Below, piece by piece: positions 1 through 64,000 of a stretch of 64,000 bases of DNA. The position numbers and the translations under genes were made by a program. The stretch lies in NCBI GenBank assembly GCA_951406725.2, contig OX597815.1:53878001-53942000 (forward strand). The letters are read 5' to 3'. This DNA is from Octopus vulgaris. Its lineage: Eukaryota. How positions within the stretch are numbered: the stretch's first letter is position 1; each line of letters begins with the position of its first letter. Below the pieces are notes generated by a model, which saw only the letters and a program-made list of their open reading frames with translations, was not told the DNA's origin and did no database searches.

Positions 1-113
1 CGAAAGGATGAAAGGCAAAGTCGACCTCGGCGGAATTTGAACCCAGAACGTAACGGCAGACGAAATACGGCTACGCATTTCACCCGGCGTGCTAACGTTT
101 CTGCCAGTTCACC
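1..113 (-). mobile_element. tRNA-derived SINE head (family starting AGGCGGCGAGCTGGCAGAAACGTTAGCACGCCGGGCG), truncated by window edge
   Basis: Reverse complement matches copies at 3933, 23058 and 29918. A-box-like TGGCAGAAACG and B-box GGTTCAAATTCC. Confidence 0.85.
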
Positions 114-426
114 TAAAAATAGCAAAACGATTACTGCTTCGACCAAAGTAAAAAAACAGGTCTCTTGACATGTTCAACAAACCGTGACGCCTAAACCAAA
201 CACCAATCAACTTCAGTAATTTAGTAAAGCGACATACTGATTGGTCTGAATACAGTTTGCAGAACTTAAGCTTCTGGAGCCTATACAATGTATTTAAGGC
301 ACACAGTTCAGCCATCTCACTACAGTTGTAAATTTTAAAATATATCTGTCACTACTACAAGATTACATAGTTTAATGCATGAAAGTACTAGTTCAATCAG
401 AATGGACATCTAATATTCTATCATTT

Positions 427-815
427 CATTATCTCCGCCAAGGAAGGTGGTTATGTTTTCATCGGCGCTGGTTTGTCCGCCTGTCCGTCTGTGTGCAAAA
501 TAACTCAAACACTTGTGAACGGTATTTGATGGAACTTGCAGGAAAAGTTGGAAATGACACAAGTAACAGATGATGAAATTTTGGTAGTGATCCGGGAATT
601 TTTATGGATTCTTGAAGGATTTTTCATCTGTTATATTTACATTACATGAAGTATTACAATATTACGTTCTTTGATTATCTCCCTTGAAAACACGTTCGTC
701 GCTTCCACGTAACCTATGGTGGCGTTGCTCTTTCCAAAGTTTATTTTCGTTTCTCTATTAGTAATTTTACTCGCGTATCTATCTTGAAATGAGCGGTTTG
801 GTGAAGGTCTGTGGA
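427..815 (+). mobile_element. Degenerate non-autonomous Helentron/DINE-1-like (HINE) element
   Basis: Starts ATCTCCGCCAAGGAAGGTGGTTATGTTTTC, followed by (GTCC/GTCT)-type microsatellite and GCAAAATAACTCAAA. Decayed partner sub-TIR TTTGGTGAAGGTCTG near 797-812. Confidence 0.5.
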
Positions 816-959
816 GGAGGACATGACAAACTTTGACTATTGTGATCGATTCAAAAAGCTCAGGCTTTGCTCCCTCCACCGCCGCTGTGAGCTCTATATT
901 ATCTGTATGATGTGAAAAATATTCCATCAACATTGCCCATCTTTAAAATTCGTCCGAGG

Positions 960-1305
960 CTTGGCCCCCGTGCCATCCGCCCACTACAGAAATGCTCGTG
1001 TCGTATCACAACACTATGACAGAACTATTTCACCTCAATTGGCCCTGCTGTCTTCAACATTGTGCCAGACACACATAAAGGAGGAAAGTGACTTCACGGC
1101 ATTCAAACAATCCTTAGATGATAACCCCCAACAAATACCAGATAAACCACACCCACCCAGATATGTCTCTGAAAAACATAGCCCTCTGCTTGAATAGGCT
1201 ACGATTCCCCAGAGCTTACTGTGTATCTCTTCCAGGTGGTGCTATTAAATTTGACATGACCTGAGTTATCTTCGGCCGAAACTTATCTAAGTAATCTAAT
1301 CTATG
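960..1305 (+). mobile_element. 3' end of CR1/L2-group LINE
   Basis: Translation HIKEESDFTAFKQSLDD..QQIPDKPHPPRYVS...LLE resembles the C-terminus of CR1-group ORF2. Ends in a short (ATCTA)-type tail. Confidence 0.6.
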
Positions 1306-1829
1306 CTGTAACCTTTTAATCAAAGCATGGCAACGTGAGTATAGGCTGATATCATAACATTTTGATGGTCTGAAGTATAAAAAAATATTAAAGGTTTATA
1401 TAGAACTACATTCAGAGTATGTCTATAAGCTATTGTGTTTAGACCTAGCTTCTATCCTCAAACTGTTCCGTTTCGTAGATGCAATTTTGTTTCTTTCTTA
1501 ATAAAGCACTCTGAAATTAGAAAAATAAAAAATCTGCAACAATCTCGGGCCCATGATTATCGGATAATGGATTTTCAGATGTGTGAAGAAACTGATTGTG
1601 GTAATCGTAGTTTTGACGGTGATTGTGGTGAAAGCAGATACAGTGTTGATGATGGCGATGGTCGCGATAAGTCTGGAAGGAAGAAAATGAGGTGCTTGGC
1701 AGAGGGCTGTGCTCTCCGAGTGATTTTCTAGTTATATTATATTATCCATAAGATTGTAAGTAAAACGTGAAAATCGAAGTTGGAATTTCTTTCAGTAATA
1801 TATATTCTATACACAGCCATACACATCCG

Positions 1830-1879
<50 letters not shown>

Positions 1880-3251
1880 ATGTATGTATGTATTTATGTA
1901 TGCGTGTGTGTAAAGTGGGTGTGCCTATAGTTGATGTGTGCATTTCATACATAAGTGTGAATACTGTTCCTCTGGGGTTAAACCATAGGGCTTTCAGTAG
2001 CCAAGGGATGAGAGTGAATTGGTTACAAATCGGTTTAGCTATTAGCATGACCAACACTGCACGGTTATGCAAACAATTTCTAGCCTAGATTTATGAGGCT
2101 TATGCAAAACAATAATCGTCACAGCGCAGATGCTATGATTTTATTTTTTACATCAGTGTTGCTTGATGCTTTTTTGTTTATAAGCAAATTAATATGTATT
2201 AATATATTGCTTGTTAAATATGTCCCCCCCCCCACACACACTTTGATAAAGCACAAGTTCTCTTTCTCTCTCTTCTCTCTCTGTCTCTCAGAGTACAACT
2301 GTCAAGCAGGAGTGTAAATAAGGAGTAACGAAATAATTTATCGTTGTTTTCTTGGCCTTCTGTGATACATGATTGACATAATGATAATTAGCTTTGCTAT
2401 GGTAATCCGTTTTCAAATCGCAATGATCCACAGATCACATTTATCTCCGGTTTCAGAAATGTTAAGCGGATGAAAGGTTAATGTCACCAATGCGTAGGAT
2501 AATAGGCTATCGCAGTTAGCGTTTCTTGAGCAAAGACGGAGTAACACGTCAATTAAATTATCTACTCCTTGTTAATGAAACAATTGTTATCGACTCTTGA
2601 AACTTGAATGTCCGAGTCACTAAAAGACTTCGTAAATTGCAGATGACAGGCTGTAGTCCAATAATTCATTGTATGTTTGTATTATACTCAAATGGTTCGA
2701 TTATTTAAGACATTATGTTAACAAAAGTACACATATATAACTTCTTGAGTGCAGAAATGCTGGGAATATTGAAGTGGTTACATAAATATAATATTCTCAA
2801 AATAACGATATGTGAAATGCTCCCTTTATATCTTCTGATGTTTGGCAATGTTATTCTGATACATTCTAAAAGATTTAAAATATGCAACGGTAATATTGCA
2901 AATATAGTAAATTCCCCAAAGATCGTGGTTCCTGTCTCTTTTCCTCAAAGTAATTTAAAAGAGAATATTAAATTTGAAAATATATTACTTGAGAAAGAGA
3001 ACAATTTTTACCGTATTTTTTCCTGAAAAATTAAACGAAGTTAGACTGATAAGTAGTTCTTGTATAAAACATTACATTATGAGTGAAAAATACATATACA
3101 ACATATTAGAATAAAAATCTTATTAGATGCTCTGGAATGTTGCTTAAAATGTTTTGTGTCGATGAGCATTAAAACCTTTCCAAAATTATTATATTGCTTT
3201 TTTGTATTCTCAACATATTGTCGCCAAATATTTGAAATAGTCTTTACTTAC

Positions 3252-3585
3252 CCATATGAATGTCCGATGATTAAATTTTTCTTCTTGCAGTATCTGTCAA
3301 AAATTGCAAGGACATCGGCCAAAATCTCTCGGAAATGGTAAGCTCTCTTTTTTAATGGAATTTCACTCATACCATGACCGATTAGATCAGGAGCCACAAT
3401 TTCGAAACCGAGGCTGGAGAAATAACTGATTTGTGTCTGCCAAATATCGGAACTTCCACCGACGCCATGAAAAAAGAACAGAACGATATTCTTCAAGGCC
3501 GAGGCTGAACGTATACCCATTTTGAAAAGCATTCTTTTTTGATCTTTGGATAATCCAGAGAAAAGGACATTCGACCTCGCCTTGC
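3252..3585 (-). CDS. ABHD8: ABHD8-like hydrolase, second coding exon (GKARSNVLF...IVLFFFHGVGGSSDIW...APDLIGHG...IIGHSYG)
   Basis: Oxyanion HGVGG, APDLxGHG and nucleophile GHSYG motifs closely match ABHD8. Acceptor TTTTCTCTTTAAG|GC at 3585 is phase-compatible with the upstream exon. Donor GG|GTAAGT at 3252/3251. Later exons were not found in the window. Confidence 0.93.
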
Positions 3586-3730
3586 CTTAAAGAGAAAAAT
3601 ATTCAAGTTAAGGATGTGATGTTGGACAATTAATTTGATAATAAATTGCAATAATCAAGTTGTTTATAACTTCTAATGAAGAATAACATTTTTTTCTATC
3701 GTTTCCTCTCTCTTTTATCTTTATCACACA

Positions 3731-3768
<38 letters not shown>

Positions 3769-3932
3769 ATCTTTCTCTGTCCCTCATACAAATTTATTTT
3801 TATATCTTTCTCTTTCTATTTAATTAGTTACTGATTAAACAAACAAAACTATTATAGTTTCGAAACTAAACCTAATTAAACGCTAGTTTATCAGAGGGAG
3901 TCTCAGGTGTAAACGAAATGAGGATTCCTGTA

Positions 3933-4312
3933 AGGCGGCGAGCTGGCAGAAACGTTAGCACGCCGGGCGAAATGCTTAGCAGTATTTTGTCTGTCGCTAC
4001 ATTCTGAGTTCAAATTCCGCCGAGGTCGGGATCAATTAAATAAGTACCAGTCACGCACCAGGGTCGATATAATTGACTTAATCTGTTTTCTGTCCTTGTT
4101 TGTCCACTCTGTGTGTAGCTCCTTGTGGGCAGTAAAGAAAAAGGTATTTCGTCTGTCTTTACGTTCTGAGTTCAAATTTCGCCGAGGTCGACCTTGCCTT
4201 TCATCTTTTCAAGATCGATATATTAAGTACCAGTTGAATACTGGGGTCGATCTAATCGACTGGACCCCTCCCCCAAAATTTCGGATCTTGTGCCTAGCGT
4301 AGAAAAGAATAT
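3933..4312 (+). mobile_element. Composite/dimeric tRNA-derived SINE
   Basis: One head, then two bodies each starting GTATTT(T/C)GTCTGTC..TTCTGAGTTCAAATT..GCCGAGGTCG with different 3' tails (..GGCAGTAAAGAAA and ..GTAGAAAAGAATATT). Confidence 0.85.
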
Positions 4313-4589
4313 TCAGTATAGTGTTTAATCGAAGTATAAACTAAAAGTTTTCACTTTTTGTTGCTAGGTTTTATTTAATTAGTATTCTTCGTTAAAATAT
4401 AGTTTTAGAATTCTTTAAATAAATTATTAGAGAGCACATATAGAGAGTTGAACATGAATAAATGACAATGACGAAGGAAAATTCGACTGCGTTGAAAGTA
4501 AGGTCTATTCTTAAGTGTAATAGAGGTGCGTTTTTCAACCAAATATTTTGGAAATACATCATATCCTTTTATATATAATGTATCATGTG

Positions 4590-5880
4590 GTGCACGAAAA
4601 TTAGAAGTATCTTTCATTTTGGTACCTTAGGGGTTAAACTTATTTTCATATACATTTGGAGCACTGATTCCAAAAGTGCCATTCATTTTCCTCTGTTGGC
4701 TATTATTAATTAAATGTAAAAGAAAAATCAACCACATATAACTAAACCAGTTTATCCCATCTGCTGAACTTGAGTGCATTGCAGTACGATCTACTGTCAT
4801 TGTAACTAAAAAAAATTAGTATAAAAGGCACACAATATTCTTGAATATCTTAGTTCATACATCTTTCTAGAGTGAGGTTTATCAGAACTCTAGCAGTGAA
4901 GTTTCCTGTCATAATATCTCGAGTGTGCACCGCGCTTTCCCTTGTATTTCTACTTCTCTTTCATTGCTTTTATACACCGACTGGAATCCTTTTCTCGCTT
5001 TTTACTAAAATTATCATGCTTTTCTGGATAGCAATCTGATTGATTATGGAGATAATAGAGCTTGATGCTCATGCTACAGTTAAGATTACCAAAATTGGAA
5101 AGCAGGTCTTCCACTAATTTAGAGTTCATGTCTGCATATCTGTTAAAAACGTTTTTAAGGATTTGAAAATAAAATAACCACATGCCAAATATCGGATTTG
5201 TCAATTAAATTCATGAAACATTCTGAACATCTCTTATCTGAGGGACATTAAAAGCCCCTGCCGTATTCTTTCTTTGCTGAATCCAGAGAATTTACTGCAT
5301 AATGTTCAAGCTTTTGTTTTGAAGTAAACTTATTTAGTAAGCTGTGGTTATTTACTAGCATGTAATATGTTAATATTATCATTAATATTATTTCTGTATA
5401 AAATAGCTGATCTTTAACGAATCAGAGTCGAAAAGTAAAAGCGCATACCATTTTGAGAATCAATACCCAGATGTACTCAAGAATAGGTTTCATATCGAAT
5501 GCGCCAAAATATAACGTGTATTTGAGGTCCCTGATTTTAGTGCATGTTGTGGGATCCATAATTTCATCACCTGTCTGGGTACACTAGTATATAAAGGGAT
5601 GTGATTATCAAAGTTATAGGGCAAAATTAATATGTTTGGAATTAGTGTCCCTAAAAGTATCAAAGAATAGTTGTATTTTCTAAGGTATGAAAATGTGCAC
5701 TGCGCAGTGTCATTCCAATGAGGCAATTTTAACTGCGATTATTAAAAATAAGAGTGTATATTAGACATTTTAAAAATGTTTTAATAACAAAAAAAAAAAA
5801 CAACATGCATTGAAATTTTGCTCTGAAATTAGTCGAAAACTATTTTCAGATGTAAGCCAGCAAATTTTCTTTGCGCAGTG
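4590..5880 (-). mobile_element. Decayed DNA transposon, Chapaev3/CMC-like
   Basis: Minus-strand LNCSMSIKLYYLHNQSDCYPEK...IKAMKEK is a degenerate form of the MSxKxHFLHSHLDFFPENL..ERFHQDI..ME.RY transposase motif. Terminus CACTGCGCAAAGAAAATTTG at 5880. Superfamily assignment is from memory. Confidence 0.55.
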
Positions 5881-6649
5881 TAATTCAAACCGAGATAGAC
5901 GAAACGCAACAATAACAATAGTAAAATTATAATACTATACAATTAGATTATGTAATATTTCTCCTTCTCTTAAATACAACGTTATGTAACACCCAATGCA
6001 TCTCATACTCTTCTCGTTACTCATACAGCGTATCACTTCTGAAATTTTTTCAAGCCGTCTCCTTCATAACAAACATGTGAAGTACACTTTAAGCTTGTGT
6101 TTTGAAAGAAGTATATAAAAATTCTGATATATTTTCTTTGTAGATCATAATGTTTCTTCATGCAGGTAATAAATATGCTATTACATGTATTTGGCTTAGT
6201 AAAGAGCGATGATCCAGCCACAGTTAACATATATGCTGGTTGCATGTTAAATGTATGTTATGCTGTCCTAATTCTCGAGGATTTTTGTTGTGGGAATTCC
6301 CTCATAACATTGTATAGAACCTACCTCTCGCTTTCTCTCTTGTCTTTTATGCAACAGTAGTAACAGGAACAACAGCAATAGCAAAGGAATCCAAAATGCA
6401 ATGAAAAACCAAAAAAAGAAATAGTCGTACAGAGAATTCTATTACTATAACGATTTCTAATGTCCGGGTCTAACATGACACGTACTAGCCAACGAACTCC
6501 CTTCTTTCCTCTCCTCATTCATACAGTTCTACAACTATACTATATAAAAAGTCTTTTCTTTTAATGAAGGGTTGACTCAAATGCAATCAGAATTTTGATG
6601 GGTTTAGAATGATTGTGTGCACTATTTTTATTTCTTGGATTAAGTGTTA

Positions 6650-7588
6650 ATACGGGAACTGTATAAATACATGATTTTGAATAAAAGAATTAAAACAACT
6701 TGTTAAATGGACGTTTTATTCTTTGGTGCGAAATTGGTCCAATTTCAGCAACAATCGCAGCTTCAATACATCGAGGAACTGACTGGTACAGGTTCTGAAC
6801 AGTTGTTAGGGGAATTTTAAGCTATTCTTCAAGTAAAACGTGTGTTAATTCCTTCAACGACTAGACTATGGCGGAGGGAAGCGGTTCCTCACTTGCTTTT
6901 CCAAAAATGCACATTATCATCCTGGAAGATTGCGCTACCAACAGAAACAATGTTTGCATCGTAGATTGGGCATGATCAGCCAAAATACCCGCTCTGCTCT
7001 GTCGTTCACGAAAATGCCTTGATATGGTTGCCTAAATCATCACAGATCTACTCTCATGCTTCATGATAAGGACCAAACAGCCGGCGTTGAAGACATTTTT
7101 GGGCTCGTACCAAACAAATCCGCCCCGAACTGAAAAAAAAAGGAATGATGATTCATCAGAGAGGACAGTTATATTAAGCCATTGACTAGCCATTTCCGAT
7201 GACCTTCATACCATTTTGCGTTTCATTATTCTATAGTTTGTCTCTGTAGACTTTGCCTTCCGTTTAGAATTATGCCGAACAGAGCTCATTTTACCTTGAT
7301 TTTGGAAAGCCGATATGATTTTAAAGCGTGTACCGCTTGAAAAATTAAACACTTGAACAGTTTTAAACACTGCAGACATTCACGTTCCAACAATTTGTTC
7401 TCTTTGGAAAACAGAAGAGTCACACATTTTAAGTTATGTCAATTTAAATAACTGTGAAAAGCGAAAACAAATAGTGGGCTATATCATGAACGAATATATA
7501 CAGGCTAGAAAAGCTCTGAATTTGTCATATTGCGAAGGGAAATATAGTTGAATAAAAAAACTGTGTCCATTATTTTATCTAACCCCTG
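6650..7588 (-). mobile_element. Decayed Tc1-family transposon
   Basis: TIR CAGGGGTTAGATAAAATAATGGACACAG with flanking TA at 7589. Minus-strand remnants LSDESSF (~7145-7165) and AIFQDDNV (~6908-6934) of the DDE motifs. Left end uncertain. Confidence 0.7.
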
Positions 7589-7895
7589 TATATATCGACC
7601 AGAGAGAAAACAGTTTGTACAAACGTCCTTTTAGCTTTTACTGATTTCCCAAAACATATTTCCAAGATATGCAGAGTAAGTACACATCGAGTACTTCATG
7701 TTTTGCCGCTAATAATAAAGCTGAAGAGTTATAAAATCATTACGTGTCTCTATGTTCAAGAAGCATTATCCTTAGATGCATTGATAATAAAATAATACAT
7801 TATCACTCTGTTAGTATTCTTCTAAGTTATACACAGTAAAATTGCATGAGTCATTAACGACGCGTAAAAAAATAGACAAATTTGTAAATACATAC

Positions 7896-8238
7896 CATCA
7901 TATGGAATATGCCTTTTGTGCTGAGCCCCAGGAGCATTTGAAGAAGCAGACATCTTGCTGAATCCATTCCGAACGTTGTTTTGGTTTGCATTAGGATCGG
8001 CAACGATACATTTGTTGCCGTAGAAATTGACACGTGGCACACGAAGTTCTACAGGCGGAAGTGACGAATTCTTGATTTGTTTTGCTTGCGGAAGTTGTTT
8101 ATTGCGCATACGTGGATTGATATGCTGTATTCGCAAAACCCGCCCTTTGCGAACTTCCACCAAATCTACATCGAGGTTGGCGTTCGGTGCGGGGAAGACC
8201 TTGGAAGACCGACGAGGTTTTAAACAAGGAAAAGGCAT
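7896..8238 (-). CDS. ABHD8: ABHD8-like alpha/beta hydrolase, first coding exon (MPFPCLKPRR...HIPYD(G))
   Basis: LVEVRKGRVLRIQH resembles the ABHD8 N-terminal FVEVKPGRVLRVKH motif. ATG at 8238 has an upstream in-frame TAA. Acceptor TTTTTATCTTTCCAG lies just 5' of 8341. Donor G|GTATGT after 7896 leaves phase 1 (343 nt), matching the next exon. Confidence 0.88.
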
Positions 8239-8619
8239 CGTGATATTTTCCTGGTGGGTGTTTATCGAAAATCTCCCACCTTAACGACTTTGGGTAACAT
8301 GTCCGCGATCCTGAATTTCGCTACCCCATGTTGGTACACAACTGGAAAGATAAAAAAAATTATTTAATGTTATTTTCATGAGTTCTTTGACTTTTTATCA
8401 TATACATTTAAAACAATTCAGTTTTGCACGTAAAACGAAAGTTACATTGTTCGTGAAGTAGAAATGTGTAAGACCTGTTCAAACGCCTTCTCAAACTCTA
8501 GTAAAATATCTTTAACAGCAATTTGGTTAGTATACATTAGTAGAAATTCTCTACAAAATTTAAAGCAATATTATCAATATTATCAATATTATTCCTTGGA
8601 ACCTACATTTTTTAAAGTA

Positions 8620-8698
8620 GGGAGAATGCAGAATCACTTGCACGCCGGGCAAAATGCCTAGTGGCATTTCGTCCGTTATTATCTTCTGAGTTCAAATT
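8620..8698 (+). mobile_element. SINE head fragment
   Basis: GCACGCCGGGCAAAATGCCTAGTGGCATTTCGTCCG...TTCTGAGTTCAAATT matches the SINE family at 3933. Confidence 0.7.
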
Positions 8699-11600
8699 TA
8701 TTTACTGCATACTCTTAAGAAGCTCGGCCTAAACCATCTTGTAAATTGCTCGGATGCGGCAATTGTGAGTGAATCGATATTCCCGGAACAATTGTCATAG
8801 TAGTAGTTTTAAAGCAATCAATCTAAAGTATATTGAAATCATTTGAATACATATTCATGAGATTAATTCAAATTAATCAACCCGGTAATGTGCATAAAAG
8901 ACAAATGCGAAATCGAAGTATTTCTTTTTATAGTTGGTAATTCTAGATATGTTCAAAAATGTTCTACTCGAAATAATAGGTCATAAGTACAAATATTTTC
9001 GAATATATCAACTCCTCCAGTACTTGATTGTAAATTGAGTTCAACTTCCCATTCATACTACTCATAGAATTATAGATAACATTGCTGTAAAGTCCTCAAG
9101 ATTCTTTTCAGATATTGTAATAGCTAAAAAGTTTAGATCAATTCTATTAGAAATAAAATTTCAAAGAACTCTGGAAAGTATTGAACATGAACACGGCTTA
9201 TGGTGTTCTAATCAATTTAAAGATTCATAATCGAATAATAATAAGCACACATCTGGAAAGCAAAATCCTCGTGGAAAAGGATAATAGGCAGTAACCATAG
9301 AAATAAACAATTGTGCAAATCCGGGTTATGTCGACTAAGTCGATTACAAATGTCATTTTTATATTTTTCCCTTCAATATTATCAGTCTGAGATATTTTTA
9401 AGTAATCATGGATAATTACTGGTATCCGCAATACACAAAAAAGCTAGTATAATCTATATTGGTTACCCTAAATCACAATACATTCTGCATATTAAGCTCC
9501 TGAGAAAATGGAAAAATATATGCTACAGAGATAGATACATCAATTTGCAATTACTTCATATACCTCATATACACACATACAAGAAAACAAAACAAAAACT
9601 GCACTTGATTAAGAGCCGAGAAGCTACTCATTGTATGCAGGAACCACAAACATATATAGCAGCAATAAGAATATTAGCAATTAATCTTTACTTGCTTTTA
9701 TTTTGTTTTAACCTTGGCGACAAAGAGCTGCGTAAAAGTACATGCCCACAATACACTGCAATAAAAGCAAGGGCTATGAGGAAACCAATAAAAACATTTC
9801 AATATGGCAGTTTATCACAATATTGGAAATTAACCTTTTCAAGAAGAATATCAAGGTTAACAATCTAGATTAGAACGAACAACACATTTAAATGTGAATA
9901 ATAAAATGCACACAACATAATAAGCACTTCATATGACCTAGACTCACAAAATTGCTTTCATTTGCGGAGCTAAAGACGTAATACAATTAAAATTACTGAA
10001 ATACCAATGCTAGTTAGAATTAAAAGGTTTTAAACTCTTCAGAAATATTAACAAGGACTAAAGATGATAATCTTGACGTAGTCGTGTTAGATAAATGATA
10101 ATAATTATGACGATGAGGATAGTGACGATGATGATGATGATTACGACTATTACAACGCTTTTAGTGGTGTTTTTAATGGTTATATTGGTGAAGGTTGTGT
10201 TGTTGCTAGTGGTGATTCTGCTGCTGTTGATGATGAACATGAGATTTTCCCTCTTCTTCGCTGATATTTCATTTATAATGAAATTTACTCATATCTTAAT
10301 TGTAAGCTGATTCATCATATATTGTTGTTAATGTTATGGAAAATGAATCGTTTTGAAAGATTCTTTGAAAAGGGCATTCCACTAGAAGAGACAGAAATGG
10401 AATCAAACGTTTATGAATAATAATCATAATCATACCAGAATATTTTGTTACGAACTTCAAATAAAGGACAAATGAGGCGAAATAAGTGCAAATCACTTCT
10501 GATGATATGACTATATAAGCAAACATAGAGAACTATAATATACTGATTCACTGATGGAAACTATTCAGTAAGCACAGAATTAAATAGCTATAATGGACAA
10601 TCACAATTTAACACAAGACATAAATAACTCTATGGCATTGGACTGAGAAAAATTTACTGTCAGTAAATATAATGACAATCACATTCCAACCGTTTCACAA
10701 TCTGTTTTATGTTTTTAAATACCAAAATACACAAACGTACATACCACACATACATCCATGCTAATAATTACACTGCTCTCTCTTTCTCAGTCTTTCTCTC
10801 TCTCTCTTTCTCACTTTTTCTCTCTCTCTCACACACACATACACATACATACATACACACATATATATACGTGCATGTGTGTTATATGTTTTGTATTTAT
10901 GAAAAATTAATTCACTCGATTATTACAGAAAGATTTGCACAACGCTGAAATACGAAATGAGAAAGAAACGTACGAGTAGGAGACCAAGTTAAACTGATTT
11001 TCTTTAGTTGATAACACACAGTTGCAGCCCAAAAGAGAACGTGATGTTTACAGAATGTTTGGGTTAAATTTGACAATTTTTGTCTCCTTTTTGCAGGAAT
11101 AGCTTGATTTATTGGTGAACGGTGTTAGGCGCGGGATAAGGCTTAAAGTTTTAGTTGATAAGTAGTTAGCTGATACGGAAGACTGGAAGCCATGTGAAAA
11201 TTGGAAAAGTGTTATCTGTATAATGATGATCTGCGCTTGGGTATGAAAATACCAACATCAGGATTGATGATCAATGCCCTGTTAACACTGATATCTGTAA
11301 GACATGACGTGAGCAGCTGCAATAAAGACTACGAAGACGAGACCAGCAAGAAGGGACGTATCAAACGTTATGAATACGTTAGCACACTGAAGTTCATGCA
11401 AGCAGTAATGAGAAAGGACTTAGGCTCAATTCAAACGGCCACGGGAAGTTGCTGGAGACTGTGGTCAAGCCCCGTCTGTGGATGATTGATGTTGGAAGAC
11501 CAAGTGAGTAGCAGTAAGATTTGGCTCCTTGCCATACCTCCGAACAGGCCCAGAAGTGATTATTGGTGAATTTCTACGATGTACTTGGAAATAAACGCGA

Positions 11601-12882
11601 GAAGTAACTCTAGTAAATTTTAATTTATAAGTAGACATATATATTAAAATATGAGCTTGGTAGGGACGTTTGTTCTGTAGTAGAAAAGAAGATGAGATTG
11701 GTTAAAAGTGTTCGGCTGAGTACAATTTTATAACAGAATAGAAAATGTCCAGTTAATATATTTGGTTACAATATTAACTAGTTCCACAATTTCTCATTTG
11801 ATATTAGAATTAATGTGAGAAGTTTAAAAAGAACACATTCAACATACACCTGTCTCAGATACAATAGATACATCGCATAACTGTAACTAAGCTAGATATT
11901 TTCTCACGCACACACTTGTTTCACCTCACACTTAATAATAAGACATCATATCCAACTGCGCATCACATCTGACACATGCTTTAACACTTAATATTGACAT
12001 TTCTTCAATTAAAAAAACAAAAACAAAAAACAATTCTCTCAATAAAATATTTCTTTACATAAAATAGCACTGTTGATCTAATTTTACACAACTGTCAAAT
12101 AAGAAAATTTCTCTCCTTTCGTCATCTCTTTCCTCTCAATATTATATATTCACGGAAAGTGAAGGTGAGAAACCAGCTACGAATGCTGTTCTGTAGAGCA
12201 AGTTAAGGAGGAAAAACGGGATGGCTGCTTAGCTATAAGTATGAGAATGCACCCATATCTGGAAACGGGCAAAACGGAGACTAGAAGCTGTGTTAAAGTG
12301 GTGTATGTGTATAAATGTATGCAAATGTGGGGCAGAGAGTGGTTGGTTAGTGGTTAGAGGGAGTTGGTGTATGTATGAACTTGTTGGATAGATAGTATGA
12401 AGGTGTGTGTATGAAAAAGTGAGAATGTCTGAACGTATGTATGTGCGTGTGTGGATGAAGATATTTATGGATCAGATGGTATGGCAAGTGAAAGTTGTAA
12501 GGTATGATTTATGTGTGTGTAAGTCTATAAAAAATACGTAAGAGTGGAAAAATATTTTTCTATGAACGAAAATTTTAAAAATGAGGGAAGAAAGGCTTGA
12601 AATCTTTGATCAGAAAAGACAACATCATATAAAAATATAGCAGAACAATAAAATGTTCAAAGATTATGCAGAGTGTCCAGATAGTGCTATGAGGTGTCTA
12701 AAATACTGGGATAATACATGAAGGAGGTAAAATCATTTGGATAGAGAGGTGAAAAACCATAAATAACGGATATGGTGCAGAAAACAATGAAAATATCAAT
12801 TGGAATAAAAATGGAATAAAAGCGAGTAGCGGGCAAGCAGAAGTAACATGTGGAAGATAACGAAAAGCAATATGTGTGTGTA

Positions 12883-12936
<54 letters not shown>

Positions 12937-14489
12937 TGTGTGCAGTTATTGATAGATAGATACATTATTTACATTATTTAAAATTGACGGATATTATTAT
13001 TATTATTGAAATAAAAATGAGAAAAACATATATTTGTAATTTCTACCTCAATGTTTCTTCAAATTTTTTTGTGGAAATGTCTTAAAAACTATTAAGCATA
13101 AAATGCCACAGAAATCAAATTTCAGCCTATTGTTAGTTTAGTAATTCTATTATGTATTCTATTATCTATATGCATAATTCAAGTGTCCTAATTTTCATCT
13201 TGAATACATCGTCGTCACTTTCAAAGCAATTCGTAGTTTGGGTAGTTGTTCACCGAGTAAGTAAGAATTCGTCACTGCACTTCGGTAGTCAGCAGTCACG
13301 TATTCCACTTGGAGCATTCCAAAGCAACATTATAGAACCCTCAGTTTTCTCTTGTTTCAAGCTGGTATATTATTATGATTATGTGAACGAAAGGGATTAT
13401 TAGACGAAGCTGAAAGGACGTTGAAAATATAACACCTCGGTGACGATATCCTCTGATAGGAATGTTAGCATATTAAATTTAAATGCATATGTATTCGCGC
13501 ATATGCTTTACAACGTACATATACATGTATATGGTTATCCTGATAGACAGATTCATGACTGATGGAATCTGAAGCAATTAGCAATGGTTCAATGACGTCG
13601 TTGAAAAGAATGAATGGCTTTATACATAGCGAAGACATATACATTCGTTATCCAATGCGAAACACTATTTGATAGTAACATATTTGTGGTTAACCATTTG
13701 ACAAACGATCAAGAAAATTTATGGTAACAATACCTAATCTTGCATGAATATATAAGTTCATCTATTGATCAGATAAACCTTGATAATATATCCAACATAA
13801 GCACAAAGACTGTATAAATTGATGCTAGTACTTGCTTGAATTATTTTATCAACAAGGACGAACGAAAGACAAATTGCCCCAGCAGCAGTTGAACGCAGAT
13901 CAGATCATAAAAAGATGTCTCTCAATTTTATCTGGTACTCCACAGTGTCAATCATCTACCATCTTACAAATTACTATTAATAATAATTCATAACATCGGA
14001 AAGGTAACAGTCGACTGGATGACTTCTTACAGAAGTACAAGGGCAGAAATTTCGAGAACGTGTATATTCGATTATACCAACCTTAATATTTTATTCGTAC
14101 TTTATTTTGTTCACCAAAGAATGGTAGGATGTGCAATTGATGGAATTTGCACTTGACACGTAAAATAATGCAACATATTCTATCCCAAGTTTTAAGGTTC
14201 GAATTCTGGCAAGTCACTGTATAAGTACATATATAACTACTTATATAGATGTGAATACACGACGTTCACGAGATTCTACAGGATTTCAAAGTAACTACAT
14301 AGATCGGGGGAGATAAATTTTATGCATTAGTCATGAATGTTTCCAAGAAATTGCTTTCACCACATATTAACCAATTCCTTAAATATATTATGCAAGAAGT
14401 CATACAAAGGATATTTATCCACCAAAGCATTAAGCACGCATTATCACTATTCGATAGTACATAGTATTATATATATATATATATATATA

Positions 14490-14698
14490 GTTAATCCAAA
14501 CAAGAAAGCACAAAAAAGCACAACAACGCGAGGACGTGGAACAAATATATTATTATTGGACGCACAGGAAAGAAGGAAAGAAAGAGGGTTTAACGTTTCG
14601 AGCAGAGCTCTTCGTCGGAAACATAGGAGAAGGAAAGATCCAGAGAAGGGAAGACAGAGGAAAAAAATCGCCAACGGTACACACGAGGTCACATTTTG

Positions 14699-14700
<2 letters not shown>
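14490..14700 (-). mobile_element. Penelope-like 3' fragment with minimal hammerhead motif, in (TA)n
   Basis: Minus strand GTTT-CCGACGA-A-GAGC-TCT-GCTC-GAAA-CG-TT|AAAC (~14588-14622). Flanked by TA tracts on both sides. Confidence 0.7.
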
Positions 14701-14746
<46 letters not shown>

Positions 14747-14847
14747 ATGCATAGTATGCGAATATATATATAACAGTATATGAAACTGATTATGAATTTA
14801 ATAATAATAATAATAATGATGATAATAATAATAATAAGAAGAAGAAG

Positions 14848-15587
<740 letters not shown>

Positions 15588-15600
15588 AAGAAGAAGAAGA

Positions 15601-16135
15601 AATAGCCACATGCTGTATCAGGCAGTGACTCTCATGATTTCTCAGCTTAAGTGATTGGAAGTATTGGTACATGTTTTGTCTTAGCATAAAAGATGGTTTA
15701 CAGCAAATATTCTACTCAATACCACTGATTTTCTTGTCAGTTCAGTATGTTTTTTAGTGACTGACAAGAAATGTATCCCTGATCCTGGGTAAGAGTATTG
15801 GGGGAACATGTATTGAGAGGAATTCTTTGGAATTTTGCATAATTCACCTCTGGCAACATGGATGTTTCGTCCATCATCCTTAAACAAACCTTATTGAAGA
15901 AATTTTGAGTGAGATAGGCTACTCGACCTGAAGAAAATTCTAACTAGGCCCCACCTGCAAGGTCATGCATTGTCTATCTTCATATGAAACCACAATGTCA
16001 TACATATATGGTTGTGATGCATATGACTGGTGTACCCTTATCAGACAGGTAGTCACGATTGGTGCATTGGGCTTTGTATATTTGTACCCCCGTGTTACTT
16101 TGATGGTATGCATTGCTCTCTCCCTCAATAATGAT
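15601..16135 (+). mobile_element. Probable 3' region of another (AAT)n-associated retroelement
   Basis: Higher-GC block between AAT/AAG tracts, ending CTCTCTCCCTCAATAATGATAAT. No recognisable protein motif. Confidence 0.35.
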
Positions 16136-16300
16136 AATTTGAAATAATAAAATCATAGTAGTTATATACAAGTAAAGAGATCTAAAGAATCTCTTAAACT
16201 GTAACTATTCAGACAAAGAGTAAAAAATGATACGTTTTTCTGTTTATAGAAATTATTAGGAATATAGAGGAAGAAAAATCATAGAGTAAGAAACGATAAC

Positions 16301-16362
<62 letters not shown>

Positions 16363-17643
16363 AAGAGGGAGATAAATAAAGAGAAAAATATTTTTTGTTG
16401 TGAGATAAAAATATAATATTTCCTTCACCGTAATATATTTCCTATATAATAATGAAATACGTTTATCATGGAATTTGAAATAACACCAAATTTTCCAGTC
16501 TTTACAGGCATTATGATTCAGCAGGTCTTTCGACTAGAATGTGAGACTTTCTCATTTAAAATAAACATCTATATAGATGTATATATATATATACATATAT
16601 ATATATTAGTGGATTATAATCCTTTCTTTTCTTCCTTTATCTCTATTTTTTCTCTTTCTCCCTCTCTCTCTCTTCTCTCCTTGTATACGAGTGTGTGCTG
16701 TAAAATTACTGGTTTTGGGCAAAATAAAATACAGGAGAATCAGTTAATTATGATTCTATTTAACATATTCCCTTCTCAGATTCACACACTCACCGCAGTG
16801 CAACTCACACCACAGGAAGATTGTCATTGATTCTTTGGGTTTTATTCAAATCACCTTATGGATGATCCTGAAACAGACTGCGCTTAGTTTCGTTCATATA
16901 TCGAAATTTGCAAAATTTACATTTGGTGAGATCAGTAACATAGAATTGATATTTGAACCACTTATTAACGTGCTATTGAAGAAAAAAGGGTGTGGCGGAG
17001 GAGAGAGAACACGAGTATTTAAAGTTGCCCGGCTGTATATTATAGAAACGAAGGGATGATTTTAGTTGAAACACAAACCTATGATTGAGAGAAGATAGAG
17101 ATAGTAAGTGGTGTCAAAGGAAATGAAATGAAAATTGTGGTAGATAGTTTGTTGATAAGCTCAGTGAGATGTAAAGCTTTGTAGAATGGGAATTCTGTCT
17201 TTTGTGTATAAATTTGGGGTAAATATGTAGAGTTTCTGTCAATGGCCTAGGCTCGTTAGTCTGTGAAGCTTATTTATGCTATAGGTGGAGGAAATATTGC
17301 ATTTGCTCGAATTTGGAAAGGAAATCCAAGTTTTACTGCAGTGGAGAATTTGTGAGATGGCAATAGCAGTTTTAGTCTAAGTAGTAGAAAAACCTGGAGA
17401 TAACAGTGTGATTCGCCGTGTTTATAATAAGCTATGGTGGGAATGTGAGCGCTCTGAATTGTGATACAGTGAGTGATGAAGATGACAGAAAATGAGAAAT
17501 AAAAGTATGTTAAAAGAGATGAAATGATGTTCTTTTATTTGTTAAATGGTGTTATAGCGCTGATATAGTACATCAATAGAATTTAGTGTGAGGTCCGGTG
17601 TACGAGGTGAAGATTTGATTCTGAATATGGTTCACGAAAGTTA

Positions 17644-17852
17644 AGGCGGCGAGTTGGGAAAATTGTTAGCCGGACAAAATGTTTAGCGGCATTTCATTCT
17701 CTGTGTTCTGAGTTAAAATTCTATCGAGCCCACTTTATCTTTCATCCTTTCAGTGTCCATAAAGTAAGTACCAGTTGAGTACTGCAGTCGATGAAATCGA
17801 CTTAATCCCTCCCCTGAAATTGCTGATCTTGTGCCAAAATTTGACATCAATA
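17644..17852 (+). mobile_element. tRNA-derived SINE (diverged)
   Basis: AGGCGGCGAGTTGG head, TTCATCCTTTC..AAGTACCAGTTGAGTACTG core, CTTGTGCCAAAATTTG tail. Confidence 0.8.
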
Positions 17853-18644
17853 TGATCCACAAAAGCTTGATATAACAGGGATACGTGTTAGTCTTTCCCT
17901 GGGGGAGGAACTATCGTGGATAAGGAAGTGTTCAATTAGGTTGAAAAGCATGATGATATATTCGTTATAAGATATTCTGATAACAATTGTAAATCATAAA
18001 AAGTGAATAAATGTACATCAATAAACCAGCAATTTTTACAAACCAAACCATTTTTATTGATTAATGGAATTACAAAGTTCAAGTTGTTGGAGATGAAATT
18101 GTCTCAATTTGTTAGCGATCTCTTATGAAAATAGGTCGAATAAAATGGGTTTTGTCTTCTAAAGTTCTTGAAAATCAACCAGATATGTGCTGAAATATTA
18201 ACTCTATTTCAAAATGTCATCGCTCAACCACACCTCCAGATATTTTAAACATGAAAATATAGAAGGCGCTAAAACCATTATCATTGTACTGCATCATTAA
18301 TAATTGGAACTCTAATTTAATTGGAAGCGTGGAGAATGAATATATCATTAGCAGCTGTTATTATTAGCAACAGTAGAATACGTTGTCATCGTCATCGTAG
18401 TAGTAGTGGTGTGATGGATAGGTAGTAGTATCAATAGTGTTGTTCATAAAATACCTCCCGATAACTTTTCACTCCTCAAATTTGATGAACTATATTCTGG
18501 TAAAGTACTTAGTTGAACTTATTCAACAGCTGCTTCTCTAGAAAAGTTGTGAGATTTTATGCCTATATGAGATATATTGTCTGACATTGTGCTCCCTCTG
18601 CATTCCATCCGACCTGAATAATAATGATTAAATCCTCAATAATA

Positions 18645-18850
18645 ATTATTTCTATTATAGGCACAAGGCCTGAAATTTTGCGGCAGAGCCTAGCCGATTG
18701 CATTGGTCCCGAGACTTGACGCCTTAAAATCATCGATGATAAAACTAATGATTTATTATATCGGCTTGAGGTCACACATTTGGTGGGAAAGATATAATTT
18801 AATAGACCAGGACCTGCATTGCTTAGTATTTATTTTATTGATCCCGGATC
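18645..18850 (-). mobile_element. SINE 3' fragments
   Basis: TAGGCACAAGGCCTGAAATTTTG is the reverse complement of the SINE tail seen at 4270-4300 and 23225-23255. Confidence 0.55.
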
Positions 18851-20138
18851 GATACACGGTAGACGAAATCGTAGTGAAATTTCTAAGGCGAACATAACAA
18901 TGCATATTGATAAATAGCATAGAATTGACTCCGATTCTGCGTATTCAGAACATTAATATTAATATTTCTTTATTTGCTACAAATCTTCCATTTATACGTA
19001 CAATAGAAATGCAAAGAAAGAAAAACGTAGAGATTCACTTAATACTTGTCTAAAAGTAGATAAAATTGTGTAGATGGACAAAACAAAGCTATTTAAAAAA
19101 TGTTGTATAAAAGATTTTATACAATGAACATAATAAAAATTTAATATCTATTTTAAAAATTCTACAATGAATGCACGATTATATAAAAGACTATAAATAG
19201 AAATAGGGTAACCAACTCATACACAATTCAGAACACAGGAGCTAGTGATATGATATTGTTCATCAAGTGATCTTCCTTCTAAACCAATCCCTGGTTGCAT
19301 AGATTTATATTTCTTATCTGAGTATGGCTTCATTCTTTAGGTAAATAACAGAGACCCGTTTATTTGAGGTTAAAGGATCGTAGGCAATCTTACCTTCTCA
19401 CTGTAATGTTTTTTATGAAAGAGCGGTCGGAAAGATTTGTATCCATTTTATTAAGGAGACCTCCGAAGTCAAAAGAAAACTTTATTTGTAATTGCGTGAC
19501 ATAGAGGAATCTGTGAATGTTTGGAAACGAAATTTTCAGAATCCTCCCTTTTTTCCTTGTTGTAGTTATCATCGTTGTTTGACAACTAGATGCCATTTGC
19601 TAGCTCGATCAGATAGAGGTTGATTTCGATCGAACGGGTTAGGATTAAATACATTATAGTAGTGAGCATCTTATAAAGGAAAGAGATTGGGGGAAATTAA
19701 TGAAGAACAATAAGGAGGAGAAAGGGGAGAAGAAAATGGAATGTGCAAATTAAAGGCAAGGATGGTGAAGAATACCGAATATTTAATCTTTGAAGAACAA
19801 GGGCTAAAAATCAGTAAGAATCACTATAAGAATAAAAGGAGGGAGTGGAGGTAGGAAATATTTTCGTGTACTGTAATTACGAACGACTATATTTGTTTGC
19901 TCCCTTTGCAAACATGCAAATTGTCTCAGTATTTTAAGACTAATAGCAGCGTCTTCTTCAGCATTTATTCAAATTATATTTCATGTTTTAGTTTTGCTTA
20001 ATCAAACGATTCTATGCGTTTTTCTTTCTCACTATTATCATAAAAATAATAAATGTACAAAAAATGCGCTCTTGGTAATTTCTGTCCGCAATAATATTAG
20101 AGCTACGACCTTAGATAATCATGTTTAATGTTAATCAT

Positions 20139-20440
20139 GTGGAAGCACATGATTAGAGCAGCGGACTCGCGGTCGAGGGAGCGCGGGTTCAAATCTCAGA
20201 CTGGGTGATGTGTGCGTTTATGAACGAAACACCTAAGCTGCACGCTGTTCCGGCAGAAGGTAATGGCGAACTTCTGCTGGCTCTTTCGCCAAACTTTCTC
20301 TCACTCTTTCCTCTTGCAGCTCACCTGCGACGGACCGGCGTCCCGTCCAGGATGGGGAACCTATACGCCAAGAAAACCGGAACTGGCCCTTATGAGCCAA
20401 GCGTGGCTCGAGAAGGAACAAACAAAACAACAACAACAAT
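20139..20440 (+). mobile_element. tRNA-derived SINE with V-SINE-like 3' domain and (AAC)n tail
   Basis: B-box GGTTCAAATC, CCTGCGACGGACCGGCGTCCCGTCCAGG motif, and AACAACAAC tail. Related to 33309-33540. Confidence 0.75.
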
Positions 20441-21468
20441 GTTAATCATACCGTAGCTAAAGTGTAAAAGGTGTATTGAAAAAAAGAAAACGAAAACCAG
20501 ATTTATGCCAGTGATGGAACGAAAGTAAAATGAAAAATTGTTGCGTGTTCAAGTACTATCGTTGCAAACCCAGGTCGTCAAGCAAGAAATGCAACAGCAG
20601 GAAATTCGAAACCTCTAAACAGTATTGTAGCTGTCATGTAACAGTTCTTTTGCCGATGAGTGAAGAGTAAATCGCTGAGTGAAACATTTAATAACATCTA
20701 ATTTTGCACTAGATCTCTAGTAATACACTGGAGTTTATGAAAATGTTTTCATTAAATATGTATGTGTCATGCATAAAGATAACAATGCTTGAAAAAAATT
20801 CAATAATTTGTAAAATTTTATTTCCCCAAAATTTCACAAAAGCCTAAATATTCACAAATAATATAATTTAAAGGAATATTTAGTATGAAGAAATTAAATG
20901 TTTAGAACAATTTTTTCCTTGGTTTTTATCAAAGGAAAATGCTTATGAGCAAAAAACAGTAAAAATGTTTCCTACATATTTCATGATAAATTTCCCGTCA
21001 TTAAAATATATTTCTATCGCGTTCGGACTGACTCTAGATGTATTTCCATCCCACAAGATCTGCTATATTAAAGGCAAACACCTACAACATTCTAACATTG
21101 ATGTAAATTGCACATAACGATGAATATTATTTAAGTCTATTTCATAACATTTAAAATAAACAGCTTTTCATAATATATTATAATAATGCAGCAAACTGTT
21201 ACAACTGGAGTTATATCCGCAGATACATATGGTTAAAATCCAACTTCAAAATCGTATAATGTTTGTCGCTGTAATTCAAAAATAATCCTTCAAATGAGTG
21301 TAACACACGCAAAACGTTGAAGACAAGATATATGATGATATGTTGAAGTAAACCAAAAGACAGATTTGTATGGTAAAAAGCATATTCATCGTCTGATGTA
21401 TTTTTAATAATCTATTGATCGACAGTCTATTAATGTTCCTTATCTCTTCATTTCTCTAAGTCTCCCAC

Positions 21469-21509
<41 letters not shown>

Positions 21510-22632
21510 TATGTATACATACATACACAATATACTATACATAAATGCATATATACATATGCACACGCACACAAGCATATACACAAACATAGAAGGAATT
21601 AAGGAGAGAGATGACGAATGTTATGTACATGTGTGCTTGAGTTAGTGTGTTTACGTCTGTGAGCCGTATATACATTGTTACGTGCTCATTGTGCACGAGA
21701 TTTAATCTGGGGGACTAGGCCATCAAACTCTATTTCCCTTTCATGTAATTAAATGCATTTTTTGTTAGCTACGGTTTCAATTAGTGAGAAACATAAATAG
21801 AACCCAATACAAAATTTAAAAAAATATAAAATGATTAAAAGTATTGATTGAATATTAGCATCTGTGTTATTGTGTCTCATTGATTTAAATATTTACCAGC
21901 TTCACATTATCTGAACTATATATAAATTAGTCGTATCTATGTGATTAACTACTTCCTGCCGTAACATGACAATATTCTTAATACAAATCACAGCATTTTC
22001 CTTTGGGAGTATAGGTTTGAAGTTAATTGAATAAATTGAATTGTTACACTTTGTAAGTATCGCAACTAAATTAGTCGATTTTCACAGCTAAAGAACATTA
22101 CCTTGCTTGAGAACACCTTTAAAGTATCACACACTTAAATGAAACAAAGAGCACTGACTGTCTTGAATAGAGTGGTGGGTAGCATATATAATGTAGAGGA
22201 GTGTATGATGTTTTTAGAACCTTCAGAATGACCGTGCAACACAATTTTTCTCTTAATAAACAAATGTTTCAGATAATATTGTTTCAATGTTTCACTTAAA
22301 TTTGAACTTTAAACGCGTCGTTTAAGTGCTGAAAATGTGTATTAAATGTTTTTTAAAACTATGTCACCGGTAGACAAAAGGAAATGCAATTTAAACGAAA
22401 GAAACAGCAATCAAATTGAAGTGTAGCAACCAATGATTCTCAGGATCAACTCGTTATTCTTCTCACTTAATTTTGCATAACCCGAACACTTTGTTCCAAT
22501 TTAATATAAAGTTATAAATGATACTATAGTAGTTTACTATTGACAAGGAATCACCAGCAAAATACATTGGAATTAATTTATTATAACAACCTGTTTGAGA
22601 GTGATGAGAACTGATTTATAATAATATTAGTC

Positions 22633-23268
22633 AGGACGGAGATGACAGAATCATTAGCACACCGGGCAAAATACTTATCGGCATTTCGTCCGTTTTTACG
22701 ATCTGAGTTCAAATTCCGCTAAGGTCGACTTTGCCTTTCATTCTTTAAAATAAGTACCAGTTGAATACTAGGGTCAATATAATCATCTTAACCCCTCCCC
22801 CGAAAGTGCTGGCCTTGTTCCAAAATTTGAAACGAATATTTTAATTAGGGGAAGATGAATCGTTAGGACGCTGGCAAAATGCTTGACTATTTTTCGTCCA
22901 TTCTTATGCTTTGAGTTCAAATTCTGCTGAAATCGACTTTACATTTCACCCTCCGGGATCAATGATGTCACTACCACTTCAGCACTGGTATCATTGTGGT
23001 GGACTTATCCACTCCTCCAAAATTGTTAGTCTTGTGCAAATATTTGAAAACAATATAAGGCGGCGAGCTGGCAGAAACGTTAGCACGACAAGCAAAATGC
23101 TTAGCAGTATTTCGTCTGTTTTACGTTCTCAGCTCAAATTCCGCCGAGGTCGACTCTGCCTTTCAGGGTAGATAAATTAAGTACAAGTTGAATACTGGGG
23201 TCGATCTAAACGACTGGCCCCCCTCCCCCAAAATTTCAGGCCTTTTGCCTAGATTAGAAATGAATATT
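22633..23268 (+). mobile_element. Three head-to-tail SINE copies (~22633-22835, ~22848-23055, 23058-23268)
   Basis: Three successive TTAGCAC/TTAGGAC..AAAAT(G/A)CTT..GAGTTCAAATT/GCTCAAATT..TCGACT blocks, each ending in a tail variant. Confidence 0.85.
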
Positions 23269-24262
23269 TGAAAGCAATATTTTAGTCAGGAGGGAAGCCA
23301 GTGCACATGACATTCTAGAAGTTCTTAGAGATTAGTGGGTGGTGAGGAAACCTATCCAGAACGTTGTTGCAAACTAAATACCGTTAAAGCCACAAAAGGA
23401 ACAAAGTGGAGGTATTAAACTAGAAAATAGGTGAATTCAACAGCGCAAATGGTTCCTAAGAATTTGTTCTTAATTAACAAAAAACAGAGGCATTCAGTCT
23501 TGGTTCATGCATTTCCACCAGTCAACCACCTTTTTTTTATCGGCCACTGAAACAGTGAAAGACAAAGTTAGCATTGCCAGGATTCGAAATCAGAGTCGCA
23601 GATTGTCTGAAAAAATTATTTTGTATTATTTTTCCACTGTTCTAAACAATTTGCCGCATGTGAATTGTATTTCTAATTTTTTAATTTGAAATTTCCTATT
23701 ATTAAAAGTAAAAGGATTTTCTTCAACGGAAATAAATAAATAAAAAGCTGAAAAACCTATTATTAACTTGAGACCGAATGAAATTACAATTTCTGCTTTT
23801 GTTTATTATTTTTATCGATTACCTATTTGGAACTCATTTAAGGAAGCAAAGTCCTCGCTTCGATTTCTCCTACTACAAGTATTTCTTTATATGAAAACAA
23901 AAAACTACATTATATCTATCTATCTATCTATCTATGAAGCATCGAAAGAAAACTTGAATCGAAATTCTTGTATTTTTCAAGTAAATAGTGAAATATAAAT
24001 ACATCGTATTCTGGAGTCTCTCAAAGAAAAGATTTATGAGAAAGTGAATCTGAAGAGGTTTTGTAATTGCAGTTCAAGTATTAGTAAACGTCGAAGGATT
24101 TCAAATCGGATTACATACATATATACATGAATACATACTCTCACACATACATACACACATAAATACATACGTTCGCACATACATGCATATACATATATAT
24201 ACAATACATATATACACACATGCACTCACGTACACACACACTCACTTGCGCACGCAAGCATT

Positions 24263-24304
<42 letters not shown>

Positions 24305-25064
24305 GGTGCCCCAGCATGGCCACAGCACGTGAGGTGAAACTAGATAAAATAAAATAAATATATATATATATATATGCATATACGCACACACACACACACA
24401 CACACAGGTAGACAGATACACGAATACTTATATTTACACGCACATGATATTTTGATATTTACATGCTTAAACAGAATCCAAATTATCACATGCCGTCTGG
24501 CAATAAATGCCAAACATATAATCTAGAAATCACGAGGCACAAGTGTAGCACTCTTACTCATGTACGAAACACATGGATAAAAACATGAGCATTCATTGTA
24601 AAGGTGAAAATATATCTAAACATAAATACAGATTGCATAAAAAAATATCCAAATTCTACAGCTTTCATGTAGTCTATAAGGGATGGCATACTCGATATTT
24701 TAACAATGGTAATGGTTTTATATAAGGCATTAAGAAATGCGATATAAAAATATATGTTTATTGCATGGATAAATGCATAAGCTGTGTTATCACAAATATT
24801 TTATTGCGTATTGATTTTATACCCTGGAAATCCACAAAACAGTCTATTCTTTTAAATCATACAGAAATAAGAAACTTCATTGATATTTCTTATCAACCGA
24901 AAATATATGAATTTAATCTTTAAACATATGCGTTTTTTCAATATTTTTGGCATAATTTTCTGATTATTATTATTATTATTATTATCATTATTATTATTAC
25001 TCACGCTTTTCGTATTTTCTCTCTGTTTACCTTAGTGAGGAGTTACGTCAGTCTTTTTAAAATT

Positions 25065-25098
<34 letters not shown>

Positions 25099-25938
25099 TC
25101 TTGATCCCTTAATTTAGAGGCTAAAATAAATATACCATTTGCAAGGATTAGCATTTGGCTAAGAAATTCCACTTAAACCTACCTTGTACATTCAGGTACG
25201 ATCTCACTACGAAGTACCTTGTTCTACTATAGGCTGTGCTCCACCACTGTCTTGTATATTAACCTGGATAGTCGAAAACTGTGGTGATAACACATACATA
25301 CACACACACATATACACGTACAACCCTCTGTATAAATGTTACACACCAACAGATGTTCACGCACACACACACGAACATTCATCATTGACATTGGGAGAAG
25401 CATTAGTACCCAAAAACTCTCTATGTATCTCAAGTATCGTGGATATACTAAAGGAAACCCACAACACAGCTGTATTCGTCTTCAGAAGGCATCATTTATA
25501 TACATATAGAGCTCAAAAGCACAGACGTATTAGTAATAGCTGATAAATGTCCAGTGCCGTTGGTGGAACTACTAGATAACGTGATTTCTGAATATTTGCG
25601 TGCCATCGATAAGAAGTACATACGCATGTTTAGACAAATTTCCTCTTTATTGATATATACGAAACAATGACTAAATAGCCACTGGTGTTGTAAATAGCTG
25701 CTGGACTGGGTAAATATTAGTTATTAGTGAACACACACAAGCATACACTTGCACACATACAAACATAGACACACACACACACATACAAACACAGACACAG
25801 ACACACACAAACATACATCTGGGGTCAAAGATCACTGATATATTTTGGCATCTAACCTGTGTCAGCCTACCTTAACAGTCTCTACAACATCCCTCTGAAG
25901 TTTGCCATATAATTCTGTTGCCAATAACTTTCACCTAT

Positions 25939-26079
25939 AGGCGCAGGCATAGCCGTGTGGTAAGAAGCTTGCTTCCCAACCACATGATTCAGTTCCACTG
26001 CGTGGCACCTTCGGCAAATGTCTTCAACTATAGCCTCGAGCCGAGTGTATTTGGTGAAGGAAACTGAAAGAAGCCTGTC

Positions 26080-26129
<50 letters not shown>

Positions 26130-26281
26130 ATACATAAAAGAGGCCGGCAACAGGTTGCTTAGCCACATACCGAAAGATTAGAAATAGCAGTCAAAGACTG
26201 TTTATTTTTATTTTTTACAAATGAGACTCCACATACGACATATCCCTGTAATTCACATATGCAAAACATATTATTTACTCT

Positions 26282-26329
<48 letters not shown>

Positions 26330-26346
26330 AGAGTAAATAATATCTT

Positions 26347-26387
<41 letters not shown>

Positions 26388-26404
26388 AGAGTAAATAATA
26401 TCTT

Positions 26405-26448
<44 letters not shown>

Positions 26449-26463
26449 AGTAAATAATATCTT

Positions 26464-26495
<32 letters not shown>

Positions 26496-26511
26496 CAATA
26501 TATAAATATAT

Positions 26512-26569
<58 letters not shown>

Positions 26570-26762
26570 GTTTGTCTCTCTACCATCGCTTAACAACCAA
26601 TCTTGGTGTGTTTTACGTCACCGTAACTTAGCGGTTCGGCACAATCGATTGATAGAATATGTACCGGGCTTACAAAGAATATTTCCAGGGGTTGATTTCT
26701 TCGACTAAAAGGTGATACTCCAGCATGACCACAGTCAAAATGACTGAAACAAGTAAAAGAAT
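25939..26762 (+). mobile_element. CORE-like SINE with internal (TA)n, expanded by an inserted fragment and a minisatellite
   Basis: Head AGGCGCAGGCATAGCCGTGTGGTAAGAAGCTTGCTTCCCAACC...GGAAACTGAAAGAAGCCTGTCG(TA)n. Body resumes at ~26565 and ends CCAGCATGACCACAGTC..TGACTGAAACAAGTAAAAGA. Confidence 0.8.
26327..26520. repeat. Minisatellite: ATAAGAGTAAATAATATCTTTATATATACA(TA)n, ~3.5 units of ~58 bp
   Basis: Direct repeats visible at ~26327, ~26385 and ~26444, plus a degenerate fourth unit. Confidence 0.9.
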
Positions 26763-27474
26763 ATCCACACTACATCCCAATATTCCCGACTATCGTGTTA
26801 CCACCTGAGGTTTTGTTGCTTATTGTTTATTGTTTTTCCATCACCCTAATTACTGCTGCCATCAACATCATCATCATCATCATCACCAGCAGCAGCAACT
26901 TTAGAAGAAAATTGATAAAGAAACTAAAACTGTTTTTGTGAATCTCACTATTTTTGCTTCTGTTATTTGGTGATTAGAAGTTTATACGGATGTGTGTTTA
27001 TGTGTGTAACTCAAACATATGAGTAGGGATTTCCAAACTTTCGAATAATTAGTATATTTTTCACAGTGCATCTCACTGATACAATGGAGCCGTGGTCAAA
27101 ACGGGCTTGAGGTGTAGAATCTATTACATGACAATACCTAACTTTTGCTGCTAATATATGTAAAGAAACAAATTGATATTCCCTTACGTAATCATTGTCC
27201 TTACGTCATTGGCTGAAATGGCTTTAACGCAATTTACAATAATTTTCTCCTAAAGTATAAAAATAACTAGACCGTAAGTAAAAACACTGAGCATAATATA
27301 TTTAAAGTTAGTAGTCATATCAAAACCATTTGGTCTGCAACATATAAATCAGGACTATCTGCTTTGAGCTCTGTAACTGCTCACTTGAAATTAATTGCAT
27401 CATAGCTAAGGATAGGTGCGTAAATATTGTTTCCACTAGCAATAACTCAAAAGTTTACTCGTTTTTTGAAACTA

Positions 27475-27785
27475 AAGTGTCATAACTGACCATGGGATGC
27501 ACCACGAAACTTTCTCTCCGAGGTGCAAATCCGGGAGAGTTTGTATATGGAAGATCAGCAGTTGTCTATTCATACCAGCTGCCCCTCTTCACGCCACTGA
27601 TGTTATCCAAGGGAAAAGCAAAGGCCGATATAGCTTGGCACTAGTGACGTCGCAACTCATTCCTACAGCTGAATGAACTAAAGCAGCGTTAATTAAAGCG
27701 TTTTGCTCATGAACAGAACTCAAAGCCCGGTCCGGGAATCGAATTCACTACCTTATGGTTGTAAGCCCAACACTTTAATCACTTT
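27475..27785 (-). mobile_element. tRNA-derived SINE
   Basis: Minus strand shows B-box-like AATTCGATTCCCGG, CORE-like TTCATGAGCAAAACGCTT and a CAGCTGTAGGAATGAGTTGCGACG segment. Confidence 0.65.
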
Positions 27786-28426
27786 CATATTCAGTTTATA
27801 TTTGTAAACACACAACTTTAGAAACTATAACAGAAGCAAATTACTTTAGCTTGGTTAAAAGTAAAATACATCTTTACAAATGAGGTATACTTTCTACATC
27901 TTAAGTATAAGAGAGAGAATAACCTCTGAAATTTTGCTAAACTGCATTACTCAACTGCCATTCCGAAAAGATTCCAACTTTATCCACAGAAAGTTCTATC
28001 ACTTTTACAAATTAACCCTCTTTCCATATAGATGCACGTTAATCAATGTGTTCACGCATTATAATTTCCGTTATTCCATTTATGAAACATTTCACGTTTT
28101 CAATTCTTCTCTTGTCTAATACGTCATCATTAGTTACAGTTCTATATGAGGTAGTTCTTATTTGGTCAAATTACACATTTAATGGGATGACTCTCTTCAT
28201 TTTTCGCATGTGATAGAACCTCTCAGTGAAACATGAATATGCTAGAGTAATACAAGGTTGTATGCGAGGAGGGGGTACTAAATAAGATGAAGTAAATTAA
28301 AATAAAATTATATAAAGTTTTATAAAAGAAAAAAACTCAGATAGTTAAATAGTATTTGAAGTCTTGTGCTGCAACTTAAATGTTCAGATTCACAATTTTT
28401 ACTTCGGGATTTTGATATTCGATATT

Positions 28427-28590
28427 AGGCACAGGAGTGACTGTGCGGTAAGAAGTTTTCTTCTCAAGCACAGAGTGTCGGATTCAGTCCCACTGAATGG
28501 TGCTGTGGGCAAGTGTCTTCTATTATAGTTTCGGGCCCATCAAAGCCTTGTCTGTGGGTTTGACGGAAACTAAAAGTAGCCTGTTGTATA
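28427..28590 (+). mobile_element. SINE head (same family as 25939)
   Basis: AGGCACAGGAGTGACTGTGCGGTAAGAAG..TTCAGTCCCACTG..GGCAAGTGTCTTCTATTATAG..ACGGAAACTAAAAG. Confidence 0.8.
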
Positions 28591-28816
28591 CATACATACG
28601 TGTGTGTGTATGTGTGTGTATATGTGTGTGTGTGCTTAAATGTAAAGAAATCGAAAGCTATTTCGCAGTTGCAAGGAAATATCTATCAACGGCATAGGAA
28701 ATATTTATATCTTTGAATAGATACATTGAAATAAAAACAGCTAACTGCATACATCTTGAATCTAACACACACGCATACATACGCACACATACATGCACAA
28801 ATATACATATTAGTAC

Positions 28817-28878
<62 letters not shown>

Positions 28879-29917
28879 CTATGAAAAAATAAAAACACAC
28901 ACACATATGTCTGTGTATACTACCCTACCATTTTCTTCTTTTACTACATCTACTAAGATTATGTTTGTATTTTACATGCATAGACACATATATATATTTA
29001 TGGGTATATGCATATATACATACAAAATGCATGCGTACATACACCAAAATTCTTCATGAATAAACTCATGCTGGGGTTAGGAACCTATTCATTGAATTTG
29101 CTATGAATACTATCTCTAACATTAATGCAGTATCTATCGTCCTTGTTAAATAACTGGTTATTCTTTTGCTCGAAATCATTAAAGAAACCTTTATTCATGA
29201 TCGTAGGAATATTTATCTTCAAGTTGAATACAACATGAATTGATCTGCTGCTACGATTGGTACTGTCACTATGGTTACACACACCAACACCAACAACAGT
29301 GAAGAAGGACACTATGAAAACAACACCGAAAATGGGCAAGAAGAGAAGGAAGCTTTGAAGTATAGCTTTCTTGGAATTATAGACCTAATAATGGTATGCG
29401 TAATTGTTATAAATAGTTAAAAGGAAATCTCTATATCAACAGATGAAAATATACGAAAATCAATATCATTCAGAGATAAATTATTTCTTGATAAAACAAT
29501 TATTCCAATAAAGAACATTTGCTTAATATAAGCAGAGTTGATTTTAATATTATGCACAAAAATAAGTATAGTGTAAAAATAAATCGCTATCATTTTTCCA
29601 GAATGTGCTTTAATTATAGTAGTCCACCAAATTCAATGATATGTGTTCATATCATGACAAAGAAAAATAAAAACCATCCATGTGTGTTTAACTTGAAAGA
29701 TTGCTTGAAGATACAAGGCACGCAATATAAACCTGAAATGTTATTGTTTTTCTACGTCGTGAAACTATTAGTAGCTCATATTTAAATATTGTGTGTATAA
29801 ATGATATCTAATCTCACACCGGATGAAGTATTTGGAACAATAATATATAGATGTATGTATATATATATGTACATCATTCAACTACGGTTGTAGCTGAACT
29901 ATATACATAAGGCCGAA

Positions 29918-29981
29918 GGCGGCGAGCTGGCAGAAACGTTAGCACGCCGGGCGAAATGCGTAGCCGTATTTCGTCTGCCGC
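29918..29981 (+). mobile_element. 3'-truncated SINE head
   Basis: Near-exact reverse complement of 52-113. Confidence 0.85.
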
Positions 29982-30119
29982 ACATGCGTTCGTGGTAAGA
30001 ATTGCTGTTTCTTGGTGTTAATATTGTTAATAACTGTTGTTTCTTGTTAAACTGTTGAATAACTTAACTGTTGGAGTTTTCAATTGAAAACACTTAGTGC
30101 TTGTGGTAGAACGCGTTGT

Positions 30120-30255
30120 TCATTCCCCCTTGATGGTACCTGTTAATGCCCTCTGTATTAACATCTTCATCCGCTTTCTGTACTCCTCAATCGCCAAAAG
30201 GGACGTATTGAGTTTCCAGTAGCCAGATCTATGCAACTTATCTACCGTCAGTCTC
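30120..30255 (-). mobile_element. L1/Tx1-clade ORF2 fragment
   Basis: Minus frame reads DKLHRSGYWKLNTSLLAIEEYRKRMKMLIQRALTG, the GYWKLNxSLL motif that follows the APE domain of Tx1/L1 elements. Confidence 0.7.
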
Positions 30256-30652
30256 TTATGTGGTGGTTTAATAATGTGATTGAGTATTATCTGGTAATTG
30301 ATATTTGATTTAGATGTATTTCTCCATTTTCTTATCTTGTATATATATATATATATATATATAATTTCAACAATTGAGGGTAAAATTAATTAATTATTAA
30401 TCAATTTCACCAAGTGTTCAGTATGCAAAGGGACCATTTAAGGCGAATTCAAATTATTACAATATATAAAAGGGCTTAGTAAAATAAATTACTTTGCCGC
30501 ATACTGAACTCATTAGAAATAGCAGCTAAAAAACTTTTTTAAAAAAACCATTTCTAATACTTAAAGAAAATCTCTCTCATATAGTGCTTGCTTAACTCAA
30601 CTCACGAAAGTTTGGGGGTAAAGACATCAAAAAATCAAATGCAAAGGTTATT

Positions 30653-30704
30653 TGAGAACGTACGTTTCAACATTAGTCAACACGACACTTCTATCATCAG
30701 CTCA
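30653..30704 (-). ncRNA. Type I hammerhead-like motif (copy 1)
   Basis: TGAG-CTGATGA-[25 nt]-GAAAC-GTAC-GTT|CTCA. Stem I TGAG/CTCA. Stem II is weak (GTC/GAC hairpin). Confidence 0.65.
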
Positions 30705-31215
30705 GAAACTCCTTGGTTTGGATTTGAAAACACTGAAAGTGAGAGCATACTCTTTCCGCTTCTCATCGCTTTCGAAGATCTGCTCATAACTAACAGTGCC
30801 AACAAACCCAAACATGCAAGCGAAGAATTTCTGTTCTCCCCTTTCCACCAGCGTGGGTTAAAATCAGCAAACACTCTGCTTATTTCGGTAAAATCCGAAG
30901 CATTAATTAGAGGGAGATTAATTATAATTTCAACAATTGAGGGTAAAATTAATTAATTATTAATCAATTTCACCAAGTGTTCAGTATGCAAAGGGACCAT
31001 TTAAGGCGAATTCAAATTATTACAATATATAAAAGGGCTTAGTAAAATAAATTACTTTGCCGCATACTGAACTCATTAGAAATAGCAGCTAAAAAACTTT
31101 TTTAAAAAACCATTTCTAATACTTAAAGAAAATCTCTCTCATATAGTGCTTGCTTAACTCGACTCACGAAAGTTTGGGGGTAAAGACATCAAAAAAATCA
31201 AATGCAAAGGTTATT

Positions 31216-31267
31216 TGAGAACGTACGTTTCAACATTAGTCAACACGACACTTCTATCATCAGCTCA
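31216..31267 (-). ncRNA. Type I hammerhead-like motif (copy 2)
   Basis: Identical to copy 1, 563 bp away. Confidence 0.65.
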
Positions 31268-31883
31268 GAAACTCCTTGGTTTGGATTTGAAAACACTGAA
31301 AGTGAGAGCATACTCTTTCCGCTTCTCATCGCTTTCGAAGATCTGCTCATAACTAACAGTGCCAACAAACCCAAACATGCAAGCGAAGAATTTCTGTTCT
31401 CCCCTTTCCACCAGCGTGGGTTAAAATCAGCAAACACTCTGCTTATTTCGGTAAAATCCGAAGCATTAATTAGAGGGAGATTAATTATAATTTCAACAAT
31501 TGAGGGTAAAATTAATTAATTATTAATCAATTTCACCAAGTGTTACTAAGCCCTTTTATATATTGTAATAATTTGAATTCGCCTTAAATGGTCCCTTTGC
31601 ATACTGAACACTTGGTGAAATTGATTAATAATTAATTAATTTTACCCTCAATTGTTGAAATTATAATTAATCTCCCTCTAATTAATGCTTCGGATTTTAC
31701 CGAAATAAGCAGAGTGTTTGCTGATTTTAACCCACGCTGGTGGAAAGGGGAGAACAGAAATTCTTCGCTTGCATGTTTGGGTTTGTTGGCACTGTTAGTT
31801 ATGAACAGATCTTCGAAAGCGATGAGAAGCGGAAAGAGTATGCTCTCACTTTCAGTGTTTTCAAATCCAAACCAAGGAGTTTC

Positions 31884-31935
31884 TGAGCTGATGATAGAAG
31901 TGTCGTGTTGACTAATGTTGAAACGTACGTTCTCA
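31884..31935 (+). ncRNA. Type I hammerhead-like motif (copy 3, inverted arm)
   Basis: TGAG CTGATGA TAGAAGTGTCGTGTTGACTAATGTT GAAAC GTAC GTT CTCA read directly on the plus strand. Confidence 0.65.
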
Positions 31936-32133
31936 AATAACCTTTGCATTTGATTTTTTGATGTCTTTACCCCCAAACTTTCGTGAGTTGAGTTAAGCAA
32001 GCACTATATGAGAGAGATTTTCTTTAAGTATTAGAAATGTTTTTTTTTTTTAAAGTTTTTAGCTGCTATTTCTAATGAGTTCAGTATGCGGCAAAGTAAT
32101 TTATTTTACTAAGCCCTTTTATATATTGTAATA

Positions 32134-32178
<45 letters not shown>

Positions 32179-32210
32179 TACATCTTATAGACAGACGCAC
32201 ATTTATGTGC

Positions 32211-32247
<37 letters not shown>

Positions 32248-32784
32248 TACATATGTACACACACATGCACATACCTCTGCATCTGTTTATAAAACAAACA
32301 TCTTAAACAGGCAACAGCTGATGTCTGTACATTGTGTTGCTTTTTGTCATGGATTCTAACATGACAGCAGAATTTTAGTTCATGAAACACTTTAAAGCTA
32401 AGGCAAAATAAAAAATAAACATCACAAAATATTGCCAATTAAGCCAAGCGTCAAGTATCGAAGAGGAAGAAACTTTCTTCTTAATCATAATCCCAACGTT
32501 TACAGAATAAAGATATATATATCTATATCATTACTCGATGAACAGTGGAACTGAAAATGGCAGTATAGGTTAATCCAGCATTTGAATACAGTTAAACACA
32601 CGCATACGCGCGCGCGCACATACACGCACTCACACACACACACAGAACACACACACACGCACACACACACGCATGCACGCACACGCACACACGCATGCAC
32701 GCACATGCATACACACATGTATGTATGTATATATATTCACATGTATATACAAACACGTGTGTCTATACAAATACAGAACGCTTT

Positions 32785-32928
32785 GCCAAACAGATTCCAT
32801 TCACCGAATTCTTCCCACAAATCATCAGTAATCCCGCGTTTATAAAAGGAGACACTTGCCGGAAGTGACACGCAGTAGTATTAAACTCGGTGCTACGTGG
32901 TTGCAAAATAAATTACTTGACCACATGG
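32785..32928 (-). mobile_element. Diverged SINE head (25939 family)
   Basis: GGAGACACTTGCC..ACACGCAG..GTGGTTGCAAAATAAATTACTTGACCACA is the reverse complement of the head pattern. Confidence 0.6.
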
Positions 32929-33308
32929 TGTGTCCTTTTGATTATTCTTGTATAAAGAAAAAAATCATTTAAGCTGTTCGTGATTAGTTATTGTAATAAA
33001 ATCGGGATTATTCGGATATAAACGTGTGCATTGGCAATATGTTGCTGTGTGAATATGTGTCCGTCAGCGTGTTTCTTTCGTCGGTATTGGGGTTAACAAA
33101 CAACACTTAATTTCCTGTCCTATGAATCTTCTTTTATATCAAACACTAATGAAACTGTCTGTTTTCTCTTTCACTTTCTATTTTACTCCATTTTCGATTC
33201 TTTCCTATTTAATTCTCTTTTCGTCTATTTCTCTTTCACTTCTGTAGCGCAAATTCGTGCACATGCACACAACCCTTACATATACGTTTGTGTTTGTGTG
33301 CGTATGTA

Positions 33309-33539
33309 TGGGGACGCGTGGGTTAGTGGTCTCATGATCGTAAGATTGTGGTTTCGATTCGTGGACTGGACGACATGTTATGTCTTTGAGCAAAACATTT
33401 CATTTCACGGTATTTCATTCTGGTCAGTCGGCAAAAATGAGTAATCCTGTGACCGACCGGCGTCCTGCCCAGGTGGTTTAAATATACGCACTGGAAACCG
33501 GCCCTGTGAGTATATGGCTCGGGAAATAATTTTTTACTT

Positions 33540-33540
<1 letters not shown>
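33309..33540 (+). mobile_element. tRNA-derived SINE related to 20139-20440
   Basis: GGTTTCGATTC B-box, TTGAGCAAAACATTTCATTTC, CCTGTGACCGACCGGCGTCCTGCCCAGG. Confidence 0.65.
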
Positions 33541-33599
<59 letters not shown>

Positions 33600-34000
33600 T
33601 TTATAATTAGGGTTCAGCAAAGATTTGCTTTACCACAGACCGAAGTTTAGAAATAGCAGTCAAAAAAACCTTAGCTATTTCTTCTACTTTAAAAGGGACT
33701 TCCAGAAAAACCAAAGTACTTGAAAACAATCTACGCAGGCAAAGAGGAAAAATAACGAAAATCAATCCATATTTGGTTACCCATGTACGCGCGTTTCGGA
33801 ATTAGATCGGTATAAAGAATATAGAATTATACTTTACCCAACCATTTTCGTTCATCAGCATGGGATTCCAACAATATTAAATATTAAATTCCAAGGCACT
33901 GGAAGAATCGAATATATCTCTCCACCTAACGGTATCAGACAGATCATATTCAGTGCTAGTGCCGCCAAATTCTTATACTGTTAGGTGGAGAGATATATTC
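33600..34000 (-). mobile_element. Penelope-like/retrozyme-like fragment with 3' end at (TA)n
   Basis: Contains the HHR at 33780-33864, the shared TTAGAAATAGCAG motif at ~33647, and a 26-bp inverted repeat (33910-33935 / 33975-34000). Confidence 0.65.
33780..33864 (-). ncRNA. Type I hammerhead ribozyme with 54-nt stem II region
   Basis: CCCATG-CTGATGA-[54 nt]-GAAAC-GCGC-GTA|CATGGG. Perfect 6-bp stem I, intact core, palindromic loop III. Confidence 0.8.
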
Positions 34001-34343
34001 CTTTTTGTTATATTATATTGCGCTTAGCTGTTTATCTTAATTCTTATTATACACATTAACATTTTGGTAAATCAGCCATAAATTTTTATGATAAAAATAT
34101 ATATACTGACAGCCTGATTTAGCTAAGCGATCGAGCATTTGAGTAGTCGCAACTGGTGGGTCTACGACTGATGGGCAAAACTTGTCTAGGCTAGTGATCT
34201 TAGAGATGCTCATGAGGTGTCTTCCCTGTCAGTGTATATATATATTGCGTGCTTTTAACAGCATTAAGAGTTTTTAACTCTTATTTCTTACAATTATAGG
34301 TCCCTTGACAACCTCAGTCACAATTAGTGACGATACAGTTTTT

Positions 34344-34417
<74 letters not shown>

Positions 34418-35422
34418 CATACACACACACATAGACTTGAGTATGCATCATGTCGTTATGTATGAGTGGTTCAGATGTTTGCTCCGCAATCCTGAGATCC
34501 CGGGTTTGATCCTACCGCATGACATATTCGGGAGGTTCATTTTTGTTTAGTCTTGTGTTTATGGTTTTCTTTTTACAAATTTGCGCTTGATATTTGCCTG
34601 TTTACAGGGAAAATACTTTTTGACTTCTGTGTGTATAAAATTCATACTATTTGTATTTTGCTTCGTTGTTATATTAATCTAGAGAATAATTCGGAACTTT
34701 ATTAAAAATGGTTGTATTACAAAAGAAGAAATAGTTATAATTACTAGTAGAAACACTGCTCCCTAGTGGTTTTCTGTTAGTCGCTAAATAATATTTACAC
34801 AGTTGATTCCCAGCTTGTGTAGTTTTTCTGATGTCTTAAGACTAATTTCTCTTTGTATCTTTTATTCGCCTTAGAGAACTCACACGCTTAGTAAATATAT
34901 TAAGAATAATAGCATGCGCGCAAAAGCAGTATTAGAATTTATTAAGAAATCAGTTATTATATCGACTAAAATTGAACCATGTAAAAGTCCTCTTTTTGTC
35001 GTATATATGCATATCAAAAGATTTCATAACTTTGTATGATAGTGGACTGGAGTGCACACCTAGTACGGACTGGAAAATATTATACTGAAAATATTTCTGT
35101 AGGTTTGAATATGTGATTGCATACTTTGTATTTCTTTTCCGTAGTGGTGTATTTTTGTATATTTAAGTTCAGATAGCTTATATAAGCACATACTCACGCA
35201 TATTTAAAGATGGGCTTTGATGTTTTCTCATTCCTGTTCATTATAGAAACTAGCGATAACACGGACACAGATCTCAGCCAGGGAATTAACTATCAGAAAT
35301 ATATATGTCATTGCTCTAAGTGTGTGTGTGTGTGTGTGGGTTTGTGTTTGTGTTTGCGTGTGTGTATGAGAGAGAGAGAGAGAGAGAGACAAGGACAGAG
35401 TCATAGAGAAAGAGCGACAGAC

Positions 35423-35475
<53 letters not shown>

Positions 35476-35682
35476 GGGAAGGAAAGCTTTACGAGGAAAA
35501 CTGTCTTGCAGAGAATCAAAGTTTTCTGCAATTGAAATCTTATAATAAAAGAGTCTTGAAAACTACATTTTGGTAAAATTATATTTAAATTAGAATTTTT
35601 AAGAATTTTCTAGACTGTACTGTTTTTAATAATTGCTCTTTTCATTATAGGATTAGCAATATATAGGATGAGCAACAAAGTA

Positions 35683-35735
<53 letters not shown>

Positions 35736-35737
<2 letters not shown>

Positions 35738-36545
35738 TAAATGCAATGATAGTCGGTGCGGTACATGCCAATTAATTCATACCGGCCCATATATGAACAC
35801 AAAAACAGGGAAAATATTCACAAACGCGAACATGAACTGCAAAAGCAGAAATTTAATCAGATCAAATGCCCCAATTGTGAAGAACTGTATGTTGGCCAGA
35901 CAGGTAATGCACTATCAGAACACTCACGTATGCATCGACAACAAATCAAAAACCTAGGAGTCCGCCAAATACCACTGAGTAACCTTCTGGCAACATGTTT
36001 TCAGAAAACTTTTATGATATTTCCATTTCATAAACTTTACAACCTGAATGAAATTGAGAGAAAACTGAGAGAAAAGGATTTTATTAAGAAATTCAAACTC
36101 AAGCTTAACAAACAATGATTAAATTAATCTTATTTGGGGTTTAAAAATCTTATTCCTATAACTAAAATACAAAAAATCTCTAAAAGGTACTGCTGTCATC
36201 ATTTCTAAAAATTAACATTGAAAAATGGTTTGGCATCATTTCTAAGAATAGACAAACAACTACTATTGCTGTCCACAGGAACGTATATAAAGGACAAAAG
36301 ACAGCCAGTCAACCACAGTTGAAACACTCCTGTCACAACCTGGGACCTTGAATACTGCTTTAATGCAAGAAAGTATACTAGTCCCTTAATATTTGATATT
36401 CAGTATTTCATCTATTCAATAAGACAATCAATACTTCATTTCATTTTACTATATATACTATTTATACTATATATTCTATATTCTACATTAATATTATAAA
36501 GAATATAAATAAAAAATAAAAAACAGACTTGGAATTCCTTTAAAT
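35736..36545 (+). mobile_element. Penelope-like element 3' end (Neptune-type Cys linker plus GIY-YIG endonuclease, frameshifted) and 3' UTR
   Basis: KCNDSRCGTC...NMNCKSRNL / IKCPNCEELYVGQTG..HSRMHRQQI..ERKLREKDFIKKF.LKLN* (stop 36118). Confidence 0.88.
36342..36385 (+). ncRNA. Decayed type I hammerhead in PLE 3' UTR
   Basis: GGGAC-CTTGAATA-CTGC-TTTAAT-GCAA-GAAAG-TATA-CTA|GTCCC. Perfect stem I and palindromic loop III, but the CUGANGA core is mutated. Confidence 0.6.
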
Positions 36546-38311
36546 AATATATATCTCTCTATACACAATCATACAAACCTGTATATATATACCGTTTTAC
36601 AGAGTGAGATAATTATAATTGATAATAACATTATGTGTATATTTTCAAAAAATTATCTCTCTTAGGAATTATGATTTGACATGATTTTGTAGCTATTATT
36701 TGGTTCAACCTCTTCAAACGATAATGGCACCAAAGGGGTAATAGTTAAAATGCTGATTTAATAAACAAGTAATTAATAATTGTTAATTAGCAAGCAATTG
36801 ACAGTTTAGTGGACAAGCGAGTAACTGATTCGGTGCTTAGACAAAAGGGCAAAAAAATAACGAACAAAAAAATCGATAGACACAGCTTCAGCAGCGAGGC
36901 GAATGTGTAAGCCAATAACTGAATGTTCTTTTGATTAATGAAAAAGGTGAACAATATTAACCTATTTAGAAATGCTCACATGATCAATGGGTAAGTAAAT
37001 TTACAGACAAATGAATAAGTAAAAAGAACGAAGATGATACACTAGTCAAATAAGCGAAAAGTAGAGTGGGTACTTTGACTAATTGAGGAACAAAAGGACA
37101 AATAAATATATTATCGTGTGAAACTATGTTGAGGAACAAGACAGTTAGTTGTATAAATCAATTGAATGAATCCCCCATTAATAGTTTCTTGCAGATATCT
37201 TAGCACTGTGTCTATGAACTGATTATTTTGTAACCGAAAATTTTATTTCGCTATCTCAAAGTATGTGTTCCCACTAAGTTGAGGAATGAATAGGTGAAGA
37301 CTATTTTCTCGCTCATGACTAGAATTAGCAAAATCTTTTGTCTAAATTTGCGCAGACTGAAGCTGTGCGATGGATATATTGAAACTAGCATTGGAATACC
37401 AGCTAGCCAACATAGTATCATGCTAATTCTGTGACCTATTCTATAATTCAATCTGCACATAGTTCTGCTGATTAGAATTGGCGGTTTTTTTTTAACCCTA
37501 CGATAAACCGTCTTCGAAGATATTTGAACTCAGAACAATGTTCTAAAACATGCAATTTCTCTGTAAGCCAGCTAACATTTCTCCTTACTTTGAATATGAT
37601 CAGGTCTGAAAAACTTGTATGCTATAAAACTGTATGACCTAAACTAACATAGGAAAACTTGCAAAAACATTGTTGTATAAATAGCTTTGTATACATTTTT
37701 TTTTGAAGATACAGATTAGAAGCTGTAATATAAATTTTCAATTTACCAGTTGAAAGGCAGAAATATATATAAAAATGTTTTACGAGTACGTTAAATCAAT
37801 TATTTTACAATATATAGCCTGTTTGTAATGTTGATAGACTGAGTTGATGTAACTTCATACCCACAAATCGTGGTGTAATTCTGCATTGATATTTTATATA
37901 TTATTTTGAATGTATGCCTCTTGTTATTCTGCACTTCAGCTAGTTGTGTTTATTACAATACATTGTAATCTGGATAGATTTAGTCAGGTTTATATTTTTA
38001 GGCTTAAGAAATCAATATCATTACGCACATTATTGATAAAACTTGCAGGCGTCGGATACGAACCGTATAAATCTCGCTTTTCTTTCTCACTCTATCTCCC
38101 TCACTCTCTCACTCCATAAAAAAAAAAAAGAATAAAAGCGACCATTCTTATTTTATTTTTTAACAGCAGACTGTGGTCAGGGAAGATAAGGCATTTGATT
38201 CAAGAGTTACTGCTTGAATACAATGGCATCAGATGGAGATATATATTATCCACTAAATTAATTAACTTTTTAATACAAGATTAGTTTTTAAAAGGTTGCA
38301 TTGCTTCCAGA

Positions 38312-38399
<88 letters not shown>

Positions 38400-38644
38400 G
38401 CGCGCGCACACACAGACTGAGTAAATCTGCACAGATTCCGTTTAGCAATTTATATTTAAGTAACTGATCAACCCAAGGCTTTAACATAAGACATCGGTCC
38501 AAGATGGAATAAATGATATTGAACTCAAGAACCAAACTGCGACTATACACACGCTTGGATGTAGATTTTATTATCTAAGAAGATAAAGTACAAAAGTGAC
38601 AAACTGAGCAGCATGGACAGAGTAAATAAAATACCTCGATATAT

Positions 38645-39005
38645 ATTCTTTTATTCTTTCACTTATTGGACTGCAGCCATGCTCGGACACCGAATGCAAG
38701 TGTTTTAGTCGATTAAATTATTCCTAGAACAATTTTCTTACAGTTTTGTAGCTATTCTATCAATTACGGAGATGTAAACAAGCAGCGTGGGAGGGGGAGG
38801 ACAAACAAAACGCACACACTCACTCGCGTACGCAAATACTCACTCTCTCTCTCTTTCTCCCTCTCTCTCTCGAATACACACACATATCTACGACAGGCTT
38901 CCTCACAGTTTCTATCAACCATTTTCACTCTCAAAGCTTTAGTCGTCCTGCCGAAGTACTAGGCACAAACTGATATGATTGTAAGTTGAACTACTTGACC
39001 GCGTA
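38645..39005 (-). mobile_element. Diverged SINE (25939 family)
   Basis: Tail TTGGACTGCAGCCATGCT, ACGGAGATGTAAACA, microsatellite, then CGACAGGCTTCCTCACAGTTTC head in reverse orientation. Confidence 0.6.
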
Positions 39006-39079
39006 GACTATCTACATACATGTGTGTGTGTGTGCATGAGTGTGTGAGCGCGCGCGCAAAACACACACCCATTCATAAA

Positions 39080-39840
39080 CAGGCTGCGCAGGTGACAATC
39101 TTTAGTTTTTAGCCTTCAACACATGTTTCATGCTAATTTACATATTCAGTTAATACGCGAGTTTTTGGCACGTTGTCTCAGAAAAGCTCTGAAAATTTTA
39201 AGATGGCGGAAAAAATTCAAATAACGTCTTGTATTGAATTTTGGTCGAAGTTCAGCAAATCTTAACCGATATTTCGAAATGCTCTTAGATTTTGACAAAA
39301 TTTCTTTAAGGAGATTTCCGGCCTTTGAGAAACATTTATTTTTACAAAACTCTGTCTATTTCAAGTGATGATCATTGTGAGACAGAAAATGCGTAAAAAA
39401 CTGGCAAACTCATCTCTAATTACCATCGATAAACAATTCATTAGCTGTTTCACATGGCTGGATTCAGTTAGAGTATCTACCATGAAGTTCTCGCTGCAAG
39501 AAATAAACTTGTATTGCGTTGCCGGAAATGTTTTTTTCTTCGGTTCTTGACACTTGAAAAGCAACGTCTTTGACGTATACATCGAAATTTGCAACAATGC
39601 AAACGATAGGCAGAATTGCATTTCAAAAACTATTCATGATGGCGAAATGTGTATTTGCGAATGCCCTCCGCCCATCCCCCGAATTGAAATACAATCTTTA
39701 TTCCTGCAGACGACAAGACCAAGGAAAACTGAAGAATGCCATAAAAAGTTTACTAATAGTTTTTTTTCCCCTCTTTATTAAGTGTCGTTTACCAACAATT
39801 TCAGCCTCACTTCAATACAGAAAATGTTATGGGACGCTCG
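39080..39840 (+). mobile_element. Highly decayed mariner remnant
   Basis: ATG at ~39203 reads MAEKIQITSCIEFWSKFSKS, resembling the mariner N-terminus EQRxCIKFCxKLGKS. INLYCVAGNV resembles LxMRRVAAKFVP. Confidence 0.45.
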
Positions 39841-41189
39841 AGAGAGGCGCAGCCGAAAAGAGCAGTTTTCTCCTCTATCCTCACTTCTTCCTTCTCTCCG
39901 TCTCTTTATCCCTCTCTTATTCTCTCTTTTCCCTTTCTCTGTCTGATTATCCTCCTAATCTTCCAGGATCATATTGCTTATGCATGATATTTCCTATTTG
40001 AACTTTGAAATCCTACAAGCCACTTCGTTGTTTGCTCTCTCGTCTGTATCTCGTTGTTCAAGGGCAACTTTGGCCTCCCTTCAGTCCAGCGAGCTTTTAC
40101 AACTATGGTGTTCGGCAATGCTTGAGAGATATAAAGCGAAAAAGACTGTTTAACTCTCTCTCCTCTCTCTAACTCAGGCATGTTTTCCTTCTCTCCATCT
40201 CCCTTTTCCTTTCACGTTCTTTCATTTCTCTTCTTATCTGAGATTATTTTCCTTCCGAGAATGTCCTTCTGATTTTCTATAGTTCTACGATTCAGGCATG
40301 ATTTTTTTCATTTGAATTTAGAAAAGTTCCAGTTCACTTCATTCTTCGCACTCTATTCTCTTCGTTCAAGAGCAAATAATTAACTATTCATTGTTTTTCC
40401 AGCGTTACCTGTATGCACAATTGTCTCCGGTTTCTCTTTTATTTCACTATCAGTTTAATCTTATCTAATTTTTTGTTTGACATGTCGATGGACTTAAATA
40501 ATTTCGTATATATTTTGTATAATTCTTGTTGGTCTATTTCGTGATACTGTAAACATAAGAGCCCGCTCCATCCATTTCCTTATTCCAATTATTAAATATA
40601 ATTATTAATTATAAGGCACCAAAAGAGAATGACTCTCCCCAAACACAACAGAATATGCTTCAACACACGAACTCACATAACCAACTTACAAAACCAAATC
40701 CCAAAACAAAATTATTAAATAGAATTTCCTTTAAATCTCACACATTGAAACAAGTGGTATAGTTCGATATTCTATGATAACTATCAACATCTTGTGAGAA
40801 TATGGTTACTCCAAGATGCCCCTATGAGTATACACTGAAGCAAGGTACAAGAAATTCCATGTAATACTATAAATACTGAGTAATTAAATTATTCAAAAAC
40901 GAAGTATATGTTGGTTCACTATCTTACTTGAAACCTTATAAAGCTGCATGTTTCATTTCCTTCTTACAGAACAGTAAATACATTAACAGTGAAACATCTG
41001 AGCCTATTATTTCAGTTATTCGTCCATTTAAAAGGTTCGGCTCCAAATTATATATGTCCGCATACGCTAATGCACATATATGTAGTCAGATATGCAGTAA
41101 ATATAATTATATGCACTGTATTTTATTGTGTTCACGCATACATGCACACATACAACCACATACTCTCTGTGTGAGTACGTTTATACGAG

Positions 41190-41253
<64 letters not shown>

Positions 41254-42416
41254 TGTGTGTAAATATGTATGTACGTATACATACACTTATATAGATAGAT
41301 AGATATATACATATATACCGATATATACATATATATTAATCATTTATGATTTTTTCTAACAGCGTTGATTGTAGATCGTTGGATAGTTGCATTTCTTTAA
41401 CAAGCATGTTTTGACTCTGATTGTTGCACTATTCTTTGTTGCACAGAATTATATATATAATGCTAAAAGAGAATCACGAAGCAAATAAAAACTAAATGAT
41501 AGCGTGTAAATATCGGGTTAAAAGCTTATTGGATTTTAATCCAATAGCAAGTGGAAGGCTGCTAGTGGGACTCGAACCCATATGTGTCATATTTGGGATT
41601 CATCATTCCTATAACAAGTAATTTGCGTTCTCGAAATTTCTAAATTCTTACGGCGTCGACAACGTACAATTCTCGCCGGCAAGAATTTTTTAAATGGAAG
41701 AAGAGAAAAATGGATGCAAGATGTAAGTATTAGTTTGATACTTCAAGAGCCGTTATGAAAGTTGACGTCTCGCGCTTCCTCAGAAAATTAGATAATTGGA
41801 AAAGTAAAGTTTAGAGGGCGGCGAGAAACAGTGGTAATATAGAGATATGTGTTGTTTCCTGTCAAATTAAATTAAAACAGTGTGTGTGTTTGTGTCTGTC
41901 TGTCTGTGTCGTCACTTGCGGCCGAGGAATCACAGGGTAACGAAATCACTTTTCTAAATTTATGCTTTTTTTTTTTTGCAGTAAAGCCTTTAGTCATAAG
42001 CCTGCAAAAACAAGAAGAACATATCATACTGTAGAGTGTGAGTTACTGAAATGAGAGATAATTTTTTAAACTTTAGAAACTTAGAATCATTTTTGTCAAT
42101 TCGCTTCGATAAGCAGAAGAGAAAATTAAAATCAACGTAACTATTTGCTGAAGTGTGAATTTACAGTGTGAACTTACAGACAGTTCTTTACGGTTGTAAG
42201 CTGTGTATTTTCGGCATCGCAGTCACAATGAAGACGGAAATATACGAAATCTAACGGTAATTTTAATATGTTAAAAATTGTACAATCTGTTTTATAGCAG
42301 TAGTCTTCTGCCAAAGAACTGGTGTACATAGTCAGAATCTCATTACACACATATATACACACAGACACACAGACACACTCATACGGACACACACACACAC
42401 ACCCCTCACTCACACA

Positions 42417-42455
<39 letters not shown>

Positions 42456-43296
42456 GTGTGTAAATACACAGACATATGTATATATACTACTATGTATGAA
42501 GCACATAAATCAATGAATACTTGGATATCAGCAATAATGAAAATTTGTTTGGATGCTTACCATATAAGGTTGTGGGGAATCTCTGTTTTAATTATGTTAG
42601 TACAACTTTACACACTACGAAGAGACGAGGCCCCATATATAAGGTTACGATTCTCGGGTTCTATGTATTCCTAAATCCGTCTTTATTAATATTCTAGTTA
42701 TGTATACTTGTTTGTCAAACTTATTATATAACTGACGTTAGGCAACTCGTAAGGCAAACGATAAGAGTAGAATGTTTAATGTAAGACAAAGGAAGTTAGT
42801 CAAAGCTTTGTACATTAAATACTGAACTGAATTTTGCACCAATACAGTACATATGCATATGAGTCCGAATATCTACCAAGATATAAATAATTGTTGTGAC
42901 GTATTTTTCCTTTATTCGAGTAAATATGTATTGAGCATTATTTGTACTTTGTTGTGTAAAAACTCAATTTAAAAACCGGTACAACTGGAGCACAACATGA
43001 ATATTTGAAGTTCTTTCTTAATCTACACGATATTGCTAGCCTGATGTGCTAAGAGAGAGCTTGTTAAGTATGTTTCCCCGGATTGATAACCTCCCATAAA
43101 TATCTATATGTGTGTGCGTGTGTGTGTGTGTAAATTTATGTAAGTAATATATATATTTGAATATGTATATGTATATCTATGTATGTATGTATGTATATAT
43201 ATATGTGTATATATATATATATATATATGTATATACATATGTATATATATATTTATATATATATGTATATATATATATATATTTGTGTGTGTGTGC

Positions 43297-43343
<47 letters not shown>

Positions 43344-44313
43344 TGCATCTACGTACATTCGAATATGTATATTCTCTTTTATAGTTGATTGTAGGACATT
43401 TCTCTGTAAGAACGGGATAGCTTTCCAACAAATCTACAAACTCTGTCGCTTAAATGTAGATAACAAAAGCAAATTAATATTTTGAACTTGAGAAATATCT
43501 TTCATATTTATATTGTTTCGCCTACGATAATAGTGAATTTATAGCTTGGTTATAGAAGATATAGGTTTTGAAGTAACACGCACGCGCGCGCGCACGCACA
43601 CACACATATACACATACATACACGAGTGTGCGTATGTGTTTGTATATAATTCGATGTATGTATCAGTGTAAATTGCTTGAAGTCCCCTTGCAGTCTCTCG
43701 TGGTAGCTGGTTGACGGCATGTGCAGTAATCAGCAGAAGTATGTACTACCATCTTTACCGGTGGTATGCTATAAGCCGTAGTAATAGGTTTTTAAGTGGC
43801 CTGTGCATTGCTGTTGTCCTCGTACTTTCAGTGTATTGTTCAATGTAGTTTGCCATATAAAATATTGGGCTTATTTTTGATCGCTCTCAAGTACTAGGGT
43901 TTCAATATGCTTATCAATGTATAGAAGTTATTCAAGCTGAAGAATAAATGCTCGAAGCTGAGAAATACGTACAGAACCTGAGTATTTTAGGAATAACCTC
44001 TGATTCGGCTGCAGAATTAATGAAATGGGAAAAAATCTATTATCCGTATGAAAAACTAACAAAATATTTCGTTTATGTCTAGAGAATAGCGAGGTACATC
44101 GAATCTATGATGTAAACTGAGACGATTGCAGGCAATGAAATAGGATGCTAAACTATCAATTTAGTATCCAGGGAATATGCGTGCGTATATTTGGATACAT
44201 GCCATGTATATTTGGATAGAGCAAAAAAATCCACGAAAGCTTGTAATTTTGTTTAATTCATTGATTTCGCAAAATAACGGTGTGCCAGAGCACTGTAGGT
44301 GGGTAACTCTCGC

Positions 44314-44376
<63 letters not shown>

Positions 44377-44756
44377 CGTACACGTATATATATATATATC
44401 TATATATATATATAAGAAAAAGAAAATGGAGATTGGGAAGTTGATAATTGTTTATTATTAACATAACTCAATAATCATCCTTTACAGTTGTTTCAATAAA
44501 AACTCAGTGAAATAATTAAATATTAAATTCATATGGCCTGGACATAATATCTTCAGAGGGAAGAGGGAAAAAAACATACGCTAGCATGTTTTATGTGTTT
44601 ATGGATTCATTATTTCAGACTGAATGATTTGTATTTTTATGTATGCGCGTGTGTGTGTATATATATAAATATAATAGAAATAATATATAAATATATGCAT
44701 ATATACATACATATACGTACATACCTACATATATATGTATATATGCATGCATATAT

Positions 44757-45597
44757 GGGTACAAGACATAAAAAAAAGTTGAACACAATGAGAAACGAAA
44801 ACCTAAAAACAAAAACATAGAAGCGAACCTTTTCGAACAACGAAAAAAAACAGGGAAAGGAGACATATAAAATGAAGAATATTCCTCTTCTTCAGTTGTC
44901 ACTGTTTCAACTACTCCACGTTACGAAGGCAAGGATAAGACGCGACTTCGTTCAAACATTCCTTCCGGCAAAGCAAGTTAAATATAAATTTGGGATGATT
45001 TGCGGAGGGTGAAAGTGGTAACAAGGGCAGGACAGTGAGAACAAAACAATAAAAACAATAAAAAAAGTAAAAACAGTAAAAGACAGAACAATGAGAACAA
45101 AACAGCAAAACAAACGGTGAGAGCTGTTACGTCATGACGATGGAAATATTATTCTGTACGTTAGGAAAACGAGCTTATGAAGGGACAGTATAAGCCCGTT
45201 TAGTCTTTACGAAGATTGTTGTCAGAAGATAGATTCACTCTCGTCACCTTTCAGCAACGAGAAAGTCGAGGAGGAGGAGTGAGAGAGAGGGAAAGGTGAA
45301 GGAGCAAGGAGAAGAATAGAGAAAGGTGGGAGATAAAACCAGAAAGGATGCAGAACAAGAGGGGGGAGAGATAGACATGGAAGACATAGAAGAGAGGGGG
45401 AGAGATAGGCAGAGAAGTTATTGAAGAGAGGGGGAGAGAGATAGACAAAGAAGACATAGGAGAGAGGGGGAGAGAGATTGACAGAGAAGAGATAGTAAAG
45501 ATAGAAGAGTGCGCATCGTAATTATTAAGATAAAACTTACTTGGAAAAGGATGCGTCTAACCCCGGTGCAATGTTTGTTCAGCCTTTGTAAAATCCC
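44757..45597 (-). mobile_element. Penelope-associated repeat: pyrimidine-rich minisatellite, 9-bp repeats, scrambled hammerhead, T-rich tail
   Basis: Bounded by TA-rich tracts. ~33-bp GA-rich units at 45355-45500 and AAAACA(A/G)TA units at 45040-45110. Same module order as 48315-49075. Confidence 0.55.
44889..45010 (-). ncRNA. Candidate non-circularly permuted hammerhead (decayed copy)
   Basis: Minus-strand order GAAGG...CGCGT-C|TTATC-CTTG-CCTTC-G(T)A-ACGTG-[16 nt]-GACAA-CTGAAGA. Confidence 0.55.
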
Positions 45598-45709
45598 TAT
45601 ATAAATATATATACATATATAAATATATATACAAATATATATATAAATATATACACATATAAAATATATATACATATACATATATAAATATATATACATA
45701 TATATAAAT

Positions 45710-45947
45710 AAATCACCACTGCATTTTCTTCCTAGCTCTGTGTGACCCCTCTGCCTGACATTCACCATGATAGATCCCTAGCCACTAAACCTTTTTCCAT
45801 TTTCTCTCCCTGTTTATTTCTGCATTCCTTTCTGTCGAAGAGCCTAGGCTCGAAACGTAAAAGACTTTCTCACTTCCGGAGCGTTAAACTAATTCATCTG
45901 TTTGTTGTTTACACACCCGTCACCGTCTTTTTTTTGCAAATTCTCGC
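45710..45947 (+). mobile_element. Penelope-like 3' fragment with minimal hammerhead-like motif (45828-45863)
   Basis: CTTT-CTGTCGA-A-GAGC-CTAG-GCTC-GAAA-CG-TA|AAAG. 3' end abuts (TA)n. Confidence 0.7.
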
Positions 45948-45961
45948 TATATATAAATATA

Positions 45962-46038
<77 letters not shown>

Positions 46039-46611
46039 ATGTGTGTGTGTGTACCTAAATATATATACATATATATGTACAAATTTATATGCATAAATAT
46101 ATATACTTATATATATACATAAATATATACACATACATATATATTTTATATATATGTGTGTGTGTGTGTCTATCTGTCTGCATGGGGTAGAGGTTAAGCA
46201 ACAACCATTCCTTACTATTTCTATCATTTTATTACTAACATATGATAGATTCCTCAAATTATTTTCTCTCAGTTGAAGGGTTGGGGCTCAGTCATTGTCC
46301 AACAGCTGTCGAACTTTTGTAAAATCCCTGAATATTACTGGCATGATGAGGAAAACTTAGCAGATTGGGTAACCCCATAGTAGAAACAGCTGTAAGAGTT
46401 CAGTGTTTTTTCAATCATTTTTATTCATTTATTTATTTTGATTACTTAGACATAGGATTGCAATCAATTAATAAATTGTTATAAATGAATGGTTACTGGG
46501 TGTTGCTTGTCAATTGATTATCCCTGCATTTTCTTATTTGCCTTATGTATATATATGTTCGTTTGTTTTCCACCTGCCTTCGTCTTTTGTTTATTTTCAT
46601 AAAGCTTCCCG

Positions 46612-46684
<73 letters not shown>

Positions 46685-46913
46685 TAAATATAAGTATAAA
46701 AAAATATATATGTATATACACACACACATAGATTTAGTATATTCAAACTTCAGTGTACTACGGATATATATATTTTATCGGAATAAACGCATTTGTATAT
46801 TTAAGTATGTGTGTGCGTGTATATATATACATATATAAATATATATATATATATATAGGTAAATATATATATATCCATATCTACACACATATATATACAT
46901 ATATATATATAAA

Positions 46914-46967
<54 letters not shown>

Positions 46968-47145
46968 TATGTATTTAAATATATATATATTATATTTATA
47001 AATATATATATGTGTGTGTGTGTGTGTGTGCGCGTGTGTGCGATTGTGTGAGGGTGTGTTAAAACTTATCTCAGTGGGTATATTCCTTGCTAAACGGTAT
47101 ACGGCAGCAGGTAATTTAGCGGGTAACCGTAGTTTAATTTTTATA

Positions 47146-47991
47146 GTGGCCAAGAAAATGGAGGACAAATTACAAACAGAACTGTGTCTTTTGCGTTAGT
47201 ACGGCATTATTTAATTAGTAAATGAAGGTGAGATTGAGAGTGTTTCTGTTTACCATAGTGAGGAAAATATATGTCGTATTTTTGCGTCGTTGCTAATGTT
47301 AGACATCTTCAGAACGAAGAAGTCAGTGTGTATATAATACTTTTTAACCGATAACCTCCTAAGATACTTCCATGCAAACTTTCCCTTCTGCACTCTTTTT
47401 CTATATGCACTCTTCATAACAAAATAATATTACGGCCATGAGTCTCTTTACGCGCTAGCTCGGAGCGACGCTCGTTCCCTATTTCACACCAATATATGGC
47501 ATCCTCTAATTAATACGAACCACCTACAACCTTTATTTCAATAGACAGCTAGGTCATTATAATAGCACCGGTTTTCCCAAATTAGAGTTAGCACCCTTAC
47601 ATTGCACCTCCGGTGAAACCCCAGAAATTACAAATACGTGCAAGACTTGTCACTGAATAAACATGAGACCACGGGGCCAACTAATATTTTTCATCCACTT
47701 CATAACAGACTTAACGAACTGTGAACTCCAATATAATGTAAGACCCTCGAATCTTTAATCTTCTCTTTCCCGATATAACCATTGATCTTTCACTCTGACT
47801 TCTTTGTTCTGACGATGTCTAATATTAGCAACGACGCAAAAATATAATGTATATTTTCCTCACTATGGTAAACAGAAACGATCGTAAACATCTTCACTCT
47901 CACTCTCACATTCATTTACTAATTAAATAATGCCTTACTAGCGCAACAGACACACTTCTGTTTATTATTTGTCCTTCATTTTCTTCTCGAC
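47146..47991. mobile_element. Head-to-head HHR element with ~190-bp diverged inverted arms (47146-47328 / 47795-47991)
   Basis: The arms are reverse complements (e.g. TTTTTGCGTCGTTGCTAATGTTAGACATC vs GATGTCTAATATTAGCAACGACGCAAAAA). Right arm ends in (TA)n. Confidence 0.75.
47805..47890 (+). ncRNA. Type I hammerhead ribozyme with 59-nt stem II region
   Basis: TGTT-CTGACGA-TGT..[59 nt total]..ACA-GAAAC-GATC-GTA|AACA. Intact core. Confidence 0.75.
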
Positions 47992-48000
47992 TATATATAT

Positions 48001-48237
48001 ATAACATAAGGGACTAAAGCCATCTGAATATGGCTAGGGACAGGGCAGGGTGGTGGGGGTGTTACTGTTGCATTTAGCCCCCGAGCCTTTCTGGTGACGT
48101 CGATGTTCGCCTGGGGCTAAATGCAACAGTAACACCCCCACCACCCTGCCCTGTCCCTAGCCATATTCAGATGGCTTTAGTCCCTTATGTTATCGAGCAG
48201 TTACTGCCTATATCTCTTTTAGAGAATTATTATTGCT
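48001..48237. mobile_element. Short head-to-head palindromic insertion (perfect ~80-bp arms 48001-48080 / 48113-48192) between TA tracts
   Basis: ATAACATAAGGGACTAAAGCC...TTTAGCCCC mirrored exactly. Shares GAATATGGCTA..ACTGT..TAGCCCC with 52641-53042. Confidence 0.8.
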
Positions 48238-48314
48238 ATATATATATATATGGCGGTGCCCCAGCATGGCCACAGCTCATAGGCTGGAACTGGAATCAAT
48301 CAATCAATCATATG

Positions 48315-48867
48315 TAAAAAAACACAAACTGGAACAAGAACGCAAAACATTTAGAAGACGATACAAAAACACGGACGCGACATTCGAAGCCTTCAATCCT
48401 CAGTCAAGAACCGGATCATCCTCGCAATTTCGGCTGATTAATCTTGAGATTGCACCGACATGGCCAGCCCCAAAGGAAAATCTAAGCCAAGCGCATTAGA
48501 TTCCTTGGAAGAAAGCCTCGAATGTATACAAAACAAGGACGGGAACGAATAAGAATACAAAAATACGTAAAAATAATAATGATAACACGAATAAGAATAC
48601 GAAAATACGTAAAAACAATAATGATAATAATAATAACAAAAACAGGACGTCACAGACAGGCGTCTTTTCGACAGGACGGGTGAACTTGAGCTGGCGCATT
48701 GGAAAAATGCCTTGAGGCGAAGAGAATAAAAGATGTGTCTGACGTTGGCGGCTGCTGACCACGAAAAGGCAGGACAGTAGTCCAAAGTTAGACACGTGTG
48801 AGGAGAAGAGAGAGGAAAAGAGGGACAGAGGAAGAGAGAAAGAAAGAGAACAAGGAACAAAGGAGGA

Positions 48868-48907
<40 letters not shown>

Positions 48908-49075
48908 CAGATCAAAGTGGAGTGCAAAGTGTGAAAGGCAGTGAAATGTAGGAGAGGGGGAGAGAGAGAGACAGTGTTATAGAGTCGTACCAAGTTTAAA
49001 GAAAAAAGTACTTACATACGAGACCAAAAAGGGTACGGGCGCCGATCCTTAAAAGGATATTTGCATTGGGAACCA
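48315..49075 (-). mobile_element. Penelope-associated repeat with scrambled hammerhead
   Basis: Minus-strand order is possible ORF end (NILLRIGARTLFGL, weak), CT-rich tract, short tandem repeats (48545-48640), structured RNA 48380-48525, T-rich tail. Confidence 0.6.
48380..48525 (-). ncRNA. Candidate non-circularly permuted hammerhead ribozyme (intact core)
   Basis: GGCTGG-[10]-GCAAT-C|TCAAGA-TTAA-TCAGCC-GAA-ATTGC-[14]-TCTTGA-CTGAGGA, enclosed by the 15-bp stem ACATTCGAGGCTTTC/GAAGGCTTCGAATGT. Confidence 0.7.
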
Positions 49076-49079
49076 CTTC

Positions 49080-49255
49080 ACATCGACAACCGGTGATTGT
49101 CGCGCGCTGATGATGGGTCAATACCCAGAAACTCGGGTCTGGTTGTATCACGTCAGGTTAGAGAGGGGAATGATGGCTTCCCTTTACAAACACTGATAGA
49201 GCACAGAAAGTGTGTCAATAGCCAGCTGGAGGAGGTGTCTTCCTGGGGCTACACG
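49080..49255 (+). mobile_element. Older copy of the 52641-53042 HHR family; HHR at 49101-49145
   Basis: CTGATGA-TGGGT-CAAT-ACCCA-GAAAC-TCGG-GTC, plus shared CCAGCTGGAGGAGGTGTCTTCCTGGGGCTAC. TA tract follows. Confidence 0.75.
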
Positions 49256-49279
49256 TATAAGTGACAAATATACTTCACG

Positions 49280-49344
<65 letters not shown>

Positions 49345-50049
49345 TACATATATATATATACATACATACATATATTATGGAAATAAACGCCAAAAAATTC
49401 AGTCACGAACTCCAGTATCTTATTTTATTTTATTACTTTCTTATATACGGAGGAGAATGCGACGAGTACTTATATAACACTTTACATAGATACGCACACA
49501 AACACACAAATACATACACACATACACACACAATCACACACTCATATACGCACTCATATATGACATAACATACACACTCATATATGGAATATGAATATTC
49601 TCATGCACATACAAGCTTTCTACAAGCAGCGAACTGAATCCTACATTTTTTCTTCCTTTGTTTTTCCATTATTATTGGTACCCGATACTTTATGTTTTGT
49701 CCGTTTTACTTTTGCAACCATTCAAAGCGTTAGAAAGTAGAAAGAGTCAATATAATATCTAGTTATCTCCTCATCGTTTTTTCGAACATATGTGCTTCGC
49801 GAGAGAGGTTATTAGCATCATTCACTATACAGCCGACTGTACACTTATGGCTTCAGGGCATGGTCCATTGTTTCAGCAACCGTATTCAACACATCTATGT
49901 TTGCTGGGTTTCAGAAGATTCTGTGTAATGAAGTGAAAGAAAATTTCTCATGTAGGCGTTTGAAGAATTCATGGTTTATCATTTTCTTTCTGTGGCAGTG
50001 TTTGTTGTGTAAAGACACCGCTATGCAGGTTACGGCATCCTTTCTAAAA

Positions 50050-50530
50050 AGCAGGTCGGAAACTATCTCTAGCTTTGTATCTTTTACATATCCCAGTCTT
50101 TGGATTGCAGCCATGCTGTATCATCACCTTGAAGAACTTAGAATAAAAGATCAACCCCAATACTTATCTTAAAGCTATGTGCCGAACTGCTAAGTTACGG
50201 GGGTTTCAAACAAACCAACGCCGGTTGTTAAGCGCCGGAAACGAACAAACAGAACCGAAAAGACAAACACTCGTATAGACATACATACATTCATATATAC
50301 AAACATATATACATACATGTATATGTGTGTAAGTGCGTTCATGTATGAGTGCATGTATGTATGTATGTATGTATATATATATGTATGTGTATGTATGTGT
50401 GTGTATGTGTGTGTATATATGTATGTATATATGTGTGTATGTAAGTGAGTATGTATATATACGACAAATATTTTTTCGTGTTCCGTCTACGAAATTCACT
50501 CATAACGCTCAAAATTCCCGGGGCTATAGC
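50050..50530 (-). mobile_element. Diverged SINE (25939 family) with internal microsatellite
   Basis: GATTGCAGCCATGCTG tail, GCCGAACTGCTAAGTTACGGGG..AAAC, and TTCCGTCTACGAAATTCACTCA head portion in reverse. Confidence 0.65.
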
Positions 50531-50989
50531 GGTATATATATGCTCAAATCTTTTCTCGCAAACATTCTGATCGAAGTTCACATCACTAGGAAGCACGCTT
50601 CGGTCTGATGCTTTTATTTCTGTGTATTTCTTTTCTCTTTTAAAGTTGGTGCAGGTGATACCCAGCTATACTTACTTCGGCCTCCGGAAAATCGCTTCTT
50701 CGGTAGAGGAGGTTATTTATGCGATTGCTTACAGCTATGGATATATTTACTTAATAAAATTTAGTTGATAATTAAGCGATGAGTGGATTGTATACATTGC
50801 TTAGAACTAAGATTTCGTATATCATTGTATCCAAGATTTTGACGGATACCAACCTTAACTTTAGGTTAAAGATTTCTGAGTATATCCGTTATGACACAAC
50901 ACTGCTCTTTAAGAGAATAATAAAGGCTCACGCTTATTATCTTTGGTTAATTGTTAAAGTTTGCTTAATTCAGTGAAAGTATTTAGCGG

Positions 50990-52204
50990 GTGTTCGGATT
51001 AAATTTCACGATATTTCATCTCACCATTTTCCAAGAACAGCTTGATATTTCGTTAAAAGTCAGCAGCGCTGGAGAACATAAAAATTAAAGTTGTAGTTGA
51101 GAAAACGTTTGCTAACCAAGTGCTCTGGAAGCCATATCAATATTAGAAAAGAGTGACCTACATCTTGATGATTCGCGTTGGGTGTCAAAATGCAAATATC
51201 ATGACTGCTGTTCAATGTTCTGCGAACACTGTAAAGACTGTAAGACGTAACATTGACAGCGGCAACGTAAACTACTCAGCCGTGTCCAGCAGAAAGGGAT
51301 ACCGCAAACGTCATAATTGCGTCCGCACGCCGGAGTTCATCCGACACCAGCAGGACAAGGCGATGAAAGATCCGAATTAGGGAATCCGGGTTCAGGTGAG
51401 AGAGATAGATGTTGGAGTCGTCACCAAGAAGCTAGCCCTGAATGAAGATCTTAGCCACTACTCATACAAATGGTGCAAAATACAAATTCTGACAGCAAAG
51501 GCCAAAGCGTACCGCTTGACGAAGGTAAAGAAGCTCTTGACCTTGCTGAGGCATCCTGTTGAATCGGAAATCATTTGATTCGTCTCAGATAAAAGAATTT
51601 CTGGAAGAATATTGCACAACACCGACAACAAAAAGTGACTTACTTACAGTCCATGCTATGTCCCACGTATCATGTAGGCCAAGTTCCCCCAAACTGTGAT
51701 GCTCCTTGAGTATGTCGTCAGTGAATTTGACGTCATGTTGCTCTACATCTTTGACTATAGGGAAAGGTGAGGGATGCTACTTTGAGTAAACTTTTGTTTC
51801 AGAGTCATTATCTAGTTGATAGCTTTTACTGTAAAGTTGCTGGAAAATGTTGTCGGAGAATCTTTACGACTTTACCAGCCTCGGTTTCTTGCTTCCAAAA
51901 TTCCCGTGTTTAAAACCTCAGGTGAGGGATGCGGTTGAGGAAGACACCAACCGATCTGCCTACAACACCAAAGCCGAGCTGGTGTCCAAAATCAAGGTGT
52001 TCACACACACACACACACACACATGTGCCGGGTTCCAGATCCATCTTATGACTATAGGGAAAGGTGAGGGATGCTACTTTGAGTAAACTTTTGTTTCAGA
52101 GTCATTATCTAGTTGATAGCTTTTACTTTTCTAACATACAAATATTTTTGGATTGGATATTATGGTTTCGTTTTTATGCAAACTGTCGAATTTACTCCGA
52201 ACAC
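50990..52204 (+). mobile_element. Decayed Tc1/mariner (maT/DD37D-like) transposon with TIRs
   Basis: TIRs GTGTTCGGATTAAATT / AATTTACTCCGAACAC. Transposase remnants VRTPEFI..DPN, LNEDL.HYSYK...KAYRLTKVKKLL..FVSDK and a degenerate PP.SP.LNP-like segment near 51890. Confidence 0.75.
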
Positions 52205-52328
52205 ATAACAATTGTTCGTTTGTTTTCCACCTGCCTTCGGTCTTTTGTCTATTTTCATAAAGCTTCCCGTTATATATATATATATATATATATATAACAC
52301 ACACACACACACACATACAAATACACAC

Positions 52329-52400
<72 letters not shown>

Positions 52401-52609
52401 CGCCATGTTGATTCGTTAGCTACTGCACGCATTTTTTTTCTCTCCTTCTTTCTGTGTATTTTTCTCTCTGTGTATCTTTCTGTTGAAGAGCGTAGGCTCG
52501 AAACGTTAAAGACTTGTTTTATTTATATTTCCTGAGCGCCATACTAATACAATTGTTCGTTTGTTTTCCACCTGCCTTCGTCTTTTGTCTATTTTCATAA
52601 AGCTTCCCG

Positions 52610-52611
<2 letters not shown>
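52401..52611 (+). mobile_element. Penelope-like 3' fragment with minimal hammerhead-like motif (52475-52512)
   Basis: TCTTT-CTGTTGA-A-GAGC-GTAG-GCTC-GAAA-CG-TT|AAAGA. The tail ..AAAGCTTCCCGT(TA)n also occurs at 46556-46612 and 52209-52271. Confidence 0.75.
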
Positions 52612-52640
<29 letters not shown>

Positions 52641-52643
<3 letters not shown>

Positions 52644-53042
52644 CAATGATAAATCTCAGAGCGAGTTATAAACAGTAGCGGCAACACATCGTGACGTATA
52701 TTTGCCATTTGAATATGGCTAACCCCTAAGGGTGGATGCTACTGTAGTTTGTAGCCCCAGGAAGACACCTCCTCCAGCTGGCTATAGACACACTCTCTGT
52801 GCCCTATCAGTATCTGTGAAGGGAAGTCATCCTTCCCGTCTTCAACTTATGATACACACGGACTCGAGTTTCAAGGTATTGACCTATCATCGGCGTGTGA
52901 CAATCACAGTTGTCGACGAGAAGTCAGTTCCCCTCACAAGTAGCGGCAGACAGCTGGAGGAGGTGTCTTCCTGGGGCTACAAACTACAGTAGCATCCACC
53001 CTTAGGGGTTAGCCATATTCAAATGGCAAATATACGTCACGA
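52641..53042. mobile_element. Head-to-head HHR element with perfect ~92-bp inverted arms (52689-52780 / 52951-53042) in (TA)n
   Basis: TCGTGACGTATATTTGCC...CCTCCAGCTG mirrored. TA tracts on both sides. Confidence 0.82.
52855..52899 (-). ncRNA. Type I hammerhead ribozyme (U4C variant)
   Basis: CACACG-CCGATGA-TAGGT-CAAT-ACCTT-GAAAC-TCGA-GTC|CGTGTG. 6-bp stem I, GUC cleavage triplet. Confidence 0.8.
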
Positions 53043-53244
53043 TATATATATATATATATATATACCCAGTTTCCAATAGTTTCAAATAAAATGAAAGACA
53101 TGTTATACTCTGATTTGTTATTTGCATGCCTTGAGAAACAACAAATTTTCTTTGTAATAGTATATTATCCAGTTTTGTTATCTATATTTTTCATATTTTC
53201 TCATGAATTTACTTGCAATTTGTTTGCGACAATAAATATTTGGA

Positions 53245-54241
53245 ACTAGCAGTATCGCCCGGCGTTGCTCGGGTTTGTAAGGGAAATAACTATATAAGCA
53301 TTTTTAGTGAGTTATAGCAAAAAAATAGCAAAAAATGCATTAAAAATGGAATTAAAAATGATGGTAATTTTTTTTTTCAATTGTTGACTCATCGTAGACA
53401 TTTTTAGAGAGTTACGTCCCTTATATAATAGCGAAAAATGCATTAAAATGGAATAATAAATGATGGTAATTTTTTTTATCGTAGACTCATCGTAGACATT
53501 TTTAGAGAGTTACTTCCCTTATATAATAGCGAAAAATGCATTAAAATGGAATAAAAAATGATGGTAATTTTTTTTTAAATCATAGACTCATCGTAGACGC
53601 GCGCTAATACCCAGAAGGGCTCGATATGAATCACGACTATAAGATACCCGGTTTTGGTTACACTGCACCGCAAAATGTGGGAGTAGTTAGGAATCTAAAT
53701 CGTAGGAGACAGACACACAACCTTACTTTTATATATAAAGATTTGTGCAACAACTAAAACATTCGGTTGTGCAAATTGTTTGCACAGGAAACCTGCCCTG
53801 TGTGGCGGTAATTGCCGTTTTTGTGCTTTTTTAGCGATTTCTGTTTTGGCGACTTCAAGCCATGAAGTCGTTGTTCTAAAAGAACGCTGGTCTCCTTGAC
53901 AACGCATTACGACGTTGATTTCCTTACACTCCCTTCCCCACAGCTTCACGAGGGAGGGGAAGGGGGAGAAGCAACACAGGTGCAGATGTGAGCATGGACG
54001 CCAACTCCGCCGCCATCGACACACGAAAAAATATGCATTAAAAGGGAATAAAAAATGTTAAATTATTTTAAAAATCGTAGACTCATCGTAGACGCGCGCT
54101 AATACCCAGACGGGCTCGATATGAATCACGACTATAAGATACCCGAATTTGGTTAAACTGCACCGTAAAATGTGGGAGTAGTTAGGAATCTAAATCGAAG
54201 GGGACAGACACTCACACAACTACAGTTTTATATATATAGAT
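53245..54241 (+). mobile_element. Non-autonomous Helentron/DINE-1-like element with internal ~96-bp tandem repeats and a duplicated 3' module
   Basis: Begins ACTAG..CGCCCGGCGTTGCTCGGG hairpin and ends TTTTATATATATAGAT. Units GACTCATCGTAGAC..AAAAATGCATTAAAATGGAAT. ~190-bp block at 53555-53742 repeated at 54050-54241. Confidence 0.75.
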
Positions 54242-55096
54242 ATATCCGCAGCGTTCCTAGATATCAAGGCCACATCTGCTAGAAACAATATTGGCGTATC
54301 TTGCTGCCATTTTAGAACACGCAATTCTAAAATGGATAGTTAAGAAAATAATATCGTATTTCGAATTGTTGATCGTTAGGTATCAATTATAAGTACATTT
54401 GGTGTGTTTCGTATTCATTTGTATAACTCTGCGTGTTGCCAATGTGTTTACTTTAGCATTGTTCTGCCCTATGAGTAATACTTACGTTTTGTGAGTCTAT
54501 GAAATTCTGTACTCACACATTAGCACACACACACACACAGATACACACATACAAATATGTATGTTTGTGTTGTTTATCAATGTTTTATTTTGTCTTAATT
54601 TACATTGTAAAATCTGCAATATGTAAGTGCATGTTAAGACATCATCTGCCGTAATCGCAAGGCCAATATGATATTGTACAATGGGACTAGCTAATACAAT
54701 ATATATCTGTGGTGAGGTGTATGAATGTGTGTGTGTGTGAGATAGAGAGAGAGAGAGATAGAGAGAGAGAGAGATAGAGAGAGAGAGAGATAGAGAGAGA
54801 GAAAGAGTGAGTGGCCCCTCGTATGTATTTGTATGTCTATTATTATTTCTAATTTTACAGATAAATCTCTAAAATTTTAACTGGCCATACATGTACGAGA
54901 CTTTTCCTCTCTCAACATTTACTTGCAATGAAATGTGTCACAGACAGACGGACAGACAGAGAGAGATAAGATTATGCTTATTTGATATTGCATTTCCGTT
55001 CTATTGTAAGCGTATTTACATATTCGGAAATATATTAGAAAATTTGCAATGTGTATCCATCCGTCCATCCGTTCGTAGGTACGTCGGCGTTTGCTT

Positions 55097-55151
<55 letters not shown>

Positions 55152-56048
55152 TACCCTGATATATTTCTTCCCACACAGTCGTAGTAAATCTGAGTTTTAA
55201 CATCGCATCATAGGATCAAGGTTATACGATCAATCTATACCCGCAGAGGAGGATATATGCGATGACAGAAAACAAAAAGAATCAATAATAGCGATACCAA
55301 ATATCATACATTCAATTCAACAGAGATTTATCGCGAATGATATAACCATAGGAGTGAGTTCAGAAGAAAGAACACATATTATAAACAGTGATGATAAAAT
55401 CTGCATTCTTAGTATTTATAGGTATAGAATAACTCATTGATACATACACACAAGAGCATACATATATGGAAACAGACACACACACACATATGTACAAGTT
55501 CGCCCACTCAATCATATGTGCAAACATATATACTGTCATAGAGCCTTATATATAAAAACTACATATATGTATGCCGTCACACGCTCATATACATATGCTA
55601 TACATGTATATATGCACGCACACATAGAAATGCTTGTATATTCATACTCAGACATACACATATTTGTAGATATGTGTAACTGAAATTACATTGCAATATG
55701 AATCTATGGGAAACGGGTTTGAATATGAACGATTATAGAAGATGCTACACAAAAGCAAAGATGTAAGGGAAAAGAAGAGAAGAATTTCTGGAAGCAACAC
55801 TGAAACTAAATTGCTAGCTAGATATTTCTTACATCGAAATTAATTTGGAGGGCGTATCTAATCACCAATTTGCACTGATATGGTATTCTGTTATATATCT
55901 ATATCACTTGAACACTACCTACCAACAGTTTCTCCACACACGCATTTACAGACAAATATATATACATATGAAGGTCATATTAATGGAATTAATAATTATG
56001 AAGAACTGATGTGTATATAGAAATTATATACATACATACACGCATGCG

Positions 56049-56083
<35 letters not shown>

Positions 56084-56213
56084 ATATATAAATATATACA
56101 CGCACAAATATCTATATTTAATATAAAACGCAGATATATACATATATATATATACACACATATATATACACACATAAATATGCACACGCACACACACACA
56201 TATAATATAATGT

Positions 56214-56348
<135 letters not shown>

Positions 56349-56579
56349 GACCTTCCTGAAGTGTATTTTATTTTGATATTTTATTCGTAATACATATTTT
56401 ATTTAAACGTTCCTTTTACTTGTATCGTTTTTTGTTCAATGAATTTGTTGTATCTAGCTATTAAATCATGATCTAATCTCTATTTAGATGTCATATGCAT
56501 TTAAGATATCTCCATTTCAAAATCCGGAAACTTTCGTGTAATCACGGGAGTGAGTGACAGCCATCTAATTTTCGCTTCC

Positions 56580-56687
56580 CTCATTATTATTGCTATTATT
56601 ATTGTTGTTGTTGTTGTTGTTGTTATTGTTGTTATTATTAGTGTTGTTGTTGTTGAAGTTATTATTATCATTATTATTATTAGTGTT

Positions 56688-56752
<65 letters not shown>
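56580..56752. repeat. Compound (GTT)n/(ATT)n microsatellite
   Basis: Direct reading. Confidence 0.95.
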
Positions 56753-56753
<1 letters not shown>

Positions 56754-57321
56754 TTGTTTTTGTCCTCCAAATTGAAATATTTAATGCTATTATACTTCGT
56801 ATCAAAATGCATACTTGTATTAAATTATCGATGTCGAAATATTGTGGATGTTTCTTCACGCTAAATAAGTTGTGAACATATGGTTGCTGTCTCATAAATC
56901 ACGATGTCTACAAATTGCAATATCGAATCGAGTGATAAATAAAAATAGGCATAAAACTTAAGATAGGGAAAATGAATAAAAATGTTTGAAACCAGAGTGC
57001 TTTGAAGTTTGGTAAAATCGGAGATGCAATATGCTTCAGAGTGAAATAATTTTCAACATCAATATCACCGAAATTCTCTACATTATACATATGATTACCA
57101 AAGAGAGTAGTAAAAAAATTAGGCGTTCGTATGTTGATCATAGGGAATACAGTACTTAACATAAGAATATTGGTAGTAACTTCTGGAAAGCACAGAAACA
57201 GATACACGCGCGCGCATGCTTGCATGCATGTATACATACATACATACATACATACATACATACATACATACATACATACATACATACATACATACATACA
57301 TACATACGTACGTACATACAC

Positions 57322-58668
57322 AGCATCATAAAGGTTAGAAGGCAGCTCCTTGAGCAACACACTTTGTCTGATAACCTAGAATACATACCCAAAGGAGTCG
57401 CACGGCTCTACCACAACGTATCATCAGATGAAAGGATGAGCCTGTATGAGCAGAAGACTATGCATGGATATGTTAGTAGAAGCTCCGCGATGATAGTAAC
57501 ATCGATCATCAAAGCAGTTTATCATGGAAAAATAGCCAGATTACTACCTTCCACTTTGAAGGGTATATGTTTGCAATCCAGGAACAGGAGATATCAACCA
57601 AGTAGCTGATGCACAAAAGGGATAGAGATGCAGGTAAAGCCGTAACGTATGACAACCGATGCATAGTTTGTGGAGTTCACACTGAAGATATCACCTACAT
57701 CATAAGCAGTTATCCAAAAATGTCATCACGGTATAATCTACCGATGAGACATGACGTTGTAGCTAGGATACTCTATAATGAAGTCTGTCGGAAGGATAAT
57801 ACCGTGGACAAATAAATATAAATACACAATATGGTAGAACCCATAGCCACTCACAAGAAAAAGGAATACTGGTGGAATGTACCAGTGAAAACCTCAATAA
57901 AATGTAGGCACAACAGACCTGATATAATGATTTGGGATAGAGAAAAGAAACTATGCACAATTGTTGAAATTAGCTGCCCAGCGGATGCTAAGTAAAACAG
58001 AATACTGTGGAATATACCAGTGAAGACCTCAATAAAATGTTAGCACAACAGACCTGATATAATGATTTGGGATAGAGAACAGAAACTATGCACAATTGTG
58101 GAAATTAGCAGCCCAGCGGATGTTAACATAAAGTTGAAGATCAGTGAAAATTAGAACACCAATGCTGAACTATTGAGAAATCTGCAGTTACTCAACTTCA
58201 GGTTTATAACTGTAATTATTGGGTCCTAGAATATTTAACACACTGCCTAAATACCAATCTTGAGAAATTAGACTTCTCAAAACCAGAAAGGAGAAAGCTA
58301 ATTCGAAGACTACAAATCCAATCCATCACTAGTACTTTAAAAATCTGTAAAACTTTCCAGGAGTTTATCATTTAAATGTATATGATCATGTCTAAATATG
58401 TAACTATATACAGTGGAATATATACATAAAACATACAAATCAGCACATACATACAAATATACATACATACATACACATACACACACACACATTCATACAT
58501 ACATACATACATACATACATACATACATACATACATACATACATACATACATACAAACAAAAATACCCTGTTGTTTATGTTGAAATTTTAATGAAGAAAC
58601 CTTGAATCTAGGTTAGAAACCAGTTCCCTCTCTAGTGGCAAGAAAATTTGAAATAAACTGAATAATGA
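57322..58668 (+). mobile_element. Decayed R4/Dong-clade LINE 3' half in (TACA)n
   Basis: KTMHG..FAIQEQEI..RCIVCG..EDITYII..RHDVVA..WWNVPVKT..HNRPDIMIWD..EISCP (CCHC plus RLE motifs). (TACA)n upstream, internal and at the 3' end. Confidence 0.85.
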
Positions 58669-58754
58669 CATCCATACATACATATGTAATACGTATGCAT
58701 GATTGTATTAGAAAATATGTAATGTACCTCCATCCATCCGTCTGTCCGTTTGTC

Positions 58755-58968
58755 CATCTACCTTCCTACCTACCTACCTACCTACCTACCTACCTACCTA
58801 CCTATCTATCTACCTACCTACCTACCTATCAACCTACCTGCCTACCTAACTACCTACCTACGTATCTACCTACCTACCTACATGCCTGCCTGCCTACCTG
58901 TCTGCCTGCCTACCTACCTACCTATCTACCTACCTACATTCCTATCTATCTATCTATCTATCTATCTA
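58755..58968. repeat. (CTAC)n/(CTAT)n compound microsatellite
   Basis: Direct reading. Confidence 0.95.
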
Positions 58969-59672
58969 TTATTATTCAGTTTCATTTCAAGATTTCTTGC
59001 CAGTAGAAAATGAGCCAGTTTCTAAATTAGATCCAAGGCGGCATCATTGGAATTCCAACAACATCAACAGAGTATTTTTGTTTGTTTGTATGTATGTATG
59101 TATGTATGTATGTATGTATGTATGTATGTATGTATGTATGTATGTATTTATGTATGTATGTATGTGTGTATATGTGCAGATTTGTATGTTTTATTTAACG
59201 TATGTATTCTCATGCATGTAGTTTCATATCTAGACATGCTCACATATACTTTAATGATAAACTTCTGAAAAGTTTTAACAGATTTTTACAGTTCTAGTGA
59301 TGTTTAGTCTCCGAATCAGCTTTCTCGCTTCTGGTTTTGAGAAGCCCAATTTCACAAGATTGATTTTGAAGCAGTATGTTATGTATCCCTGTGATCCAAT
59401 AAACATAGATTTAAATCTGAACTTGTAATCTGGATAGAGTAACCATTTTATTGAATGCAGAGAGTTCCGAGGACCAAATTTTCTGTATTCGTTTGTAATA
59501 TTCTTTAGTGACACGTGTTTTGTTACAGGTACCATTGTAAGATATGTTTTCATCCACCCCAAGATATTTGTAACATTTCTCATCAAATAAACGGGAAACA
59601 GTCAAGTCATTGATGGAGATGTTGCTAGTATGGTTTAGAGTTTTCCCTCATTTCACGACTATATAGCAACAT
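58968..59672 (-). mobile_element. Second copy of the (TACA)n R4-clade LINE, internally deleted
   Basis: The 3' end is the reverse complement of 58190-58665. It is joined directly to RT-domain remnant CYKYLGVDEN..KEYYKRIQKIWSSELSAFNK. Confidence 0.8.
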
Positions 59673-59794
59673 TTATTTTGTATGTATGTATGTATGTATG
59701 TATGTATGTATGTATGTATGTATGTATGTATGTATGTATGTACGTACGTACGTATGTATGTATGTATGTATGTATGTATGTATGTATGTATGTA

Positions 59795-59861
<67 letters not shown>

Positions 59862-59879
59862 ATGTTCTCTTCTGCTTTT

Positions 59880-60850
59880 AGTTATTCTGATAAAGTTACA
59901 CAGCGCCATCTTTAGATTGTAGATAATCTCAGACCATTTGCATGGGGCAATAAAGGATAACAAACGATCCTATCTCAAAACAAACATTGTTCGAGATCGA
60001 AAATGCACTCAAACACTCGAATGAAAAGGAGAGGGCAGTAAAAGAAGCCAGGGCTGTCAAAAATAGATACGCAAAAGAGTCTGCTTCACTACGGTACAAG
60101 ATAGGGCCATAGTTCGAAGAAAATGGCTCGCCAACTGTAGACCCCAAGACGATCTGTGAAAAACTGAATGTGCAATACAAGAGCGCTTTCACCCCTCCAT
60201 TGGGACACATGCAAGTACCTATGCCTGATGAATTCTTCGGCACTACAACTCTACAGCAAAAAATGGCAATTATTGATTGCATCAAAATAGAGGAAACAGA
60301 TGTAATACCAGTCATTGATGAAATGAGTTCAAACTCGGCCACAGGCCCTGATAGATTCTCAGAATACCTCACAAAGAAATACAAATTTGCAACACCACTT
60401 CAGATTCTCCTTCAGAGGTTCCTAGCGACTGAGACTTCCCAAAAGTTACAGGAAAGCATAAGGAAGGTAGCAGAGCAGATGCTAAAAATTATAGACCTGT
60501 CTCTAATCTACTATGTCAGGAAAGACATGGAACGCATTGTTAGGAAGCAACTGATAATGAATTGCTCTATATCACCCAGCATGACTTCCGTTCAGGAGGA
60601 AGCTGCCATATACAACTTTTGCTGCATTATGAGTAGTTGTTAAAACACTTACTGAATCGCTGAAACCTAGATGTAATATATCTCGATTTTGCAAAGGCGT
60701 TTGATAAGGTTTATCAGGGATGATATGTCACAAGCTTTAGAGACTCAACGTAGCTGTGAATCTTAGAGAGTGCTTGCATGGCTTCTTAAAATTCAGAAGC
60801 TAGACTATCGCAGCCAAAGGAGTTTTCTCCAAGGAGACAAAAATAGAGTG
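59880..60850 (+). mobile_element. CR1-group LINE ORF2 remnant (linker plus RT N-half)
   Basis: SATGPD, KNYRPVSL, QHDFRSG.SC, LDVIYLDFAKAFDKV motifs with stops and frameshifts. Confidence 0.88.
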
Positions 60851-60854
60851 AAGA

Positions 60855-61173
60855 GCTTTTGTTAATTCACTCTCTGAGAGTAACTGTGAGATATTCAATG
60901 TCTGTGTGCACTGATCTCAAGCCTCTACCGTCTTCATTTCTTCTCAGGTACGGTCTAATCTTGTGGCGATTTCCAGTTGATGTTAGAATCTTGCACGTTT
61001 TAATGTCTGTGGAGTGGATTAATTCTACACACCAATCAAGTATCTCAATTGCTGAAATAAGAACTGGTACTGCAAATGCATCTTGCTGTAAGAGAAGACT
61101 TTCGACTGCCATATATTTTGTAAGTCTGGCATGATATTCTCGGATTACTGTGTACCTTTGTATAATACGTGTT
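60855..61173 (-). mobile_element. R4-clade LINE RT C-terminal fragment
   Basis: AFAVPVL..ILDW..DIKTCKILT..PYLRRNEDGRGL resembles the R4/Dong LY.PR..GGRGL region. Confidence 0.7.
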
Positions 61174-61364
61174 TGTTGTGGGGATTATAGTAATAATGGT
61201 ACACCCCTCCCACGTGACGAGTGGTGCATGCTAGTCGCTATAAATAAGGTGACATCGGTCTGTGTAAAGACGTAGTAAACGGTCATAGATAGTCGTGGTC
61301 TTACGTGTCTAATACTGCTATACCAGAATGGGCGTTACAACAATCCGACATAAAGATTACAACA
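61174..61364 (+). mobile_element. 5' LTR of Gypsy element
   Basis: TGTTGTG...TACAACA termini, TATAAATAA box at ~61239, immediately followed by PBS-like GTGTCGACGAGG (cf. TGGCGACGAGG). Confidence 0.75.
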
Positions 61365-61435
61365 GTGTCGACGAGGAATTAACAAACTCACAAGTTTATT
61401 TATGATAAATTTTACGGGAAAAAAATCGTAAAATT

Positions 61436-64000
61436 ATGGAAGATTTGTTGGCCGGTTTGCTCGAATTACAAAAACTGCAACAACAATAACTAAAAGAACA
61501 ACAGCGGCAGCTGCACTGCAAGAGCAACAGCAGAATCAACAACAACAACAATTGTTATTACAAGTAATAAATGCTGAATTAATGAATAGTAAGTCGTCAG
61601 TAAATGCTGAAAAAATATTCTCGCCAGATTATGTTGATAACAGAGTTTAAGTACGAACCAAAAGAAAGAGTTACCTTGCAGGCTTACTATAGAAGATACG
61701 AACAAATCTTCGATAAAGAGTGCAAAGATTGGGATGACGATATGAAAACGCGTTTAATCTCAAGAAAACTGGCAGCATGAGCGTCACAGCAATTAGGTAC
61801 TACCGAAAAAGCCATTTAATATAAACTTTAATGATACATTAAACATATTGCATACATTTTTAGTGAGAAAATCTCGATGTTCAATACACGTTGGCAATGT
61901 TTGAACGAAATAACGCCAGATATGTTCAAGTGCCTGATATTTATTCAGGAGCTAACTGCAGAGAAAGGCACGGAAGAACAAGATTTCTCGCTAAGCTGGA
62001 ACAAAACCAATCGGTAGCCTTACAAAAGTATCAGAAGAATGTGAAAGAATAGTAAATTTAAGACTCGACACAAAGAAAATTGAACATAAAGATTGCTCCC
62101 AAGAGAAACAAGTACGAAATAGGCAGAATAAGAATCAAGTGTGTACTAAAATACATCACAAACAGGACAAGAATCAGGAAACAAGTTCATGTTTTGCATG
62201 TGGAGGTCTACACCTGAGGAAAAACTCTACATTTAAGAAAGCGGAATGATTCCGTTGTAGTAAAATTGGACACGTAAAAACGAACTGTAAAACCAAGAAT
62301 ACAAAAAGGTGGAACAAAGGAAAAACGAATGAACAAGATAAGATCGAAATAAAATGGTAATATAGCAAAGAGGAAATTTGTAAATCTGAAAATTAAAAAT
62401 AGAAGATTAAAAATGCAATTAGATACTAGAAGTGACATTACCTTTGTAAATGAAAACACTTGGAAATATATCGTTAAGCCGAAATTAATTAAATCTACAA
62501 AAGTCGCACATGGCGTTACGTGCAAAAGATTGTATTTTGTCAGCGAATTTGTGTGTAATGTAACATTTTTTGATCAAATGAAAACGGAAAAAATATATGA
62601 GCTAAAAAATTCACTTAATCTATTCGACACAGAGTGGATGTAACTATCCAAATTGTGGATGCGCCTATAAGTGTTTTGTGTGGGAATATATATTCGGTCA
62701 AGTTGAAGGGTTTTAGAAGGCATTTTAACATCGGACTTATCGTTAGCACATTTGATCCAAAGTTGATTATTATATTGGATACAGATACAAGTGATTACGG
62801 TGTAAGAGCTGATTCTGCACAAATATGACGATTGTAGTAAAAAGGCTATAGCCCATGCGTCACGATCGTTATTACCAGCTATAGTAAGAAAAGGAATTGT
62901 TAGCAATCATATTCGGTGTGAAAAATTCCATAGATTTATTCATGGAAGAATTTTCTGTCTACAAACGGATCATCATCCACTACTGTTAATATACGGTTCT
63001 AAAACAGAATACCAGCACACACGTCAAATAGACTACAGCGATGAGGCACTACATTATTGAATTACGACCACAAAATGGAATATTTACCGTCAAAAAATTA
63101 GGGCATGCGGAAGGGTTGTCCATACTGATACCGAAAACTGTGAACCAGTTGAAGATACAGTAATCGTAGCTTTAAGATCAAAAAGAGAAATAAAAACGCA
63201 ATGTAGAATGTGATACGCGAATTACCAATAACTCTAGAAGACATAAAACGGAATGTGGTAAAGGACAAATTCATAACTGAAGGGGAAAGAATACTATTGT
63301 CAAGAAAAGTAAGTAGGAATAGGATTGGTGCGAAATGAAACCAAGACGTGAACCTATACACAATTTGTCATGGCGCGCTGATGTATGGATAGAGAGTAGT
63401 GAAACAGTACAAAAGAAAACGTTGAGGGAATTTCATGTTGGACATCCTGGTATAAAAGCTTAAATGCATAACTACGTGTACTAGCCAAAAATGGATTGGG
63501 AAATTGAAAATTTACTGAAAGGCTGTAGAGGATGTGCTCTAACAGCAGAATTACTCACGATAAAATGTAAACATTGGCCAAAAGTAGATGTTCCGTGGAC
63601 GAGACTACACATCGATTTCCCTGGTCCCTTTAGACGGTTCATACTACTTAACGGTAGATGAGAGTTTTTCCAGATGGCCAAAAATTTGTAAGTGGTAAAA
63701 AACCAGCCTCCTCAACTGTGACACATTTTTTTAAATGAGCTGTTTGCGAGATTTGGCATCCTAGTGTCTGCCAATGAAATGCAATTTGTGTCTTTTGAAT
63801 TTAAAAATCTGTATAAAATGTTTGCAGTAGAACATATAACTACGGCGCCATTTCATCCCAGATCTAACAGACAAGCAGTACGATTTGTCGATACGTTCAA
63901 AATAGCCCTTAGAAAGTTGAATAAGGAAGTCATGGGTGAGATAGCTATATAACAATTTTTAAGAGTATACCGTGTGACACCAAATCCAAATACACCAGCG
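61436..64000 (+). pseudogene. Decayed Gypsy (Mag/K02A2.6-like) gag-pol lacking RT; runs off the window
   Basis: Gag MEDLLAGLLELQK, two zinc-knuckle remnants (~62188-62288), protease MQLDTRSDIT, RNase H DTDTSDYGV..IAHASRSL..LQTDHHPLL, integrase HVGHPG..CRGC, PWTRLHIDFPGP, TAPFHPRSN..RFVDTFK. Many stops. Confidence 0.9.

Follow-up and report, generated by a model that had tools for sequence, protein, structure and literature searches.

A decayed repeat copy of Octopus vulgaris with a hammerhead-like core that is split between A9 and G10.1

The repeat at 44760-45598 and its ribozyme-like domain

The minus strand of the window, i.e., the whole 64-kb stretch of Octopus vulgaris DNA that was analyzed, carries at 44760-45598 a repeat copy that is composed of a CT-rich tract with 34-36 nt repeats, a unique stretch, a duplication with a spacing of 56 nt, a ribozyme-like domain, and a T-rich tail. 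TA tracts are present on either side, a trait that is not specific to Naiad retrotransposons. The module order proposed by the initial annotation (CT-rich tract, short tandem repeats, ribozyme, T-rich tail, TA) was recovered in this repeat as well as in a second element of the window (Table 1). A further copy of the 44760-45598 repeat was not found in the 64-kb window. Contigs from four public runs of three organisms were mapped to 44800-45300, and 1235, 51, 1398, and 1271 contigs were obtained, most of them 80-95% alike. Because the contigs are numerous and mostly diverged to this degree, the region was classified as a high-copy interspersed repeat; the contig depth is a sum over contigs and no measure of copy number. 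The claimed repeat family is thus real, with 51-1398 contigs per run covering the region in all four runs. One contig of run X4 is identical to 44846-45016 and spans the predicted cut, but that X4 represents RNA is a guess, and the contig is uninformative on strand and cleavage. Metagenome, genome, and viral contigs were scanned for the pattern, which yielded 9, 2, and 34 loci, respectively; none of these extended into the element.

On the minus strand of 44882-45013, a hammerhead core was identified in the order cleavage site, GAAA, CUGAnGA (S-G-C), and the stem II 5′ strand is located upstream. The scrambled layout described initially holds, with all strands at the expected places and with 5/5 pairs in stem II, 6/6 in stem III (44945-44940/44921-44916, two of them wobble), and 4/5 in stem I (44938-44934/44900-44896) of the window copy. 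GAAGG at 44965-44961 is separated by 16 nt from the stem III strand with its GUC, and another 16 nt lie between the downstream strands of stems III and I. The three stems surround the core with the pairs G10.1-C11.1 and A15.1-U16.1, both in the copy and in the family majority. The linker from stem I to stem II had been given as 4 nt; it comprises only 3 nt in the family, because stem I there has 6 bp. The copy contains CUGAAGA and GUC, but it carries GUAA and thus lacks the GAAA of the core. The A13U exchange abolishes hammerhead activity, and together with six mispairs in 44882-45013, it agrees with the earlier suggestion that this copy is probably dead.

Two helices were found beyond those annotated before, namely a 7-bp helix T, which connects stems I and II, and a closing helix P0. 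P0 begins directly after A9 and ends directly before hairpin P1. A9 is connected to G10.1 via P0 and P1, a break that lies inside block C. The hairpin P1 had been noted and exists, but its 3′ arm had been placed such that it shared two letters with the beginning of GAAGG; the true stem is listed in Table 1. Altogether, 32 of the 38 predicted pairs can form in the copy. The joint occurrence of T and P0 plus P1 was matched by 97 of 3000 shuffles in the case of 44882-45013 and by 219 of 3000 in that of the second element, a modest value as far as the window letters are concerned. The core was absent from the minimum free energy (MFE) folds of both elements; MFE folding misses it because the fold is pseudoknotted. 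In the MFE fold of the minus strand, the flank upstream of the domain (45017-45038) pairs with block G and the T strand (44898-44924), and this alternative would block the core in the copy.

Table 1. Coordinates of the two elements and of the predicted structural parts of the first one
Feature	Position	Strand	Pairing or basis
Host repeat copy	44760..45598	minus	ends set by flanking (TA)n microsatellites
P0, 5′ strand (4 bp and 3 bp around a bulge, with 44882-44888)	45006..45013	minus	6/7 pairs
Hairpin P1, 7-bp stem 45005-44999/44972-44966, ends right before G10.1	44966..45005	minus	6/7 pairs
Stem II, 5′ strand GAAGG (G10.1 = 44965)	44961..44965	minus	5/5 Watson-Crick with CCUUC 44925-44929
Helix T, 5′ strand, one nucleotide after stem II	44953..44959	minus	5/7 pairs with 44902-44908
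Block S: stem III strand 44945-44940, C17 44939, stem I strand 44938-44933	44933..44945	minus	
Predicted cut, after GUC	between 44939 and 44938	minus	by analogy
Linker of 3 nt (44932-44930), followed by block G: 3′ strand of stem II, GUAA 44924-44921, stem III strand	44916..44932	minus	
Helix T, partner strand, abuts stem I	44902..44908	minus	copy pairing and family majority
Block C without stem II strand: stem I strand 44901-44896, CUGAAGA 44895-44889	44889..44901	minus	
P0, 3′ strand, immediately following A9; stem II strand in the rival classical SGC fold as well	44882..44888	minus	
Second element, same split layout, intact core	48381..48524	minus	predicted cut 48448/48447
Host repeat around the second element (ends approximate)	48305..49270	minus	

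Database models did not assign the domain to a known family. No hammerhead model was found among the 20 Rfam matches in 44700-45950 or among the 150 of 244 window matches listed, and a Pfam analysis of nine frames located upstream, plus one as a control, gave no significant match. In a tblastn analysis with 151 Penelope-like proteins, which are of the C-terminal-endonuclease types and do not include Naiads, the only matches in the window were at 35667-36109. This plus-strand region is a fragment from the 3′ part of a Penelope-like ORF; it has a C-terminal GIY-YIG-type domain and 58% identity to P0015 over 83 aa. The open frames 14774-15388 and 60113-60643, both on the plus strand, are presumably fragments of non-LTR retrotransposons. 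Long, nearly perfect palindromes are present at 48001-48193 and 31427-31724.

Defects of the copy, the family majority, and the second element

The seven defects of the copy, i.e., A13U and the six mispairs, were compared with the family majority. In all four runs, the majority letter at each of the seven positions restores either the core or the pairing. The majority letter at 44886 accounts for 94-99% of the depth and makes P0 complete, and those at 44901 (97-99%) and 44936 (96-99%) each restore a pair of stem I. The sequence UUGUC, which had been predicted for stem I, is thus borne out, with the letter restored in 96-99% of the depth in 4/4 runs. The majority letters at 44953 (74-93%) and 44959 (77-94%) extend helix T to 7/7 pairs, and that at 44967 (79-93%) completes the P1 stem. 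Restoration of GAAA at 44921-44924 had also been predicted, and it is the majority state in 4/4 runs, but only by a small margin in three of them: among the differences listed, the GAAA letter at 44923 accounts for 55, 96, 52, and 56% of the depth in X2, X4, X8, and X9, respectively. The remaining share may represent a GUAA subfamily or a reference bias. In stem III, position 44918 changes a G-U to a G-C pair in 39-84% of the depth, and 44917 breaks a distal pair in 3-7% of the depth in the three larger, DNA runs and in 68% in X4.

The second element has the same layout at 48381-48524, with 14/14 pairs in P0, 7/8 in P1, 6/6 in stem I, stem II, and stem III alike, and six of the first eight in T. 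Its P0 junction has two unpaired letters on each side, and (TA)n also flanks this element. It had been claimed to differ in sequence from the first one, and this is correct, as blastn detected no similarity between the first element and the one at 48380-48525. A copy of its 5′ part (49068-49253) with 83% identity was found at 52690-53040. It lies in a structure with inverted repeats that is bordered by (TA)n tracts and resembles what Penelope-like insertions often show.

A descriptor of the layout (core, stems I-III, and upstream stem II strand) had two matches in the 64-kb window, namely the 44882-45013 copy and 48403-48469. Of 400 local dinucleotide shuffles, two contained one match and none contained two. 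This comparison is generous, because the descriptor was composed after both elements were known. The post hoc descriptor and the seven defects of the copy are what speaks for a chance arrangement in repeat-rich DNA. Chance is largely refuted by the correction of 7/7 defects in the family majority, and the absence of shuffles with two matches and the recurrence of the layout in unrelated Naiad sequences (see below) argue against it as well, so that its probability is regarded as negligible. The initial annotation had taken the covariation within the window as evidence for a structural class. The class appears to be real, but two copies alone are a thin basis, and the family majority and the Naiad consensi support it better.

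Comparison with known hammerhead types

The circular block order of hammerhead types I, II, and III was not found; the order at this locus is S-G-C. Eckert et al. 2023 have defined the blocks C, G, and S, and have assumed that each of them is uninterruptible (PMC10085705). They have validated the types SGC and CSG, the latter of which comprised two unique sequences (PMC10085705). The rows of HRIMA-1 in that study show a 5-bp stem II, one nucleotide after A9, and a 1-nt spacer to a contact helix that abuts stem I (PMC10085705). The domain described here resembles HRIMA-1 and its variants in the S-G-C order, the short linker from stem I to stem II, the 5-bp stem II, the contact helix abutting stem I, and the full core. 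As in type SGC, the family majority has a helix that links stems I and II at their outer sides (the 7-bp T) and a linker of 3 nt. In contrast to type SGC, block S is preceded by the stem II 5′ strand together with its T strand, and P0 and P1 separate A9 from G10.1, so that block C is interrupted and the stem II strand does not follow within 1-2 nt after CUGAnGA. In addition, the type SGC rows that were compared are metagenome or metatranscriptome contigs, whereas the sequence reported here is an animal repeat. The geometry of HRIMA-1 is matched by the family majority only when the upstream stem II strand is used.

An ordinary type SGC hammerhead could be formed instead if stem II made use of the strand after CUGAAGA (an inserted A followed by 44887-44884); the upstream match would then be incidental or an inhibitory switch. 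A classical descriptor indeed also matches the 44882-45013 copy, with 4 bp including one wobble, and one inserted nucleotide at that position occurs in known SGC RNAs (PMC10085705). However, the majority letter at 44886 turns U-A into U-G in the classical stem, yet completes P0. The classical descriptor has no match in the second element, whose 14-bp P0 locks the strand in question. Furthermore, in nine split Naiad ends inspected by eye, IIb is not the partner of the strand that follows A9. The ordinary SGC fold is therefore considered very unlikely.

The split layout is also related to type CSG. It has the same cyclic order and the T helix, and a shift of Tb-Ia-CUGAnGA to the 3′ end of CSG results in the layout described here; the difference is that block C is intact in CSG and split here. 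The minimal type I hammerheads of Penelope-like elements share the location near the 3′ end or pLTR and an extra nucleotide between 9 and 10.1, but have the classical C-G-S order, no pseudoknots, and a short stem III (PMC4209133). Because conservation of this extra nucleotide is seen among Penelope hammerheads (Cervera and de la Pena 2014, PMC4209133), the break between A9 and G10.1 is located at an insertion-tolerant site. As judged from the sequences, the form corresponds to a circularly permuted CSG/SGC that is opened where known SGC and Penelope hammerheads carry a single bulged nucleotide. Look-alikes of the Penelope-type minimal hammerhead were also noticed in the window at 45817-45865 and 52465-52515 on the plus strand; they have the classical order, one nucleotide after A9, and a changed A6 in both cases.

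The PK hammerhead of Zhan et al. 2024 is similar in that the stem II region is rebuilt via long-range pairing and an extra hairpin, but A9-G12 and G10.1-C11.1 are in one short stem-loop, and a reversed block order is not described in the part of that paper considered here (PMC11300833). It was rejected as a precedent, as A9 and G10.1 are kept in one stem-loop (PMC11300833). Non-LTR retrozymes are characterized by tandem units with type I hammerheads, whereas the 44882-45013 repeat is a single dispersed copy in the window and not of type I. A tested precedent for a break between A9 and G10.1 was not found in the open-access literature searched. Likewise, no report of a split block C was found in that literature (including passages of PMC13725137, PMC12192606, PMC544870, and bioRxiv 10.64898/2026.07.22.740005). 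By sequence comparison, the S-G-C order itself thus corresponds to a published type, and the split block C appears to be new within the literature searched.

Split and permuted cores at the 3′ ends of Naiad retrotransposons

Craig et al. 2021 have reported that the canonical hammerhead is absent from Naiads and that (TA)n is preferred as target (PMC8557442). They noted motifs named 'HHR_half_core' and 'HHR_core' in Naiad 3′ UTRs, at an odd distance or in an odd order (PMC8557442). The last ~600 nt of 33 of the 54 consensi (File S5, PMC8557442) were inspected by eye without an alignment tool, and the consensus names were assigned from the order in File S1 (PMC8557442). The split layout was observed in 9 of the 33 ends (Obim, Ovul, Esco, Amil, Anas, Bfor, 3_Chem, 2_Movir, and Plae), seven of which are distinct, as Obim/Ovul and Amil/Anas are nearly identical. 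The hosts are a ctenophore, cnidarians, an acanthocephalan, and cephalopods, and thus belong to four phyla. By eye, CUGAnGA, GAAA, and NUH are retained in 9/9 of these ends, while the helix sequences vary. Stem II is distinct for each, e.g., GACACC/GGUGUC, GGCUCC/GGAGCC, and GGCCCC/GGGGCC, and T (5-15 bp), P1 (6-9 bp), and P0 (5-8 bp) each have their own sequences. In all nine, the strand after A9 pairs with P0a. Weak members are Naiad_Bfor, with a 2-bp stem I, and Naiad_Esco, with G-U at 10.1-11.1.

The intact type CSG was seen by eye in six further ends of the 33 (Smim, Parc, 2_Nbra, 3_Nbra, Hpol, and Hcon), with T of about 9-16 bp. One end (Lpol) has the S-G-C order with an indistinct stem II, and no such core was seen within the last ~600 nt of the remaining 17. 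The ends of Naiad-1_Movir and Naiad-4_Chem (File S5) carry what we take to be a twister-like motif where sister families have a permuted hammerhead, which suggests ribozyme swapping. Two more conserved structured motifs were noticed at Naiad 3′ ends, one in CGi, Olur, 1_Chem, and 2_Chem, the other in Scon and Mmer; these are candidates for other self-cleaving RNAs. Several of the 'HHR_half_core' and 'HHR_core' motifs are the split or CSG forms described here, and were not folded or tested in the accessible part of the original study (PMC8557442). No report of permuted hammerheads in Naiads was found in the open-access literature searched.

The window families differ from the published Naiad consensi (PMC8557442). 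Five short motifs from the two window elements were compared with the supplement of PMC8557442; three were absent, and two occurred once each, neither in a Naiad record. Naiads are characterized by an ORF with an N-terminal GIY-YIG, a CxC motif, and an RT. Both elements are short and non-coding, and a Penelope-like protein remnant was found beside neither of them, although the queries were not Naiad proteins. The ribozyme reading could thus be right and the host nevertheless be another non-autonomous repeat, retrozyme-like or from another Penelope clade. This alternative, which concerns the host only, is considered doubtful, because the layout, the place near a T-rich 3′ end, and the (TA)n flanks agree with Naiads. 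A Naiad origin of the window family is moderately favored, and this is inferred from its architecture only.

The split-core fold is very probably conserved. A conserved fold does not necessarily cleave autonomously, and it could be a hammerhead-descended signal for the reverse transcriptase of the retroelement that is non-cleaving or protein-assisted. A related case is known, as the Poseidon hammerhead is assisted by protein and not required for insertion in vitro (PMC11167929). The low fraction of GAAA in three runs (52-56%) would also fit. On the other hand, the conservation of CUGAnGA, GAAA, and NUH despite helix changes across four phyla argues against such a signal, and sister Naiads have type CSG, a form that has been shown to cleave (PMC10085705). 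A loss of autonomous cleavage is hence regarded as unlikely, and by analogy, cleavage by intact members of the split form is quite probable.

Taken together, the likely explanation is that the locus represents a high-copy repeat in the form of a decayed and probably dead copy. The family majority would pair as a non-circularly permuted hammerhead with a block C that is split between A9 and G10.1, intact copies likely self-cleave near the 3′ end of a transcript, and this transcript would stem from a Naiad-type Penelope-like retrotransposon. From 5′ to 3′, the strands are ordered P0a, P1, IIa, Ta, (IIIb-NUH-Ib), the 3-nt linker, (IIb-GAAA-IIIa), Tb, (Ia-CUGAnGA), and P0b. The sequence, its pairing potential, the family majority letters, and the layout in Naiad consensi as seen by eye are directly supported, and the following mechanism would build on them. 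Stems I, II, and III would form the usual hammerhead core, and the junction of P0 and P1 would keep A9 beside G10.1 and substitute for the covalent link. Helix T may dock stem I on stem II as in type SGC. G12 and G8 would catalyze the reaction as in any hammerhead (PMC11300833), with a cut after C17 (44939). This cut would be located about 180 nt before the 3′ end of the element and might trim a read-through or tandem precursor RNA, a function that has been proposed for Penelope hammerheads (PMC4209133).

If this is true, the stated rule that hammerhead blocks are uninterruptible (PMC10085705) would be broken, and therefore, existing descriptors would miss a class. The apparent absence of hammerheads from Naiads would be accounted for, and the argument that these elements thrive without a hammerhead (PMC8557442) would be undone. 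Type CSG would grow from two sequences to several animal retrotransposon families, and a single bulge position would be a route between permutations. We consider it plausible that the split form is a seventh natural topology, in which the catalytic strand and stem II are joined only via P0/P1, and that it is an active ribozyme across ctenophore, cnidarian, acanthocephalan, and cephalopod Naiads. Together with type CSG in nematode and spider Naiads, it would then represent the missing Naiad ribozyme, and animal genomes would be the main home of non-circularly permuted hammerheads.
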